Source: the human T2T-CHM13v2.0 reference genome, Homo sapiens. Taken from it: a DNA stretch of 64,000 nucleotides. The notes beneath the pieces are model-generated. The model saw nothing but the letters and a program-made list of their open reading frames with translations, searched no databases and was not told the DNA's origin. This document shows positions 1 to 64,000 of this stretch, in pieces. Numbering within the stretch: position 1 is the first letter of the stretch; every line of letters starts with the position of its first letter. The DNA is taken from the NCBI RefSeq assembly GCF_009914755.1, contig NC_060945.1, one strand, 5' to 3'. Both the position numbers and the translations under genes were made by a program.

Positions 1-75
1 TTGGCCAGGATGGTCTCAAACTTCTGACCTCAAGTGATCTACCTGCCTTGGCTTCCCGAAATGTTGGGGTTACAG
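1..75 (-). mobile_element. Alu left-arm fragment (runs off the window edge)
   Basis: Reverse complement matches the Alu left arm (+ strand TTGGCCAGGATGGTCTCAAAC...GACCTCAAGTGATC...GTTACAG). Confidence 0.9.
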
Positions 76-229
76 TCTGATATAACTATTGCTACTTTTG
101 CACAGTTATGGTTTCTATTTCTCAATTTTCAGTCTATATGTGTCTTAACAGGTGAAGTGAGTTTCTTGTTGGCAATGTGAAATTGAGTCTATTTTTAAAA
201 AAAAATCTATTCAGCTAGCCTATATTCTA

Positions 230-542
<313 letters not shown>

Positions 543-1532
543 TAAATTGTGGAATTTAAGCCAGTTACATTTAAGTTTTTTATTGAGATGTGTGGTCTTC
601 CTAGTGTCATTTTGTTGATGTTTTTCTGATTTTTTGTATACTCTTTGTTGTTTTCTTTCTCTTTTATTTTTTTATCTTTGTAATTTGGTGGTTTTCTGTA
701 GTGATATTGTTTGATGCTTTTCTTTTTCCTCATTTGTGTATCTGATCTGCCAGTGAGTTTTTCACTTTTGTGTATTTTCACACCATGGCATATATTGTCA
801 TTTCACCTCCAGATATAGGACTCCTTTAGGCAATTCTTGTAGTGCTGGTCTAGTGGTGATGAATTCCCTTAAGTTTCACTTGTCTTGGAAAGACCATTTT
901 TCCATTTCTAAAGAATAGCTTTACTGAGTTTTGCATTCTTGACTGGCATGGTGTTGTTGCTTTTTTTTCCCCCAGCACTTTGAGTATAACATCACATTCT
1001 CTCTCTTGTCCCATAAGGTTTCTGTTGAGAAATCTGCTGTTTGTTACTGTGATTGGAATTTCCTTATATGTAACTTAACTCTTTTCTCTTGGTGTTTTTA
1101 GAATTCTCTCATTGTCTTTGATTGTTGACAGTTTGAATATAATAATCCTTGGAGATGACCTTTATGGGTTAAATCTATTTGGGGATTTTTGAGCTTCCTG
1201 TATCTGAATATCTACATCTCTTCCAAGACTTAGGAATTTTTCAGCTATTATTTTATTAAATACATTTTCTATGCCTTTTGAAATCTCTTCTCCTTCTGAA
1301 TGTCCTAAATTGTGAAAATGTGTTTGTTTAATGTCCCATATATCACATAAATGTTCATTATTCTTTTTTTCTTTTTTATCTGACTTGGTTATTTCAAACC
1401 TGTTTTCAAGTTAAGAAATTCTTTCATCTGCTTGATCAATTCTATTGTTGAATATTTTGATTTTATTTTTAAATTTCATTCATTAATTCTTCAGTTCCAA
1501 GATTTCTGTTTTGTTCTATTTAAATGATATTT

Positions 1533-1951
1533 TGTATTGGTTCATTCTAACATTCCTATAAAGAAATACTTAAATTTCCCAAGAAATTTATTTAAAAAGA
1601 GGTTTAATTGGCTCATGGTTCTGCAGGCTGTACAGGAAGCATAGCAGAATCTGCTTATGGGGATGCCTCAAAGCTTCTAATAATGACAGAAGACAATGGA
1701 GGAGCTGGTACACCCCATGGCAAAAGCAGGATCAAGAGAGCAAAAGGGGAGGTGCTACACACTTTTAAATGACAAGATATCATGAGAACTCACTCACTAT
1801 CATGAGGACAGTACCAAGGAGAATGGTGCTAAACAATTCATGAGAAATTCACCTCCATGATCCAATCACCATCCACCAGGCCCCACCTCCAACATTGGAG
1901 ATTACATTTTAATATGACATTTGTGCATGAGCATACATCCAAACTATATCA
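1533..1951 (-). mobile_element. MSTA/MSTB-type MaLR solo LTR
   Basis: TGTATT...AAACTATATCA termini and MST motifs (GGTTTAATTGGCTCATGGTTCTGCAGGCTGTACAGGAAGCAT); 5-bp TSD TATTT/TATCT. Confidence 0.9.
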
Positions 1952-3493
1952 TATCTATATTCTTGTTGAATTTCTCATTTAGATCATAAATTGTTTTTCT
2001 GATTTATTTTCATTACACTTGTTCTATTTTTTTTTTGCTGAGTTGTCTTTACAATTATTTTGAATTTCTTCTCAGGCATTCCATAAGTTTCTTTTTCCTT
2101 GGGGTTTGTTATTGCAGAATTATTGTGTACCTTTGGAGGTTCATGTTTTGTTTTTTCATGTTACTTGTGCCCCTACATTGATATCTGAACATCTCATGTA
2201 ACAGTTGCTTCTTTCAATTTTAGGAAGTATATTTTGTGGATAAAGACTTCTTCCTGTAAATATATTTATAATGTCAGTTGGGCAAGGTGGTTTGGCTTTG
2301 GTGGGTTCAGTATCTAGTTCCTATATGATTTATTTTGCTGTAATCAATGACAGCAGTGTCTGCAAATTTCTCAGTAGCCTAGGCTGTGGCATGGTTTTTC
2401 TGAGTATGAATACAACAGGCAGGCTAGTCCTCAGGTTTCTGGCAGCATGTATGGGTGTCAGCAGTGGTCCTTAGTCAGACTGGTTTTCAGGCCCCTGGGT
2501 GGCATGTACATTCTTGTAGTGGTGGTGGTTAGCTCTACATAGGCCAGTTTTTGTGTCCCTGGGAAGTGCATATGGGTGCAAGTGACACCACTGCTGGAGG
2601 TGCAGGGTCACTGTCAATGGTGGTGGCCCCAGGCAAGTAGTTATCAGGCTCTGCAGGGCATGAGCTTCAGCTCCTTGTGTCTTGGGGGACGTCTCCTGAA
2701 GTGTCAAAGCCCCTGTTCCCTAGGATATGGGGCACTGCATGAGTTCAGTTTCAGAGTGCACAGGTGCACCACTGTGTAGAGCTAAGGTCATGATGCAGTG
2801 GCCCTCCTGGTGGATGAAGAGGAATGTTAACAGGTTTCTTGATTGTGCTTCTGCAGGAGGTATTGGGCCCCAGGGCAATACTCTGGTGTTGGCTCTTCTT
2901 TCAAAATGGTGCTGTGCTGCAGCAGACAGTGTCCTGGGGAGTGGGGAGAACCCAACATGAATTCCCTTTGTGGAATAATGCAGTTGCGTGGACTTCAAGC
3001 AACTCCCTATATACTAGGCTTAGGGCCTGTGAGGGCTGAGGGGCTCTTTTGTAGCTAGAATTGCAGGTGTTTGTCGTGAAAACATGAACCCTGGGTTTTT
3101 TCTTACCCGTTCCCTGTGCTGGGGAGTTGTATTGGCTCTAAGCCAATCCCAGCTGGATTTGCTTAGCTTTCTATGCTGTCATTTTAAGTTTTAGTGCTGA
3201 GCGAGTCTTTGTAATTCCTTGCTGAATGCTAATGTTCTTCCTTAGGCACTCTATTTGATGTGTTCTTATCTATTTGTTGTTTTGGTCCTTTTTAGTGTGG
3301 AGAAGGGAAGTGCTAGGTACCTTTAGTCCACCATCTTAATGACATCCCAGGTAAAATTTATTAATTGGATAAATATATCCATTTATGCTATTGTAACAAA
3401 CATTATTTTCTTCATATTACACTCCATAAACTATCTGCATTTAATTTTGCTGTATTATGATGTAAGTTATAATATATTTTATCTAATATTTCA

Positions 3494-3914
3494 TGTTAAA
3501 GCAAATTAAAGTAGAGACCAGGCCTGAAGAATCTCTAAGCAGACAAAGCCACCTAGACATAAGGAACCTTAACATTGTTTAATTTACAAACATAAGCAAA
3601 ACTTAATTTGAGCTACTTATTGTTATTGCCTATATTAAAGAAAAAAACTTAAGGCTAACCAGGCAGACTTTGTCAACTAATATATAGCTTTATAACTAGA
3701 AACTTTGCAGCAGAATAGATCATATAAAGCAACGTATAACTGCAAACAATCAAATTTTTTTCTGCTTTACTTTCATGTTCATAAGCCCTCTGCTTATATT
3801 CCCTAGGCAAAGCCCCCAATCCACTTCTGGTATGGAGCTGCCAGATTGATAAGTCACTGTTTGTTCAAATAAAATCTTCAAAAATTTTATTATGCCTCAG
3901 TTTACCTTTTAAAA
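3494..3914 (+). mobile_element. MER4-group ERV1 solo LTR (LTR54-like; family tentative)
   Basis: TGTTAAA start and AATAAA near the 3' end; colinear with the opposite-strand copy at 41104-42055 (shared GAGACCAGGCCTGA and AAACATAAGCAAAACTTAA). Confidence 0.7.
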
Positions 3915-4989
3915 TTAATAATTTTCTACATATATTAGGTAATTGATTTTTATTTTATAATTTCCAATGGTGTACTTGTCATATATCATTTTGTTGTGTA
4001 TGTTTTATCATATCTAGAGATACATATTATATTTCAATCAACTATTATCCTATTATTGTTTTAATATCATATCATATCATATTATTGTGATTTACAAATA
4101 GGTTTTAATATCAGAGGAAAATATGTAAACCCTTAACTGGCAATATTTTTCCCTCAGAAGTTATAGAAATCTGAAGCAGTAATTCATCTAAATTGACTCT
4201 AAAATTATTTGTTGAAGCTATAAAACTTTTATGACATCTAACAATTGCAATCAGAATTTGTTACAACTAATAATTAATTTAGGATAAATTTGAATGTTTT
4301 AAATACTGTCTTCTTATCAAAGTACATGATACATTGTTCCATTTATTAAATTCTTTATTGCCTTTTGATATACCATATAGCTCTCCCAGTATAGATTTTT
4401 TCAAATTTGCATTTGCACCATAAATTTTAAGTTAGCATTTTTTGCTATCTAGCGATAATGAAATATATTCCCAATATACTTACAAATGCACTGTCACTGA
4501 AATATGTGACAATACTATTGAATTGTATATGTCAATTTTGTAGCTAATTAGATCTTTAAATAGGCGTTTTTTTATAATGACTTGGGATTTTCAGAAATTG
4601 TTAATATAGAATACAAATACTATTAATTTTGTCTCTCTTTTGAAAAAAGGCAAATAGTAATACATATTTACATGCTATTCTTAAATTTTAAGGAACTGTT
4701 TTGATTATGGTGATATTTACTTTTTGTTTAAGAAAGTTTAACAGGATTGAATACTAATTTCAACCAAATTACCTCTTGCTATATATTTTGATTAAATGAT
4801 TTGTTTATTTTACAACTAACTGTGTTGCTTAATATTAATTTAACTTTGAATATTGAAATGATTTTTAAAAATATTTTACAGCGCACTTTTGAAATTTAAT
4901 CTGCTTGTCTTCGTGCATTACTTTTGACCTATACTATGAGATTTTATGTAATAATAAGATTTTATACATATTGGCTTTCTAAAAATTAA

Positions 4990-5345
<356 letters not shown>

Positions 5346-6579
5346 ATCTTTATCGCTCTCTCCCCTTATTTGAGTAGTTTAACTGTTGTCTTTTCTGTTA
5401 GTATTTTTCTCCTAAAATGATAGTTCTTGAGTTTGGTTAGTGCTCTATTTCTCTTCATTATTTTTTCTTCTCTCATCTGTGTTTCCCATGTTTCTTGAGG
5501 CTCACTTTAATAATAATTCTGCTAATTGATTGATTTTATTTAATTAAATTCAGTAAAATTTTATTTGGGTTCCAAGTTTTTGGCCCAATTCTTTCTCATA
5601 TATAGCTTTTTAACTTTAATTAACTTATAAATTATTTTGATTCTATCATTTAGCTTGATTTTGCCATGAAGCAACTAAAGCAGAGTATGAGTTTGTTGCA
5701 GATTTTCTTTTATTTCTACAATTTTGCAACATCATTAAAAAAGGAAGCCTGTAAAATTTCTCCTTTGATGACTTTTGAAAATAATTTTTATCTCTGTGTG
5801 TGTATTTGAATACGCGTGTGTATGTGTGTGTTATTTAACCCCTAACCAATGATTATTGTTTCAGACTATTTCATAGGTCCTTAAAAATGACATATGTCTT
5901 CTCTATTGTTTATAGTTGTAATTATTTAATAATTCTACAGCATTCAGCACATTCCATTTTCTCCTATCATTCACTTTTGCCCACTCGATTGCTCAAGGGT
6001 TAAATGATTTCTAAAATAGCTGTTCCGGTGCATTTTTGTTGCATTGTAAAATATTTTTTAAAATATATTCATGTCATTTTTATGTTGCATTAAGGTCCAC
6101 GAATGTTAGCTTATCTTTTTGGATAACTTCATTTATTTAATAATATTTTTTCTGATTTCTACATTTTAATGTAATCATTGTGATATGTAGTTATACTGAT
6201 GTTATTGCTATTGATTAGACTGAATCATTTCACTATGAAGATAATTTGTAAAATATGTTTTAGTTTTGCTGTTTATACTCTTTAGAAAATACACAGTAAA
6301 GAGAATGCTTTCTGAATTTTCTTTGTGATTGATTTGTTTTTGTTGTTTCTTTGTAACTGCACATGAGAATTATATTTTTAGCAAAGAGGTTTTAAACTAG
6401 TTTATTTTTATATTCCAAATTAATCCTTTGCTGACTTTCGTAAGTTTTCCTGTTATATTGTGGTGGTGGTGGTTGCTGTTTTCTTGATTTACTATGCATG
6501 CTCTATACACTGCTTATCCTCTGACTTTTTCCTCCAGCATTGATTTTAGCAAAAGTATATATCACTTTAATTATTAGCT

Positions 6580-6720
6580 TTCTACACTTGAGATAGGTAA
6601 TATTATCCATATTTCAAAATACTTTTAGTAAGAAGCAAATGTTTAAAAGCATTTTTTGTCACTAGCCAGTTAAAAGTGGTAAAAACTAGGACTTTAACAT
6701 AAGTCTGATTTTAAGGCCCA
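6580..6720 (-). mobile_element. MIR fragment (degenerate)
   Basis: Weak similarity to the MIR core and 5' region on the minus strand. Confidence 0.4.
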
Positions 6721-9610
6721 TATTATACACACATTGCAGAAATGAAAAAGAAAATCTACTTGTACATTTTTCCAAGGCTAATAGTTCACATACTGAGCTA
6801 TAAAACAGTATTTGATACTGCAAGAGAACATGGGCTGAGATGAAATGGGATGAGCTCATTTCAGTAAAGTATATCTGTGTATTTCAGGGTCTGTGTGCGT
6901 TAATTGGTGTAATATTTTAGAAGACATGATCAGTAATTTTCATTTGATATAAGTGGCCATTTGGCAACACGGTAGTGCTGTAAGAAGCTGAGTATTGGGA
7001 TCAAAAGGACACTTGCCTTAGCTGACTATTACCTCTTATTTAATATACATTAAATAGACTATAAGTCAGGAAACCTTGTAAAGAAGCTATGGCATCATTT
7101 ATAGTTATTGAAAATAATTTAACTAAATTCTGATAGAATGATTAAAAGAAACTGTTATACAGAAGAAAATGTACAAACAAAGGGTTAGAAGAATTTGGTG
7201 ATGCCCTAAGTGAGATTAGAAGTCACCTGAAAATGACAGAGAACCTAGTCTTTGTGATTGCCAAGGTCAACTTAATACATGACAAGAGTTTGGTTAAAAG
7301 CAAAATAGTATTATTTTTACATATGTTAGTTTGCATACAGTTGAAAACGATTAGGGCTAAAATATAAGAATTATGACTATAAACACGTCTGTATCTGAAA
7401 GTCACACACAGATAAATATCCTATTATAGGTTGTAGAAATGCCTTCCTATACTACCTTATTTACCTCAACCAGAGTAATTGGAAGCAACACATATGGAAG
7501 GTGGGATACCCATCAAAGGAGTATTTTGGTGGCATTTGTAAATTATTTCTATAACTAAGAACACATTAATAAATCTAGTACTTAAATGTGTAGGAATATT
7601 TTGAAGCTTGGTTATCCTATGAATTTCTGAGAATATCAATTAACTGGGACATCAGATTTTTTCAAATATGATGTAATATTGTATTAAAATAACATATTTC
7701 TGAAGAGAAAAACAGATCAATTTGTAACCCAAAATAAATCAAACTAGAAGCTGACTCATGTAAAGAACATAATCATGATGGATAATCTAAGAGAGAAAAA
7801 AATGTTTGGTTGTGTTTTACATGTGTTGATAGATTTCACCCCTATGAGAATACATTTTTTAACTGTTATGTCACTTACATTGTAATCAGATAAACAGGCC
7901 ATTGACAGGTAGACAAATAAGTGAACAAAATGACTTCAGGAAGAAATAATTGGTCTGAAAATACAAAATACAGGGATATGATATAAGATTACCAGAATAT
8001 CAAAGAGATATCTGATTCATTAATGTGATGGTACATTTAATTAATATTAAGTACAAAAAAATCAAATTTTAGATCCAAAAAGGAAGGTAACTTCTAGTGA
8101 ATTCTATTGTAGGTTTATCATATTCCAACTAATAATGTGAAAAATAGGAAAGAATGATGCCAACATTTAGAGTAAAGCGCTGAGAAACGATGAATTAAGA
8201 TCACCAATTTCATCACTAAATGTTAGCCCTTACAATCCTTGTAATTCATTGGTTCCACTGCTTGAGCTCTCAGAATATATACAGACTGTCAAATACAGGC
8301 AGACCAATAATTAGTGCATGATATTAAGGATTTCAAATGATAAATTCTATATATGGAACTGCTTAAATAAGATGGTATATAACTAATAAGATTTCTCCAT
8401 TTTGTGCTTGAACAAGTTTCTTAGTTTCAACAAATAAACACACACACAAACACTCAGCTAAATTTAAATTTCTGATAAACAAATAATTTCATAATGTAAT
8501 TACATTCTAAATATTGCGTGAAATAAATGTATACTAAAAATAATTTGTTTTTTTTCTGAAATTTAAATTTGACTAATCATCTTGTACTTTAGCAAACCTA
8601 GGCTGATAAGATGTAATTACATATGATATTAAAAAACTTGGATAAAATATTGAATTTTTTAGCTTATAATTCAATACCAAGGCTCTGGGAGAATATGGGA
8701 CATTGTAGAAAAATAGGATTCTCTAAAAAATATCAAGCTATTGGTGTGTGTCAAAGACTTACATTCACTCTTCAGTAAGGTGTTAAAGGAGACAGTTGTC
8801 AATGTTACTAAAGAGAGGAACTTCAATTTAAGCTTACCTGCTTGAAAGAAGGGGAACAGATACATATATAGTTGTGAGAAAAGAAAGCCTTCCTGCTTCT
8901 TGCTAAAAATCCAACAGTGCTAAGGATCTATAATTTGCAACTGCCAAAAGTGACTTGCCTGCCCCAAGCTAAAGTTGTGGCCAGCCAAAAAATGAAGGTC
9001 AGAAATGTCACAATTTAGCTTGACATCTAAGGGGAAATTAAAACAAAACAAAAATCAAAAAGGGATCTTTTTATTTATTGCTTGCTAAAATACATCAATG
9101 GATGCTGCGTTTGGCAGAGATAATAGTATCCTTACCCATAGACACAATTTAAAAGATGGCAGATAGGGGGTGGTGTGATTTGTTTTGTCCATTATTTCTC
9201 ATTAATTAGAGTCAAATATCAAGTAATGAAGTCACAAATTGAGGCCTACAAATCTATGGATAAAATACAGAAAATTCAAGCGTAGGCTCCACATTCAACT
9301 TTCATGATTTAATAGATTTCTGCTGCTGGAGATTAAGAAAGGCCTCTCCTCCCCATTAAAGCTTTGGGCAGCAGTCTAAAGTTTTAAGAAAATTAGAGCT
9401 CTGGCATCAAGCTGCATGGAGAATGTATGATTTTTCCTTCTAGGAGGCTCATATCAACAGTGAATGGGCAGACTACAGATCAGCAGCCTTGAAAACATGT
9501 CAAGGATCAAGTTACTTTAGTATTCCTGCTTTATCGGAGGTGATGTAAATCCTGTACCAGTGATCACTGTATATTTTTTCAATTTACAGCCTTTTCTAAA
9601 TTAAAATTGT

Positions 9611-9757
9611 GGCTGGGAACTGTGGCTTATGACCACAATTCCAGCACTTTGGGAGGCCAAGGTAGGAGGATGGCTTAAATCCAGGAGTTCGAAACCAACC
9701 TGGGCAGCAAAACAAGACCCCATTTCTACAAAAACAAACAAACAAATAAATAAATAA
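9611..9757 (+). mobile_element. FLAM/AluJ-type left monomer
   Basis: Single Alu monomer (GGAGGATGGCTT...CCAGGAGTTCGAAACCAACCTGGGCA) followed by a (CAAA)/(TAAA) tail. Confidence 0.85.
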
Positions 9758-10269
9758 TTGAAATTAAAAAATTTTTTAAATGGAAACTTAAAAAAATAGA
9801 ATTTATTTGGTTGCCTTGTTTTTCCATTCACTGTTACATTTTCTGTGTGGAGTCATGTTTAAATTATCAGATAGTTCAAAGGTTGCAAGTTTTAAAAAGA
9901 AACATCTAGATATTTTAGGTTTATATGTACCTCATGTTCATATTCTGCAATATGATAGTACCTATAAATAAAGGCATAATGGCTACCTCTGCATTCATAT
10001 AATTGGTATATGAGAGTGTTGCATTGGATTAGAAATTATTGAATGTGTATATTTAAGTGAAGATAGCTATCTACATACTTTGAGCATGTGAGGCATTGGA
10101 TCTTGAGTAAAAGACTACAGGATTTATTGTTTATCTGAGTTCATTATCTGATTTCTTTATGTGATTATAGTAACCAAGGAGGAGCACCCTTTTCACCAGG
10201 GATTGGGTTATAAATAGCCAATTGACTACTTGTTTCACATCAGAATCACCAAACTTCAAACAATTATCA

Positions 10270-10562
10270 CTTTTTTTATTTTTTAGACAGGATCTCACTC
10301 TGTCACCCAGGCTGGAGTGCAGTGGTAAGATTATGACTTACTATAGCTTAGGCCTCCTGGGCTCAGGTGATCTTCCTGTCTCAGCCCCCTGACTGGCTAG
10401 GACAGCAGGCATGCACCACCACACCAGGATAATTTTTGTTTTTGTTGAGACAGGCTTCCCTCATGTTGCCCAGGCTGGTCTCAATCTCCTGGGCTCAAAT
10501 GATCCTCCTGCCTTGGCCTCTCAAAGTGCTTGGAGTACAGACATGAGCCACGGTGCTTAACC
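10270..10562 (-). mobile_element. AluJ
   Basis: Diverged dimeric Alu with J-type CCTGGGCTCAAATGATCCTCCTGCC. Confidence 0.9.
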
Positions 10563-10702
10563 AAGATAAAAGCTTATGGCTCCAGAGTTTACAGGTTTCA
10601 TATTCACTGGCAGAAGGAGATATGAGAGAGAAAAAAGGATTCAGGAAGAAGAGGAGAAAGAAAAAAAAAATAAAGTACTCTAAAAGAAAATGAACCTATA
10701 GA

Positions 10703-10991
10703 CTATTGTTTTCAATCTGGATGTTGCAAAATATTTGTGAGTTATAAAATTAATCCACTGGTTGATGGTCAATAACTTATTTTTTTAAAGAAACAATAAA
10801 GTAGAATTAAATAGGATGGAAAATAGAAGTATTAAAATCATCAATGTGCATCATATAGAGTAAAAACTATTGTTTTATTACACTTTTATTTATTTGTGCA
10901 GTATATGTGTACATGTGTGATTTTCTAGGATTGTGATGTAAAATATATTTCTTACTTTAAGTAGTTGTTCAAAAATGTTTGAAATGCAGTG
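10703..10991. mobile_element. hAT-Charlie-type non-autonomous DNA transposon (MER113-like; tentative)
   Basis: Degenerate TIR-like ends (CTATTGTTTTCAA ... TTTGAAATGCAGTG) around an AT-rich body. Confidence 0.45.
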
Positions 10992-11094
10992 AACATATTC
11001 TACTTCCAGGAGCTTATCATTTTGATGTATAAGCTACCCCAATATTCTCTCTACTATCTTCATTTCTTATTTTTATTTCACTTATATTAATGTT

Positions 11095-11260
11095 ATAAGT
11101 ACTTTATACACACTAAGTCATGTAATCCTCCCAACATCCCCATGAAGGTGTTACTATTATTATCCCAATTAGTGCAGTGATATAATTGAAATACACAGAA
11201 TTTATGTAATTTGCCAAAGCTCACTCAGTTGGCAAATGGCAGGGTTAAGATTTACACTAG
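11095..11260 (-). mobile_element. MIR
   Basis: MIR core in reverse: AATCCTCCCAACATCCCCATGAAGG...TATTATTATCCC...GTAATTTGCCAAAGCTCAC. Confidence 0.7.
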
Positions 11261-11793
11261 CACCTGGAAAACTATCGATTGAGTGGAAGCAATGAAATAC
11301 AAAACAAAATCTGTATTTTGTAAAAATATATTATAAAATGTTTCATGGGAAAAAGACAATGCTCCTGAAACTGGAACAGATACTGTCATATTAACAGTGG
11401 TGCGTTAGAATGGAAGTTACATCTTCTTGTTGCTGAGAACCTTAGGCCCATCCTGGACCAGTTCCAGGTCTTATGAGAATGTGGTACACTATGATAACTG
11501 CTTAGAAATTGCTGAGAAATCCTTGAATCTCGAAATGCCCACATAAATCTTTAAAGTGGTCATTATTTACAATAACATTAGTAACCCTTTTTCTTGAAAA
11601 CTAATAGTATAATACAATTAGTTGTTAAAATTTTTTGTTTCAAAATAGTACTTATAATATCTATCCAGAGACCAAAACAATATCTTTGGTAATTAAGAAA
11701 AGTGCAATTTATATTTTAAAATAAAATATTGAATTTAAAGTGGTTTTATCTTTATGTGATAATATTTAATTAGCTCATAAATACTTAAGATTA

Positions 11794-12133
<340 letters not shown>

Positions 12134-12168
12134 TGAACCAGGCTCCCAAATGAAGATGCAGAAAGCAT

Positions 12169-12250
12169 AGCTAAGTATTATCTAATTTCATATATATATA
12201 AAGCTAAGCATTACCTAATTGTTTATATATATAAAGCTAAGTATTATCTA
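12169..12250. repeat. 33-bp tandem repeat, ~2.5 copies
   Basis: AGCTAAG[T/C]ATTA[T/C]CTA starts at 12169, 12202 and 12235. Confidence 0.85.
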
Positions 12251-12374
12251 GAGAGAGAGATATATATATTTACAGCAATTTATAAATAATGTAGCCACTG
12301 CACATAGCTTTAGAAAAATAGAAAATAAAGATGCTCATAGTCATCCTTGTACCTGTCTGTGTAAGATACCCCCT

Positions 12375-12540
12375 TTATGCTAGGCATTTTATGTACTTCA
12401 TTTCAAAACAATAATGAGACCTACTAAACTGAGGGTCAGTGAGATTAACGAAATGGCCCAAGACCTTGCAGTGCATTGGCTGAAGAATAAACATGAAATT
12501 CCAAATTTGTCTGAGTCCAAAATACGTATCTTTTCAACTA
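12375..12540 (-). mobile_element. MIR fragment
   Basis: AAACTGAGGGTCAGTGAGATTAAC...GCCCAAGACC...GTCTGAGTCCAAA. Confidence 0.55.
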
Positions 12541-13720
12541 CAATGATCTTGCATTTTTTAATACAAGCTGGACACCTCTACAAAAAGGAGGAATGTAGAA
12601 AACATTATTTATTTTCAGAAAAAGTAAAAACAGACCTAAGTTCAGTAGAAAAACATGTTTCTATGCCTAAATTTAGCTTGTGACAGAGACTAGTCATTAA
12701 ATGAACTCATTTTCACACGGGACATCTTGGTTTATGCGTTGAGAGAGAACTAAGTTGGATGGAGTCAGCGTAGTGTAGAGTGTGTAACCGTGGTAATTGT
12801 TTCAAACTGTGGGCCTTTTTAACTTAAAATTGATTTCCTTTCTGTACTAATATGGAAAGACATGATAAAGCAACTACAAAGAATTTAGTACTAACATTTC
12901 TGAAGTCATTCACATGTCTAGGTTATCTTATTCAGATATTACAGCCAAAAGTGCTATAAAATCTTTGTGAAGAGATGAATTTTACCAAATTTCAAACAGT
13001 TTTTACTAGCTTGGACTTTTATGAGCATGGTTGAAGATGCAAACTTTGCAGAGAAGAAGTTAAAATTTTTCTCAGATGTGCATATATATTACCAAGATCA
13101 TTATATCAGAGTCAAGAGATAAATGTCCCTACATTAATAAATAGATAAATAATTTAACCGTCTAAAAGGTAGGCAGTCCCACCAAGATGTCTTCATCCCT
13201 TCTTTGCAACACTTTTATCTCTTTCACTGCGATCTTAATTTTTATTCACATTAGGTATATTACCCTTAATTCTCCTCTTTAAATGTCTTAGATGCTCTTA
13301 GCAACATCAAATTCTGATGACTCCCATCGTGCCTTCACAGTTTTAAGTATATTTTACTGCTCTGTGACTTGCAGGGCATAATTTAAAGCTAAAATGTAAC
13401 TGTTTAATCTTTCTTAGTTCAGTAAATTTATGTCTATGAGAAATGGAAGAACTGCAGGAGGGATAATGCTCCAGTGAATTAATATTTTCGAACCACCTTA
13501 CCACATTGCCACATTTTCTCAGCTGTAGGGCTCAGCCGAGCAGGAAAGGCCAAGGGAAATGTAAGGGGGCAATGGCTGTTCCAGTGATGGTGAAAACATT
13601 GGCATAGCTGTTTGTAGCAATGCTCATTGTCACTGTAATGGCATTGCAAGATCACCTCAATAATATTTAAACATAGTCATGCAAATATATTTCTAAAATT
13701 ATGATTTTGAGTTTACATAC

Positions 13721-13828
13721 CATATTCTGAAAACCATAGTACAATTCTACATTCCTGTATTCTGAAAACCATAGTACAATTCTGCATTCCCATATTCTGA
13801 AAACCAGAGTACAATTCTACATTCCTGT
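13721..13828. repeat. 35-bp minisatellite, 3 copies
   Basis: [CA/TG]TATTCTGAAAACCA[T/G]AGTACAATTCT[A/G]CATTCC at 13721, 13756 and 13791. Confidence 0.95.
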
Positions 13829-14260
13829 CCAAAATTTCAAACATAGCTCAACGACAAAGATATGTGCCAATCAGAAATCCTTCTGCCTCCACATTGGATA
13901 ATGAGTCATTTTAAAATCAATGTAAATACATCAATTCTCTGCTAGAAAATAAAGTGGGTTAGACCACACATGTGAAGATACTGAATGTAAGGCTTTAGAT
14001 AGGATACTCTGACAATATTTGTATTTACTCTTCAAGCCTATACGGGTAGTTGCATATCTTTTCACACACCACTGAAAAGCTAGATGAATTCTAATTATGT
14101 GAATTTAAACTGACTGTTGTGAATAAGATTCTGTCTTCTAGCATTAAATCTGGGGGGGGGGCGGGAAACTAGCAGGAAGCAAGTGGCTAATGGGAAAGTA
14201 ATTGACTTTCTATGGCTACACATTTCTTATTACACAAAAAATAAAAAACAAAAGGGGTAT

Positions 14261-15115
14261 TGTTTAAGAAAAATTCAAACTGTATTTTTCTCTGCTCTCA
14301 CACCACAACAATCAACAACACACAAAAGGACTTCTGTGGCCAAATTGGTGGTGTATGGTGGGGGTTGATTTCTGCATCAGACAACAATAGGGTGTCCTCC
14401 AATTCAATTCTGACTCTATCTACATGGAGATAAGTGTCAGATTCCACAGGTGGGGAGCTCAGTTTTCAAAACTACCCTCCCTCCGGACGCTAGTCACGAA
14501 AGTAGGTCTCTGAAAATTCTGAACAAGCAGCTTCGAGTTGGGTTTTCCAGAACCAGTAATTTTCTACAGCAGCTCACAGTATTCAGGGAAAAACTAAATG
14601 TGCCAGTTTATTATAAAGGATATTACAAAGGATACAGATGAAGCAATGCCTAGGATCAGGTATGTGAGAAAGGGCACAGAGCTTCCGTGCCCTCTCTGAA
14701 CGTGTTGCCTTCTGGGAATCGCCACTTGTTCAGGTATCTGTAAACTCTCTGAATCTTGTCCTCATGGGCCTTTTATGGAAACTTCACTGGATAGGCATGA
14801 TTGACAAGTGTGTGGAAATGTGACTGGACAAAAGGAGTATAATCTTAACCCAGCAACGCTTGTCTGTTCAGATTCTTCTTGGCCTCGCATGCAGTATTCC
14901 TTTCTTCAGTGTGTGCGGCAGGACCCCCTCTGGAATGAAGGTCTTAGGACCCACAGTCAGATTAGAGTTCTGCCTTAGGCAAGTGAAAGGAAGGCAGGAC
15001 AAGGTTGAAGAGAGAGATTCTGTTTTCTGAGGCCCAAAGTCCCCCAACATTATGAAAAAGGATATGGGAGTTATGAGGCAAAAACTGGATGAAAAAATAC
15101 ATACGTAATATGACA
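14261..15115 (-). mobile_element. MER21-group ERV LTR
   Basis: MER21-type motifs (GGGTGTCCTCCAATTCAATTCTGAC, CAGTTTATTATAAAGGATATTACAAAGGATACAGATGAAG); homologous to 39866-40766. Confidence 0.75.
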
Positions 15116-15160
15116 AACACATACCAGTATATTGCAGAATGAGAGCAAGAAAAGTTGCCC

Positions 15161-15497
<337 letters not shown>

Positions 15498-16329
15498 TTG
15501 CTCTAATAATTTGCTGATTAAAATGCATACATCTGAAAAGTTATTCAGCACAGGAAAGAGAATACTTTCTCAGAAAAATGTATGCCTTTTAATTAAATAT
15601 AAGATAATAGCATGCAATACAGATATATATATATACACACATTCCAGAGGTGTCAAGAAAGTGAGAACAAAAATTCTTTAAAAAAAGAGAAATAATACAA
15701 TAACAGAGAAGATAGCACTACCAAACCCAGCAGGTAGGGTACATACAATCCTTTATGAGTTAGAACTTTGGATACAGGAGAAAAACATGTGGCCCTTTTT
15801 ACTGGAAATAACATTATCCATTTGACAAGGATAGATACTGAGAAGAAAGTCCGCCTTACCAAAAATTTTCGAGTTTCATGACTGTCCTCAAACAGGTTTG
15901 GGGTTAGAATTTATACCACACCTGCTTCCAGAAAAACACGCGTAAATAATTCAGTTTGAATACACCTAAGTTAGGTTGTTACTTTATTTCCCTGGGAAAA
16001 ACAAAAGTAAAACTTAAGTAAAACAAATCTCAAAAAATCTCCCTCAAAAGTGTTCCCAGATAGTGGACTCCGTAATCACGATAAGAAAGATAATAGAAAC
16101 ATTAAACAAAACCCTGAGGCAGCAAATATTAAACTTAACAGAAATAGAATGTGAAGTAAATCTGTTTCATATATTCAAAGAAAAATTGTTAACTTTAAAA
16201 AATCTCTGGGATTATTAACAAAAAAAAAAAAACTCCAGACATATAAATACTAAGCCAAATAAGACAGGTATAAATTAATTGATATGAGACACACTAAACA
16301 AATTAGACATTAATTTTTAATAAATCACT

Positions 16330-17021
16330 GCATAATGGTAAAATATTTGATTCAGCAAGAAGATATAGCCATCTCATGTGAAATTGCCCAGTAACATAGC
16401 TTGAAAGTAGATGGAACAAAAACTTGACAAAATTCCAAGAAGAAATGAAACAGAATTCAGAATCATATTGAGGGATTTTAGCACACACTTCCTGGAAGAT
16501 AAATCAGACAAAATAATCTGATAAATCAGAAAAAAATAGATAATTGAGGATTTGAACAACACAAGGAACTTGACCTAATTAGTAGATATGAAAAACTCAC
16601 TCAATACCTGGAGAATGCACATTGCTTTCTAGAATTCATGGTAAATTTAAAAATTGACCTTAAAATAATTAGCAAAGTAAACTTCAGTAATTAAAAAATG
16701 ATATTATATATATCTTTTACTGACCATAATGTAATTTGGAAATCAACCAAAAACATAACTAAAAGAAACAATTTAGAAAGTATAATAAGCTGCACTGAAG
16801 CCAAACACAGGTAAAAGAATCAGTCACAATAGAAATTAGAATTTATTTACATTGAATTGTTTGCCATCATAACATAGGTAAAAACTTTTGAAAATATACT
16901 TAACAGGATAATTTTATCTTTAAATGTTTATTTGAGAGGAAAGGAAATCCATGCCCAGGTTCTAACTTAGGAGTTTATAAAAGGAATAACAGAATAACGG
17001 CGGTGGATAGCTCATTTAAAA

Positions 17022-17072
<51 letters not shown>

Positions 17073-18050
17073 AATCAACAAATGTAAATTCTTGTAATTT
17101 CAAATCTAATAAAATTGATCAACTTGTGACAAAATTGATGAATAGATACAATTAGGAGTTGAAAAGAAGATAAAATTCAATATGTAGTAAAAATATTAAA
17201 ATGTGATAGAAAATTATACTCTCAAATAAGAAAATGTTCTTTTAAATTGAAATTTAACTAGAAAAAAATGTCCATGCCTAACTAAAAATAGGTAATATGA
17301 GTAGTCTCACATTATCAAATAACAAAATCAATACTTAAATAATAACCAAACAGTTATCATCATTCCCGAATCATTTTAATTTGAATTCTTTGCAACATTT
17401 GTGGAGTAAATAATTCTAGCCTTAAAACAAGATTAAACAAGAACAACAAATCTCTTCAAATTTATGAATCTTATATAAATTTGATACAAAAACTGTAGGA
17501 GAATGAGAAACTACAAATTAATGCACTCATAACTATAAATGAAATTTAACATTAATATTAAAATACTAAATCCAACAGTGGTTTAAAAATATAATCCTCC
17601 CCCAAAATTCAAAATCGAATGAACATTTGAAAATCCACCGATGTAAGTGTCTGGATTAGAAGATTAAAGAAAATCAGCATGTTTATTTCAATGGATTTAA
17701 AATAATTATTAGATTATGTTCAATACCAGTGCATGATCCAATTGAAAAGAATCTTAAATAGAATGACACAAGTAATTTCCTTAGTTTATAAAAACTTGCA
17801 ATAATAATTCCATTTAATAGTAAATTTTAAGAGCTTTTCCTTCGAAATCAAAAGCAAGTAAAATATTTTCACCATATCTCTTCAATTCAACATTCAGTGC
17901 ATAAATAAACAAATAAGCCAAAATTAAGTTGACATGATTGGAAAAAAAAGAAACAAGATAGTTAGCTTTTGCAAAGTGAGGACAAGTTTATGTACATAGA
18001 CAACCTGGGAGGATCTACAGTCAGATAATTAGAATTGTAAGGTTGCTGGC
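16330..18050 (+). mobile_element. Highly diverged L1M ORF2 remnant
   Basis: A-rich + strand with L1 ORF2-like segments (GATTTGAACAACAC...CTTGACCTAATT; CTTCAATTCAACAT); no open frame. Confidence 0.65.
17025..17069. repeat. (AC)22 microsatellite
   Basis: Uninterrupted AC run. Confidence 0.98.
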
Positions 18051-18270
18051 TGGATTAGTCAGGTTAGCAAGAATACAATATAGTAATTAAGAAATAAACA
18101 CAACCTCTGGTTTGATTCACGCACACATTTATTCTTGCATATACCATGTCTGATCTTGGCACAAGAAACTCTCCATAGTGTGTCCTACATGCAGTGATTC
18201 AGTGATCCAGGCTGATCCAATCTCATAATACTGCTAACTCCACACCAGGCCTCTGCATCTCTCAAGCAGG
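18051..18270 (-). mobile_element. Old MLT1 (K/L-like) LTR fragment
   Basis: ATTAGTCAGG start and CAGTGATTCAGTGATCCAGGCTGA motif. Confidence 0.5.
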
Positions 18271-18279
18271 GTAGGCAAT

Positions 18280-18641
18280 TGCCTTCGTCCCTCTGTGCTG
18301 CTATAACAGAATAGCACAGACTGAGTAAATTATAAAAAAGAGAAATTTATTTTCTCACAGTTCTGGAGGCTGAGAAGTTCAATATCAAGGTGCAAGCATT
18401 AGTGTCTGGTAAGGGCTTGTTCCATCGATGGCATCCTCTCACAGTGACATCCTCCCATGGCAGAAGACACAAGTGCAAAAAGGGGCAAACTCTTGCTGAA
18501 GCCTCTTTTTTATTAATCCATTCATGAGGACAGAGCACCATGACTTCATCACTTCCCAGAAGGCCCTCACCTCTTAATCTCATCACAATGGAGATTAAGT
18601 TTCAACATGAATTTTGTAGAGGATGCATTCAACCCGTAACA
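18280..18641 (-). mobile_element. MaLR LTR (MSTC/MSTD/MLT1A-like)
   Basis: GCTGCTATAACAGAATA...TTCTCACAGTTCTGGAGGCTGAGAAG...AAGTTTCAACATGAATTTTG. Confidence 0.85.
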
Positions 18642-19081
18642 GCAATTATGTTCACACATTAATATAAAAACAAAGATCTATCTTTATAAAATGTTAAACA
18701 TTTATTTTGCATTCCAAATTCCCAGATCCTAGAGTTAAAATCATTATGAAGAAGTTTTTGAGCCTCTATTATATGGCTGTAACATTTACAAACCTCCAAA
18801 TATTTCAAAGCCACTGTTTTGGTATTGATTAAATGAGAATAAAATGTGTTATGAGCTCACCTCAATTGCCCTGTCATATAGTATTTTATCCCATTTTTAT
18901 CTCTCTCTCTTCCTCATGAAGCTTTTAGAGCAATAAAACAGTATAATATATGCAGGAATATTTTTTATGTTATAAAGATATACACAGATGTAACAGAAGG
19001 ATATACAAGATACGTTCCTAAAAATTTCAGAAATACAAACATCTATGATTGAATCAATGATTCCCTGGTATTAGCAAAATT

Positions 19082-19884
19082 GTAATGGAGAAAAAATATA
19101 GACAATGTATAGGGTAAGATACATAATAATAAATTCTCCTGTTTTGAGAGCCCCCTCCTGCAACTAAATAGGGGTTCTAGTACCAAAGTAGCTGGCAACC
19201 CTGCCCTAAGAGGATATACAGGGAGTTGGATGTGAGTGTTTACAGTGTGCCTCTCACAGGACATTATTTTAGCTGGTGGGTGACCTAATACCTAGTTATT
19301 TGACCCATGACCAGGGGGCTTTTCACACGGGAAACTTGTTTGTACTGACAGTGCCCTTGTGGCTCTTGTCTGATCCATGCCCAGCTTATACCTACCTTAC
19401 CATCACTCTGGTTCCAGGACCTACAGATTTCCCTAATTTTTCAGATGGAAGGTATAAATTCAGTACACCACCACTATAGAAAAAAGCGCAATGACTTTTA
19501 CTTACATATCCTGAGCAGGGAGGGCACAAGGAGTCCAGAGGGTAATTCTCCATTCCCAGGTCACAGGAAGCAGGAATGGAGGGTCAGGTGGACAGAGAGA
19601 GAATATTTTGGCAGTTAGCAGTATGCATAAGGAAATAGGGTGTGGGGCACTTTAAGTTCACAAACAAGTGCCTGGAGTGTCTGTTTAAAGAAAGGGGAAC
19701 CAGTCAGCTAGGTGAGAAAAATGCTGCTAAGTTCTTATCTCTAGCCACCGGCTTGAGCCATTTGGATGTGGTATAGAACTGAAAACTATGTCAGGGATGA
19801 CTGAGCCCTGCTTCTGGCGTTAGAAAGTTAAACCTGTGCTCAAAATAGAGGCCAAGCCAACATAAAATTATAAAAATGCACCAC
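19082..19884 (-). mobile_element. ERVL-type LTR (MER74/MER54/MER73 group; tentative)
   Basis: TG...CA bounded, GC-richer block with TGACCCATGACCAGGGG...CACACGGGAAACTTGTTT...GCCCTTGTGGCTCTTGTCTGA. Confidence 0.55.
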
Positions 19885-22568
19885 ATCCCTCACCACCACT
19901 GCAGAAAATAAAAATTCCCAGAATGGTGTAGATGGACAAATAAGCCAATATTTATTTTAAATGTTTAAGCTAAGAAAGATTTGATACACATAGGTCATTG
20001 GAGCTAATCCTTGCAGAATGTGCAGCTTTAAACAAAGATAGATAAAAATGACAGCCGATGAATTCCAGCCATAAGGCAAGAATGGAAATGAACATGGAAA
20101 TTTACGAAGGCTACATGGATCATACTGACCAGTTCAGTGTGAGTGAGAAATGAGATTCATAAGAGGAAATAGTGGGATGATAAAGAACTTGGAATGGTGG
20201 TGAGAAGACAGGCCAGGGGTGAGGTCATGGAGGTCTTTAGTTATATTCAGTAGAAAATGCGTAATCATACAAATTCTCTTCCAGCATTTTGAGGCAAAAG
20301 AAAACAGGGCAGGGGTTAGAATGTTGTCCAAGAAAAGAACAAAAGAAGAATTATTTGTGAGAGATGCAATTTGCAATTTAATTGTCCGAACTTGGTCAGG
20401 GATAATATGTGTCTGGGCAAACAGTGTCTGAGAGAATGGGAACACTATTTATCTAAATGGTGTTGTAATACCAATGAGCGGAATCGTATTGCTGATAATT
20501 TTTTATATCACACACTTTACACAAACTATGTTGAAACATTTAAAAAGAGCTTATTTTTAGTTTGAGGAGCAAGTGGACCAGCAACCTATCAACTAAACAT
20601 GTGCAACTTGAACTCAATAGAGGTCAAAGTGAGGAAGGAATGCAGATTAGTGACCAAAGTTATGGACGTGATGTCTGAAATCATGGGAGTGTCTGACCAT
20701 TCCAAGATAATATGCTGTAGAAAGTTGAAAAGTAGAGCTCCCAGTTGTATTTAGTTCCACCAAAATTAAAGGAAAATAATTATATACTTTAAATAGCATT
20801 TATTAATTACAGCTGTATGTAAGGTGCTACGAATGTATTAAAGATAGAGGGCTTAAAACAAAAGTTACTCTCATGTAACATAATCAAACAAAACGTAGAT
20901 TAGTAAAAGGAATATAATCTATTTTTTTCAGCCTTGAATTGTGTTGGGTATTTGGGATGATTTCTCATAAATCACATGCAGCTAAATAGCCTTTCAAAAC
21001 ACCTTATCTAAATTCGGTGTATAAAGAGGAAAAGGACTTGTTGAAACTGACATAGGCAATGCCAAAATATGGATTCATGTATCTGTATGAGCCATTTAAG
21101 AACTTATGCTGTTTTTTTTTAACTTCATGAAACAAGACAGGTTAAGCAGTATAATGGTAAAGGAAATGTCTTTATGATTAAGAAGTCATTAGAAACCTTG
21201 GAGGACCTAGTTGTATAGACTGTTAGAAGAGGCAGACATAACTCTCAGTGATTAATGAATTAGCCTGAGGAAGAGAAAGCCAAAAATGACATAATATTCT
21301 GAGAAATATAACCGAGGAAATACAGCCGAGAATATGATCTTCAGAGAAGTAGCAGAATCATTGGAAGATCCTTTAAGAATAAGGGCAACTAACACATCTG
21401 CAGACAAAATGAAAATAGGAAGGAAATAAATGATTTGGAGAGAATTTCATAATTGATTTAATATCCCTAAGAATGAATACGGGCATCAAGTCAAGGCCCT
21501 AATGCACGGGACACATCAAATGATGAAAATAATGAGAGAAAATATACAAACACTGATTATATGGATACAACACAGTGATTAGCAAGCAGAAACGCTGGTA
21601 AAATTATAACAACAGGAAATGGTGACTCCCTTTACAAATGTCCTTGAAGCAAAGATTCTCGACTTGTGTTACTTCGCTTTCAAAAGTCAAAGAATCTTTT
21701 AAAAACATGGGCTGTTTGGATATTTATTTTCTCTTACAGCTGGAATTTAATTGTTACGGTGCTAACACTACACTCTGATCCTTACATCAACTAAATGTAT
21801 ACCCAGACACACATCTACACTGCCTATGTAAAATAAAATTATAAAAATATTAATAATGTAGACAAATGTATAATTGTATGTGTATGTAACTTTGTTAGGT
21901 ATATGTTACTTTTGGAAAAAGCCAAAGTTAAGTATTAAAATACAGTGAGAGTTTAATAAACATATGGAATTTAATTTATACTCTTTAGCAATACAGCAAT
22001 AAATCTCTCCAGTCATAGTAATTCTCACTGTTTCAAGAACATAACATCTAAGTTCAGATATATGCATGTATGATCTTTAACTTATTCTATACTCAGTGTC
22101 TAGGATTCTCTAGAAATTTGACATACCTCTCTAGAATACCTGTTTTATCCTGAAAGCTGTCTGCTTCATTAAAATTTTTCAAATATATATTCATATGTAT
22201 ACTACTATAAGTATGTGTAGACACACACATATAATTATGTGTATATATGTGTTTTATGCATACATGTATGTACTTTATTCTGATAAAAACATATATCTAT
22301 CTTAAATCAACTGTAATTTTACTTAACTTTTTTAGTGGTTAAATTTTTTTTTGAATAATTTCCTGATCTTAGCTTCCTTGGGGAAGTGTATATGCCCTGA
22401 GTATGGAAGAGATTCAAAGTAAATAGTAGTTTCCATGGGAACGAATAAACTTCACATCCTGACATAATAAATTAGACCTGGTTTGAGTGTGGCAGATCAT
22501 TTTGGCTTTCTGAATTCAGCTTCTCATATGTAAAAAAAGGGTATGAACTTTTATCTTATAACCTAATG

Positions 22569-23024
22569 CAGCTGACCCGTGAGTAACATGGGGGTTGGGG
22601 CGCCAACTCGCATGCAGGAAAAAATCTGCATATAACTTTTGACTCCAAAGTCTTAACTACTAATAGCTCACTGTACACTGGAAGCCTTACCGATAGCATA
22701 AAAGTCAATTAACACATATGTTGTAGGTGATATGTATTATATACTATATTCTTACAATGAAGTAAGTGAGAGAAAAGAAAATGTTATTAAGAGCATTATA
22801 AGGAAGCAAAAATATTCTTACTGTTCATTAAGTGGAAACAGATCATCATAAAGGTCTTCATCTTCGTGTCTTCACCTTGAGGAGGCTGAGGACTAGGAGG
22901 AAGAAGAAAGGTTTCTCTTGCTGTCTCACAGGTGGCAGATGCTAGAAAGGCGGACAAGGTAGAAGGGTAGACGTGTATAAGTAGACTTGTGCATTTCAAA
23001 CTTGTGTTGTTCAAGGGCCAACTG
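22569..23024 (-). mobile_element. Tigger2a (MER28) TcMar DNA transposon
   Basis: TIRs CAGCTGACCCGTGAGTAACA and TGTTGTTCAAGGGCCAACTG followed by TA; Tigger2 body motifs. Confidence 0.9.
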
Positions 23025-23312
23025 TATGTAAAAAATTCTCACAGAAATGCAACATTATTAATAAAATATATTGTAATTACATCATTGCATATTGCTATGT
23101 TTATTTCTTCATAATTAGGGAGCAAGTTCTTTCTAGATCTTTCAGTATTTTTTTGCCCATGTTAATAACTGACCATATGTTAGTAAAATCAAGACATATT
23201 GATTTTTTCCAAGTCAATAACATTATAATATTAACATACCAAAACTGTAAATGATTTAGCGTTTGGATGTATACACTAATCACTCTTATATAAAGATAAA
23301 AATAATTTTATT

Positions 23313-23620
<308 letters not shown>

Positions 23621-23750
23621 TGTACAAAGTATTTGGTGTTAAAATATGATTAAAGCTGTCGAATATTAAAATTTGACATTTGCATGCTAGTTATTGCTAC
23701 ATATGAATGTGTGGAGATGCCAAACTTGTGATATAAAATCTATTTCAAAT

Positions 23751-23816
23751 TACGCAGAGATACATCTGAGAGATACGCAGAGATACATCTGAGAGATACG
23801 CGGAGATACATCTCCG
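23751..23816. repeat. 23-bp tandem repeat, ~2.8 copies
   Basis: TACGCAGAGATACATCTGAGAGA at 23751 and 23774, variant at 23797. Confidence 0.95.
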
Positions 23817-23920
23817 AGTTTGAAATCACCACACAGTGTTGCACAAATAGTGGAATGCTGACACCAAGTGCAGAACAAACTACCTGAGCATCACCTCTTA
23901 TCTTTAAAATGTGGAGCATA

Positions 23921-24384
<464 letters not shown>

Positions 24385-24875
24385 TTAGAAGAGGGAAAAC
24401 TGACTCAAAGCAAATTTTAATTTATTACTTTTCAAAGTTAAATATTATATGTTGCTTTTCCCAACCAAATTCTTCTTGGCCGGAATCGTACTATTTTTGT
24501 GAAAATGGAGGCATGAACATATCTAATGTTTAAGCAACGAATCTTTAATATCTTTTTTAAATAAAATTATTCCTTAAATCATATCCTAACAATGTCCATT
24601 AAAAGTAGAAAAGGATCTCTTTTTACTAAATAGTTAGATTGACCCATAAGAAGTTATTTCTGAAGGTCAGAATGGTTGAATGTCACACTTCATATAGCTC
24701 AACCTAATTAGTGTTCATTCTCTAAATTCCAATAACAAGTAAATATGTCAGATAAGTCAAAATGTGAGTTACTGTTTTAACTACGCTGCTTGCAGATAAA
24801 AAATAAAGCCATGCTTCTTGAAAATGTTTAGTCCCAAATAAAATTTTGTTATACAATAAATAGAAGCCTTACTTT

Positions 24876-24972
24876 AACTTGGGAAGGCGGAGGTTGCCGT
24901 GAGCCAAGATGGTGCCACTGCACTCCAGCCTGGGCAACAGAGCAAGACTCCGTCTAAAAAGAAAAAAAGAAA
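24876..24972 (+). mobile_element. 5'-truncated Alu (3' part of the right arm)
   Basis: GGCGGAGGTTGCCGTGAGCCAAGAT...GACTCCGTCT plus A tail; imperfect TSD AGAAGCCTTACT/AGAAGCATACT. Confidence 0.9.
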
Positions 24973-25459
24973 AGAAGCATACTATGGATATTCTTGCATA
25001 CTTGTACTGAGGCATTTAAATAAAACTGATTGAATTTTAATTTAATTTTAAAATACACACATTTTAAGTGCAAATAATCATTTCAAGGCTTAAACTCAGG
25101 GTACTCTCGGTTCCCACCTACTCTTTCTCTAAAGGATGTTCTTAAAACATGCTAGTGTCAGAGAGAAGATAAAAGGTACCTATTTAAGGTGCCTATTTAT
25201 GGTTCTTGTGCTAGTATTCAACCAGGGGTACTTCATTCACCCTGTGTGTGTGTGTTCTCTACCTTGGATGCGATGCTCGAGGTCTCCATTCTCTGTAGTC
25301 TTTTTTCATACACCAGACACCTACTCATATATCAATTCTCTGAGGACATGTTTGAACTATCGGAGTTCTGGAGCTTCTTGACTGCTTCTGCTTCCCCAGA
25401 TTCGATGTGTTTTTCTCTGGACCGCTTGCCTAAATATTCTCATTATCGTCTTTCTTTTT

Positions 25460-25983
<524 letters not shown>

Positions 25984-28900
25984 TGATCGTGTATGTGTTT
26001 GCAGGAGGGAATGATATGGAGCAGTCAATACATTTATTCCCCCAACTTTATTCCTTTGTCCTTTTCTGATCTACCCATTACCAAAAGTCCTTTTAATTCC
26101 TATTTCTGTCTAGTGAGAATCTATTACTTTCTTCTTTATTTTAGTTTCACGACTTTATGAACTTGGCAAATGGTGGCAGCGGTAAAAGTCTATTACTTAG
26201 GAAGAAAACTATAGGCAAATCTTTTTTAAAAAATCATATCCTAACAATGTACATATTTAATAAGCACTAGTAAGTACTTATATGAGAGAAGTAAAAAATG
26301 ATATAAGAATGTCTAAGATGGTTACTTATTCTGAACTTAGCAAGGTCAACAGAATACAACAAATATATGTTAAGCTAAAATCAGAAAACAGAAAAGAAAT
26401 AAAGAAACAAACCTGAACACACTACTGGAAAAATAGTTTAGTTTCCTATGTAAAAAGTGCAAGAGTGATCTTTTTTTCTTATCCAATGAGTTCAGCTGCC
26501 TAAATTTCATTAATAAAATTTTTAAATAATTTAGAATTATACATGACCAAGTAAATTAGAAATATACATTTCATGTTTGTTGAACTTTGCACAAAATAGA
26601 ATTTATACAATTCCACTTGAACATGTGCATAATTATCTGTTAGTTTTTTATAGAAAAACTAAATCAGATGTCTATTGATTTTTAAACTCTCATTTTTTCT
26701 CAAAGAGCAAGCAGTTGAATTTAAACATCCAATGACAGCAAATTTGATACTGTATCATTATGATAACAGCAAAAATAATCTCATTGACAGATATTACTGA
26801 AATTTCATGTATATTTAATTTCATTACCATATTTCATTGGTCAGCATATTTTAATGGAGTTTTGTTAGCTTTTTCATATTCATGTGTGAGAGCAAGAAAT
26901 AGGCTAACATGCTTTAATAAGAGTGCGTGTCTTTCAAAAATTAATTTTTGAACATTGTTATTGGTTAAATTCAAAGAGGTAGATGAAAATTTAGATAAAT
27001 ATTTCACTTGACATCTTACTCTATCTCTGTGTAACACAGAGTTATTTTTTACTTTACAGCTTGACTGAGCAGTTCTCTGATTACTTTTCTCTTGGTAAGC
27101 CTAGACAATTGCTCTTGACGCTTGTCTATGATAAAAAGAAGTCATAATGATTTATAGTATACTGTTTAAAGTTCAAAATTACCCCTCTTGTAAACCTGGG
27201 AAAAACATACTTGCTGGTACCTTATATCTAACTTGTTGGTGATATAACTAATTAGAGATACGGTTTGACTACATGACTAGGGATATAAAAGTCGTAACTG
27301 GAAACGGGTCAATCTCTCTTAATCAGGTTTCTTTACATATGTACTGGTGGTTATTTTCCAGAGACAAAGAGAATCCTGAATAACCAAAGAAAGGATCCTG
27401 GTGAGCTGTTCCTAGAAGATTTGCTGACACCCAGGGCTTATCTGTGCTTTCTTTCTCTGGCCGTACTGTATACGTTGCCTCAACAATGTCCTTCATAAGC
27501 ATGCTCTGTGAAGTCTAATGAGCCATTTCATTATCCACCTATCCAATGCTGCTACCAGATATATGCACATTGTACAGCTTCTTCTTAATTCTGTTGGTAG
27601 TCACCTGTGCAATCTTGACAATATGCTCATACCTCAGTTTCTCAAACAAACAATAGCCAGTAAAATTGCTTTATTGAACTTGCCTTACTTAATATACCTC
27701 CCCTTTACCAAATATTTTATATATTTTTGTTAGTTTCATGTTTCTTAATCCATTAATTTTAGATAATATCTCATTACCACTATGTAGGAAAAGAAAATAT
27801 ATTCTTCAACCCTCTCTCATCTCTTTCTAAATAGTTTCATCTTCCAACTTCCAGGAACTATAATTTGATTTTCCAATTCTATAACATGTTTAGAAACTAT
27901 AAGTTTCTATAAGTTTCTGTCAGTTTCAAAACTTGTGTTAGGTTTTCAAAGTCTACAACATATTTAGAAAATATAAGTTTTGATGAGTTGTGTGAGGATA
28001 ATTTTTTTATTTTTCATTTTTTGTCTACTAACAGGGAGGCAGCTACTCTGTACCTCTTTAGGATGTTTGATATAATAGGGCCCATCTTTTGATTTTAAAC
28101 TATAAAATCTCAGCTCTTCTCACCCTGGGAATTGTGAATACATACCTCTAAAATTAACTTGAAAATCTCTCAGGAAGTGTACAAGAAACTATCTCGAAGT
28201 AGAACTAATTGTTCTCAGGGAGATAAGAAAATTTTACATTAGTGTATAATTTTGTGTGAAATTTTATCCAGACTGTTTTATCTTTCTCAGTACTCGCATT
28301 TGTATAATCTGATTCATACTCAATAATACATTGGCTCTTTCCTTCCTTAAGAGTATGGAGGTCTCTTTGTGTGGTAGGATTTTTTATTTCTTTCATTGTT
28401 GCCTTTTTGTTGGTTCTAATAATTAAACTCCAATGTAGATTGCTTGCAAATTTATGATTGTATAATTTTGTCCACCAAGAAGATTGATAGGAAAGGATGG
28501 ATGATTTATACTGAAGTCATGAAACTTGTCTTATTTGAATAAGAATGTTAGACACCAATGTAAAATGGTATCGTTTTACATAGCACAGAATTAATTTCAA
28601 AAATGTATGTCACAAATTATATCATAATTAAAACATGATTTCTTTTAATAGATTGTTTTACCTAGAGTAGGCAATAGACTTTTTGCACTTTTATACACCA
28701 AGCACCTTATGCCATATTACATGTTAAAATGAATCTTACTTATATTTGGATGCATCCATCTCCGTGCCCTGAATTTCTTTTCAAATACAAATTGGTTGCT
28801 TTTTAGGCCTGCTACATGTTGCAGAATGTTGGATTCCACAAATAACAACACAACCTGTTTCTAAGAGAAAGCTGACCAAGGTAAAGGACAGCAATGTTTC

Positions 28901-29247
28901 TATGAAGCTTGGGCAATGTCTTGAAGTAGGGAGGAGACATTAGAATTTATTGAGAATTGGAGATTTTGTTTAAGGCAAGAATTTCAATGTTGATGGGCTT
29001 AATATTAGGTTAAGAATAATGCACGATACAGTAGTCTTAGATTAGTGAAAAACAGGATGAAGATTTTGAAGCAGAGAATTCAATGAATCTTAAGTCACAC
29101 ACTGTTAATTTTTATTGAATTGAAGAGCTGTGGGTCTTCAGGAAGTTTCATAATGAACAATTAAACAATTTGCCTGGACTACAAACACTTGGGAAAGTAC
29201 AGTAATGTGAATGAAGACAGTGGAATAGCAAAATCATGTTATTGTAG

Positions 29248-29666
29248 TGTTATGGGCTGAAATATGTCCCTCCAAAATTTATATATTGAAATTCTAACCA
29301 CCAGTATTTTAGAATGTGACTATATTTGAACATAGGTTCTTTAAAGAGGTAATTAGGGTAAAATAAAGTCATGTGTGTGGGCCTGAAAACAATCTCACTG
29401 GTGTTCTTATAAGAGGGAGAAATTTGGACATGGATATGCATATGCACAAAGGAACAACCACACTAAGGCCAAGGGAGAAGACAGTCATCTACGAATCAAG
29501 GAGAGAAGCCACAAAATGAAACTAATCATGCCAGCACCTTGATTTCAGTCTTCCAGCTTCAAGAATTTCTGAGTAAATATTGACCTTGCCTCCCCACTTT
29601 GAGTTTCTCTTGTTTAAGCCATTCAATCTACGGTATTTTTTATAGCAGCCCTAGCAAATTAGCATA
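29248..29666 (+). mobile_element. MLT1B-type MaLR LTR
   Basis: TGTTATGGGCTGAA...AGAATGTGACTATATTTG...GCAGCCCTAGCAAA; TSD TGTAG/TGCAG. Confidence 0.85.
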
Positions 29667-30134
29667 TGCAGTTAAATTATGGATAGGTAGTTTTGGTCCC
29701 CCCATATTCAGGCTAAATGTGGAGGTGGGCATTTTGATTCAAAACATATATTTTCTTTTTAGTGTACTCCTGATTTTAGTTCACAGTGTATGCATACCTA
29801 TGTATTAGTTTAAATTTTTATGTTGGTAATATATAACCATAAATATATTTTTCAAATATTTTTATATATTTGCTTAATGTTTAGTTTTTTTCTGACCTTA
29901 TATTTGATTGGCATTTTACGGAGTATCAAATCTATGTTCTATTTTACTTCCTCTTAAATATTATTCAATTGTTTTCTAGCGCTTTGTTATTGAAAAAATT
30001 GTTACTTTAATACAAACTATATATAATATATACACATTTTTTTCTGTCTTGCATTCTAAAAATCTTTAAAGAATGATTATTAATACCTAATGATTATTAG
30101 TTATCTACATAATTATAGACATTGTTTATCTTCA

Positions 30135-30840
30135 TGTTAGTCAACTCAGGCTGCTATTTTATTTTTTTATATTTATTTATTTATTTATTTTAATTTATTT
30201 TTCTGAGATGGAGTCTCGCTCTGTCGCCCAGGCTAGAGTGCAGTGGCCTGATCTTGGCTCACTTTAACCTCTGCCTCACAGATTCAAGCAATTCTCTGCC
30301 TCAGCCTCCTGAGTAGCTGGGATTACAAGCACCTGCCAGCACGCCTAGCCAATTTTTATATTTTTAGTAGAGACAGGGTTTCACTATCTTGGGCAGGCTG
30401 ATCTTGAACTCCTGACCTCTGGATCCACCCTCCTCAGCCTCCCAAAGTGCTGGGATTACAGGCATGAGCCACCACGCCCCAGCCTCAGGCTGCTATTTTA
30501 AAAACTAGCACAAACCAGGTGGCTTATGAAGAAAAGATGTTTATTTCTAACAGTCCTGGAGGCTGGGAAGACCAAGATTTGGGTATCCACAGATTCAGGG
30601 TCTGATGAGGACCTGTTTCTTGATTCATAGATGACCTTTTTTTTTTCTCTATGTCCTTACATGAAAGGAAGGGGCAAAGGAGTTCTCTGGGGTTCCTTTT
30701 ATAAGGGCTCTTATCCCATTTGTAAGAGTTGTCCTCATGACCTAATCACTTCTCAAAGGCCTTACCTCCTAGAGTCATCTCACTGGGGGTTAAGATTTCA
30801 GTATGTGAATTCCAGGGGGACACAAACATTCAGTGTATAA
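30135..30840 (-). mobile_element. MLT1A-type MaLR LTR, split by an Alu
   Basis: TCAGGCTGCTAT...CAGTCCTGGAGGCTGGGAAG...GGGGGACACAAACATTCAG. Confidence 0.85.
30162..30484 (-). mobile_element. AluS (Sx-like)
   Basis: Dimeric Alu; 16-bp TSD TCAGGCTGCTATTTTA at 30146 and 30485. Confidence 0.93.
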
Positions 30841-31234
30841 TATTGTTCCTAATTGTGGCTACACACTAAAGTCAGGCATCAGAGCAGCTTTTAATAGATA
30901 GCAGGGCCAGATGCCAGACCAACTAGATAAGATTCTATGAAGGAGCGGCCTCTCAACCTCATTCTAAGTATTCTCTAAATGATTACAGCATTATTGGGAA
31001 TATACATACATTCCTCTTCATATAGGAACGCCATGTTTACAATCTTGACTACTAGAATCAACTTAAAATTAGTAAAGTGCAGATGATAGGTTTATTTTTG
31101 CCCAGTTAAAATTATGCTAGGAATTCTTGTGTTTTCTAGGCAGATAATTCCGTTTTTTAGATCCCTATTCTAGAAGTCAGTGTTGAAGTGCCAATAATTC
31201 TACACAAGTGGGAGAAGTTATTAATAAAAGCTAA

Positions 31235-31634
31235 TGTAGCAGGATGAGCCGCAGATGGTTAAAGAAGGAAGAGGCTTTATTCAGCCGGGAGCATCGGCCA
31301 ACTTGTGTCTCAAGAACCAAGCTCTCCGAAGAAAGAGTTCCTGGCCCTTTTAAAGGCTTACAACCCTAAGAAGCCTACTTGAAAGGGTCGTGATAGATTG
31401 AGCAAGCAGGGGGTACATGACTATGTCCACATACGTTAGTGGTGGGGGTAAGCAATGCAAGTATTTCTGCATACCATTGTCTGTGATCTATAGATAGCAC
31501 AAGTGATTAGGGTGGGGGTTATCTTTAACCTACAGGTCTGGCCAATGGCACCGATCAGTCTGTTGTTTTTCAGCTTTTACTTCCTTCTTCTCTTCCGAGA
31601 CAGGGGACAGTAAGAGAAATAGCCTCTTTCCTCA
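31235..31634 (-). mobile_element. ERV1 solo LTR (MER61/LTR15-related group)
   Basis: Minus strand runs TGAGGAAAG...GCTGAATAAAGCC...CTGCGGCTCATCCTGCTACA; 4-bp TSD CTAA/GTAA. Confidence 0.8.
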
Positions 31635-31834
31635 GTAACAAAGAATAATTAGCAAAAATTTCAACAGTTGACATAACCTTCTGCTAATACTCTGCTAATG
31701 CCATCCTCTGCTATTCAACTCCACGTGTACTTCCTCTCTATTCCCAGCTTTGAGCTTCTCGAGGCTGCTACTGGGGAGAACCGTGCTTCTGCAACCGTTT
31801 CCTATGTATATATTGGACCATGACTCCCTTCACT

Positions 31835-32303
31835 TGAGAGAAGAGAGAGACTCTCTCATATTGTTTTATATTGTTTTATATTCAGTAAAAACAACAAGGA
31901 AGTAAAACCAAAGACAGGCAGCCCGGCGCCAGGCCCAAAACCAGGCTTGGGCCTGCCTGGCCTAAACCCAGTAGTTAAAAATCAACCTATGATTTAGAAG
32001 CCAATATTATTCATCGATTCCAGACATTATATAGAAGAACACTGTGAAACTCCCTGCCCTGTTCTGTTCCTCCCTGACCACCGGTGCATGCAGCCCCTGT
32101 CAGGTACCCCTTGCTTGCTCAAATCAATCACGACCCTTTCATGTGAAATCTTTAGTGTTGTGAGCCCTTAAAAGGGACAGAAATTGTGCACTTGGGGAGC
32201 TCGGATTTTGACACAGTAGCTGGCCGATGCTCCCAGCTGAATAAAGCCCTTCCTTCTACAACTCGGTGTCTGAGAGGTTTTGTCTGCGGCTCGTCCTGCT
32301 ACA
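31835..32303 (+). mobile_element. ERV1 solo LTR (LTR15-like)
   Basis: TGAGAG...CTCTCATATTGTTTTATATTGTTTTATA...GAATAAAGCCC...GCGGCTCGTCCTGCTACA; perfect 4-bp TSD CACT. Confidence 0.85.
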
Positions 32304-34554
32304 CACTACCTTTGATGGAGCCCTAACTTGCCATCTGCCTCTGATTTCCCAAACATGTGTTAAAATCTCTGTGCCACCAATTATTTTCTTTCTTGCTATC
32401 TCTGCATATTATGTTACATTTTTTTCCTTAAGGAGTCATCAGAGGGAAAAAAGAGAAATATATTTGATATATAACATATTAATGTCGTTTACATTATGCC
32501 CCTTTTCAATTGTCTCAGAGCACAAGGCTGTAGATAAAAGCTGTTAGGATAGAATAAAATAAAACCATACTTACATTGTGTTTACGGAAATATCTATAAA
32601 TAGAAATAACTGTTTATATGCTTGTTTTTGAAATTTAGTATTGACTTTTTTTTAATTAAAAATGAAAAAAAAATTCAAACATTTTAATCTATTGGCCTCC
32701 AAAGTACAACTTTGGTGTTTTTCCTGTTCCATTTATTTTAATAAAAATTACCATATAACTGGGTTGAAATCACTCTAATTGTCACCATATTTTTACTGTT
32801 GAGGGATTTCTTTTCCTGCGATTTTGTCTTCTATCTGTTCATGAATAATTTTCAAAAACGGAGCTCTCATATTTAGGCAGCTTTCTTGCAGTGCAACACC
32901 TCATCGCCTGCACTGCAGGATACCCCAGATGCATGCCTCGCACATCACATTGGGTATATCAAAGACAGAATGTTTACATTTATCTCAAATGCCTCAATAT
33001 TCTGTTTTAGGTCATTCTGTTTAGGGTCATTAGGAAAATCTGCAAAATTGCTGTATCTGGGATTTTATTAAATTAAGACATCTCTTTTAATCTTAGTTTT
33101 TTAAGGAGTATATAAATTTTGTTGGAACTAAACTTGGGACATAAAATTTCCATGGGAAAAATATGACTAGGAAAACCATGGGGCTTCAGAAGAAAAATAG
33201 GTTGTTACATTTTGAGGACAAAATAATACAGAACTATGTTTAATTATATATGGCTTAAATATGCTTTCAAAATGTTAACTTCTGATGTATCACAAAAAAG
33301 TTGAAATAAGCATTTGATTTGCTGGGGACATCGTCACCTTTCCAGTGAGATCACCTTTCTGGCCTCTAAGGACAGAAGCAGAAGCTGTTATTCCAATGTT
33401 TAATCACTAGAACATATGTTGAGATGACACTTGTGTGGCACTTCTATGATTTAACAGCAGTAAAGTTAGTAATGTCAGTGAAAACGGTGGAATAGCTCAA
33501 AGAAGCAGACCCCTCACAGAAATATTCCAACTTCAAAGAAAACCTGTTAGAAACAACTTTGTCAGAATTCTAGGAAACAGTGACAGGCTCATAGCAACAA
33601 AGCAAATGCTGAATTAAGAAAAAGACAATGTAAAAATGATAGAAATGCTTTGACATTTTCACTTGTCCTTGCCACACTCCCCCACTCAGCTCAGGGGTAA
33701 TCTTGAAGATGGCAGCCTTCATTTCTAGTGGAATCCCTGGTTCCAGAGGAGGCAAAGAATTGCATTTGCCTGCTCTAAATTGCCTGGGGGCTTCCCAAAG
33801 TGTTGACACAAGGAACTTGTCTTTGTTTAGCATAACTGGGAACTGGGTCTGAAAATCTATAGAATTGACTAATAAACATTGTAAGGCAAGTGCAAAACCC
33901 ACAGCCGCCTGGGGCAAAAGATTACAACGGAAGCAACAATAGAGTCCCAAAAGCCTAGGAGGGAAAACTGGGGAGAGAGTTTCACTGGGAAATTAGGGCA
34001 TTCAAAAGTTTCTGAGTCTACTTGGAATTTAGAAAATCACATGCATGCCCAGGGTAAGACTCATGCTAAGAAAAGACCTGTGAATATGCAACATTTTCCC
34101 CTTTGGCTAAACTCCATGCAAGTGCAAACAGGATGTACAGGCTAAGGCAGAGTTTTAAATGGCCCGGCTGAGCATTGAAGGATTTCCTCATCACAAAGCC
34201 AGACTGCAAAGATAGGGGAAGGTTTTTGATTTACGCTTTCTTATCTTCTCTCTGTCTGTGTCTCTCTCCGTCTACCTCTGACATTCAAGGAAATAACTGC
34301 CAAAACTCTAGCTAGACAAAAATTAAAGGAAAAGCTACGTCAGCGACCAAATATTACAAAAATTACAGGTCTACAGTTTAACAACAAAAAGAAGACCAAA
34401 TTAAGTGGGCAAAGGGTATAGACATTTCCCCAAAGAATTATACAAAGAACCAAGAAGCAGAAAGCCCTTGAAATGATGCTCAATATCATTTGTCATTAAG
34501 GAAATGCAAATCAAAACCACAATTGAGATACCACTTCTCACCAACTAGGATGGC

Positions 34555-35473
34555 TTTTTTAAAAATTTAACTTATATTTTAAGTTCAGCGGTACAATTGC
34601 AGGTTTGTTATATAGGTAAACTTGTGTCGTGGTAACTTGTTATATAGGTAAACTTGTGTTTGTTGTATAGATTATTTTATCACCCAGCTATCACACCTAG
34701 TGCTCATTAATTATTTTTCCTGATCTTCTTCCTCCTCCTACCCTCTGTCAGGCCTCTGAGCAGAAGCTAAGCCATCATAACCCCTGTGACCTGCATGTAT
34801 ACATCCAGACGGCCTGGAGCAATGGAAGAACAACAAAAGATGACATTCCATCATTTGATTTGTTCCTGCCCCACCCCAACTAATCAATCGACCTTGTGAC
34901 ATTCCTCCCCTGGACAATGAGTCCCATGATCTCCCCACCCTGCACCTTGTGACCCCTGCCCCTGCCCGCAAGAGATAACCAACTTTAACTGTAATTTTCC
35001 ATTACCTACCCAAATCCTATAAAACTGCCCCACTCCTATCTCCCTTTGCTGAATCCTTTCTCGGACTCAGCCCACTTGCACCCAAGTGAATAAACAGCCT
35101 TGTTGCTCACACGAAGCCTGTTGGTGGACTCTCTTCACATGGATGTGCGTGACACCCTCTACCCTCCAATAGGCCCCAATGTGTGTTATTCCCCTCTATG
35201 TGTCCATGTGTTCTTATTATTTAGCTCCCACTTACAAGTGAGAGCATGCAGTATTTGGTTTTCTGTTTCTGCATCAGTTTGCTAAGGATAATGGCCTCCA
35301 GCTCCATCCATGTTCCCGAAATGATCTTGTTCTTTTTAATGCCTGTATAGTATTCCACAGTGTATATGTACAAAATTTTATTTATCCAGTCTACCACTGA
35401 TGGACATTTAGGTTGATTCCATGTCTTTGCTATTGTGAATAGTGCTGCAATGAACATACATGTACATGTGTCT
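34555..35473 (-). mobile_element. 5'-truncated older L1PA 3' end (L1PA13-16-like), split by LTR7C
   Basis: TTTTAAGTTCAG.GGTACA...CAGGTTTGTTA.ATAGGTAAAC; GATAATGGCCTCCAGCTCCATCCATGTT; ORF 35221..35457 gives the L1 C-terminal MFIAALFTIAKTWNQPKCPS. Confidence 0.9.
34746..35154 (+). mobile_element. HERV-H solo LTR (LTR7 family, LTR7C-like)
   Basis: TGTCAGGCCTCTGAGC..AAGCTAAGCCATCATA start, CCTATAAAA TATA box, AATAAA, ...GCGTGACA end; perfect TSD CCCTC. Confidence 0.92.
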
Positions 35474-35474
35474 G

Positions 35475-35569
35475 GGAAGGAGGGAAGGAAGGACGGAAGG
35501 AGGGAAGGAAGGAAGGAAGGAAGGAAGGAAGGAAGGAAGGAAGGAAGGAAGGAAGGAAGGAAGGAAGGA
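35475..35569. repeat. (GGAA)n microsatellite with 16 uninterrupted units (35503-35566)
   Basis: Counted directly. Confidence 0.98.
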
Positions 35570-35861
35570 CAAGTGTTGGCAGTAAATATGTAGAGAAATG
35601 AGAATACTTATACATTGTAGGAATATAAAATAATTCAGCTGCTATGAAAAAGAGTTTGGGAGCACCTCAAAACATAAACATAGAATTATCATATGATCTT
35701 CTAATTCTATTTCTGGAGGTACACCCTCCAGTGTTGAAAAACTAGTACTCAAACAAGTCAGTGTACATAAACATTAATAGCAGGACTATTCACAATAGCC
35801 AAGGTGGAAATAACCAAATGTTCACAAACAGATAAATAGATATCAAATTATGGTGTGTATT

Positions 35862-35906
<45 letters not shown>

Positions 35907-35942
35907 AATGGAATATTACTGAGCCATATAAAAATGGAGTAA

Positions 35943-36718
35943 AGCTATAGTGTGAATATTGGTGTCTGAGGCCATTTTATGTTGCTTATAATACCTGAAT
36001 CTGGTTAATTTATAAAGAGAAGGAATGTATTTCCTACAATTATGGAGACTGAGAAGTTCAAGGTTAAGGAGGTGCACTTGGCGAGAGCCTTCTTGCTGAT
36101 GAGGACTCTCTGAAGAGTCCTGAAGCCTCACAGGGTAAGATAGGGCAAGGAGGATGCGCATGCTACTCAGATATCTCTTGCTCTTACCATAAAGCCACCA
36201 GTCCCTCCTCCATGATAGCCCATTAATTCTTTAACTCATTAATCCATGAATGGTATCTGCCCTCACGATCCAATCACCCATTAAAGGTCCCATCTTTCAA
36301 CACTGCCACATTGGGGATTAAATTTCAACATGAATTTTGGAGGGGACAGATATTCAAACCATAGCAGTTGGTGCCCCCACCACTATCTAATTTACGTGTT
36401 AGAACCTAACACCCAATGTGATAAACCCAATGTGATAGCATTGAGTTGGGGCCTCTGAGAATAAGTAAGTCATAAGGACTCTGCTTAGTGCCCTTATAAA
36501 GGAAGCTTAAGTGAGCTGCCTTGCAAGTTCCATCATGCAAGAATGCAGCAAGAAGCCTTCCTCTTTGAAGCACAGCACAAGCCTCACCAGATATTGAATT
36601 TGTTGGTGGCTTCATCTTGGACTCCCCAAACTCAACAACTATAAGCAATAAATTTCTGTTGTTTACAAATTCTCTAGTCTAAGATATTTTGTTAGAGCAG
36701 CTAGAACAAACCAAGACA
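35943..36718 (+). mobile_element. MLT1A-type MaLR LTR, split by an MST LTR
   Basis: GCTATAGTGTGAAT...CCCAATGTGATAG...AATAAATTTCTGTTGTTTA...CCAAGACA; TSD AGTAA/AGTAC. Confidence 0.8.
35963..36366 (-). mobile_element. MSTB1/MSTC-type MaLR LTR
   Basis: Ends TTTTGGAGGGGACAGATATTCAAACCATAGCA; TSD ATTGG/GTTGG. Confidence 0.85.
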
Positions 36719-37354
36719 AGTACTGACACAATAATAAGGATGAATCTGAAAAAAAAAAAAATTATACCTAGTCAAAGAAGCCAGACACAAAATGTCACAG
36801 ATTGTATGATTTCATGTATGAAATATCCATAATAGGTAAATCCAGAGAGACAGACAGAAAGCAGATTGGTAATTGACAGAGGCTGGAGGATGAGAGAATG
36901 AGGAGTAACTGCTTGATAGGTACAAAATTTTCTTAGGGGATAATATATTTTGGAGCTTAATAGAGGTGGGCATATATAAGATTGTAAGTGTACTGAATGC
37001 CACTGATTTTTTCACTTTAAAATGGATCTTAAAATGGTTAATCTTATGTTACATGAATTTCACCTAAACTAAAACAAAAAAGTAAAAGCTACAAACTTCT
37101 TGCTGTCCTCAAAAACAATGATACCCAATTTATATATGAAAATCTCCCAATGACCAGAGGTGGTTTATGTTACTTTGAAATTGACATAAACTGAAAGATG
37201 TAAATATTATTTGTAAATTTCAGTGGCCCTGAAAACTTTCTGTAACGAGTTAAGAAATAACAGTATGTACTAATAAATTAATTAATATTTCCTTAAAATC
37301 GTAAGTTTCTTTGACTAAATCATATGACTCTTACTTGGAAAGAGTTAGAGGCAT

Positions 37355-37641
37355 TGTTGTGAATCTTACCAGAATATGCCACCCCAACATAGACCTTTTG
37401 CCCTGTGAATTATTTTGAGCTAGGACTCCTGAGAACCAGCAGACTCAGGAAAAGCTCTAAAAACAGGGCACTAATTTTCCCTTTGTAAAGGAAATTTCCA
37501 TTTGTAAAGGTCTCTCCTTCTCCAGAAAGAGGTGGAAAGTTCTCAGGACCTTTTAAGAGTGTGCCTTGGGCCTTGATCACTCACATATGACTCAGAATAA
37601 ACCTCTTTAAATATTTTACAGAATTTGACTCTTTGTCAACA
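37355..37641 (+). mobile_element. MER4-group LTR composite (MER34/39-like 5' part plus MER4-like 3' end)
   Basis: ACCAGAATATGCCACCCCAA start; CTCAGAATAAACCTCTTTAAATATTTTACAGAATTTGACTCTTTGTCAACA end. Confidence 0.65.
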
Positions 37642-38576
37642 ATATCAGAATAGGTTAAATATCCAAAATTTCTGCAAATTGAAATACCAATTTCAAACTT
37701 TTTTTCACAAAAACACAAATTGTCATTAAATTTGGTGGCTGTTCATACTCACGGGAATAATCTGAACATAACACATTTTCCTGCATTGGCCATTTACCCA
37801 GAAGGCCTACATTTTTTTCCATCTCTCTCTTCAACTTATTTTTCTTAGCAGAAATTTTGATGTCTTAGAATCTACCAGGATTCTTACAGTTAGATAGTAA
37901 ATAATTTCATTCAAATTAATTAGAGATTTAAAATGAAGTTGCTGAATAAATATTTGAGAATATTTAATCAATAATATACTATTTTTAAACCATTCTTCTT
38001 TGCTTTTTCTCTCTCCCTCTCTCCTCTCTTTGAAAGTCATTTAACTATTACCTGTTGAAAGCCCTGCAGGTGACTCAGTATTACCCTCATTATTCATGGT
38101 AACAGGAGCAAGAAAACTAAAGGAGCTTTTGTTCCTAGGCAGTCAAAACAAGATAGGCCAACAATAGTTACAAAGCTATGAATTCAGTACTAATCAGAGA
38201 TTTGGAGGGTTTTTGTGAACCTGCTATTCTTCAGAAACCCTTAATTCTTTCAGTTTCTCCTTTCGCATACATTCTGTGTCTTCTGTCAAATGAAATGTAG
38301 CATCTCTGTACACAGAAAGTTTCTGAGCTAAGTATATGTAACACGAGTTTCCTTTCCAAGATTCAACACCTATGCATTGCAATCAAATCTCTTTTATACT
38401 GCATTGTATAAGCACATAAAGGCATCAGTTTAATAAATTAATTTTTATTGAGCCTCTGTTAGTAAAAAATTATGCAATTCAATGGTATAGTGCATTAAAA
38501 ATATATGAAGTGGTTTTATACTCTTTTCTGTGCAAAGGTGTTGAAAAAGTAACTATCCAAGGTTAATTACCGTCAG

Positions 38577-38632
38577 TAGTAGGAGAATATTTTGTTAAGT
38601 AAATTTAGTAGGACAATATTTTGTTAAGTAAA
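38577..38632. repeat. 29-bp tandem duplication
   Basis: TAGTAGGA[G/C]AATATTTTGTTAAGTAAA at 38577 and 38606. Confidence 0.9.
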
Positions 38633-39693
38633 ACTAAATTATGTTTATACCTTGCTGTGATCTTATTTTATAATGTTAAAGTTAAAGGTTACCTTACAAA
38701 ACATAATTACCAACTTGCAAAAGTATTTTAAGGGTCCGTTATTACTTTGCATCATTGAATAAAGTGTTTAAAAATTGTGTGATAGTGAACAAAATGTACT
38801 TAGACTATATTAGTAGATCAATAATAATAATAATTACACTGTTTTTGCCAGGCCCAGCATTTGAGAGAAAACTATGCATAAGCAAAGGTATAGATGGTAG
38901 AAGGGAATACAGGATAGAAAAAACACATTTAAAATGCTTCTAATAATTTTCCAATTTTAAAAAGTGTCTAAAATCTCTCTCCATTTCTTTATCTTTTTGA
39001 AAAATTTTGATGACTAGGAAGTTGCTGTTTCATCTAAAATATGATAAAACCTCTGAAAACTAACTCCAGTCAATGTGAAATTTGGCAGGGCCTATTATCT
39101 CTGAGCTACTTCTTGGATTAACCTCTGTAGTGTAATGGAGACTGTTAAGACTCCTGGGAGTGACAACAACCACAGTGACAGGAGAACACCTGGTTATTGG
39201 CATTTCATCCTTTATAATAGATGCCCAAACAGGTCCCCAGACACCTGCAGAAATTACTAGGGTGTGTTAGACCATGACAGTTGATAAATTATTACCAGAC
39301 ACAATCTGGAAATGGGCTTCTAAGCTTTACTATCATCTCTGAAGGAAAAAATACGATTTGCCTACTGGGAGGAAAACTCAGCTAAATATTCTAAATGAAA
39401 AATCAAAATATATGCATAAGATAAGCTAGCATTCAATAGCTCTTAGCAAAATTTGACGACAAAATAATGTTTAGAAAATGTTCAAAAATAACAAGGGTAT
39501 AATATAATTAATGTATATCAAAAAATGACAATTTTTTGGAGACTTACAGTTTTTATGCACAAGGACACAGTACTGCTAACAGTAACTATATAAAATTTTA
39601 AACAGAAAATAAAAACAATGGTAGAATATTAGCATCGGTGCCAATTCTACATTTTAATTATGTATAGTGCAAAATATGTTAGACTTCCATATA

Positions 39694-39750
39694 TTCATGC
39701 TAACCTAGTTGATGCTAATCTAGATCTAACCTAGTTCATGCTAACCTAGA
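39694..39750. repeat. ~15-bp degenerate tandem repeat (TTCATGCTAACCTAG)
   Basis: About four variant copies. Confidence 0.8.
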
Positions 39751-39865
39751 TGATCTTCCCAATGTTGTAGAGGAAAATTTAGTGACAATAAAGCTTACTG
39801 AGTGTCCACTCTGGATACCTACTCAAATATTTCCTAATATGGGTATGTAATGCATATGCATGAAA

Positions 39866-40766
39866 ATTCTTTCCTCCCTACTCTTGCACTCACACTTAAC
39901 ACAGAACTCTTCCATAACCAAATGTGTGTTGTTTGTTTTTTCCCTCACAACAATTTAATTCTCGAATTCTCTGCAGACCCCAGTTGGGTGCCCTGCAACT
40001 GAATGAATTCTGATGTTCACTGTAATTAGCACAAATCCCACAGGTTAAGGGCTCAGTCGCACAAACTGTCCACACATCCGAAGCCAACCGTAAGTCCCAG
40101 GTTTTTACTTGTACTTCTGACTTTCTGGCTATAAATTGGGATTTCCATGACCCCTTTCCTCAAGTTCAGTCATTTTCCAAAAGGGTTCACATGACTCAGG
40201 GAAACATTTTACCTATATTACTAGTTTATTATATATTAAAGGATATGATAGAGGTTACAGGTGAACAGCCAGATGAAGAGAGGGGCATCGGGTGAGGTCC
40301 AGAAGTTTCTTGAGTGCAAAAGCTTTTCTCACCACAAAGTTGAGGGGTGCCACACTCCCCATATGTGGATAAGTTCACGAAACTAGGAGATCTTCAAACC
40401 CCATAGTTTAGGGATTTTTTTAATGGAGGCTTCTTCACGTACACTCAATCTCCAGCCCCTCTTTCCTTCCCAGAGGATGAGAAATAGGGCTGAACATTCC
40501 AAACTTCTAATCATGACTTGGCCCCTCTGATGACCAGCTCCAATGCAGGAGCCCACCATGAGTTGCCCTATTAGAAGAAGAGATGCTCTTATCACCTAGA
40601 GAATTTATAAACACTAGGAGCTCTGTGCAAGGAACGGGGCTCAAAGATCAAATATTAGTAAAAATGACACATTTAGTACCCCCATTGCTCAGGACATTAT
40701 AAGGTTTTTAGAAGCTTTGTGACAGAAACTAGGGGCAGAGACCAAATATTTTTAAATTATGTCTCA
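39866..40766 (-). mobile_element. MER21B/C-type ERV LTR
   Basis: CCCACAGGTTAAGGGCTCAGTC; GAACAGCCAGATGAAGAG; GGGGCAGAGACCAAATAT end. Confidence 0.8.
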
Positions 40767-40799
40767 TATCTATATCTATATCTATGTCTTACACCCAAA

Positions 40800-41083
40800 T
40801 AGACATTGGTGTCACAAACTATCATATCTCTAATCTATTTATATTTTTAAAAATTATTTATTGTCCCACAAGCGGCCTTTCTCCCTGTCTTTTTCTCTAT
40901 TAAAATGGTGTATAAGCTACTCTTTTGGGTATTCACCTCCTCTTGTCATGCTCCCATGCATACAAAATTAAAAATTATACGTTTGTATGCCTTTTCTCCT
41001 GTCAGTCTGTCTCTTGTCACTTTATTTTTCAGATCCAGCAGGAGAACAGAAGAGGTACAGAGGGAAAGTTTTTCTCTCCTACA
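40800..41083 (+). mobile_element. MER34/MER39-like LTR 3' part
   Basis: TTTGTATGCCTTTTCTCCTGT...GAGGGAAAGTTTTTCTCTCCTACA end. Confidence 0.6.
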
Positions 41084-41269
41084 GGGCCAATACAATATGC
41101 TATTGTTAAAATTGTAAACTGAAGCATAATAATATTTTAAAGTGCTTATTTGAACAAACAACAATTTATGAATCCAGCAGCTCCAGAACAGAAGTGGTTC
41201 AGGGATTCCCTGGAGGAAGCATAAGGTATAGGCTTTTCTAGAGTGAATATGAAAGTAGTATAAAGAAAG

Positions 41270-41633
41270 GGATATGGTTTGGCTGTGTCCCCACCCACAT
41301 CTCATATTGAATTGTGATTTCCATAATCTCCACGTGTCATGTGAGGGACCCAGTGGGAGATCATTTAATCATGGGGGTGGGTTTTTCATGTGCTGTTCTT
41401 GTGAGAGTGAATAAGTTTCATGAGATCTGATGGTTTTGTAAAGAACAGTTCCCTTGCACATTCTCTCTTGCCTGCCACCATGTAAGACATGCCTTTGCTC
41501 TTTCTTTGACTTCTGCCATGATTTTGAGGCCTTCCCAGCCATACGGAACTGTAAGTCCATTAAACCTCTTTTTCTTTATAAATTACCCAGGCTCAGGTAT
41601 TTCTTCATAGCAGTATGAAAAGGGACTAATACA
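41270..41633 (+). mobile_element. THE1 (B/C-like) MaLR solo LTR
   Basis: GATATGGTTTGGCTGTGTCCCCACCC...GGACTAATACA; perfect TSD GAAAG. Confidence 0.93.
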
Positions 41634-41767
41634 GAAAGTGTATTTGATTAGTTACAGTTATAAGTTTTCTTATTTGGTCTATCCTGCTGGAAATATCTAG
41701 TCATATATTTAGAAGTTTGCTGGCTGCCTCTGATTTACTGAACTTAGGTGTTTATATATATATATAT

Positions 41768-42003
41768 AAACCAATTAGGCCTGATAAGTGACCTTAACCT
41801 TGCTGGATTTGAAAACATAAGCAAAACTTAACTTGAGTTATTTCTTGTAAATGTCTATATATATATAGACATTTGTTTATATATATATATAAAAATGTCT
41901 ATATATATATATATAGACATTTACAAGAAATAACTCAAGTTAAGTTTTGCTTATGTTTTCAAATCCAGCAAGGTTAAGGTCACTTATCAGGCCTAATTGG
42001 TTT
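41768..42003. repeat. Perfect inverted repeat, 100-bp arms (41768-41867 / 41904-42003)
   Basis: Base-by-base reverse-complement match; the 36-bp spacer is itself largely palindromic. Confidence 0.97.
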
Positions 42004-42908
42004 TGTTTGCTCTCAGGGATTACTCAGGCCTGGTCTCCATTTTAATTTACTAATACTATCTCAAGCTAGATCTAGAGCAGTGGTTCTCAAAGCATAGTCC
42101 AAAGGCTTCCACAAAAAAGCCATACAATGTTTAGAATCCCAAATATTTTTGACCCCAGTTTATAGCAATAGAGAATGAAGACTTTGAATTGGCATCCTTA
42201 GGAAAATATACACATGGTTAAACAAGTTTTGGTAATGTTCCGGTAAAGATATATTAAGGATATTGCTTTTCCGCTCAAATCCATTGTTACAGATGTCCTC
42301 AAGGGACATCTATTACACTGAAAGAGAGGGACCTGGCTAGTAGACAAAGGCCATATATGTTTAGACTTAAAAATTATGTTAAGTATAGAATAAGTGTTGC
42401 TCCTTAAACTTGGAATTTATAATAAGCCAGCTGATAATTATCTGATTAGGTTGATGAAAGAGTTGGATTGCCAAAAAAGCCACAAGTCTACACTTTGAAA
42501 GTCTGTGACTGGTAAATCTGCAAATTAAGACTTGAACCTTTAAAAATATCGATTTTATTTTATGGTTTATAATCTTTTGCCAGTAATTTGGAAAGTATAA
42601 TGAAATCTTCAATTTCCTAAAGAAATATAATTTATCAAATTTACTCAGGTAGTAATAGAAAATCTAAAATCATCTAAAATAATTAAATAAAATTAATCAA
42701 CATTAAATATTTACCTCCCCTCCTCAAATTCCACATGCAAACAAAACTATCTGGGCCTAGATGGGTTAGCATATTATCTAAAACAAATACTTAGATATTT
42801 TCAAACTAACATACATTCTGCCAGTGAGAAAATTTTCCTTCAATTTATTTGAGTTATAATCATAATATGAAAAATAGAAGGAGGGTGAAAAAGGAACACA
42901 GAAAATAA

Positions 42909-43213
<305 letters not shown>

Positions 43214-44125
43214 AATAATACAAATATTTTAAGTAAATTTTATCACGTCAAACCTAGTGTTGTATATAAAAAAATACACAAATAAGTTTACTTCAGAATA
43301 GAAAAGCAAAGATATCATTGGAAATTTCTTAATATATTATACATAATTAGATTTAAGGTTTAGGCTTTGAGAAATATATTTGATAATATTCAATATTCTC
43401 CCATAATAAAATTTCTTGTCACTCTAGCACTAGGAAGAAATTTTATTAGCCTGCTAAATGTTGTGCACCAGAGAAAATATAGCTAGAATCATAAAGGTAA
43501 AAAGCCAGAAATTTTCATTAAAAAATCAGAAAAAAACAAGCAATTCCACTGTCAAGTTTATAAACTGCAGTTTCTATTGCACACGTACACAGAGTATGTT
43601 AAAATATTTATAGTAGAATCTCTTATAAGAGTAAACCATTGGATAAGACATGTCTGCCAAAACATTAACTGACAATAGACTCCCCTTCCCTCAAAAGTAT
43701 ATACATTCATTCCTTATATTACCATACAAGATTCTTATAAACATAACATTGAGTCAAACAATTTAAGCTTCAGACAGATACCTACAATTTAAACTCATAA
43801 AAAACTAGCATATGTGGTGTTAATGATGAATACATATGTAGTAAAAATACCCCAAAACTGCATAAGAATAATCAAAACTAAATACAGTAGTTACTTACCT
43901 CTGGGGAAGGAAGGGTAAAGTAAATACACCCAGGGATGTGGAGGGTGGTACCTATACCCTACTCAGCAAATTTTATTTTTTAAGTTGTATTGTTGGTTCA
44001 TAATTAATTATTATGCCATTCTTTACTGTTTCCTGTATTTTATAAATATTTAGTAATTCACTCTTAAAAATGAAGAGTGAACAGTTTTGATAGTTTTTAG
44101 TTCTGTGATGTTATTTCAAAAAACT

Positions 44126-44208
44126 ACATATACATACATGTAGATTTATGGTAATAAAATGCACAAATCTACACGTATGTGTATGTTTATGGTAATAAAA
44201 TGCACAAA
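44126..44208. repeat. Overlapping 22-bp inverted repeat and 41-bp-period direct repeat
   Basis: Arms 44126-44147 and 44165-44186 match 20/22; TTTATGGTAATAAAATGCACAAA at 44145 and 44186. Confidence 0.9.
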
Positions 44209-45449
44209 GCTACATGTGTGTATATGTATGTGCATGTGTATGTATATGTGTGTATATAGATACAGATATTCCACAGAGGTAGTACACAGAAACTGAAAGT
44301 GGTCCACAAATGACAAAAATTGTTAAAAAGGTATAGAAGAAATACATTATATGGAAAAATGAATAAATGTTTTTGAGATTACGTATGGACAAAAAGCTAA
44401 AGAGCATATGCTATAAATATATACAAAAGTTTAACATGTAACTTGTATGCTAAGAATTCATTTGGTTATTTCCAGATCATTTACAAAACTTTGAAGAACA
44501 GAACTGTTGCTATGGAGATTTTGTTTAATAGTCATCAAACTAAAGGCTACAAAAGCTAAAAATGCATTCATAAGAACATAATGCTCATGTTTATATTTTG
44601 AAGATCTATAGCGTGAAGCACATGTTCAGGTATTGCCAAATTTTGAAGCAAAGTTTCTAATCCTACTTAACTTAAAATTATTCTGCTATTATTTTAGATT
44701 AATTTATATTTTACTCCTATTGATCTGTATTTATATTGACAAGAGATCAAACATTATATACCATCATTGTGGGTAGTAGCTGGGGAAAAAGTCCTCATGA
44801 ATTATCTGCAAGTCTTAGGAAGAACACATTCTGAATCCTGCAGTTTTGTTCAGAGCTATCTCAGAGGTCCCTGCATATAAAAAGGAATTTTCAGAGCAAC
44901 AATTTTGGTTTTTTTCTTCCTAACAATTTGGCTTGGGTTCATAACTTGCTTATAGGGATTCACAGATTTTTTAGCATCCAAATTTGCAAAATTACCACAT
45001 TTCATACATATTGCCCACCTAAGAAAGTCTGTTCCTCTTCAATCTGGCTTGCTCATCTGTGATCTGACAGATGGATTCTACCCACAGGCAAAAGAAAACC
45101 TTATTTTAAAAATAAAAATTAATTACATCAAACTTAAAATCTCACATCGAGTTAGAAAGAATTTTTATTAAATAAAATTGTAGTGGAGTACTGGCAGCAT
45201 TGTTTTATATCCATTTTCATCTGTACACAAAGTATTTTTTTTTAATTGGTGAGGTCTAGCTAGTGCAGGTATTATTTATCTAAATTTGGTAGCGCAGTCA
45301 GATTGCAACAGAATGATGTGGCGACATTGTGATTTCTTATAAATGTCTATCTTTTCCCTCTTCCCGGCTAATAAGATGCAATGCTCTTGTTTGAAGAAAC
45401 CAAGATCCCAGCCACAAACAAGAGATAGTTATTGAACTAATCCAAAAGT

Positions 45450-45830
45450 TAGAATCCTCCTCCAATTTTCCTCTTGTAGCTAATGGTAACTGTTGTAACA
45501 CTGCTCTAGCCAATGGGGAAAATCTATCGGGTTGTGGAACTACAGGAAAAACTTCTGAGTTTCTAATGAAAGGGACAGATAAACCTGTCAACTCCCCTTC
45601 TAACTTTTTTCCTACTGTGATTGGAAATATCATGACTAGAACTGGGGCAACTATTTTGCTACTGTAATTTACATGCATGGAAGTTAAAATTTAACATTCT
45701 TAGGATGGTAGAAGAGAAATATAGAAGAATCTTGTACCCTCAATGGCATGACTGAGCGGTTAAGCAAATGCTAGCAACAGCCTAGTGTCAATTTACCTTG
45801 TCCCTTTGATTGATAGGGAACCACATATGT
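45450..45830 (+). mobile_element. Old MLT1 (J/K/L-like) LTR fragment
   Basis: ATGACTAGAACTGGGGCAACTATTTTG...GGATGGTAGAAGAGAAA motif pattern. Confidence 0.45.
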
Positions 45831-46584
45831 TATCTGTTTCTTCTTAAGGTAGCATCTGAGGTTGTTTTTAAAGTGTTATGCCTGCTTTATCCAAGTTATG
45901 AGGTTTATGAGCATAAAGATCTTGTGATGTTTTCTTATTATTATTTTAGTGTTTGTAGGCTCAAAATGATGCCCCTCTCTTATGTCCCATCTTGGTAATT
46001 TGTATCTATTGTTCATGTTTATTATAGCTGGATGGTCATCAATTTTACTGACATGTCAAAGCAGTTTTGATATTATTGACCTTTTCTACTGTTTTTCCCT
46101 TTTCGATCTCATTGATTTCTGCTTTTATTTCTATATTTTCTCCTAATGCTGTGTTGCTTGCTTTTAGTTTAATTTGCTCTTTTTTCTGCTTTTTTTAAAG
46201 GCAGATATTCAGATCATTGGCTTGAGACATCTATTGTCTATATTTATTTTCTATATTTCTATACTCTATTTTCTAATTTGTCTTTACTGCTTTGGCTGAA
46301 TCCCACGAAATGTGAATGTAAATGTCAATTTTGTCAAATTGCTTGATAATGTTCTCCAAGTTTTCCATATATTTACTCATTTTCTGTCTACTTGTTACAT
46401 CAATTGCAGAAGAGTGTTAAATTCTCCACAAATTCTCATTGTGGAACATTAATATTCTTACACAGCTCTAAAATGCTTTTTGTAACTTTTTTTTTTATTT
46501 TGTTTCAGTTTGGGTAATTTATATTTGTATGGCTTCAAGGGCATTGATTATGTCTTTAGCTCCATCAAGTCTACTGATGACACC

Positions 46585-47364
46585 TGCTGTGGGTTTAGTT
46601 GTGCCCTAAAAAAAGATAAGTTGAAGTTCTTAAACCTAGTACTTCAGAATGTGGCCTTCTTTGAAAATATATCTTTACAGAGGTAACTGAGTTAAAACAA
46701 GGTTATTGGGGTGGACCCTACTCCAATGTGGCTTGTTTCCTTATATAAAATGGAAATTTGAATGCAGAGGCAGACATGCAGAGAGAGAGGATGATGTGAA
46801 GACATAGAAGGCCATGTGAAGATCGGCAATTGGAGTGATACATCTATGAGCCAGGGAATGCCTGAAGCTACCAGAAGTTAGGATGCATGGGGTACATCCT
46901 TCCCTAGTGCCTTCAGAGTGAACGTAACCCTGATGACATCTTGGTTTCATACTTTTAGTATGCAGAATTTTTTTTTTTTTTTTCTTTTTAGATGGAGAGA
47001 TGGAGTCTCGCTCTGTCACCCAGGCTGGAGTGTAGTGACACAATCTCGTGTCACTGCAACCTCTGCCTCCTGGGTTCAAGCTATTCTCCTGTCTCAGCCT
47101 CATGAGTAGCTGAAATTACAGGCATGCACCACCACGTCCCGCTAATTTTTGCATTTTTAGTAGAGATGGGGTTTCACCATGTTGGCCAGACTGGTCTCAG
47201 ACTCCTGACCTCAAGTAATCCACCTGCCTCAGTCTCCTAAAGTTCTGGGATTACAGGCGTGAGCCAACATACCCAGCCTAGCACAGAATTCTGAAACAAT
47301 GTTTCTGTTATTTTAAGCTCCCCAGTTTCTGGTACTTTGTATGGAAGCCCTAGGAACTAGTACA
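46585..47364 (+). mobile_element. MLT1C-type MaLR LTR, split by an Alu
   Basis: TCAGAATGTGGCCTT...GGCCATGTGAAGAT...GCCCTAGGAACTAGTACA. Confidence 0.85.
46968..47278 (-). mobile_element. AluS (Sz/Sx-like)
   Basis: Dimeric Alu with poly-T; imperfect TSD ending CAGAATT. Confidence 0.93.
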
Positions 47365-48248
47365 ACTCTAAAGGTTTTCATTTCTCTTCGTGTTTTTTAT
47401 TTATATCATTTGCGTTTTATTCTTGATATATTTTTCATTTCTCTACTGAATTTTTCTATCTGGTCATGCATGTTGATTTTTTTACTAGATTATGTAACAC
47501 ATTAACCATAGTTATTTAAATTTCATGTTTAATGTTTCCAAAAATTGTGTAATCTTGCAATCTGGTTCTGTTAGTTACTTTGCCTCTTAGCATTAGGCTC
47601 TATTCTCTTGCTTTTTTATCTGTCTTCTATTTTACATTGAATACCAACCCTCATATGAAGAACATTAGAAATTGAAGTAGACAGTATTTACGATTAAAAA
47701 TGAAACTGCCTTTTATTCTACAACGCTAATATGTGTGACAGTATGCCAATCTAGGAAGCAATTGACTGGGTTTGGATTTATTGTTATGAAAGTTGCCTTG
47801 AAGTTTACCAAGGTTACTATGCCATTGGCCTTGAGTTCCTTTAGTGCCACATCTTAACTACCTTAGATGAGCTGTCCTTGGATTTCAGGCTACTTGTCTG
47901 ACCTGTGACATCAGCATTCGGATGGACTTGAGGAAGGCTATTAGTTTCCAGTTAATTGGGCTTTTTTTGGTCATTGAAGAAATAATCGTTTTATTAGATT
48001 TCTCCCTTAGGTCTTCTCAGGTCTCCAAATGGTAGAGATATTTTAGAGAAAAGTGGAACTCTTCTTGCTATGTGAGAAGAGAAAAATAATCACCTACATG
48101 ATTAAGCACTTTTAGCTGTACTTTTTGTAACTTGAAATCAAACACGTTAGTAGCTAAAATATCTGTTTTTGTCCCAGGTTTTGTAACACACAAAGTCACA
48201 CAACAACTCACACACATACTGTGGAAAATGCATGTGTGCGTTTGTGTG

Positions 48249-50183
48249 TATATTATATTATATATTATATATAAAATATATAAATATGTATTATATTACA
48301 TATTATATACAAAACATATAAATATATATTACATATTATATAACATATATAAATATATATTACACATTATATATAACATATATAAATATATTACTTATTA
48401 TATATATTATATATAATATAATATATATAATATATAATATATTTATATATGTTATACATAATATATATTATATATTATATAATATATAACATATTATATA
48501 ATGTTTTATATATAATGTATTATATAATATTTTATATAATATATTATATATAAAATATTATATAATACATTATATATTATATGTAAAATATTATATAATA
48601 CATTATATATTATATGTAAAATATTATATAATACATTATATATTCTTATATATATATTATATATATATAAAATATATAATATAAATATTTAATATAAAAT
48701 ATATAATATATATTATATGTAAAATATAAAATATATAATATATATTATACATTATATGTAAAATATATAATATATGTAAAATATATAAATATATATTATA
48801 TTAAATATTATATGTAAAATATATAAGTATATAATATATCATATATTATATGTAAAATATATAAATATATATTATATTATATATTATGTGTAAAATATAT
48901 AAATATCTGTTATATTATATATTATATGTAAAATATATAAATATATTTTATATATTTGTATATTTATATTTATAAATAAATATATCTTTATATTTGTAAT
49001 ATATAAAATTATATATAATTATAATATATAAAATATATAAAATATATTTAAAAATTATATATTTATATTCATAAATAAATATAAAATATATTATATATAT
49101 TATATAATATATATAAAATATATTATATATATTATATAATATATATAAAATATATTATATATATTATATAATATATATAAAATATATTATATATATTATA
49201 TAATATATATAAAATATATTATATATATTATATAATATATATAAAATATATTATATTATATATTATATAATATATATAAAATATATTATATTATATATTA
49301 TATAATATATATAAAATATATTATATTATATATTATATAATATATATAAAATATATTATATTATATATTATATAATATATATAAAATATATTATATTATA
49401 TATAATATAATATATATAAAATATATTATATTATATATAATATAATATATATAAAATATATTATATTATATATAATATAATATATATAAAATATATTATA
49501 TTATATATAATATAATATATATAAAATATATTATATATATTTTATATAATATATATAAATATATAGTATATTATATATCATATATTATATAAAATATATT
49601 TATATAATATATGATATAATATAAATTTATATATCAATATATATCTTATATATTATATATTATATATTTTATATTTTATATGTATTATATAATATATAAA
49701 TATTTACAGTATATATTATATTAATGTAATTATATAAAAAATATTCACATTATATATTATATTATATATTAACATATAAAAATATATACTGTATTATATA
49801 TTAACATACAATAATATATACTGTATTATATATTAATATATAATAATATATACTGTGTTTATATTAATATATAATAATATATACTGTGTTTATATTAATA
49901 TATAATAATATATATTGTATTATATATTAATATGTAATAATATATACTGTATTATATATTAATATGTAATAATATATTACTATATATGGTATTATATATT
50001 AATATATAATAATATATTACTATATATGATATTACATATTAATATATAATAATATACTAATATATAATATATAAATATTTATATAATACTAAAATATATT
50101 ATATATTATATTTTATATGTAATATATATTTTATATATAATATATAATTTGTATGTATAATATATATTTATATATATATATAT
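48249..50183. repeat. ~1.9-kb AT-rich compound minisatellite / low-complexity tract
   Basis: Almost entirely A/T; includes the ordered 32/35-bp array at 49081-49520 and a ~32-bp CTGT-marked array at about 49780-49960. Confidence 0.97.
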
Positions 50184-50543
50184 AGTGAGAGAGAGAGAAG
50201 TATACCTAGATATGCAATGCTTCAGATTTGCTTAAACTGTATGTTCTCTAGTATTTATATTAAGTCATATATTGGAAAGTGTAAAATATTCCAACATTTC
50301 AATTCAAAACTTTCAAAAAATGTACTATCTGCTGCAGGAAAGTTACCATTTAAACATTTTGTGGGGCAAAACTTTCTCATACATAACCCCTATCCTGAAA
50401 AAGTTTATAAAATGGAAGGAAAAAAAAAAACCATGTAGAGAAAGTTTAAATTGTTCAAAATTATTTTATTACTTTTCTATCATATGTTGATTAAATATAG
50501 AAAATAATATATTATATGCTATATCCAAATAAGATAATGTGGT

Positions 50544-51187
50544 TTGTTTATTGCAGCACTATTCACAGCGGTCAAGATTGGGAAGCAACCTAAGTGTCCA
50601 TCAACAGACAAATGGATAAAGAAAATGTGATACCTATACACAGTGGAATACCATTCAGCCATAAAAAAGAGTGAGATCCTGTCATTTGCAAATGTGGGTG
50701 GAACTGGAGGTCACTATATTAAACGAAATGAAACAGGCCCAGAGAAACAAACTTCACATGTTTTCTTTTATTTGTGATTGCTAAAAACTGAAACAAAGGA
50801 ACCTATGAGTTTTATAGATTCCCTATCTAAAGATAAAGAGTAGAATCAACCTTCCCAGGAAACATAATCAGGCTTTGGCAGGGGAGTGGGGACTGGTTAA
50901 ATGGGTATAAAAATATAGTTAGCTAGAATATATACAATCTAGTATTTGATAGTGCAACAGGGTAACTATAATCAACAATAGTTTATTATACATTGAAAAA
51001 TAACTAAGAGTCTAATTGCATTGTTTGTAACACGCAGTAAGGGTAAATGCTTGAGGTGATGGAGAACCCATTTACCTTGATGTGATTATTGTTCGTGGTG
51101 TGCCTGTATCAAAATATCTCATGTACTCCATAAATAAATATACCTACTATGTACTCACAAAAATAAACATTCAAAATTTTAAAAAAT
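50544..51187 (+). mobile_element. L1MA (MA2/3-like) 3' end
   Basis: TGTTTATTGCAGCACTATTCACA...AACCTAAGTGTCCATCAACAGA...CCTACTATGTACTCACAAAAATAAA. Confidence 0.9.
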
Positions 51188-51399
51188 TGACATTTTATTT
51201 GAGCATTTCTATATAAATGTTTAAAGTATTATAAGCATGAATAAATATTTACACAGATAAATTAAATTGTAGTGAGTTTCCTTTCGGCCTTAAACCTTAC
51301 ACTCCAATACCAGAGTAGAAATTTTCAAATTTATTTAATTTGAAGATGCTATTTAGCGACATAGCAAGTGGATATGTCTGTATTTTCTGAGTTCCTGCC

Positions 51400-51749
51400 T
51401 GTCGTAGTGTGCTCAAGCTGGCCATAACAAAATATCACCGACTGGGGTGGCTTAACAACAGAAATGTATTTCCTCTCGGTTCTGGAGTCTGGAAGTTCAA
51501 GAGCAGGATGCCAGCATAGTTGATTTCTGGTGGAGGCTCTCTTTTTGCTGTGTCCTCACATGGTAGAGAGAGGAATCTCTCTGGTATTTCTCTTTATAGG
51601 GGCATTAATCCCGTTATGATAGCTCCAGCCTTATGACCTGATCTAACCCTTATAACTTCCCAAGAGCCCCATCTTCAGATACCATCACAAAGTGTGTCAC
51701 AGCTTCAACAGATAACATTTGAGGGATCACAAACATTCAGTCTCTACCA
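51400..51749 (-). mobile_element. MLT1A-type MaLR LTR
   Basis: CCATAACAAAATATCAC...TTCTGGAGTCTGGAAG...CACAAACATTCAGTC; perfect TSD CTGCC. Confidence 0.88.
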
Positions 51750-52645
51750 CTGCCTAATAGTTTAAATAAAACTAGTTAGGATTAATGGAAATAATAGTGT
51801 AACCTTTGAAGTGCCATCTGATTCCATTTTAGTATTACTACTTAGTCATTAATGGATGCAGAACACACACATACCACACACACAAACACACATGCACACA
51901 CACACACACACATATGTCTGTATATTAGCTTACAAGCATTATTCATAGAGTAGACTTTTCTATAGGTCATCAAGAAGATTGGAACTGTCCATATTTTAAA
52001 CCTATCCTGGGAAATTTATTTTATCACAGTGATGTCCTGCCCAGTGTTTCCACAGAAGAATTACCAACTACACTGAGAGAAGCATCTCAAAACAAAGGTG
52101 TCTCTTTTTTTTTTATTGTTAGTGTTGCTATGCTTTTTTGTTTACTTTCTTCCATCTTTTGCTATGTTTTATAGAGCATGCTATTATTTCCACAAAGGAG
52201 AACTATATTTAGAAGTAATATTAGCAAATTGTCTTAGTGTGTTAAAAATTGAATTTTATTGATTAAATAATACTGAGAAGTATACTTTTTCTCCTTTCAG
52301 GCTAAAAAGAATATAAAATATAAAACCAACAATATTGTAGCTATCAGTTGGTTATTCCTGCTTTCAGCAAATCCATTTTACTTTTTAAGTTTTTGATAAT
52401 ATCAAAAATAATTGACTAAAAAAATTAAATGAGAGTGAAGAAAAGTTTTAGGAAGACAATTAAAAGAAAATTAAAAACTGAAAGAAAAGACTCAGGCTCA
52501 ACTACTTCCTAAAATAATACCAGCATTTCTCATCTAAACTTCCATTTGTTTCTTTTCAAGTCACATGTGAAAGCTAGGAAAGGGGCAATTAATGTATCGT
52601 GACTGAAGACTTTGCAAAGTTCAAGTATACAAAACAAACCAATTA

Positions 52646-53023
<378 letters not shown>

Positions 53024-53965
53024 TTAAAAAGGAGGGATTCTATACAAGGAAGAATGTAAGTTTCGTATATAGGAAATTTTAAAAAAAATCAGGTTTAGCT
53101 GCTGATTTCTGAACTACATTTTCTTAAATGAATAATTTCTGAAATTAATGACATGTAATTTAAAGAAATGTGTGTTCTGTCATTTTGGCTTGAAGAATTG
53201 ACCACTGGGTAGCATTATCAATTTTACGTAGGTACTAGTATTGTATGTCTGGAGGCTTTTATGTAAAATTTTAATTTCTGAAGAGTCATTCCAAGTATTC
53301 TCAAAAGAAAATACAAAGTTTTACATAATTCATGGAACATTTTTATTTGCATACGTCATTTTATTAAAGCATGGGTAGGTTTTTTTTAAATCTTTTTTCC
53401 TCCTTCTTTTTGCTAAATAATAAGACATGGATTTTTTCCCCCTAGATGAGACTGAAACGTTTCAGTAAGATTCTATTGGATAAATCTGTCTATTTCTGAA
53501 TCTCAATTATGGACCAAGGTCAATCTGACAACGATACACTTTAGTCAGATGCAAATTGAGAAATATAGCCAAGTACTTGTTTTAAACACCTTGAAAAAAG
53601 TTAAAACACGTTTATAATATTTTAGGATGCTTGCAAAGGCAAACTTCATAGAAAAAAGAGAGGCCTTAGAGGCCAAATACCAAGAATAGAACTTACTGCT
53701 GACTCAGTAAATAAAGAATATTTTGTGTTAGTAGTAAACTCATTATAAACATACGAGTTATGGCCGTGCCAATACTGCCAACATCAATATATGCTAAGCA
53801 CTTTTTATGTGCAGGCATTGTTCCAAACAAGTTGTACTCTTCGTTTTTTATCTTTCTTTTACCCACTCAAGAAATAGAACCAAAAGAAGAAGGGAATAAG
53901 GAGAGGAAATTTAATAAATATACGAAAGATATTAAAAGCCAATTCTCTCTCTCTTACTGCACACA

Positions 53966-54473
53966 TGCCGAGACCAGCTCGGTCGGGGAGACCCTAACCC
54001 AGTGGCACTAGAGGAATTAAAGACACACACACAGAAATATAGAGGTGTGAAGTGGGAAATCAGGGGTCTCACAGCCTTCAGAGCTGAGAGTCCCGAACAG
54101 AGATTTACCCACATATTTATTAACAACAAGCCAGTCATTACCATTGTTTCTATAGATATTAAATTAACTAAAAGTATCCCTTATGGGAAATGAAGGGATG
54201 GGCCGAATTAAAAGAATAGGTTGGGCTAGTTAACTGCAGCACGAGCATGTCCTTAAGGCACAGATCACTCATGTTATTGTTTGTGGCTTAAGAATGCCTA
54301 TAAGTGGTTTCCTGTTCTGGGCGGGCCAGTGTTTCTTGCCCTCATTCCGGTAAACCCACAACCTTCCAGTGTGGGCGTTATGGCCATCGTGAACATGTCA
54401 CAATGCTGCAGAGATTTTGTTTATGGCCAGTTTTGGGGCCAGTTTATGGCCAGATTTTGGGGGGCTTGTTCCC

Positions 54474-54477
<4 letters not shown>
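53966..54477 (-). mobile_element. MER9 (HERV-K9/HML-3) solo LTR
   Basis: Minus strand begins TGTTGGGAACAAGCCCCCCAAAATCTGGCCATAAACTGGCCCCAAAACTGGCCATAAAC; 6-bp TSD CACACA. Confidence 0.92.

Positions 54478-54510
<33 letters not shown>
54476..54510. repeat. (CA)17 microsatellite
   Basis: Uninterrupted run abutting the MER9 terminus. Confidence 0.97.
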
Positions 54511-54512
<2 letters not shown>

Positions 54513-54994
54513 TTATCACTCTTTCCACATAGTGTATGTGTGCGTGTATGTACTTTACAGATCAAATTTCCTCTCCTTTTCCATGCACATGGTCAGTTTT
54601 CAATTCATTTGTGTAAAATCTCCCAGAGTGAGCCCATGATCTGCCATTCTAAATTCCAAATGCTGTAAGAGATGAAAAGGCTCTGGTTGTACTTGATTCA
54701 TGTGGCCAGCACTAACACTGCTCTATGTAGAAAATGGGAACAGCCTCATAATTTGGAAATACAGCTACTAAGAACTCAATAATATGGTTTTGAGATTGAT
54801 TTTTTTTTTAAAATTAGAGTTGGTCATGATGACTTACAAATACACTTTCAATATTCTTGTCACATATAGAAAGGATTACAGATAAGCCCTAAGCCTAGTC
54901 CTGTGGCCCTTTTTCCCTTCTGAATAATATTATCTTGGTAATGCAGACTTAGTGATGGTTGAAGTATTTCAGATGGATCTGTATTTATATTAGG

Positions 54995-55240
54995 AGACAG
55001 CAGAGCATGGTGTGTGTAACAAGGGATTTGAAGCCAGGTATATCTGCATTTAAGTGTATGCTGTGTTTTTCAATTGTTCTGTGGTCATGGCCAAATTATT
55101 TGCTGTTAATTTTCAGTTTCCTCAGTAACAAAAATAGGGGTAATAACATTAGTTGTATTGTAGATTTCTTGAGTGGGTAACAAAAAAGATAAATATTACA
55201 ACTTGTTTGGCACAATGCCTGCACATAGAAAATGCTTATT
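54995..55240 (+). mobile_element. MIR
   Basis: TCAGTTTCCTCAGTAACAAAAATAGGGGTAATAAC...GCACAATGCCTGCACATAG. Confidence 0.7.
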
Positions 55241-55469
55241 ATATATTGATGTTGGTTGAATTGGCAGAGGTAGAAATGATGGTAGAGTAGTAGTTGGTAG
55301 AAGCATTAATCTATCGGGTAAGTGAAAGGGACAAGGCAACTTTCAATAGGATTTGGCACCTGATTTGGGTATTTAACTCATAGCAGGACATGTGTCAAGT
55401 ATTCTGAGCGAGATATATAACAGAGTGGAAAGAAGCATTAGATCAATAAGGAATACCAGAAAATAGGTG

Positions 55470-55907
55470 ATATACTAGCTTTTTTTATTGTTGCTATAAT
55501 GCATTACCATTAGTGTAGTGGCTTATAAAACACAGATTTATTATTTTACTGTTATAGAAGTCAGAATTCTGAAATGGTCTCACTGGTCTGCATTCATTCT
55601 TGAGGCTCTGGGGAGAATCTGTTTCCTGCCATTCACAGCTGCTATAGGCTGTGCACATACCTTGGCTCATGGCCCCCTTCCAGACTCTCCTGTCTTCCTC
55701 TTTATCTTTTAAGGCCTCCTATAATTATGTTGTGCCCACCAGATAATCCAGAATTATCTTCACATAACAAGGTCAACTGATTAGCAACCGTAATTCCATC
55801 TAGAATCTTAATTCTGCCTTTCATGTAACATAAAATGTTCAGAAATTAGGAGAATAAAGATGTGGACATCTTTGGAGGTGGTAGAGGGCATTATTCTGCC
55901 AACCACA
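55470..55907 (-). mobile_element. MLT1D/E-type MaLR LTR
   Basis: GAGGCTCTGGGGAGAATCTGTTTCCTG...CCTTGGCTCATGGCCCC...GGCATTATTCTGCCAACCACA. Confidence 0.82.
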
Positions 55908-57060
55908 AGTAAGTACACTAGTTTGAAAATATTTTATAAGTAAGATTTTATAAACTTTGTACTTAGGGCAAGAAAGGGGATAGAAATACACATGAATGAG
56001 TTACTTTGACTATTAAGGCAAAATAACTGATTGGTTTTTCTTCTCAAGATATAGACTGATGGCTGGTTCATTCCTACCCATTAATAAGAAATTAACCATC
56101 TGCAACAGAGTCCTTTCAAATAATTGTGTCATTTATAATCATGTGGAATAATTGAAATATTGGGACACACTAAAAGACAGATTGAATGAATAATTAGATG
56201 ATGATAAAGAAAAGCAAGGTTAAACATTACTTTAAATTTTTTAATCATTGAGGACAAATATATATCTGAACAACAGTCCAAATAAATTATTTTATCTGGA
56301 AAAGTGGCCATCCTGTTAAGTTATTTCACTACGAATTTTCAATAACGACTTGCTTTTTTGATTCTGAATATATAAAAGCTATTTAATTTTGCCATCTGTT
56401 CTCAGAATGATTACATATAAATTAATTGTGGGTAATAATTTTTAGAATGCATTGAATGCCAAGATACTCAAAATGTTCCAAAGGGAGAATTTATTTAATT
56501 TCATTTTCCAAAGTAATAAAGCAAACTTCTTTAAAAAGTGAAATAATGATACAGTCTTTGCTACTTTAATGTAATTTTCATTTTTTCCTTTTTTCAAGAT
56601 TTTGGAGGAAATCGTATCCAAAATTTTGCCCAAATTCCTCACACTGTTAGTAGGTTTTTGCTTAAGTAGGAATTCATTTATGACTTTTATCTACTCTCAT
56701 GTTTGCCACCTTTTAGGACTAAAAATTAACATTGAAATAATAAATCCTAACTCTTCTAAAGTTGTCAGCATAGGTAAAAATAATGTTGCAATAGTAAGAT
56801 AGAAATCAAGTCATTCGTTTATAGGTAGGTATTTTTAAAAGATATAAATAGCTGACAGAGAAGCCTGAAGTACCTCAAGAGAAGAAACAAAACAAAATTA
56901 AACAATGACAAAAAATTTAACTAGGAATTATTAAGCAGCTGTCACATGCTTGGAACTCTCATAAGTGGTTTAACAGAACAAACGAGGTTCTAGTTCTCAT
57001 AGAACATAGGCTCTAGTGCATGAAAGCAGGTAATATAAAATAAATAAAAAACACAGTACT

Positions 57061-57373
<313 letters not shown>

Positions 57374-58739
57374 CTGTACTGATAAATGGCACATGGATAA
57401 TTGTAATGTGTTTTTTTAAAGAGGTCAGGGAGTTCACTTTAGATTGGATAGGTTAGGAAAGCTGCTCTAGAGTTGACAAATCAGCTGACTGATAATGACA
57501 AGAAGGATAGAAATATAAAGATTCTGAAAAACTGGTAACAGCCTCCCTACTAAGTTATATTTTTCTCTACTACAACATTTTCTATTCTTTTATTATAAAA
57601 TTGATGAATTAATATATCATTTCTTCAACATTTCTCTTTACGCTTATTGTTTTATTGCTACATCATTGAACATCTAATTTTCTTATTTTTTAATTTGCGA
57701 TAAATGTTTATTTCATTATAAACTATGCCTATCTTTCTGAGACTTTTCTCATAGAATAAATATATTCAGCTTTCTATTTTTTTCTGAGATTTAAAAAGTT
57801 ATTGGTATACTTGTTTAAAAAAATACCAAATTCTTTCATATTTATTTGTTCTGTTGATGTTACCTGGTTCTTTTCTCAATTTTTTATTATCTTGTCTTAA
57901 ATTTCAGAAGATATAAAATGTCTCTGAAGTATTATTTTGCTCAATGCTATAATTCATATGCATCCCTTATGTATGTGTGTATGTGCCTGTATACATGAGT
58001 CTGTGCTTTTCACATCTATATTTCGAATTGTAGGTTTTCCTCAAATGTATTCTAATCCATATATGCATACTAATGAGCCACCAAAGCTGATTTAAAGCTT
58101 TCTGTTCAAAGGAAACATTTCTTATCTGATGGGCTTCATTGCAGAATAAGTAATTATTTTTTGTTTGTTTATTTCATCTTGTTTTTGCATGGTTCCCCTA
58201 TTGGTCTTTACTGTGAGTTAATTCAAGTTCTTTAAGATCCTCTTATGCCCTGTTTGGATAATCAAAGTCTAACTTTAGATATTCTGGAAATCAGCCAGTG
58301 AAGAAAGCTATGGATTTCAGTATTCACTTGTCACACTTTCAAATGATACTCGTATTTTTTATATAACCATGTGAACCACACAACCCCTTCTTTGACTATT
58401 ATTTCTGAGACCAGAACCCCTATTATTCAGTTTCTAAAGGTAATGAACTGTTGATCTTATGTGAAGCTTATGAAACCGAGATGCCACATTGCAGGGTTTT
58501 GAATAGTGTCTTAGAGAACTTGGGGAACAAGATTTTTATACTAATTATTGCACTCTCCTGGCTGTGTTGAGTGTCCCACCTTGCATGTATGTTCTGCAAC
58601 ATCAGGTTATATGCCTTTGCTTATTTCACACTTTTACAGTCTCCCCAATATCTGCACCTCCTAATATCTGTATCATTTTTAGAGATCTCCACAGTATCTG
58701 GCTCTCCTAATGTCTACATTGCTTCTACAGTAATGAATT

Positions 58740-59970
58740 ATAAGTTATAGTACAAGAACTATTTAAATTTGCTACCATCAAATCTCCAAGTTTGGTCACA
58801 TCTGTATTAATTCATGACTTTTCCTCTATTGCAATTAAGACGTTGTCCCTCTTCCTCCCTCAGGCCAACTTTGTTCTTGTACTCTAAATGTCAGTCTCTT
58901 CCACTTTTTTAGAACCTTAGTGTTACTTGATGCTGTCTCTTCTTTATTTTGAGAGTTTTTCAGCCTACTCTCTTCATTTCACATTACAATACCTCAATGT
59001 CACCATATATTAAAATAAAAAATTCCTTGATTCCACAAATTATTTTACACCTCTTTTTATCTCTTTCATTATTTTTTTTCCAAAGTGCAATCAACATTCA
59101 ATCCTTTTGTTTTTTCACCTCCCAGATGAACATTGACCATAGGATTTCTTAATGTGAGTTTAATCTTCACTATCGGCAGAGTGCTCTCCTAGCAATGCCA
59201 TTGTTTCTTTGAATTATATTTTTCATTTTACTGTAATCTTAGATCATCTTTCTTATTTTCTGAGAATTTGATACAGTTGTCAGGAGCTCAGCTAAGTTGG
59301 AGAGAGCTGAACTGCCAGGTGTCAGAATAGCCAATTAATATAACAAGCCAAAATCAAAGTAACAGCCAAGGCTTTAGTGACTTACTGCGATTGTATAAGC
59401 AAGATGCTAAACAGTCTGTCTCCTTTCTGGTTCATGATGAACCCCAAGGAATAAAACGTTGAGGATCAAGTGGATCAGCAAATATATGGAGGTCATCTCA
59501 CTGTCAAGGGAGAATGGAACAAAAAAACTCCTGCAATTCTGTGAACCCAGAGGATGGGGAGAAATTAATGAGAAGGGCTGGGAGTGAAATACTGGGTCCG
59601 AGGGAAGAAAAAGCATCAAGGCCACCCTCCCTCTGATAAGGGGGTTTTAGTTTCTGTTGAAGGCCCCCTATAAAAAGGCCTCTGGACGAAAGCATCTGGG
59701 CTAGGATGCACGTGTAAGGACAAATTTCGGCACAGGGGTCCAAGTCCTTGATTGCAACTCCCTGCAGCCCACAGTGCCTTGGCTGGGCAACAACGCTGAT
59801 GTGGGAAAAACAGCTTCCCCAGTGAGGTCTGTTGGGTAAAAGCCTTTCCAATTTTCTATGGTCGGGCTTAAAAAGATCACATATAGGTTTCTAACAAGAG
59901 CCACACTCCTCAGTGCTTATTCCTGAAATACTTGGTTTCTGAACTTTCCATTATAACATAAATCTCTTAA
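58740..59970 (+). mobile_element. L2 remnant interrupted by an LTR-like block
   Basis: ATTTGATACAGTTG before the block and ACTCCTC...TTCCTGAAATACTT after it rejoin into an L2-type motif. Confidence 0.5.
59278..59903 (-). mobile_element. Unclassified ERV LTR-like element
   Basis: Abrupt GC-richer ~625-bp block bounded by TG...CA that splits the L2-like motif; family not recognised and orientation tentative. Confidence 0.5.
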
Positions 59971-59974
59971 GAGA

Positions 59975-60190
59975 TTATGCTGTGTAGTCTAATGGTAAAA
60001 AGTAAGAACTCTGAAATTTGGCTGCTTGGGTTCAAAGACCAGCTCTATCTTTTGTTAGCTTGTAACTCTGGGGAAATTGTATATTTCTCTGTACCTTGGT
60101 TTCCTCATCTGTAACCTGGGGAAAATAGCCATGTAAGAATTGAATTAATTTAGTGTAGATGTTTTACAATATGTTAGGGAACCTGTTATT
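59975..60190 (+). mobile_element. MIR
   Basis: CTTGGGTTCAAAGACCAGCTCT...CTCTGTACCTTGGTTTCCTCATCTGTAA. Confidence 0.8.
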
Positions 60191-60763
60191 ATATTAACCT
60201 GAACACACTCCTCAGATTTTCAAACTCCTAAACTTATATTTTCAGGCTTTGCAAGGTATGAAAAGGGTGGTTTAAAGGCTTTTCATGTATTTCTTATTTG
60301 GTTTTAAACACATGTGCCATGTTAATTTAAGGAATATTTCAACTGATATCCTAAAAAGTAGTTTTAAATTTAATAATACAACTTTATTATTCCCTTATTT
60401 CATGTTTTACCCTGAGTTTTAAGAAATAATTTTTCCTTGGAAATTTCATGGAGGCATGATTTCCATGCCAGTAAGTTTGTAAGAGATAGGCTTAGACAGA
60501 TTTAGGTAAATGATTAAAGGTCAGTTTGTGAATAGGATACTCTTATTTACATGTCTAAAGTTTAATGAGTTTTTCTCCATGAAGAATATTCAGAAATCTC
60601 TTTCCATTTTAATACTATGGTATCGGAGGAAACTTAGGAGTAAATGATATAGTAAACTATTTCCCCATTTGTAGAGTCTCCACCTCTGTCTTTTTACAGA
60701 TACTATTCCCTCACTTCTGAAACAGGAAGGAAAACAAATATAAAAGTTATGGTGAAACATGGC

Positions 60764-61111
60764 TGTTGTAGACTGAATGTTTTAGACATCTCAAAATTCA
60801 TACATTGAAACCTAATTCCCAATGTGACAGTATCAGGAGATGTGGCCCTTGGGAGATGATTAGGTCATGAATGGGATTGGTACCCTTATAAAAGGGGACC
60901 CACCCTATTATAAGCTTCCTCACCCAGTCTGCCATGTAAGGACGCAGCAAAATCTGGCCATCTACGAACCAAGAAGTAGGCCCTCCGCAGACACAAAATT
61001 TGCCAGGATCTTGAGCTTCCCAGGCTCCAGAATCGAAAGAAATAGGTTTATGTTGTTTATAAACCACTCAGTGCATGGCAATTCGCTATAGAAGCCCATT
61101 GGACTAGGACA
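60764..61111 (+). mobile_element. MLT1A-type MaLR LTR
   Basis: TGTTGTAGACTGAATG...GATGATTAGGTCATGA...GGACTAGGACA. Confidence 0.88.
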
Positions 61112-61672
61112 ACTGACCAACATTTCTGGAGCAAATGAAGATGGTTTCATTTAGTTTACTTATACATTACAGCATAAATTTCTCGTATTTTAGAAAACCT
61201 TAACCTTTAAAAAGATTTTTGCACAGTATGTCTAATTTGATTCTTACCTTTATGCCTCCCCATAACCAGGGCTCCACAGACTTCTTAGGACATGCAGAAT
61301 GGTCTGTGCAGTATTGTTAGAAAACAAAGGAAGAAGTAAAATGCTTCTAATACCTTAGAAGCAAGCCATAGTATATTCTTACCAAATAATTTTTATGTTA
61401 ATTATAAAATTTGGTTGTACATGAAAACTCGCTAAATTATATAGATATATAAAAATTTTCTTAAAGACTTTTTATGTCTATTCATAATAGCAACCTTATT
61501 ACTATAAGTGCTATGTTAAGAATTATTGCGTTTTGAAAACTAGTCCAATTATTTTTCCTCTACATTATATTCCGATTTAAAAAAATTGCATTGGGAACTG
61601 AAAAGAAGAGAATAGGGGGTCTATTCAAGGAAAATATTATTCTTGGAATATGTCTGAGCAAAATCCATGGGA

Positions 61673-61676
<4 letters not shown>

Positions 61677-61714
<38 letters not shown>
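61677..61714. repeat. (TA)19 microsatellite
   Basis: Uninterrupted run. Confidence 0.97.
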
Positions 61715-61718
<4 letters not shown>

Positions 61719-63118
61719 TTAGAATATGTATCATTAGAAGTATCATTTCTAACCTACTTTCTGTCTGTCTTTCTGTCTGTTTTTCCTAGTTGAAGACAGA
61801 CTATTTTGTTTGTTGATGTAAATATGAATTTTTAAATAAAGTGATTTGAAAAATTTACTGTATTGTCTTTTAAAGTAGATTGTCATTTGAAAGTGAGTAT
61901 TTTCAACAAGCATTTTGACCGAATTATGGATAGAGATATAGATAGGCAGACAAAATTCTACAATCTTTTAACGTAATATCACCGTTTCCCTTCCATCATT
62001 GATTAATATAAATAAATTCTGACTGAACAGAACTCTTGGGTATATAACCTTTTCTTGACTTTCATTTGAGTTATGTACACATGAAAGGTGTATAGCAATG
62101 ATAATAAAATACTTTATTTGCATAACACCTTTGAGCTTAAAGGACACCAAATGCTTTCATAAACACAATTTCATTACTTCTAATGGAAGCAACAAATATT
62201 ATCATAGAGGAAACAGAGGGAAGATCAGAAAAGCCCCTTATCCACATTATTTCAAGATTTCTTTCATGACTTCTAAATATTATGATTTAACTTATCTCGT
62301 TAATTACCCTAATGAAAGAGGAATTCGAGTATATCCTAGAATCTAAGCACATTGTTAGAGGATAAATGGGATCTTTTTTAAAAAAACAAAATAGACCTAA
62401 ATTGCTTGACTGTGTTGGAAATGAAGTTATTGAAAAAAAGTGTAAGAATTCAAATAGCATATTTTCTAGGCAAAACTCATTATAGTATGTGTTTGGTGTA
62501 GTATTCACAATTAAAATAAAAAGCGAAATACATGTTCTATGTTTATTTTTATTCTGGAAGGAAATTGAATGGTTTAAATAGATTAATATTAGCAATTAAA
62601 GATATTTTATAATATCTCAAATTTTTTTAGTGGCATTTATATACGTAGATAAAAAAATGTGAAATAATAATTGTCTGTCATGTGAATTTTTTTTAACACT
62701 GGAACCACCAGGAAGTAAAGTTGAAAAACTAAAATTTTAAAGCAGGTTGATAGCAGGTTACTAGAGAATAAATGTTACATTCTTCTTTATTACGTTTATT
62801 TGGCTATGCCATCAATCAAAGACACTTATATAAGGTTGTGATGATGTCACTTTCAATAACAAGCTTGACAGGAACAATCTTTATACATTGACATGACATC
62901 CAATTTAGGTACTCTGATTTTTCAGCCTGTCACTAGAAGAACTTCACATTTCAAAAATTATAGCATTCACCACAGTAAATGCTTTAGTTAAAAGTAAAAG
63001 ACAACTACCTTCATGTATACTCTTCTGGCATAATCTTATTAAGTACTTATGTTTTGTCACATATGCTTTTGTGCACATACAATTTGGTGAGGCTGTATAT
63101 AAAAGACTTTTGACCACT

Positions 63119-63779
63119 TGTGATGATTAATATTGAGTGTCAACTTGATTGGATTGAAAGATGCAAAATGTGTTCCTTGCGGAGCTTGCAGTGAGCCAAG
63201 ATCGCCCCACTGCACTCCAGCCTGGGCGACAGAGAAAGACTCTATCTCAAAAAAAAAAAAAAAAAAAAAAGTGTGTTCCTTGGTGTGTCTGTGAGGGTGT
63301 TGCCAAAGGAGATTAACATTTGAGTCAGTGGACTGGGAGAGGCAGACCCACCCTCCACCCAGGTGGACACCATCTAATCAGCTGCCAGTGTGGCTAGAAT
63401 AAAGCAGGCAGAAGAACGTGGAAGGATTAAACTTGCTGAGTCTTCTGGCTTTCGTCTTTCTTCTGTGCTAGATGCTTCCTGCCCCTGAACAACAAACTCT
63501 AAGTTCTTCAGCTTTTGGACTATTGGACTTACACCAGTGGTTTGCCAGGGCCTCTGAGGTTTTTGGCCAAGACTGAAGACTGCACTGTTGGCTTCCCTAC
63601 TTTTGAGGTTTTGGGACGCGGACTGATCCACCACTGGCTTCCTTGCTCCTCAACTTGCAGAGGACCTATCGTGGGACCTCACCTTGTGATCGTGTCAGTC
63701 AATTCTCCTTAATAAACTCCCTTTCAGATATACATATAACCTATTAGTTCTGTCCTTCTAGAGAACCCTGACTGATACA
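63119..63779 (+). mobile_element. MLT2A (HERV-L) solo LTR, split by a truncated AluY
   Basis: TGTGATG.TTAATATTGAGTGTCAACTTGATTGGATTGAA start; CTAGAGAACCCTGACT.ATACA end; perfect TSD CCACT. Confidence 0.93.
63179..63270 (+). mobile_element. 5'-truncated AluY (3' ~70 bp plus A tail)
   Basis: AluY diagnostic GCGGAGCTTGCAGTGAGCC; TSD TGTGTTCCTTG at 63169 and 63272. Confidence 0.92.
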
Positions 63780-64000
63780 CCACTCAATAGACAAGCAGAA
63801 CATAGCAAACAGAACAAAGTCTCAAAAACATAATCATCGTATCCTTGGTAAAATAAAAAATTAATTCAAATGGCCAGAAAAAAATGAGAAATTGGATCTG
63901 CTAAATCTATGATACTGCTAGAGAATCCATTATTAAATAATACATAGTTTGTATATTATTCCTCCTAACTGAAATTTGTTCCTCTCTTTGATTTCTTTCT

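What the first reader, a model, noticed from the sequence alone, without database searches (positions are those of the whole stretch)
41749..42003. Perfect 100-bp-arm inverted duplication with nested palindromes inside an old LTR
Seen: 41768-41867 is the exact reverse complement of 41904-42003, with 88 bp of non-TA sequence and no mismatch. Pairing extends a further 7 bp past a 4-nt TA bulge. The inverted copy is flanked by a direct duplication, TGTTT(AT)7AAA (41749-41770) and TGTTT(AT)6AAA (41874-41893), with AAA microhomology at the left junction. Smaller perfect palindromes are nested in it: AAATGTC(TA)8GACATTT (41893-41922) and GTTT(AT)7AAAC (41750-41771). The same-family LTR at 3494-3914 has this segment once, with no TA array, so the left arm is the derived copy. 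Inference: serial fold-back or template switching (FoSTeS/MMBIR-like) seeded by a TA repeat. Zero arm divergence in a diverged LTR implies a recent origin or arm-to-arm conversion. It should form a cruciform in DNA or a ~110-bp hairpin in RNA. This is the strongest unexplained structure in the window.
Basis: partly seen in the sequence, partly recalled or inferred. Interest (0 to 1): 0.72.

Follow-up and report, generated by a model that had tools for sequence, protein, structure and literature searches.

The report
Inverted self-copy inside an old LTR
A 125-base stretch inside an ancient retroviral LTR on chromosome 21 is a back-to-front copy of its neighbouring DNA, made when DNA copying switched strands at a TA repeat; it is a real but ordinary mutational scar.

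Summary
Window 41768-41867 is the exact reverse complement of 41904-42003. With one 4-base TA gap the match grows to 107 vs 111 bases with 0 substitutions. As a single strand it folds at -120 kcal/mol (DNA, z -31).

The host is a real solo LTR, 41104-42055 on the minus strand. It has a perfect 4-bp target duplication and carries a nested, younger MaLR-type LTR.
- Its ~420-bp family has TG..CA ends, 4-bp duplications, and conserved TATA and poly(A) signals.
- The family has its own internal region.
- It is about 16% from its founder, roughly 70-105 My old.
- This points to class I (ERV1-type). No curated family name could be obtained.

The right arm is native and the left arm is derived. None of 30 aligned copies, and none of 38 other scored places, has the TA array or a second arm.

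One switch-and-return template switch explains the whole 125-nt insertion. The insertion is an inverted copy plus a 20-22-nt direct duplication, with 3-nt and 1-nt microhomologies.

Zero arm differences only bound the event to the last ~13% of the LTR's life. The mechanism is known, and the copied length is near the published maximum. No function is indicated.

The parts
41104..42055 (-). Host solo LTR of an old ~420-bp family (class I / ERV1-type by target-site duplication). It now spans 952 bp because it holds a nested LTR and the inverted duplication.
   Evidence: Three pieces compared apart with 30 family copies hit 30, 28 and 29 of the 30 copies, in collinear order. Ends were read.
41100..41103 (.). 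Left copy of the host LTR's 4-bp target-site duplication (CTAT)
   Evidence: it matches 42056-42059
42056..42059 (.). Right copy of the host LTR's 4-bp target-site duplication (CTAT)
41270..41633 (+). Nested younger solo LTR of a high-copy MaLR-type family. The name THE1/MST-like is recalled, not from a tool. It is flanked by the 5-bp duplication GAAAG (41265-41269 and 41634-41638).
   Evidence: The family shows 5-bp duplications, 9 of 30 exact against a null of 0.07.
41893..42003 (-). Native arm: the LTR's own sequence in LTR orientation, including the 30-nt perfect palindrome 41893-41922. It is the donor of the inverted copy.
41768..41874 (+). Derived arm: the inverted copy of 41893-42003, with 0 substitutions and two TA units fewer
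   Evidence: It is absent from 30 of 30 family copies and from 38 of 38 other scored places.
41749..41770 (+). First copy of the direct duplication, TGTTT(AT)7AAA. Its last 3 bases overlap the derived arm (microhomology).
   Evidence: D1
41874..41893 (+). Second copy of the direct duplication, TGTTT(AT)6AAA. Its first base overlaps the derived arm.
   Evidence: D1. The start-to-start offset is 125 nt.
41875..41892 (.). 18-nt AT-only centre between the gapped arms. It is itself nearly self-complementary and forms the hairpin tip.
   Evidence: The central 20 bp contain 0 G or C.
3494..3914 (+). Second, uninterrupted solo LTR of the same family in the window, used as comparator

Best explanation
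The structure is a mutational scar, not a functional element.

**Proposed history**
1. A class I-type retrovirus left a solo LTR here roughly 70-105 My ago.
2. In the LTR's U3 part, a short TATA-like stretch grew into a TA microsatellite.
3. A 7-nt inverted copy beside it made a 30-nt perfect palindrome (41893-41922).
4. Later, DNA synthesis running through the TA tract left its template. The 3' end paired through 3 bases (AAA/TTT) with the same-sense strand about 110 nt away, or equivalently snapped back on itself.
5. Synthesis then copied that stretch backwards up to the point of departure.
6. It returned to the original template 20-22 nt upstream of where it had left, through a 1-base overlap.

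**Result**
A 125-nt insertion made of an inverted copy of 41893-42003 plus a direct duplication of TGTTT(AT)nAAA. In four-point terms the order of the switch points is 4 < 1 ~ 3 < 2. TA-unit counts have since slipped (7 vs 6, and 6 vs 8).

**Shown:** the sequence relations, which arm is native, and that the event is specific to this locus.
**Inferred:** the order of events, that the switch happened at a replication fork, and the dates.
For: **The whole of 41749-42003 reduces to two relations with zero substitutions.**
- An inverted match of 107 vs 111 nt, with one TA gap.
- A direct match of 22 vs 20 nt, with one AT gap.
- The start-to-start offset is 125 nt.

**The right arm is native.**
- It is contiguous and collinear with the family in LTR orientation.

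**The left arm is derived and the donor is local.**
- 30 of 30 aligned copies read straight through the junction, with no TA array of 4 or more units and no second arm.
- 38 of 38 other scored places match one arm's worth only (39 of 217 first-look candidates were scored).
- The arms are 100% alike but only 83-91% like any other copy.

**Published model and ranges.**
- The four-point model covers outcomes with both inverted and direct repeats (PMC5453318, section 4 read whole).
- 'Four before one' events, an AT-rich context, and copied fragments up to 128 nt (median 12) are reported for 1503 gold-standard hominid events (PMC7954356, passages).
- Template switching is reported to make perfect hairpins in one step, with over 6,000 in primates (PMC10710096, abstract and passages).
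Against: - No orthologous outgroup could be read. The 'before' state is inferred from paralogous LTR copies about 25% apart, not from an ancestor of this locus.
- The four-point solution is not unique. The mirror-image description (snap-back of the opposite nascent strand) fits equally well.
- It is unknown whether the small palindrome preceded the large event or arose in the same multi-switch episode.
- One junction has only 1 base of overlap.
- The copied length (107-111 nt) is about nine times the published median.
- Sequence alone cannot separate fork switching from repair synthesis.
- Reads were not available, so the assembly at this point is taken on trust.
Confidence: 0.78

Rival explanations
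1. The outcome is the same, but it was made during repair of a double-strand break in the TA tract. A resected 3' end snapped back on its own strand through TA self-pairing, was extended about 110 nt, and was then joined to the other end by microhomology (polymerase-theta-type templated insertion, or MMBIR).
For: The junctions show microhomologies of 3 nt and 1 nt. The 18-nt AT-only centre is self-complementary. From recollection, not from a call: long TA tracts are known break and stall sites, and snap-back templated insertions are a known signature of that repair route.
Against: The 20-22-nt direct duplication flanking the insert follows naturally from a return upstream of the departure point on an intact template. 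It needs an extra assumption (both ends keeping the same stretch) in an end-joining model. From recollection, templated insertions of that repair route are usually much shorter.
Confidence: 0.15
2. The inverted duplication is old, and the arms have been kept identical by arm-to-arm conversion, meaning repeated template switching or gene conversion within the hairpin.
For: Conversion of near-perfect to perfect inverted repeats is the classical template-switch outcome (PMC5453318, passages). Zero substitutions were found in ~95 non-TA positions, where 21-23 differences would be expected over the LTR's life.
Against: The two features that differ between the arms, TA-unit numbers and the small central asymmetry, have not been homogenised. 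A recent origin explains zero differences with no added process.
Confidence: 0.07
3. The left arm is an assembly or sequencing artefact: a fold-back chimera.
For: Palindromes are hard to clone and sequence (PMC7999016, passages).
Against: The structure is not a simple fold-back. It has a direct duplication, unequal TA tracts (6, 6, 7 and 8 units) and defined microhomology junctions. At 236 bp it lies well inside single long reads (inference).
Confidence: 0.03
4. The arms come from two separate insertions, either two LTR copies head to head or a palindromic MITE-like transposon.
For: None beyond the inverted symmetry itself.
Against: Family copies are about 75% identical to each other, whereas the arms are 100% identical. 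The second arm covers only about 100 of the 420 bp of the LTR. One perfect 4-bp duplication (CTAT) brackets the whole 41104-42055 span. No other place in the genome carries both arms.
Confidence: 0.01

Closest known systems
Short-range template-switch mutations (four-point model; Loytynoja & Goldman 2017, PMC5453318; Walker et al. 2021, PMC7954356)
   Same: A nearby stretch is copied in reverse complement and synthesis then returns to the original template. The result is a perfect inverted repeat, here together with a direct repeat ('4 before 1'). The context is AT-rich.
   Different: The copied fragment is 107-111 nt, against a published median of 12 and a maximum of 128. The donor lies in a transposable element, and both published scans filtered out repeat-masked donors. 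The ancestral state here comes from paralogues, not from an outgroup genome.
Palindromic AT-rich repeats (PATRR11, 17, 22, 8) at recurrent translocation breakpoints
   Same: It is a near-perfect palindrome with no true spacer. Its centre is AT-only (0 G/C in the central 20 bp). Its 236-bp size falls between PATRR17 (~190 bp) and PATRR11 (~450 bp).
   Different: Overall AT content is 73%, against more than 90% stated for PATRR11/22. The arms are ordinary LTR sequence. The centre has a 4-nt bulge and a small asymmetry. No translocation or size polymorphism is known to me at this site, and none could be looked for.
Hairpins and young miRNA genes born by template switching (Monttinen et al. 2023, PMC10710096)
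   Same: A single event gives a perfectly paired stem. The event sits next to or inside an older transposable element.
   Different: The stem is about 110 bp, not about 35 bp. No annotated transcript covers it (RefSeq table). Rfam gives only sub-threshold matches to AT-hairpin miRNA models; the best is 42.3 bits against a gathering score of 101.
FoSTeS / MMBIR complex rearrangements
   Same: Both involve microhomology at the junctions and switching of the nascent strand between templates.
   Different: Those models describe long-range switching (kb to Mb) that gives copy-number variants. Here every template lies within 255 bp, and one switch-and-return suffices.
Class I (ERV1-type) solo LTRs of eutherian age
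   Same: The family has TG..CA ends, 4-bp target duplications, a TATA box about 90 bp before an AATAAA, a length of about 420 bp and about 16% divergence.
   Different: No curated family name and no recognisable pol were obtained. The primer-binding-site test was stopped.

Membership tests
Short-range template-switch mutation (four-point model) | The inserted or replaced stretch is the reverse complement of sequence close by | tested here: met
   41768-41874 against the reverse complement of 41893-42003: 0 substitutions and one 4-nt TA gap
Short-range template-switch mutation (four-point model) | One switch-and-return (three fragments: L->1, 2->3 complemented, 4->R) explains all differences from the earlier state | tested here: inconclusive
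   All of 41749-42003 is covered by one inverted and one direct relation. However, the earlier state is inferred from 30 paralogous copies, not from an orthologue. The small palindrome needs a separate earlier step.
Short-range template-switch mutation (four-point model) | Direction fixed by an outgroup genome (ancestral vs derived) | not testable with these tools
PATRR | Nearly perfect palindrome of about 200-600 bp without a spacer | tested here: met
   236 bp with 118-nt arms, 94% complementary ungapped, 0 nt between the arms. Definition taken from passages.
PATRR | Very high AT content (more than 90% stated for PATRR11/22) | tested here: not met
   73.3% over the palindrome and 67% in the non-TA arm
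PATRR | AT-rich, symmetric centre (1-3 G/C in the central 20 bp) | tested here: inconclusive
   There are 0 G/C in the central 20 bp. Symmetry is broken by a 4-nt bulge and a 1-vs-2-nt asymmetry within 20 nt of the centre.
PATRR | Lies at breakpoints of constitutional translocations and shows size polymorphism in people | not testable with these tools
   No variant or breakpoint data were available. 'chromosome 21' occurs 0 times in the review PMC4940405.
Retroviral LTR, class I (ERV1-type) | Discrete element with TG..CA ends | tested here: met
   Conservation changes sharply at both ends. TG starts 19 of 30 copies and CA ends 15 of 30.
Retroviral LTR, class I (ERV1-type) | 4-bp target-site duplication (5 bp for ERVL/MaLR and 6 bp for ERVK; this rule is recalled) | tested here: met
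   At 4 bp: exact in 5 of 30 (null 0.10), and one mismatch or fewer in 15 of 30 (null 1.45). At 5, 6 and 8 bp there is no enrichment. The locus copy has a perfect CTAT. Control: the nested MaLR-type family gives 5 bp, in 21 of 30 against a null of 0.93.
Retroviral LTR, class I (ERV1-type) | Promoter and poly(A) signals in U3-R order | tested here: met
   TATAAA at positions 280-289 in 17 of 30 copies, and AATAAA at 370-379 in 19 of 30
Retroviral LTR, class I (ERV1-type) | Paired LTRs around a shared internal region | tested here: met
   Two full LTRs lie on the same strand 11.6 kb apart on chromosome 4. The flanks read CCTT/CCTC, a 3-of-4 match. The 1.2 kb next to the 5' LTR recurs at about 40 places, several beside family LTRs. 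About 5 kb is collinear among three copies.
Retroviral LTR, class I (ERV1-type) | Gamma/epsilon-type reverse transcriptase in the internal region | tested here: inconclusive
   0 of 30 open pieces (40 aa or longer) from 4 copies matched any retroviral Pfam family at E <= 0.1.
Known RNA families (Rfam 15) | Score at or above the family's gathering threshold | tested here: not met
   0 matches at gathering score in the whole window. In the palindrome there are only sub-threshold AT-hairpin miRNA models.

The most novel reading that the evidence does not exclude
The palindrome may be a human- or great-ape-lineage allele, possibly still polymorphic. It would then behave as an unrecognised small PATRR-like site on 21q21, with an AT-only centre prone to hairpin formation, fork stalling, central deletions or rare rearrangement. 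If transcribed, it would give a ~110-bp perfect double-stranded RNA, raw material for a new small-RNA locus. It would also show that large template switches inside transposable elements are missed by published scans, which filter out repeat-masked donors.
Probability: 0.1. Interest if true: 0.5.

Novelty: new member of a known kind. Interest (0 to 1): 0.3.

Why it matters
This is a clean, fully decodable example of how a TA microsatellite inside a dead retroviral LTR can seed a ~110-bp perfect hairpin in one step. The copied length is near the top of the published range for short-range template switches (maximum 128 nt). Published genome scans excluded repeat-masked donors, so events of this kind inside transposable elements may be under-counted. 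Long perfect inverted repeats are reported to be depleted and unstable in the human genome (PMC12019632, passage). Its persistence, age and population state would therefore be informative. No gene, transcript or known RNA family is involved, so no function is indicated.

Tried and rejected
**Explanations rejected**
- **Chance.** 0 of 200 shuffles fold as well.
- **Two independent insertions or a palindromic MITE.** The arms are 100% alike, against about 75% between family copies. One CTAT duplication brackets the whole LTR. No other locus has both arms.
- **The inverted arm is part of the family.** 30 of 30 aligned copies and 38 of 38 other scored places have one arm only. Only 39 of 217-220 first-look candidates are scored per search, so this is a sample.
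- **A known RNA gene.** 0 matches at gathering score. All 19 weak matches in 40500-43500 are below threshold. Thirteen of them are AT-hairpin miRNA models over the palindrome, and most of the rest are Alu-related.
- **PATRR membership.** The AT content fails.

**Naming the LTR family**
- The RefSeq soft-mask table does not cover the LTR. It masks only 9,374 of 64,000 bases, so it says nothing about family.
- A full-text search for a 17-base stretch of the arm found one 1989 paper on Fc-gamma-RII cDNAs. The passage is not in the held text.
- Flanks of 30 solo copies share no internal sequence. The only matches are Alu-like hits at varying offsets.
- An internal region was then found through a chromosome-4 LTR pair. 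None of 30 open pieces matched a retroviral Pfam family.
- Two papers on the origin of the NF1 palindrome (PMC1310899, PMC2818517) are not held. I know them only from reference lists.
- Supplementary tables of the template-switch papers, which list event coordinates, are closed. I cannot say whether this locus is already listed there.
- I did not sample the genome for the base rate of such palindromes. I relied on a published count of 718 near-perfect palindromes over 200 bp (PMC7680136, passage). That count uses a different definition, allowing at most 4 mismatches, which the ungapped arms here would not meet.

Full report
**1. The observation**

Window 41768-41867 is the exact reverse complement of 41904-42003, 100 of 100 bases. 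The match does not extend outward. Without gaps, 41768-42003 is a 236-bp palindrome centred at 41885/41886. Its arms are 118 nt long, 94% complementary, with nothing between them.

Allowing one gap, 41768-41874 (107 nt) matches the reverse complement of 41893-42003 (111 nt). There are 0 substitutions and a single 4-column TA gap. An 18-nt AT-only centre, 41875-41892, is left between the arms and is itself nearly self-complementary.

- the direct repeat 41749-41770 / 41874-41893, which differs by one AT unit;
- the nested perfect palindromes 41849-41874, 41893-41922 and 41750-41771.

As a single strand the region folds into one long hairpin:
- as DNA, -120 kcal/mol, against a shuffle mean of -19.6 (z -31.3, 0 of 200 shuffles as good);
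- as RNA, -173 kcal/mol (z -29.2).

**2. The host element: is it a real virus remnant?**

The comparator at 3494-3914 finds 40 matches in the reference genome. Of 220 first-look candidates, 39 were scored. Almost all are full length and 69-76% identical.

In an alignment of 30 fetched copies:
- conservation rises and falls within one column at both ends;
- lengths are 407-441 bp;
- 19 of 30 copies start with TG and 15 of 30 end with CA.

Target-site duplications are 4 bp:

| Length tested | Observed | Null expectation |
|---|---|---|
| 4 bp, exact | 5 of 30 | 0.10 |
| 4 bp, one mismatch or fewer | 15 of 30 | 1.45 |
| 5, 6, 8 bp | no enrichment | - |

(All.)

TATAAA is kept at positions 280-289 in 17 of 30 copies. 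AATAAA is kept at 370-379 in 19 of 30. That is a U3-R-U5 layout.

A 17-base stretch of the arm, allowing up to 2 mismatches, occurs 1793 times in the genome. A reversed control occurs 572 times. The family therefore has on the order of a thousand copies.

The family also has its own internal region:
- Two full LTRs lie on the same strand 11.6 kb apart on chromosome 4. Their outer flanks read CCTT and CCTC.
- The 1.2 kb next to the 5' LTR recurs at about 40 places, several of them beside family LTRs seen.
- About 5 kb is collinear among three copies.

So the remnant is a real retroviral LTR.

At this locus it runs from 41104 to 42055 on the minus strand. It has a perfect 4-bp duplication, CTAT, at 41100-41103 and 42056-42059.

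**3. Family and age**

By the recalled rule (4 bp for class I/ERV1, 5 bp for ERVL and MaLR, 6 bp for ERVK) the family is class I-type.

The test was controlled with the LTR nested in it (41270-41633, plus strand, flanked by GAAAG). That LTR belongs to a family with 8933 first-look candidates. It shows 5-bp duplications: 9 of 30 exact against a null of 0.07, and 21 of 30 with one mismatch or fewer against a null of 0.93. It shows no 4-bp or 6-bp signal. I recall its end motifs as THE1/MST-like (MaLR); no tool named it.

I could not get a curated name for the host family, for these reasons:
- no repeat library is on hand;
- the soft-mask table does not cover the LTR;
- print gave one unreadable hit;
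- 0 of 30 open pieces from four internal copies matched a retroviral Pfam family;

The family is not of the HML-2/LTR5 kind. The evidence is its 4-bp duplication, ~420-bp length and ~16% divergence.

For age, the mean pairwise K2P distance among the 30 copies is 0.315, or 0.157 per lineage. With recalled rates of 2.2 to 1.5 x 10^-9 per site per year this gives about 72-105 My. The sample is the 30 best matches to one copy, so it is biased towards similar copies.

The nested LTR is younger: 0.065 per lineage, and 0.093 for the window copy. This fits the nesting order.

**4. Which arm is native, and is the event local?**

In LTR orientation the right arm continues without a break from the LTR's 5' part (42004-42055). 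It aligns with every family copy in the same orientation. The LTR resumes left of 41749. The left arm has the opposite orientation, so it is the derived one.

All 30 aligned copies read straight through the junction. None has a TA array of four or more units, and none has a second arm.

The 236-bp palindrome, used as a query, finds itself plus 38 other places. Each of those matches one arm's worth on both strands at the same coordinates, at 83-91% identity. The donor was therefore local, and the event is specific to this locus within the sample scored.

**5. How it arose**

The stretch 41749-42003 reduces to two relations with no substitution:
- (i) 41768-41874 is the inverted copy of 41893-42003;
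- (ii) 41749-41770 is a direct copy of 41874-41893.

The first three bases of the inverted copy (AAA) overlap the end of direct copy 1. Its last base (T) overlaps the start of direct copy 2. These are microhomologies of 3 nt and 1 nt. The offset between the direct copies is 125 nt.

This is what a single switch-and-return gives in the four-point model:
1. synthesis leaves the template just after TGTTT(AT)nAAA;
2. it copies the next ~110 nt in reverse complement, back to the point of departure;
3. it resumes 20-22 nt upstream of that point.

The order of the switch points is 4 < 1 ~ 3 < 2. The model explicitly includes outcomes with both inverted and direct repeats (PMC5453318, section 4 read whole). 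'Four before one' events are described in PMC7954356 (passages).

The left small palindrome (41849-41874) is simply the inverted image of the right one (41893-41922). The right one must therefore have existed before the large event, or arisen in the same episode. It contains a 7-nt inverted copy next to the TA tract (chance about 6 x 10^-5 per position), which points to an earlier small switch.

TA-unit numbers (7 and 6 in the direct copies; 6 and 8 in the arms) differ by slippage.

Shown: the sequence relations. Inferred: the order of events, the fork context and the direction of synthesis. The mirror-image description fits equally well. Repair-linked snap-back synthesis gives the same product and cannot be excluded from sequence.

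**6. When**

The arms show 0 differences in about 95 non-TA positions. The arm part of the LTR has 0.119 substitutions per site per lineage, so 21-23 arm-to-arm differences would be expected over the LTR's whole life. Zero differences therefore place the event in the last 13-14% of that life at the 5% level (3% at even odds), unless the arms convert each other.

With recalled absolute rates, the 5% bound is about 7-34 My and the even-odds value about 2-8 My. 'Recent' is thus likely, but only loosely bounded. A great-ape or human-lineage origin is compatible and unproven.

**7. What it does**

Nothing indicates a function:
- No RefSeq gene or exon overlaps it. The nearest features are an annotated enhancer at 37877-38467 and LINC02573 at 17816-19639.
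- Rfam gives 0 matches at gathering score in the window.
- Over the palindrome there are only sub-threshold matches to AT-hairpin miRNA models. The best is mir-5014, at 42.3 bits against a threshold of 101.

The structure could form a hairpin on single-stranded DNA or in RNA. Extrusion as a cruciform is less sure. The palindrome is 73% AT overall with an AT-only centre. However, a 4-nt bulge and a small asymmetry lie close to the centre. Published work found that central symmetry and length decide extrusion, and that a ~190-bp PATRR hardly extruded at physiological salt (PMC1851657, passages).

**8. Comparison with what is known**

- It works like a short-range template-switch mutation. Its copied length is near the top of the published range (median 12, maximum 128 nt among 1503 events).
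- It resembles a PATRR in size, lack of spacer and AT centre. It fails the AT-content criterion, and nothing links it to translocations.
- It resembles template-switch-born miRNA hairpins, but the stem is three times longer and no transcript is known.
- A published catalogue counts 718 near-perfect palindromes over 200 bp in the reference, the longest ones AT-rich (PMC7680136, passages). Such objects are rare but not unique.

**9. Verdict**

The kind of event is known. I score interest at 0.3 and file it as a new member of a known kind.

Open points:
- ape and human-population state;
- the curated family name;
- the primer-binding site;
- whether the locus already appears in closed supplementary tables.

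Noticed in passing
window 48249-50184: A ~1.9-kb AT-only low-complexity array. Tandem Repeats Finder reports periods of 2, 7 and 19, and ~31-bp units are visible. It has long but imperfect inverted symmetry, for example 195-nt arms at 82% with no spacer. By size it is a larger potential hairpin or fragile AT-rich tract than the finding, though far less exact.
   Followed up: partly
window 41270-41633 (+), flanks 41265-41269 and 41634-41638: A solo LTR of a very high-copy family (8933 first-look candidates) is nested in the host LTR, with a GAAAG 5-bp duplication. Its family shows 5-bp duplications and about 6.5-9% divergence per lineage. The name THE1/MST-like (MaLR) is recalled only.
   Followed up: yes
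G000 chromosome 1, about 160.777-160.945 Mb (FCGR2A, LOC124905742, FCGR2C): Three copies of the host family's LTR motif and of its internal region sit about 81.6 kb apart inside the Fc-gamma-receptor II gene cluster, one per segmental-duplication unit. A 1989 paper on FcRII cDNAs holds the same 17-base string in its text, but the passage could not be read. Part of this element may therefore be in a transcript there.
   Followed up: partly
G000 chromosome 4, 174927921-174939945 (L061, L062, L063): Two full LTRs of the host family lie on the same strand 11.6 kb apart, with outer flanks CCTT and CCTC. This is a likely decayed provirus. It overlaps the lncRNA LOC105377535 at one end. Ten open pieces from its 5' part gave no retroviral Pfam match.
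   Followed up: partly
L064, L066, L067 and L061: the first ~25 bases after the 5' LTR: In three of the five junctions printed, a TGG-initial stretch follows the LTR end by about 3 bases, as expected of a primer-binding site. It reminded me of a leucine-tRNA site, which would sit oddly with a 4-bp duplication.
   Followed up: no
window 42078-42100: About 20 bp beyond the LTR's target duplication there is a stretch beginning cagtggttctcaaag. I recall this as the terminus of a MER5-type hAT element. It was not tested.
   Followed up: no
window 42898-43244 (-): A masked repeat with sub-threshold SRP-RNA and mir-1268 matches (68.9 bits against a threshold of 83). This is the usual picture of an Alu.
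   Followed up: no
window 23323-23617 and 25471-25765: A 295-nt inverted pair, 81% complementary and 1853 nt apart. Both arms lie in masked repeats of about 345 bp, so this is probably two Alu elements in opposite orientation.
   Followed up: no
window 44145-44227: A tandem duplication of a 41-bp unit: 2.0 copies, 90% matches.
   Followed up: no
whole window: The supplied soft-mask table covers only 9,374 of 64,000 bases and misses both copies of the ~420-bp LTR family. 'Unmasked' here therefore does not mean 'not a repeat'.
   Followed up: yes
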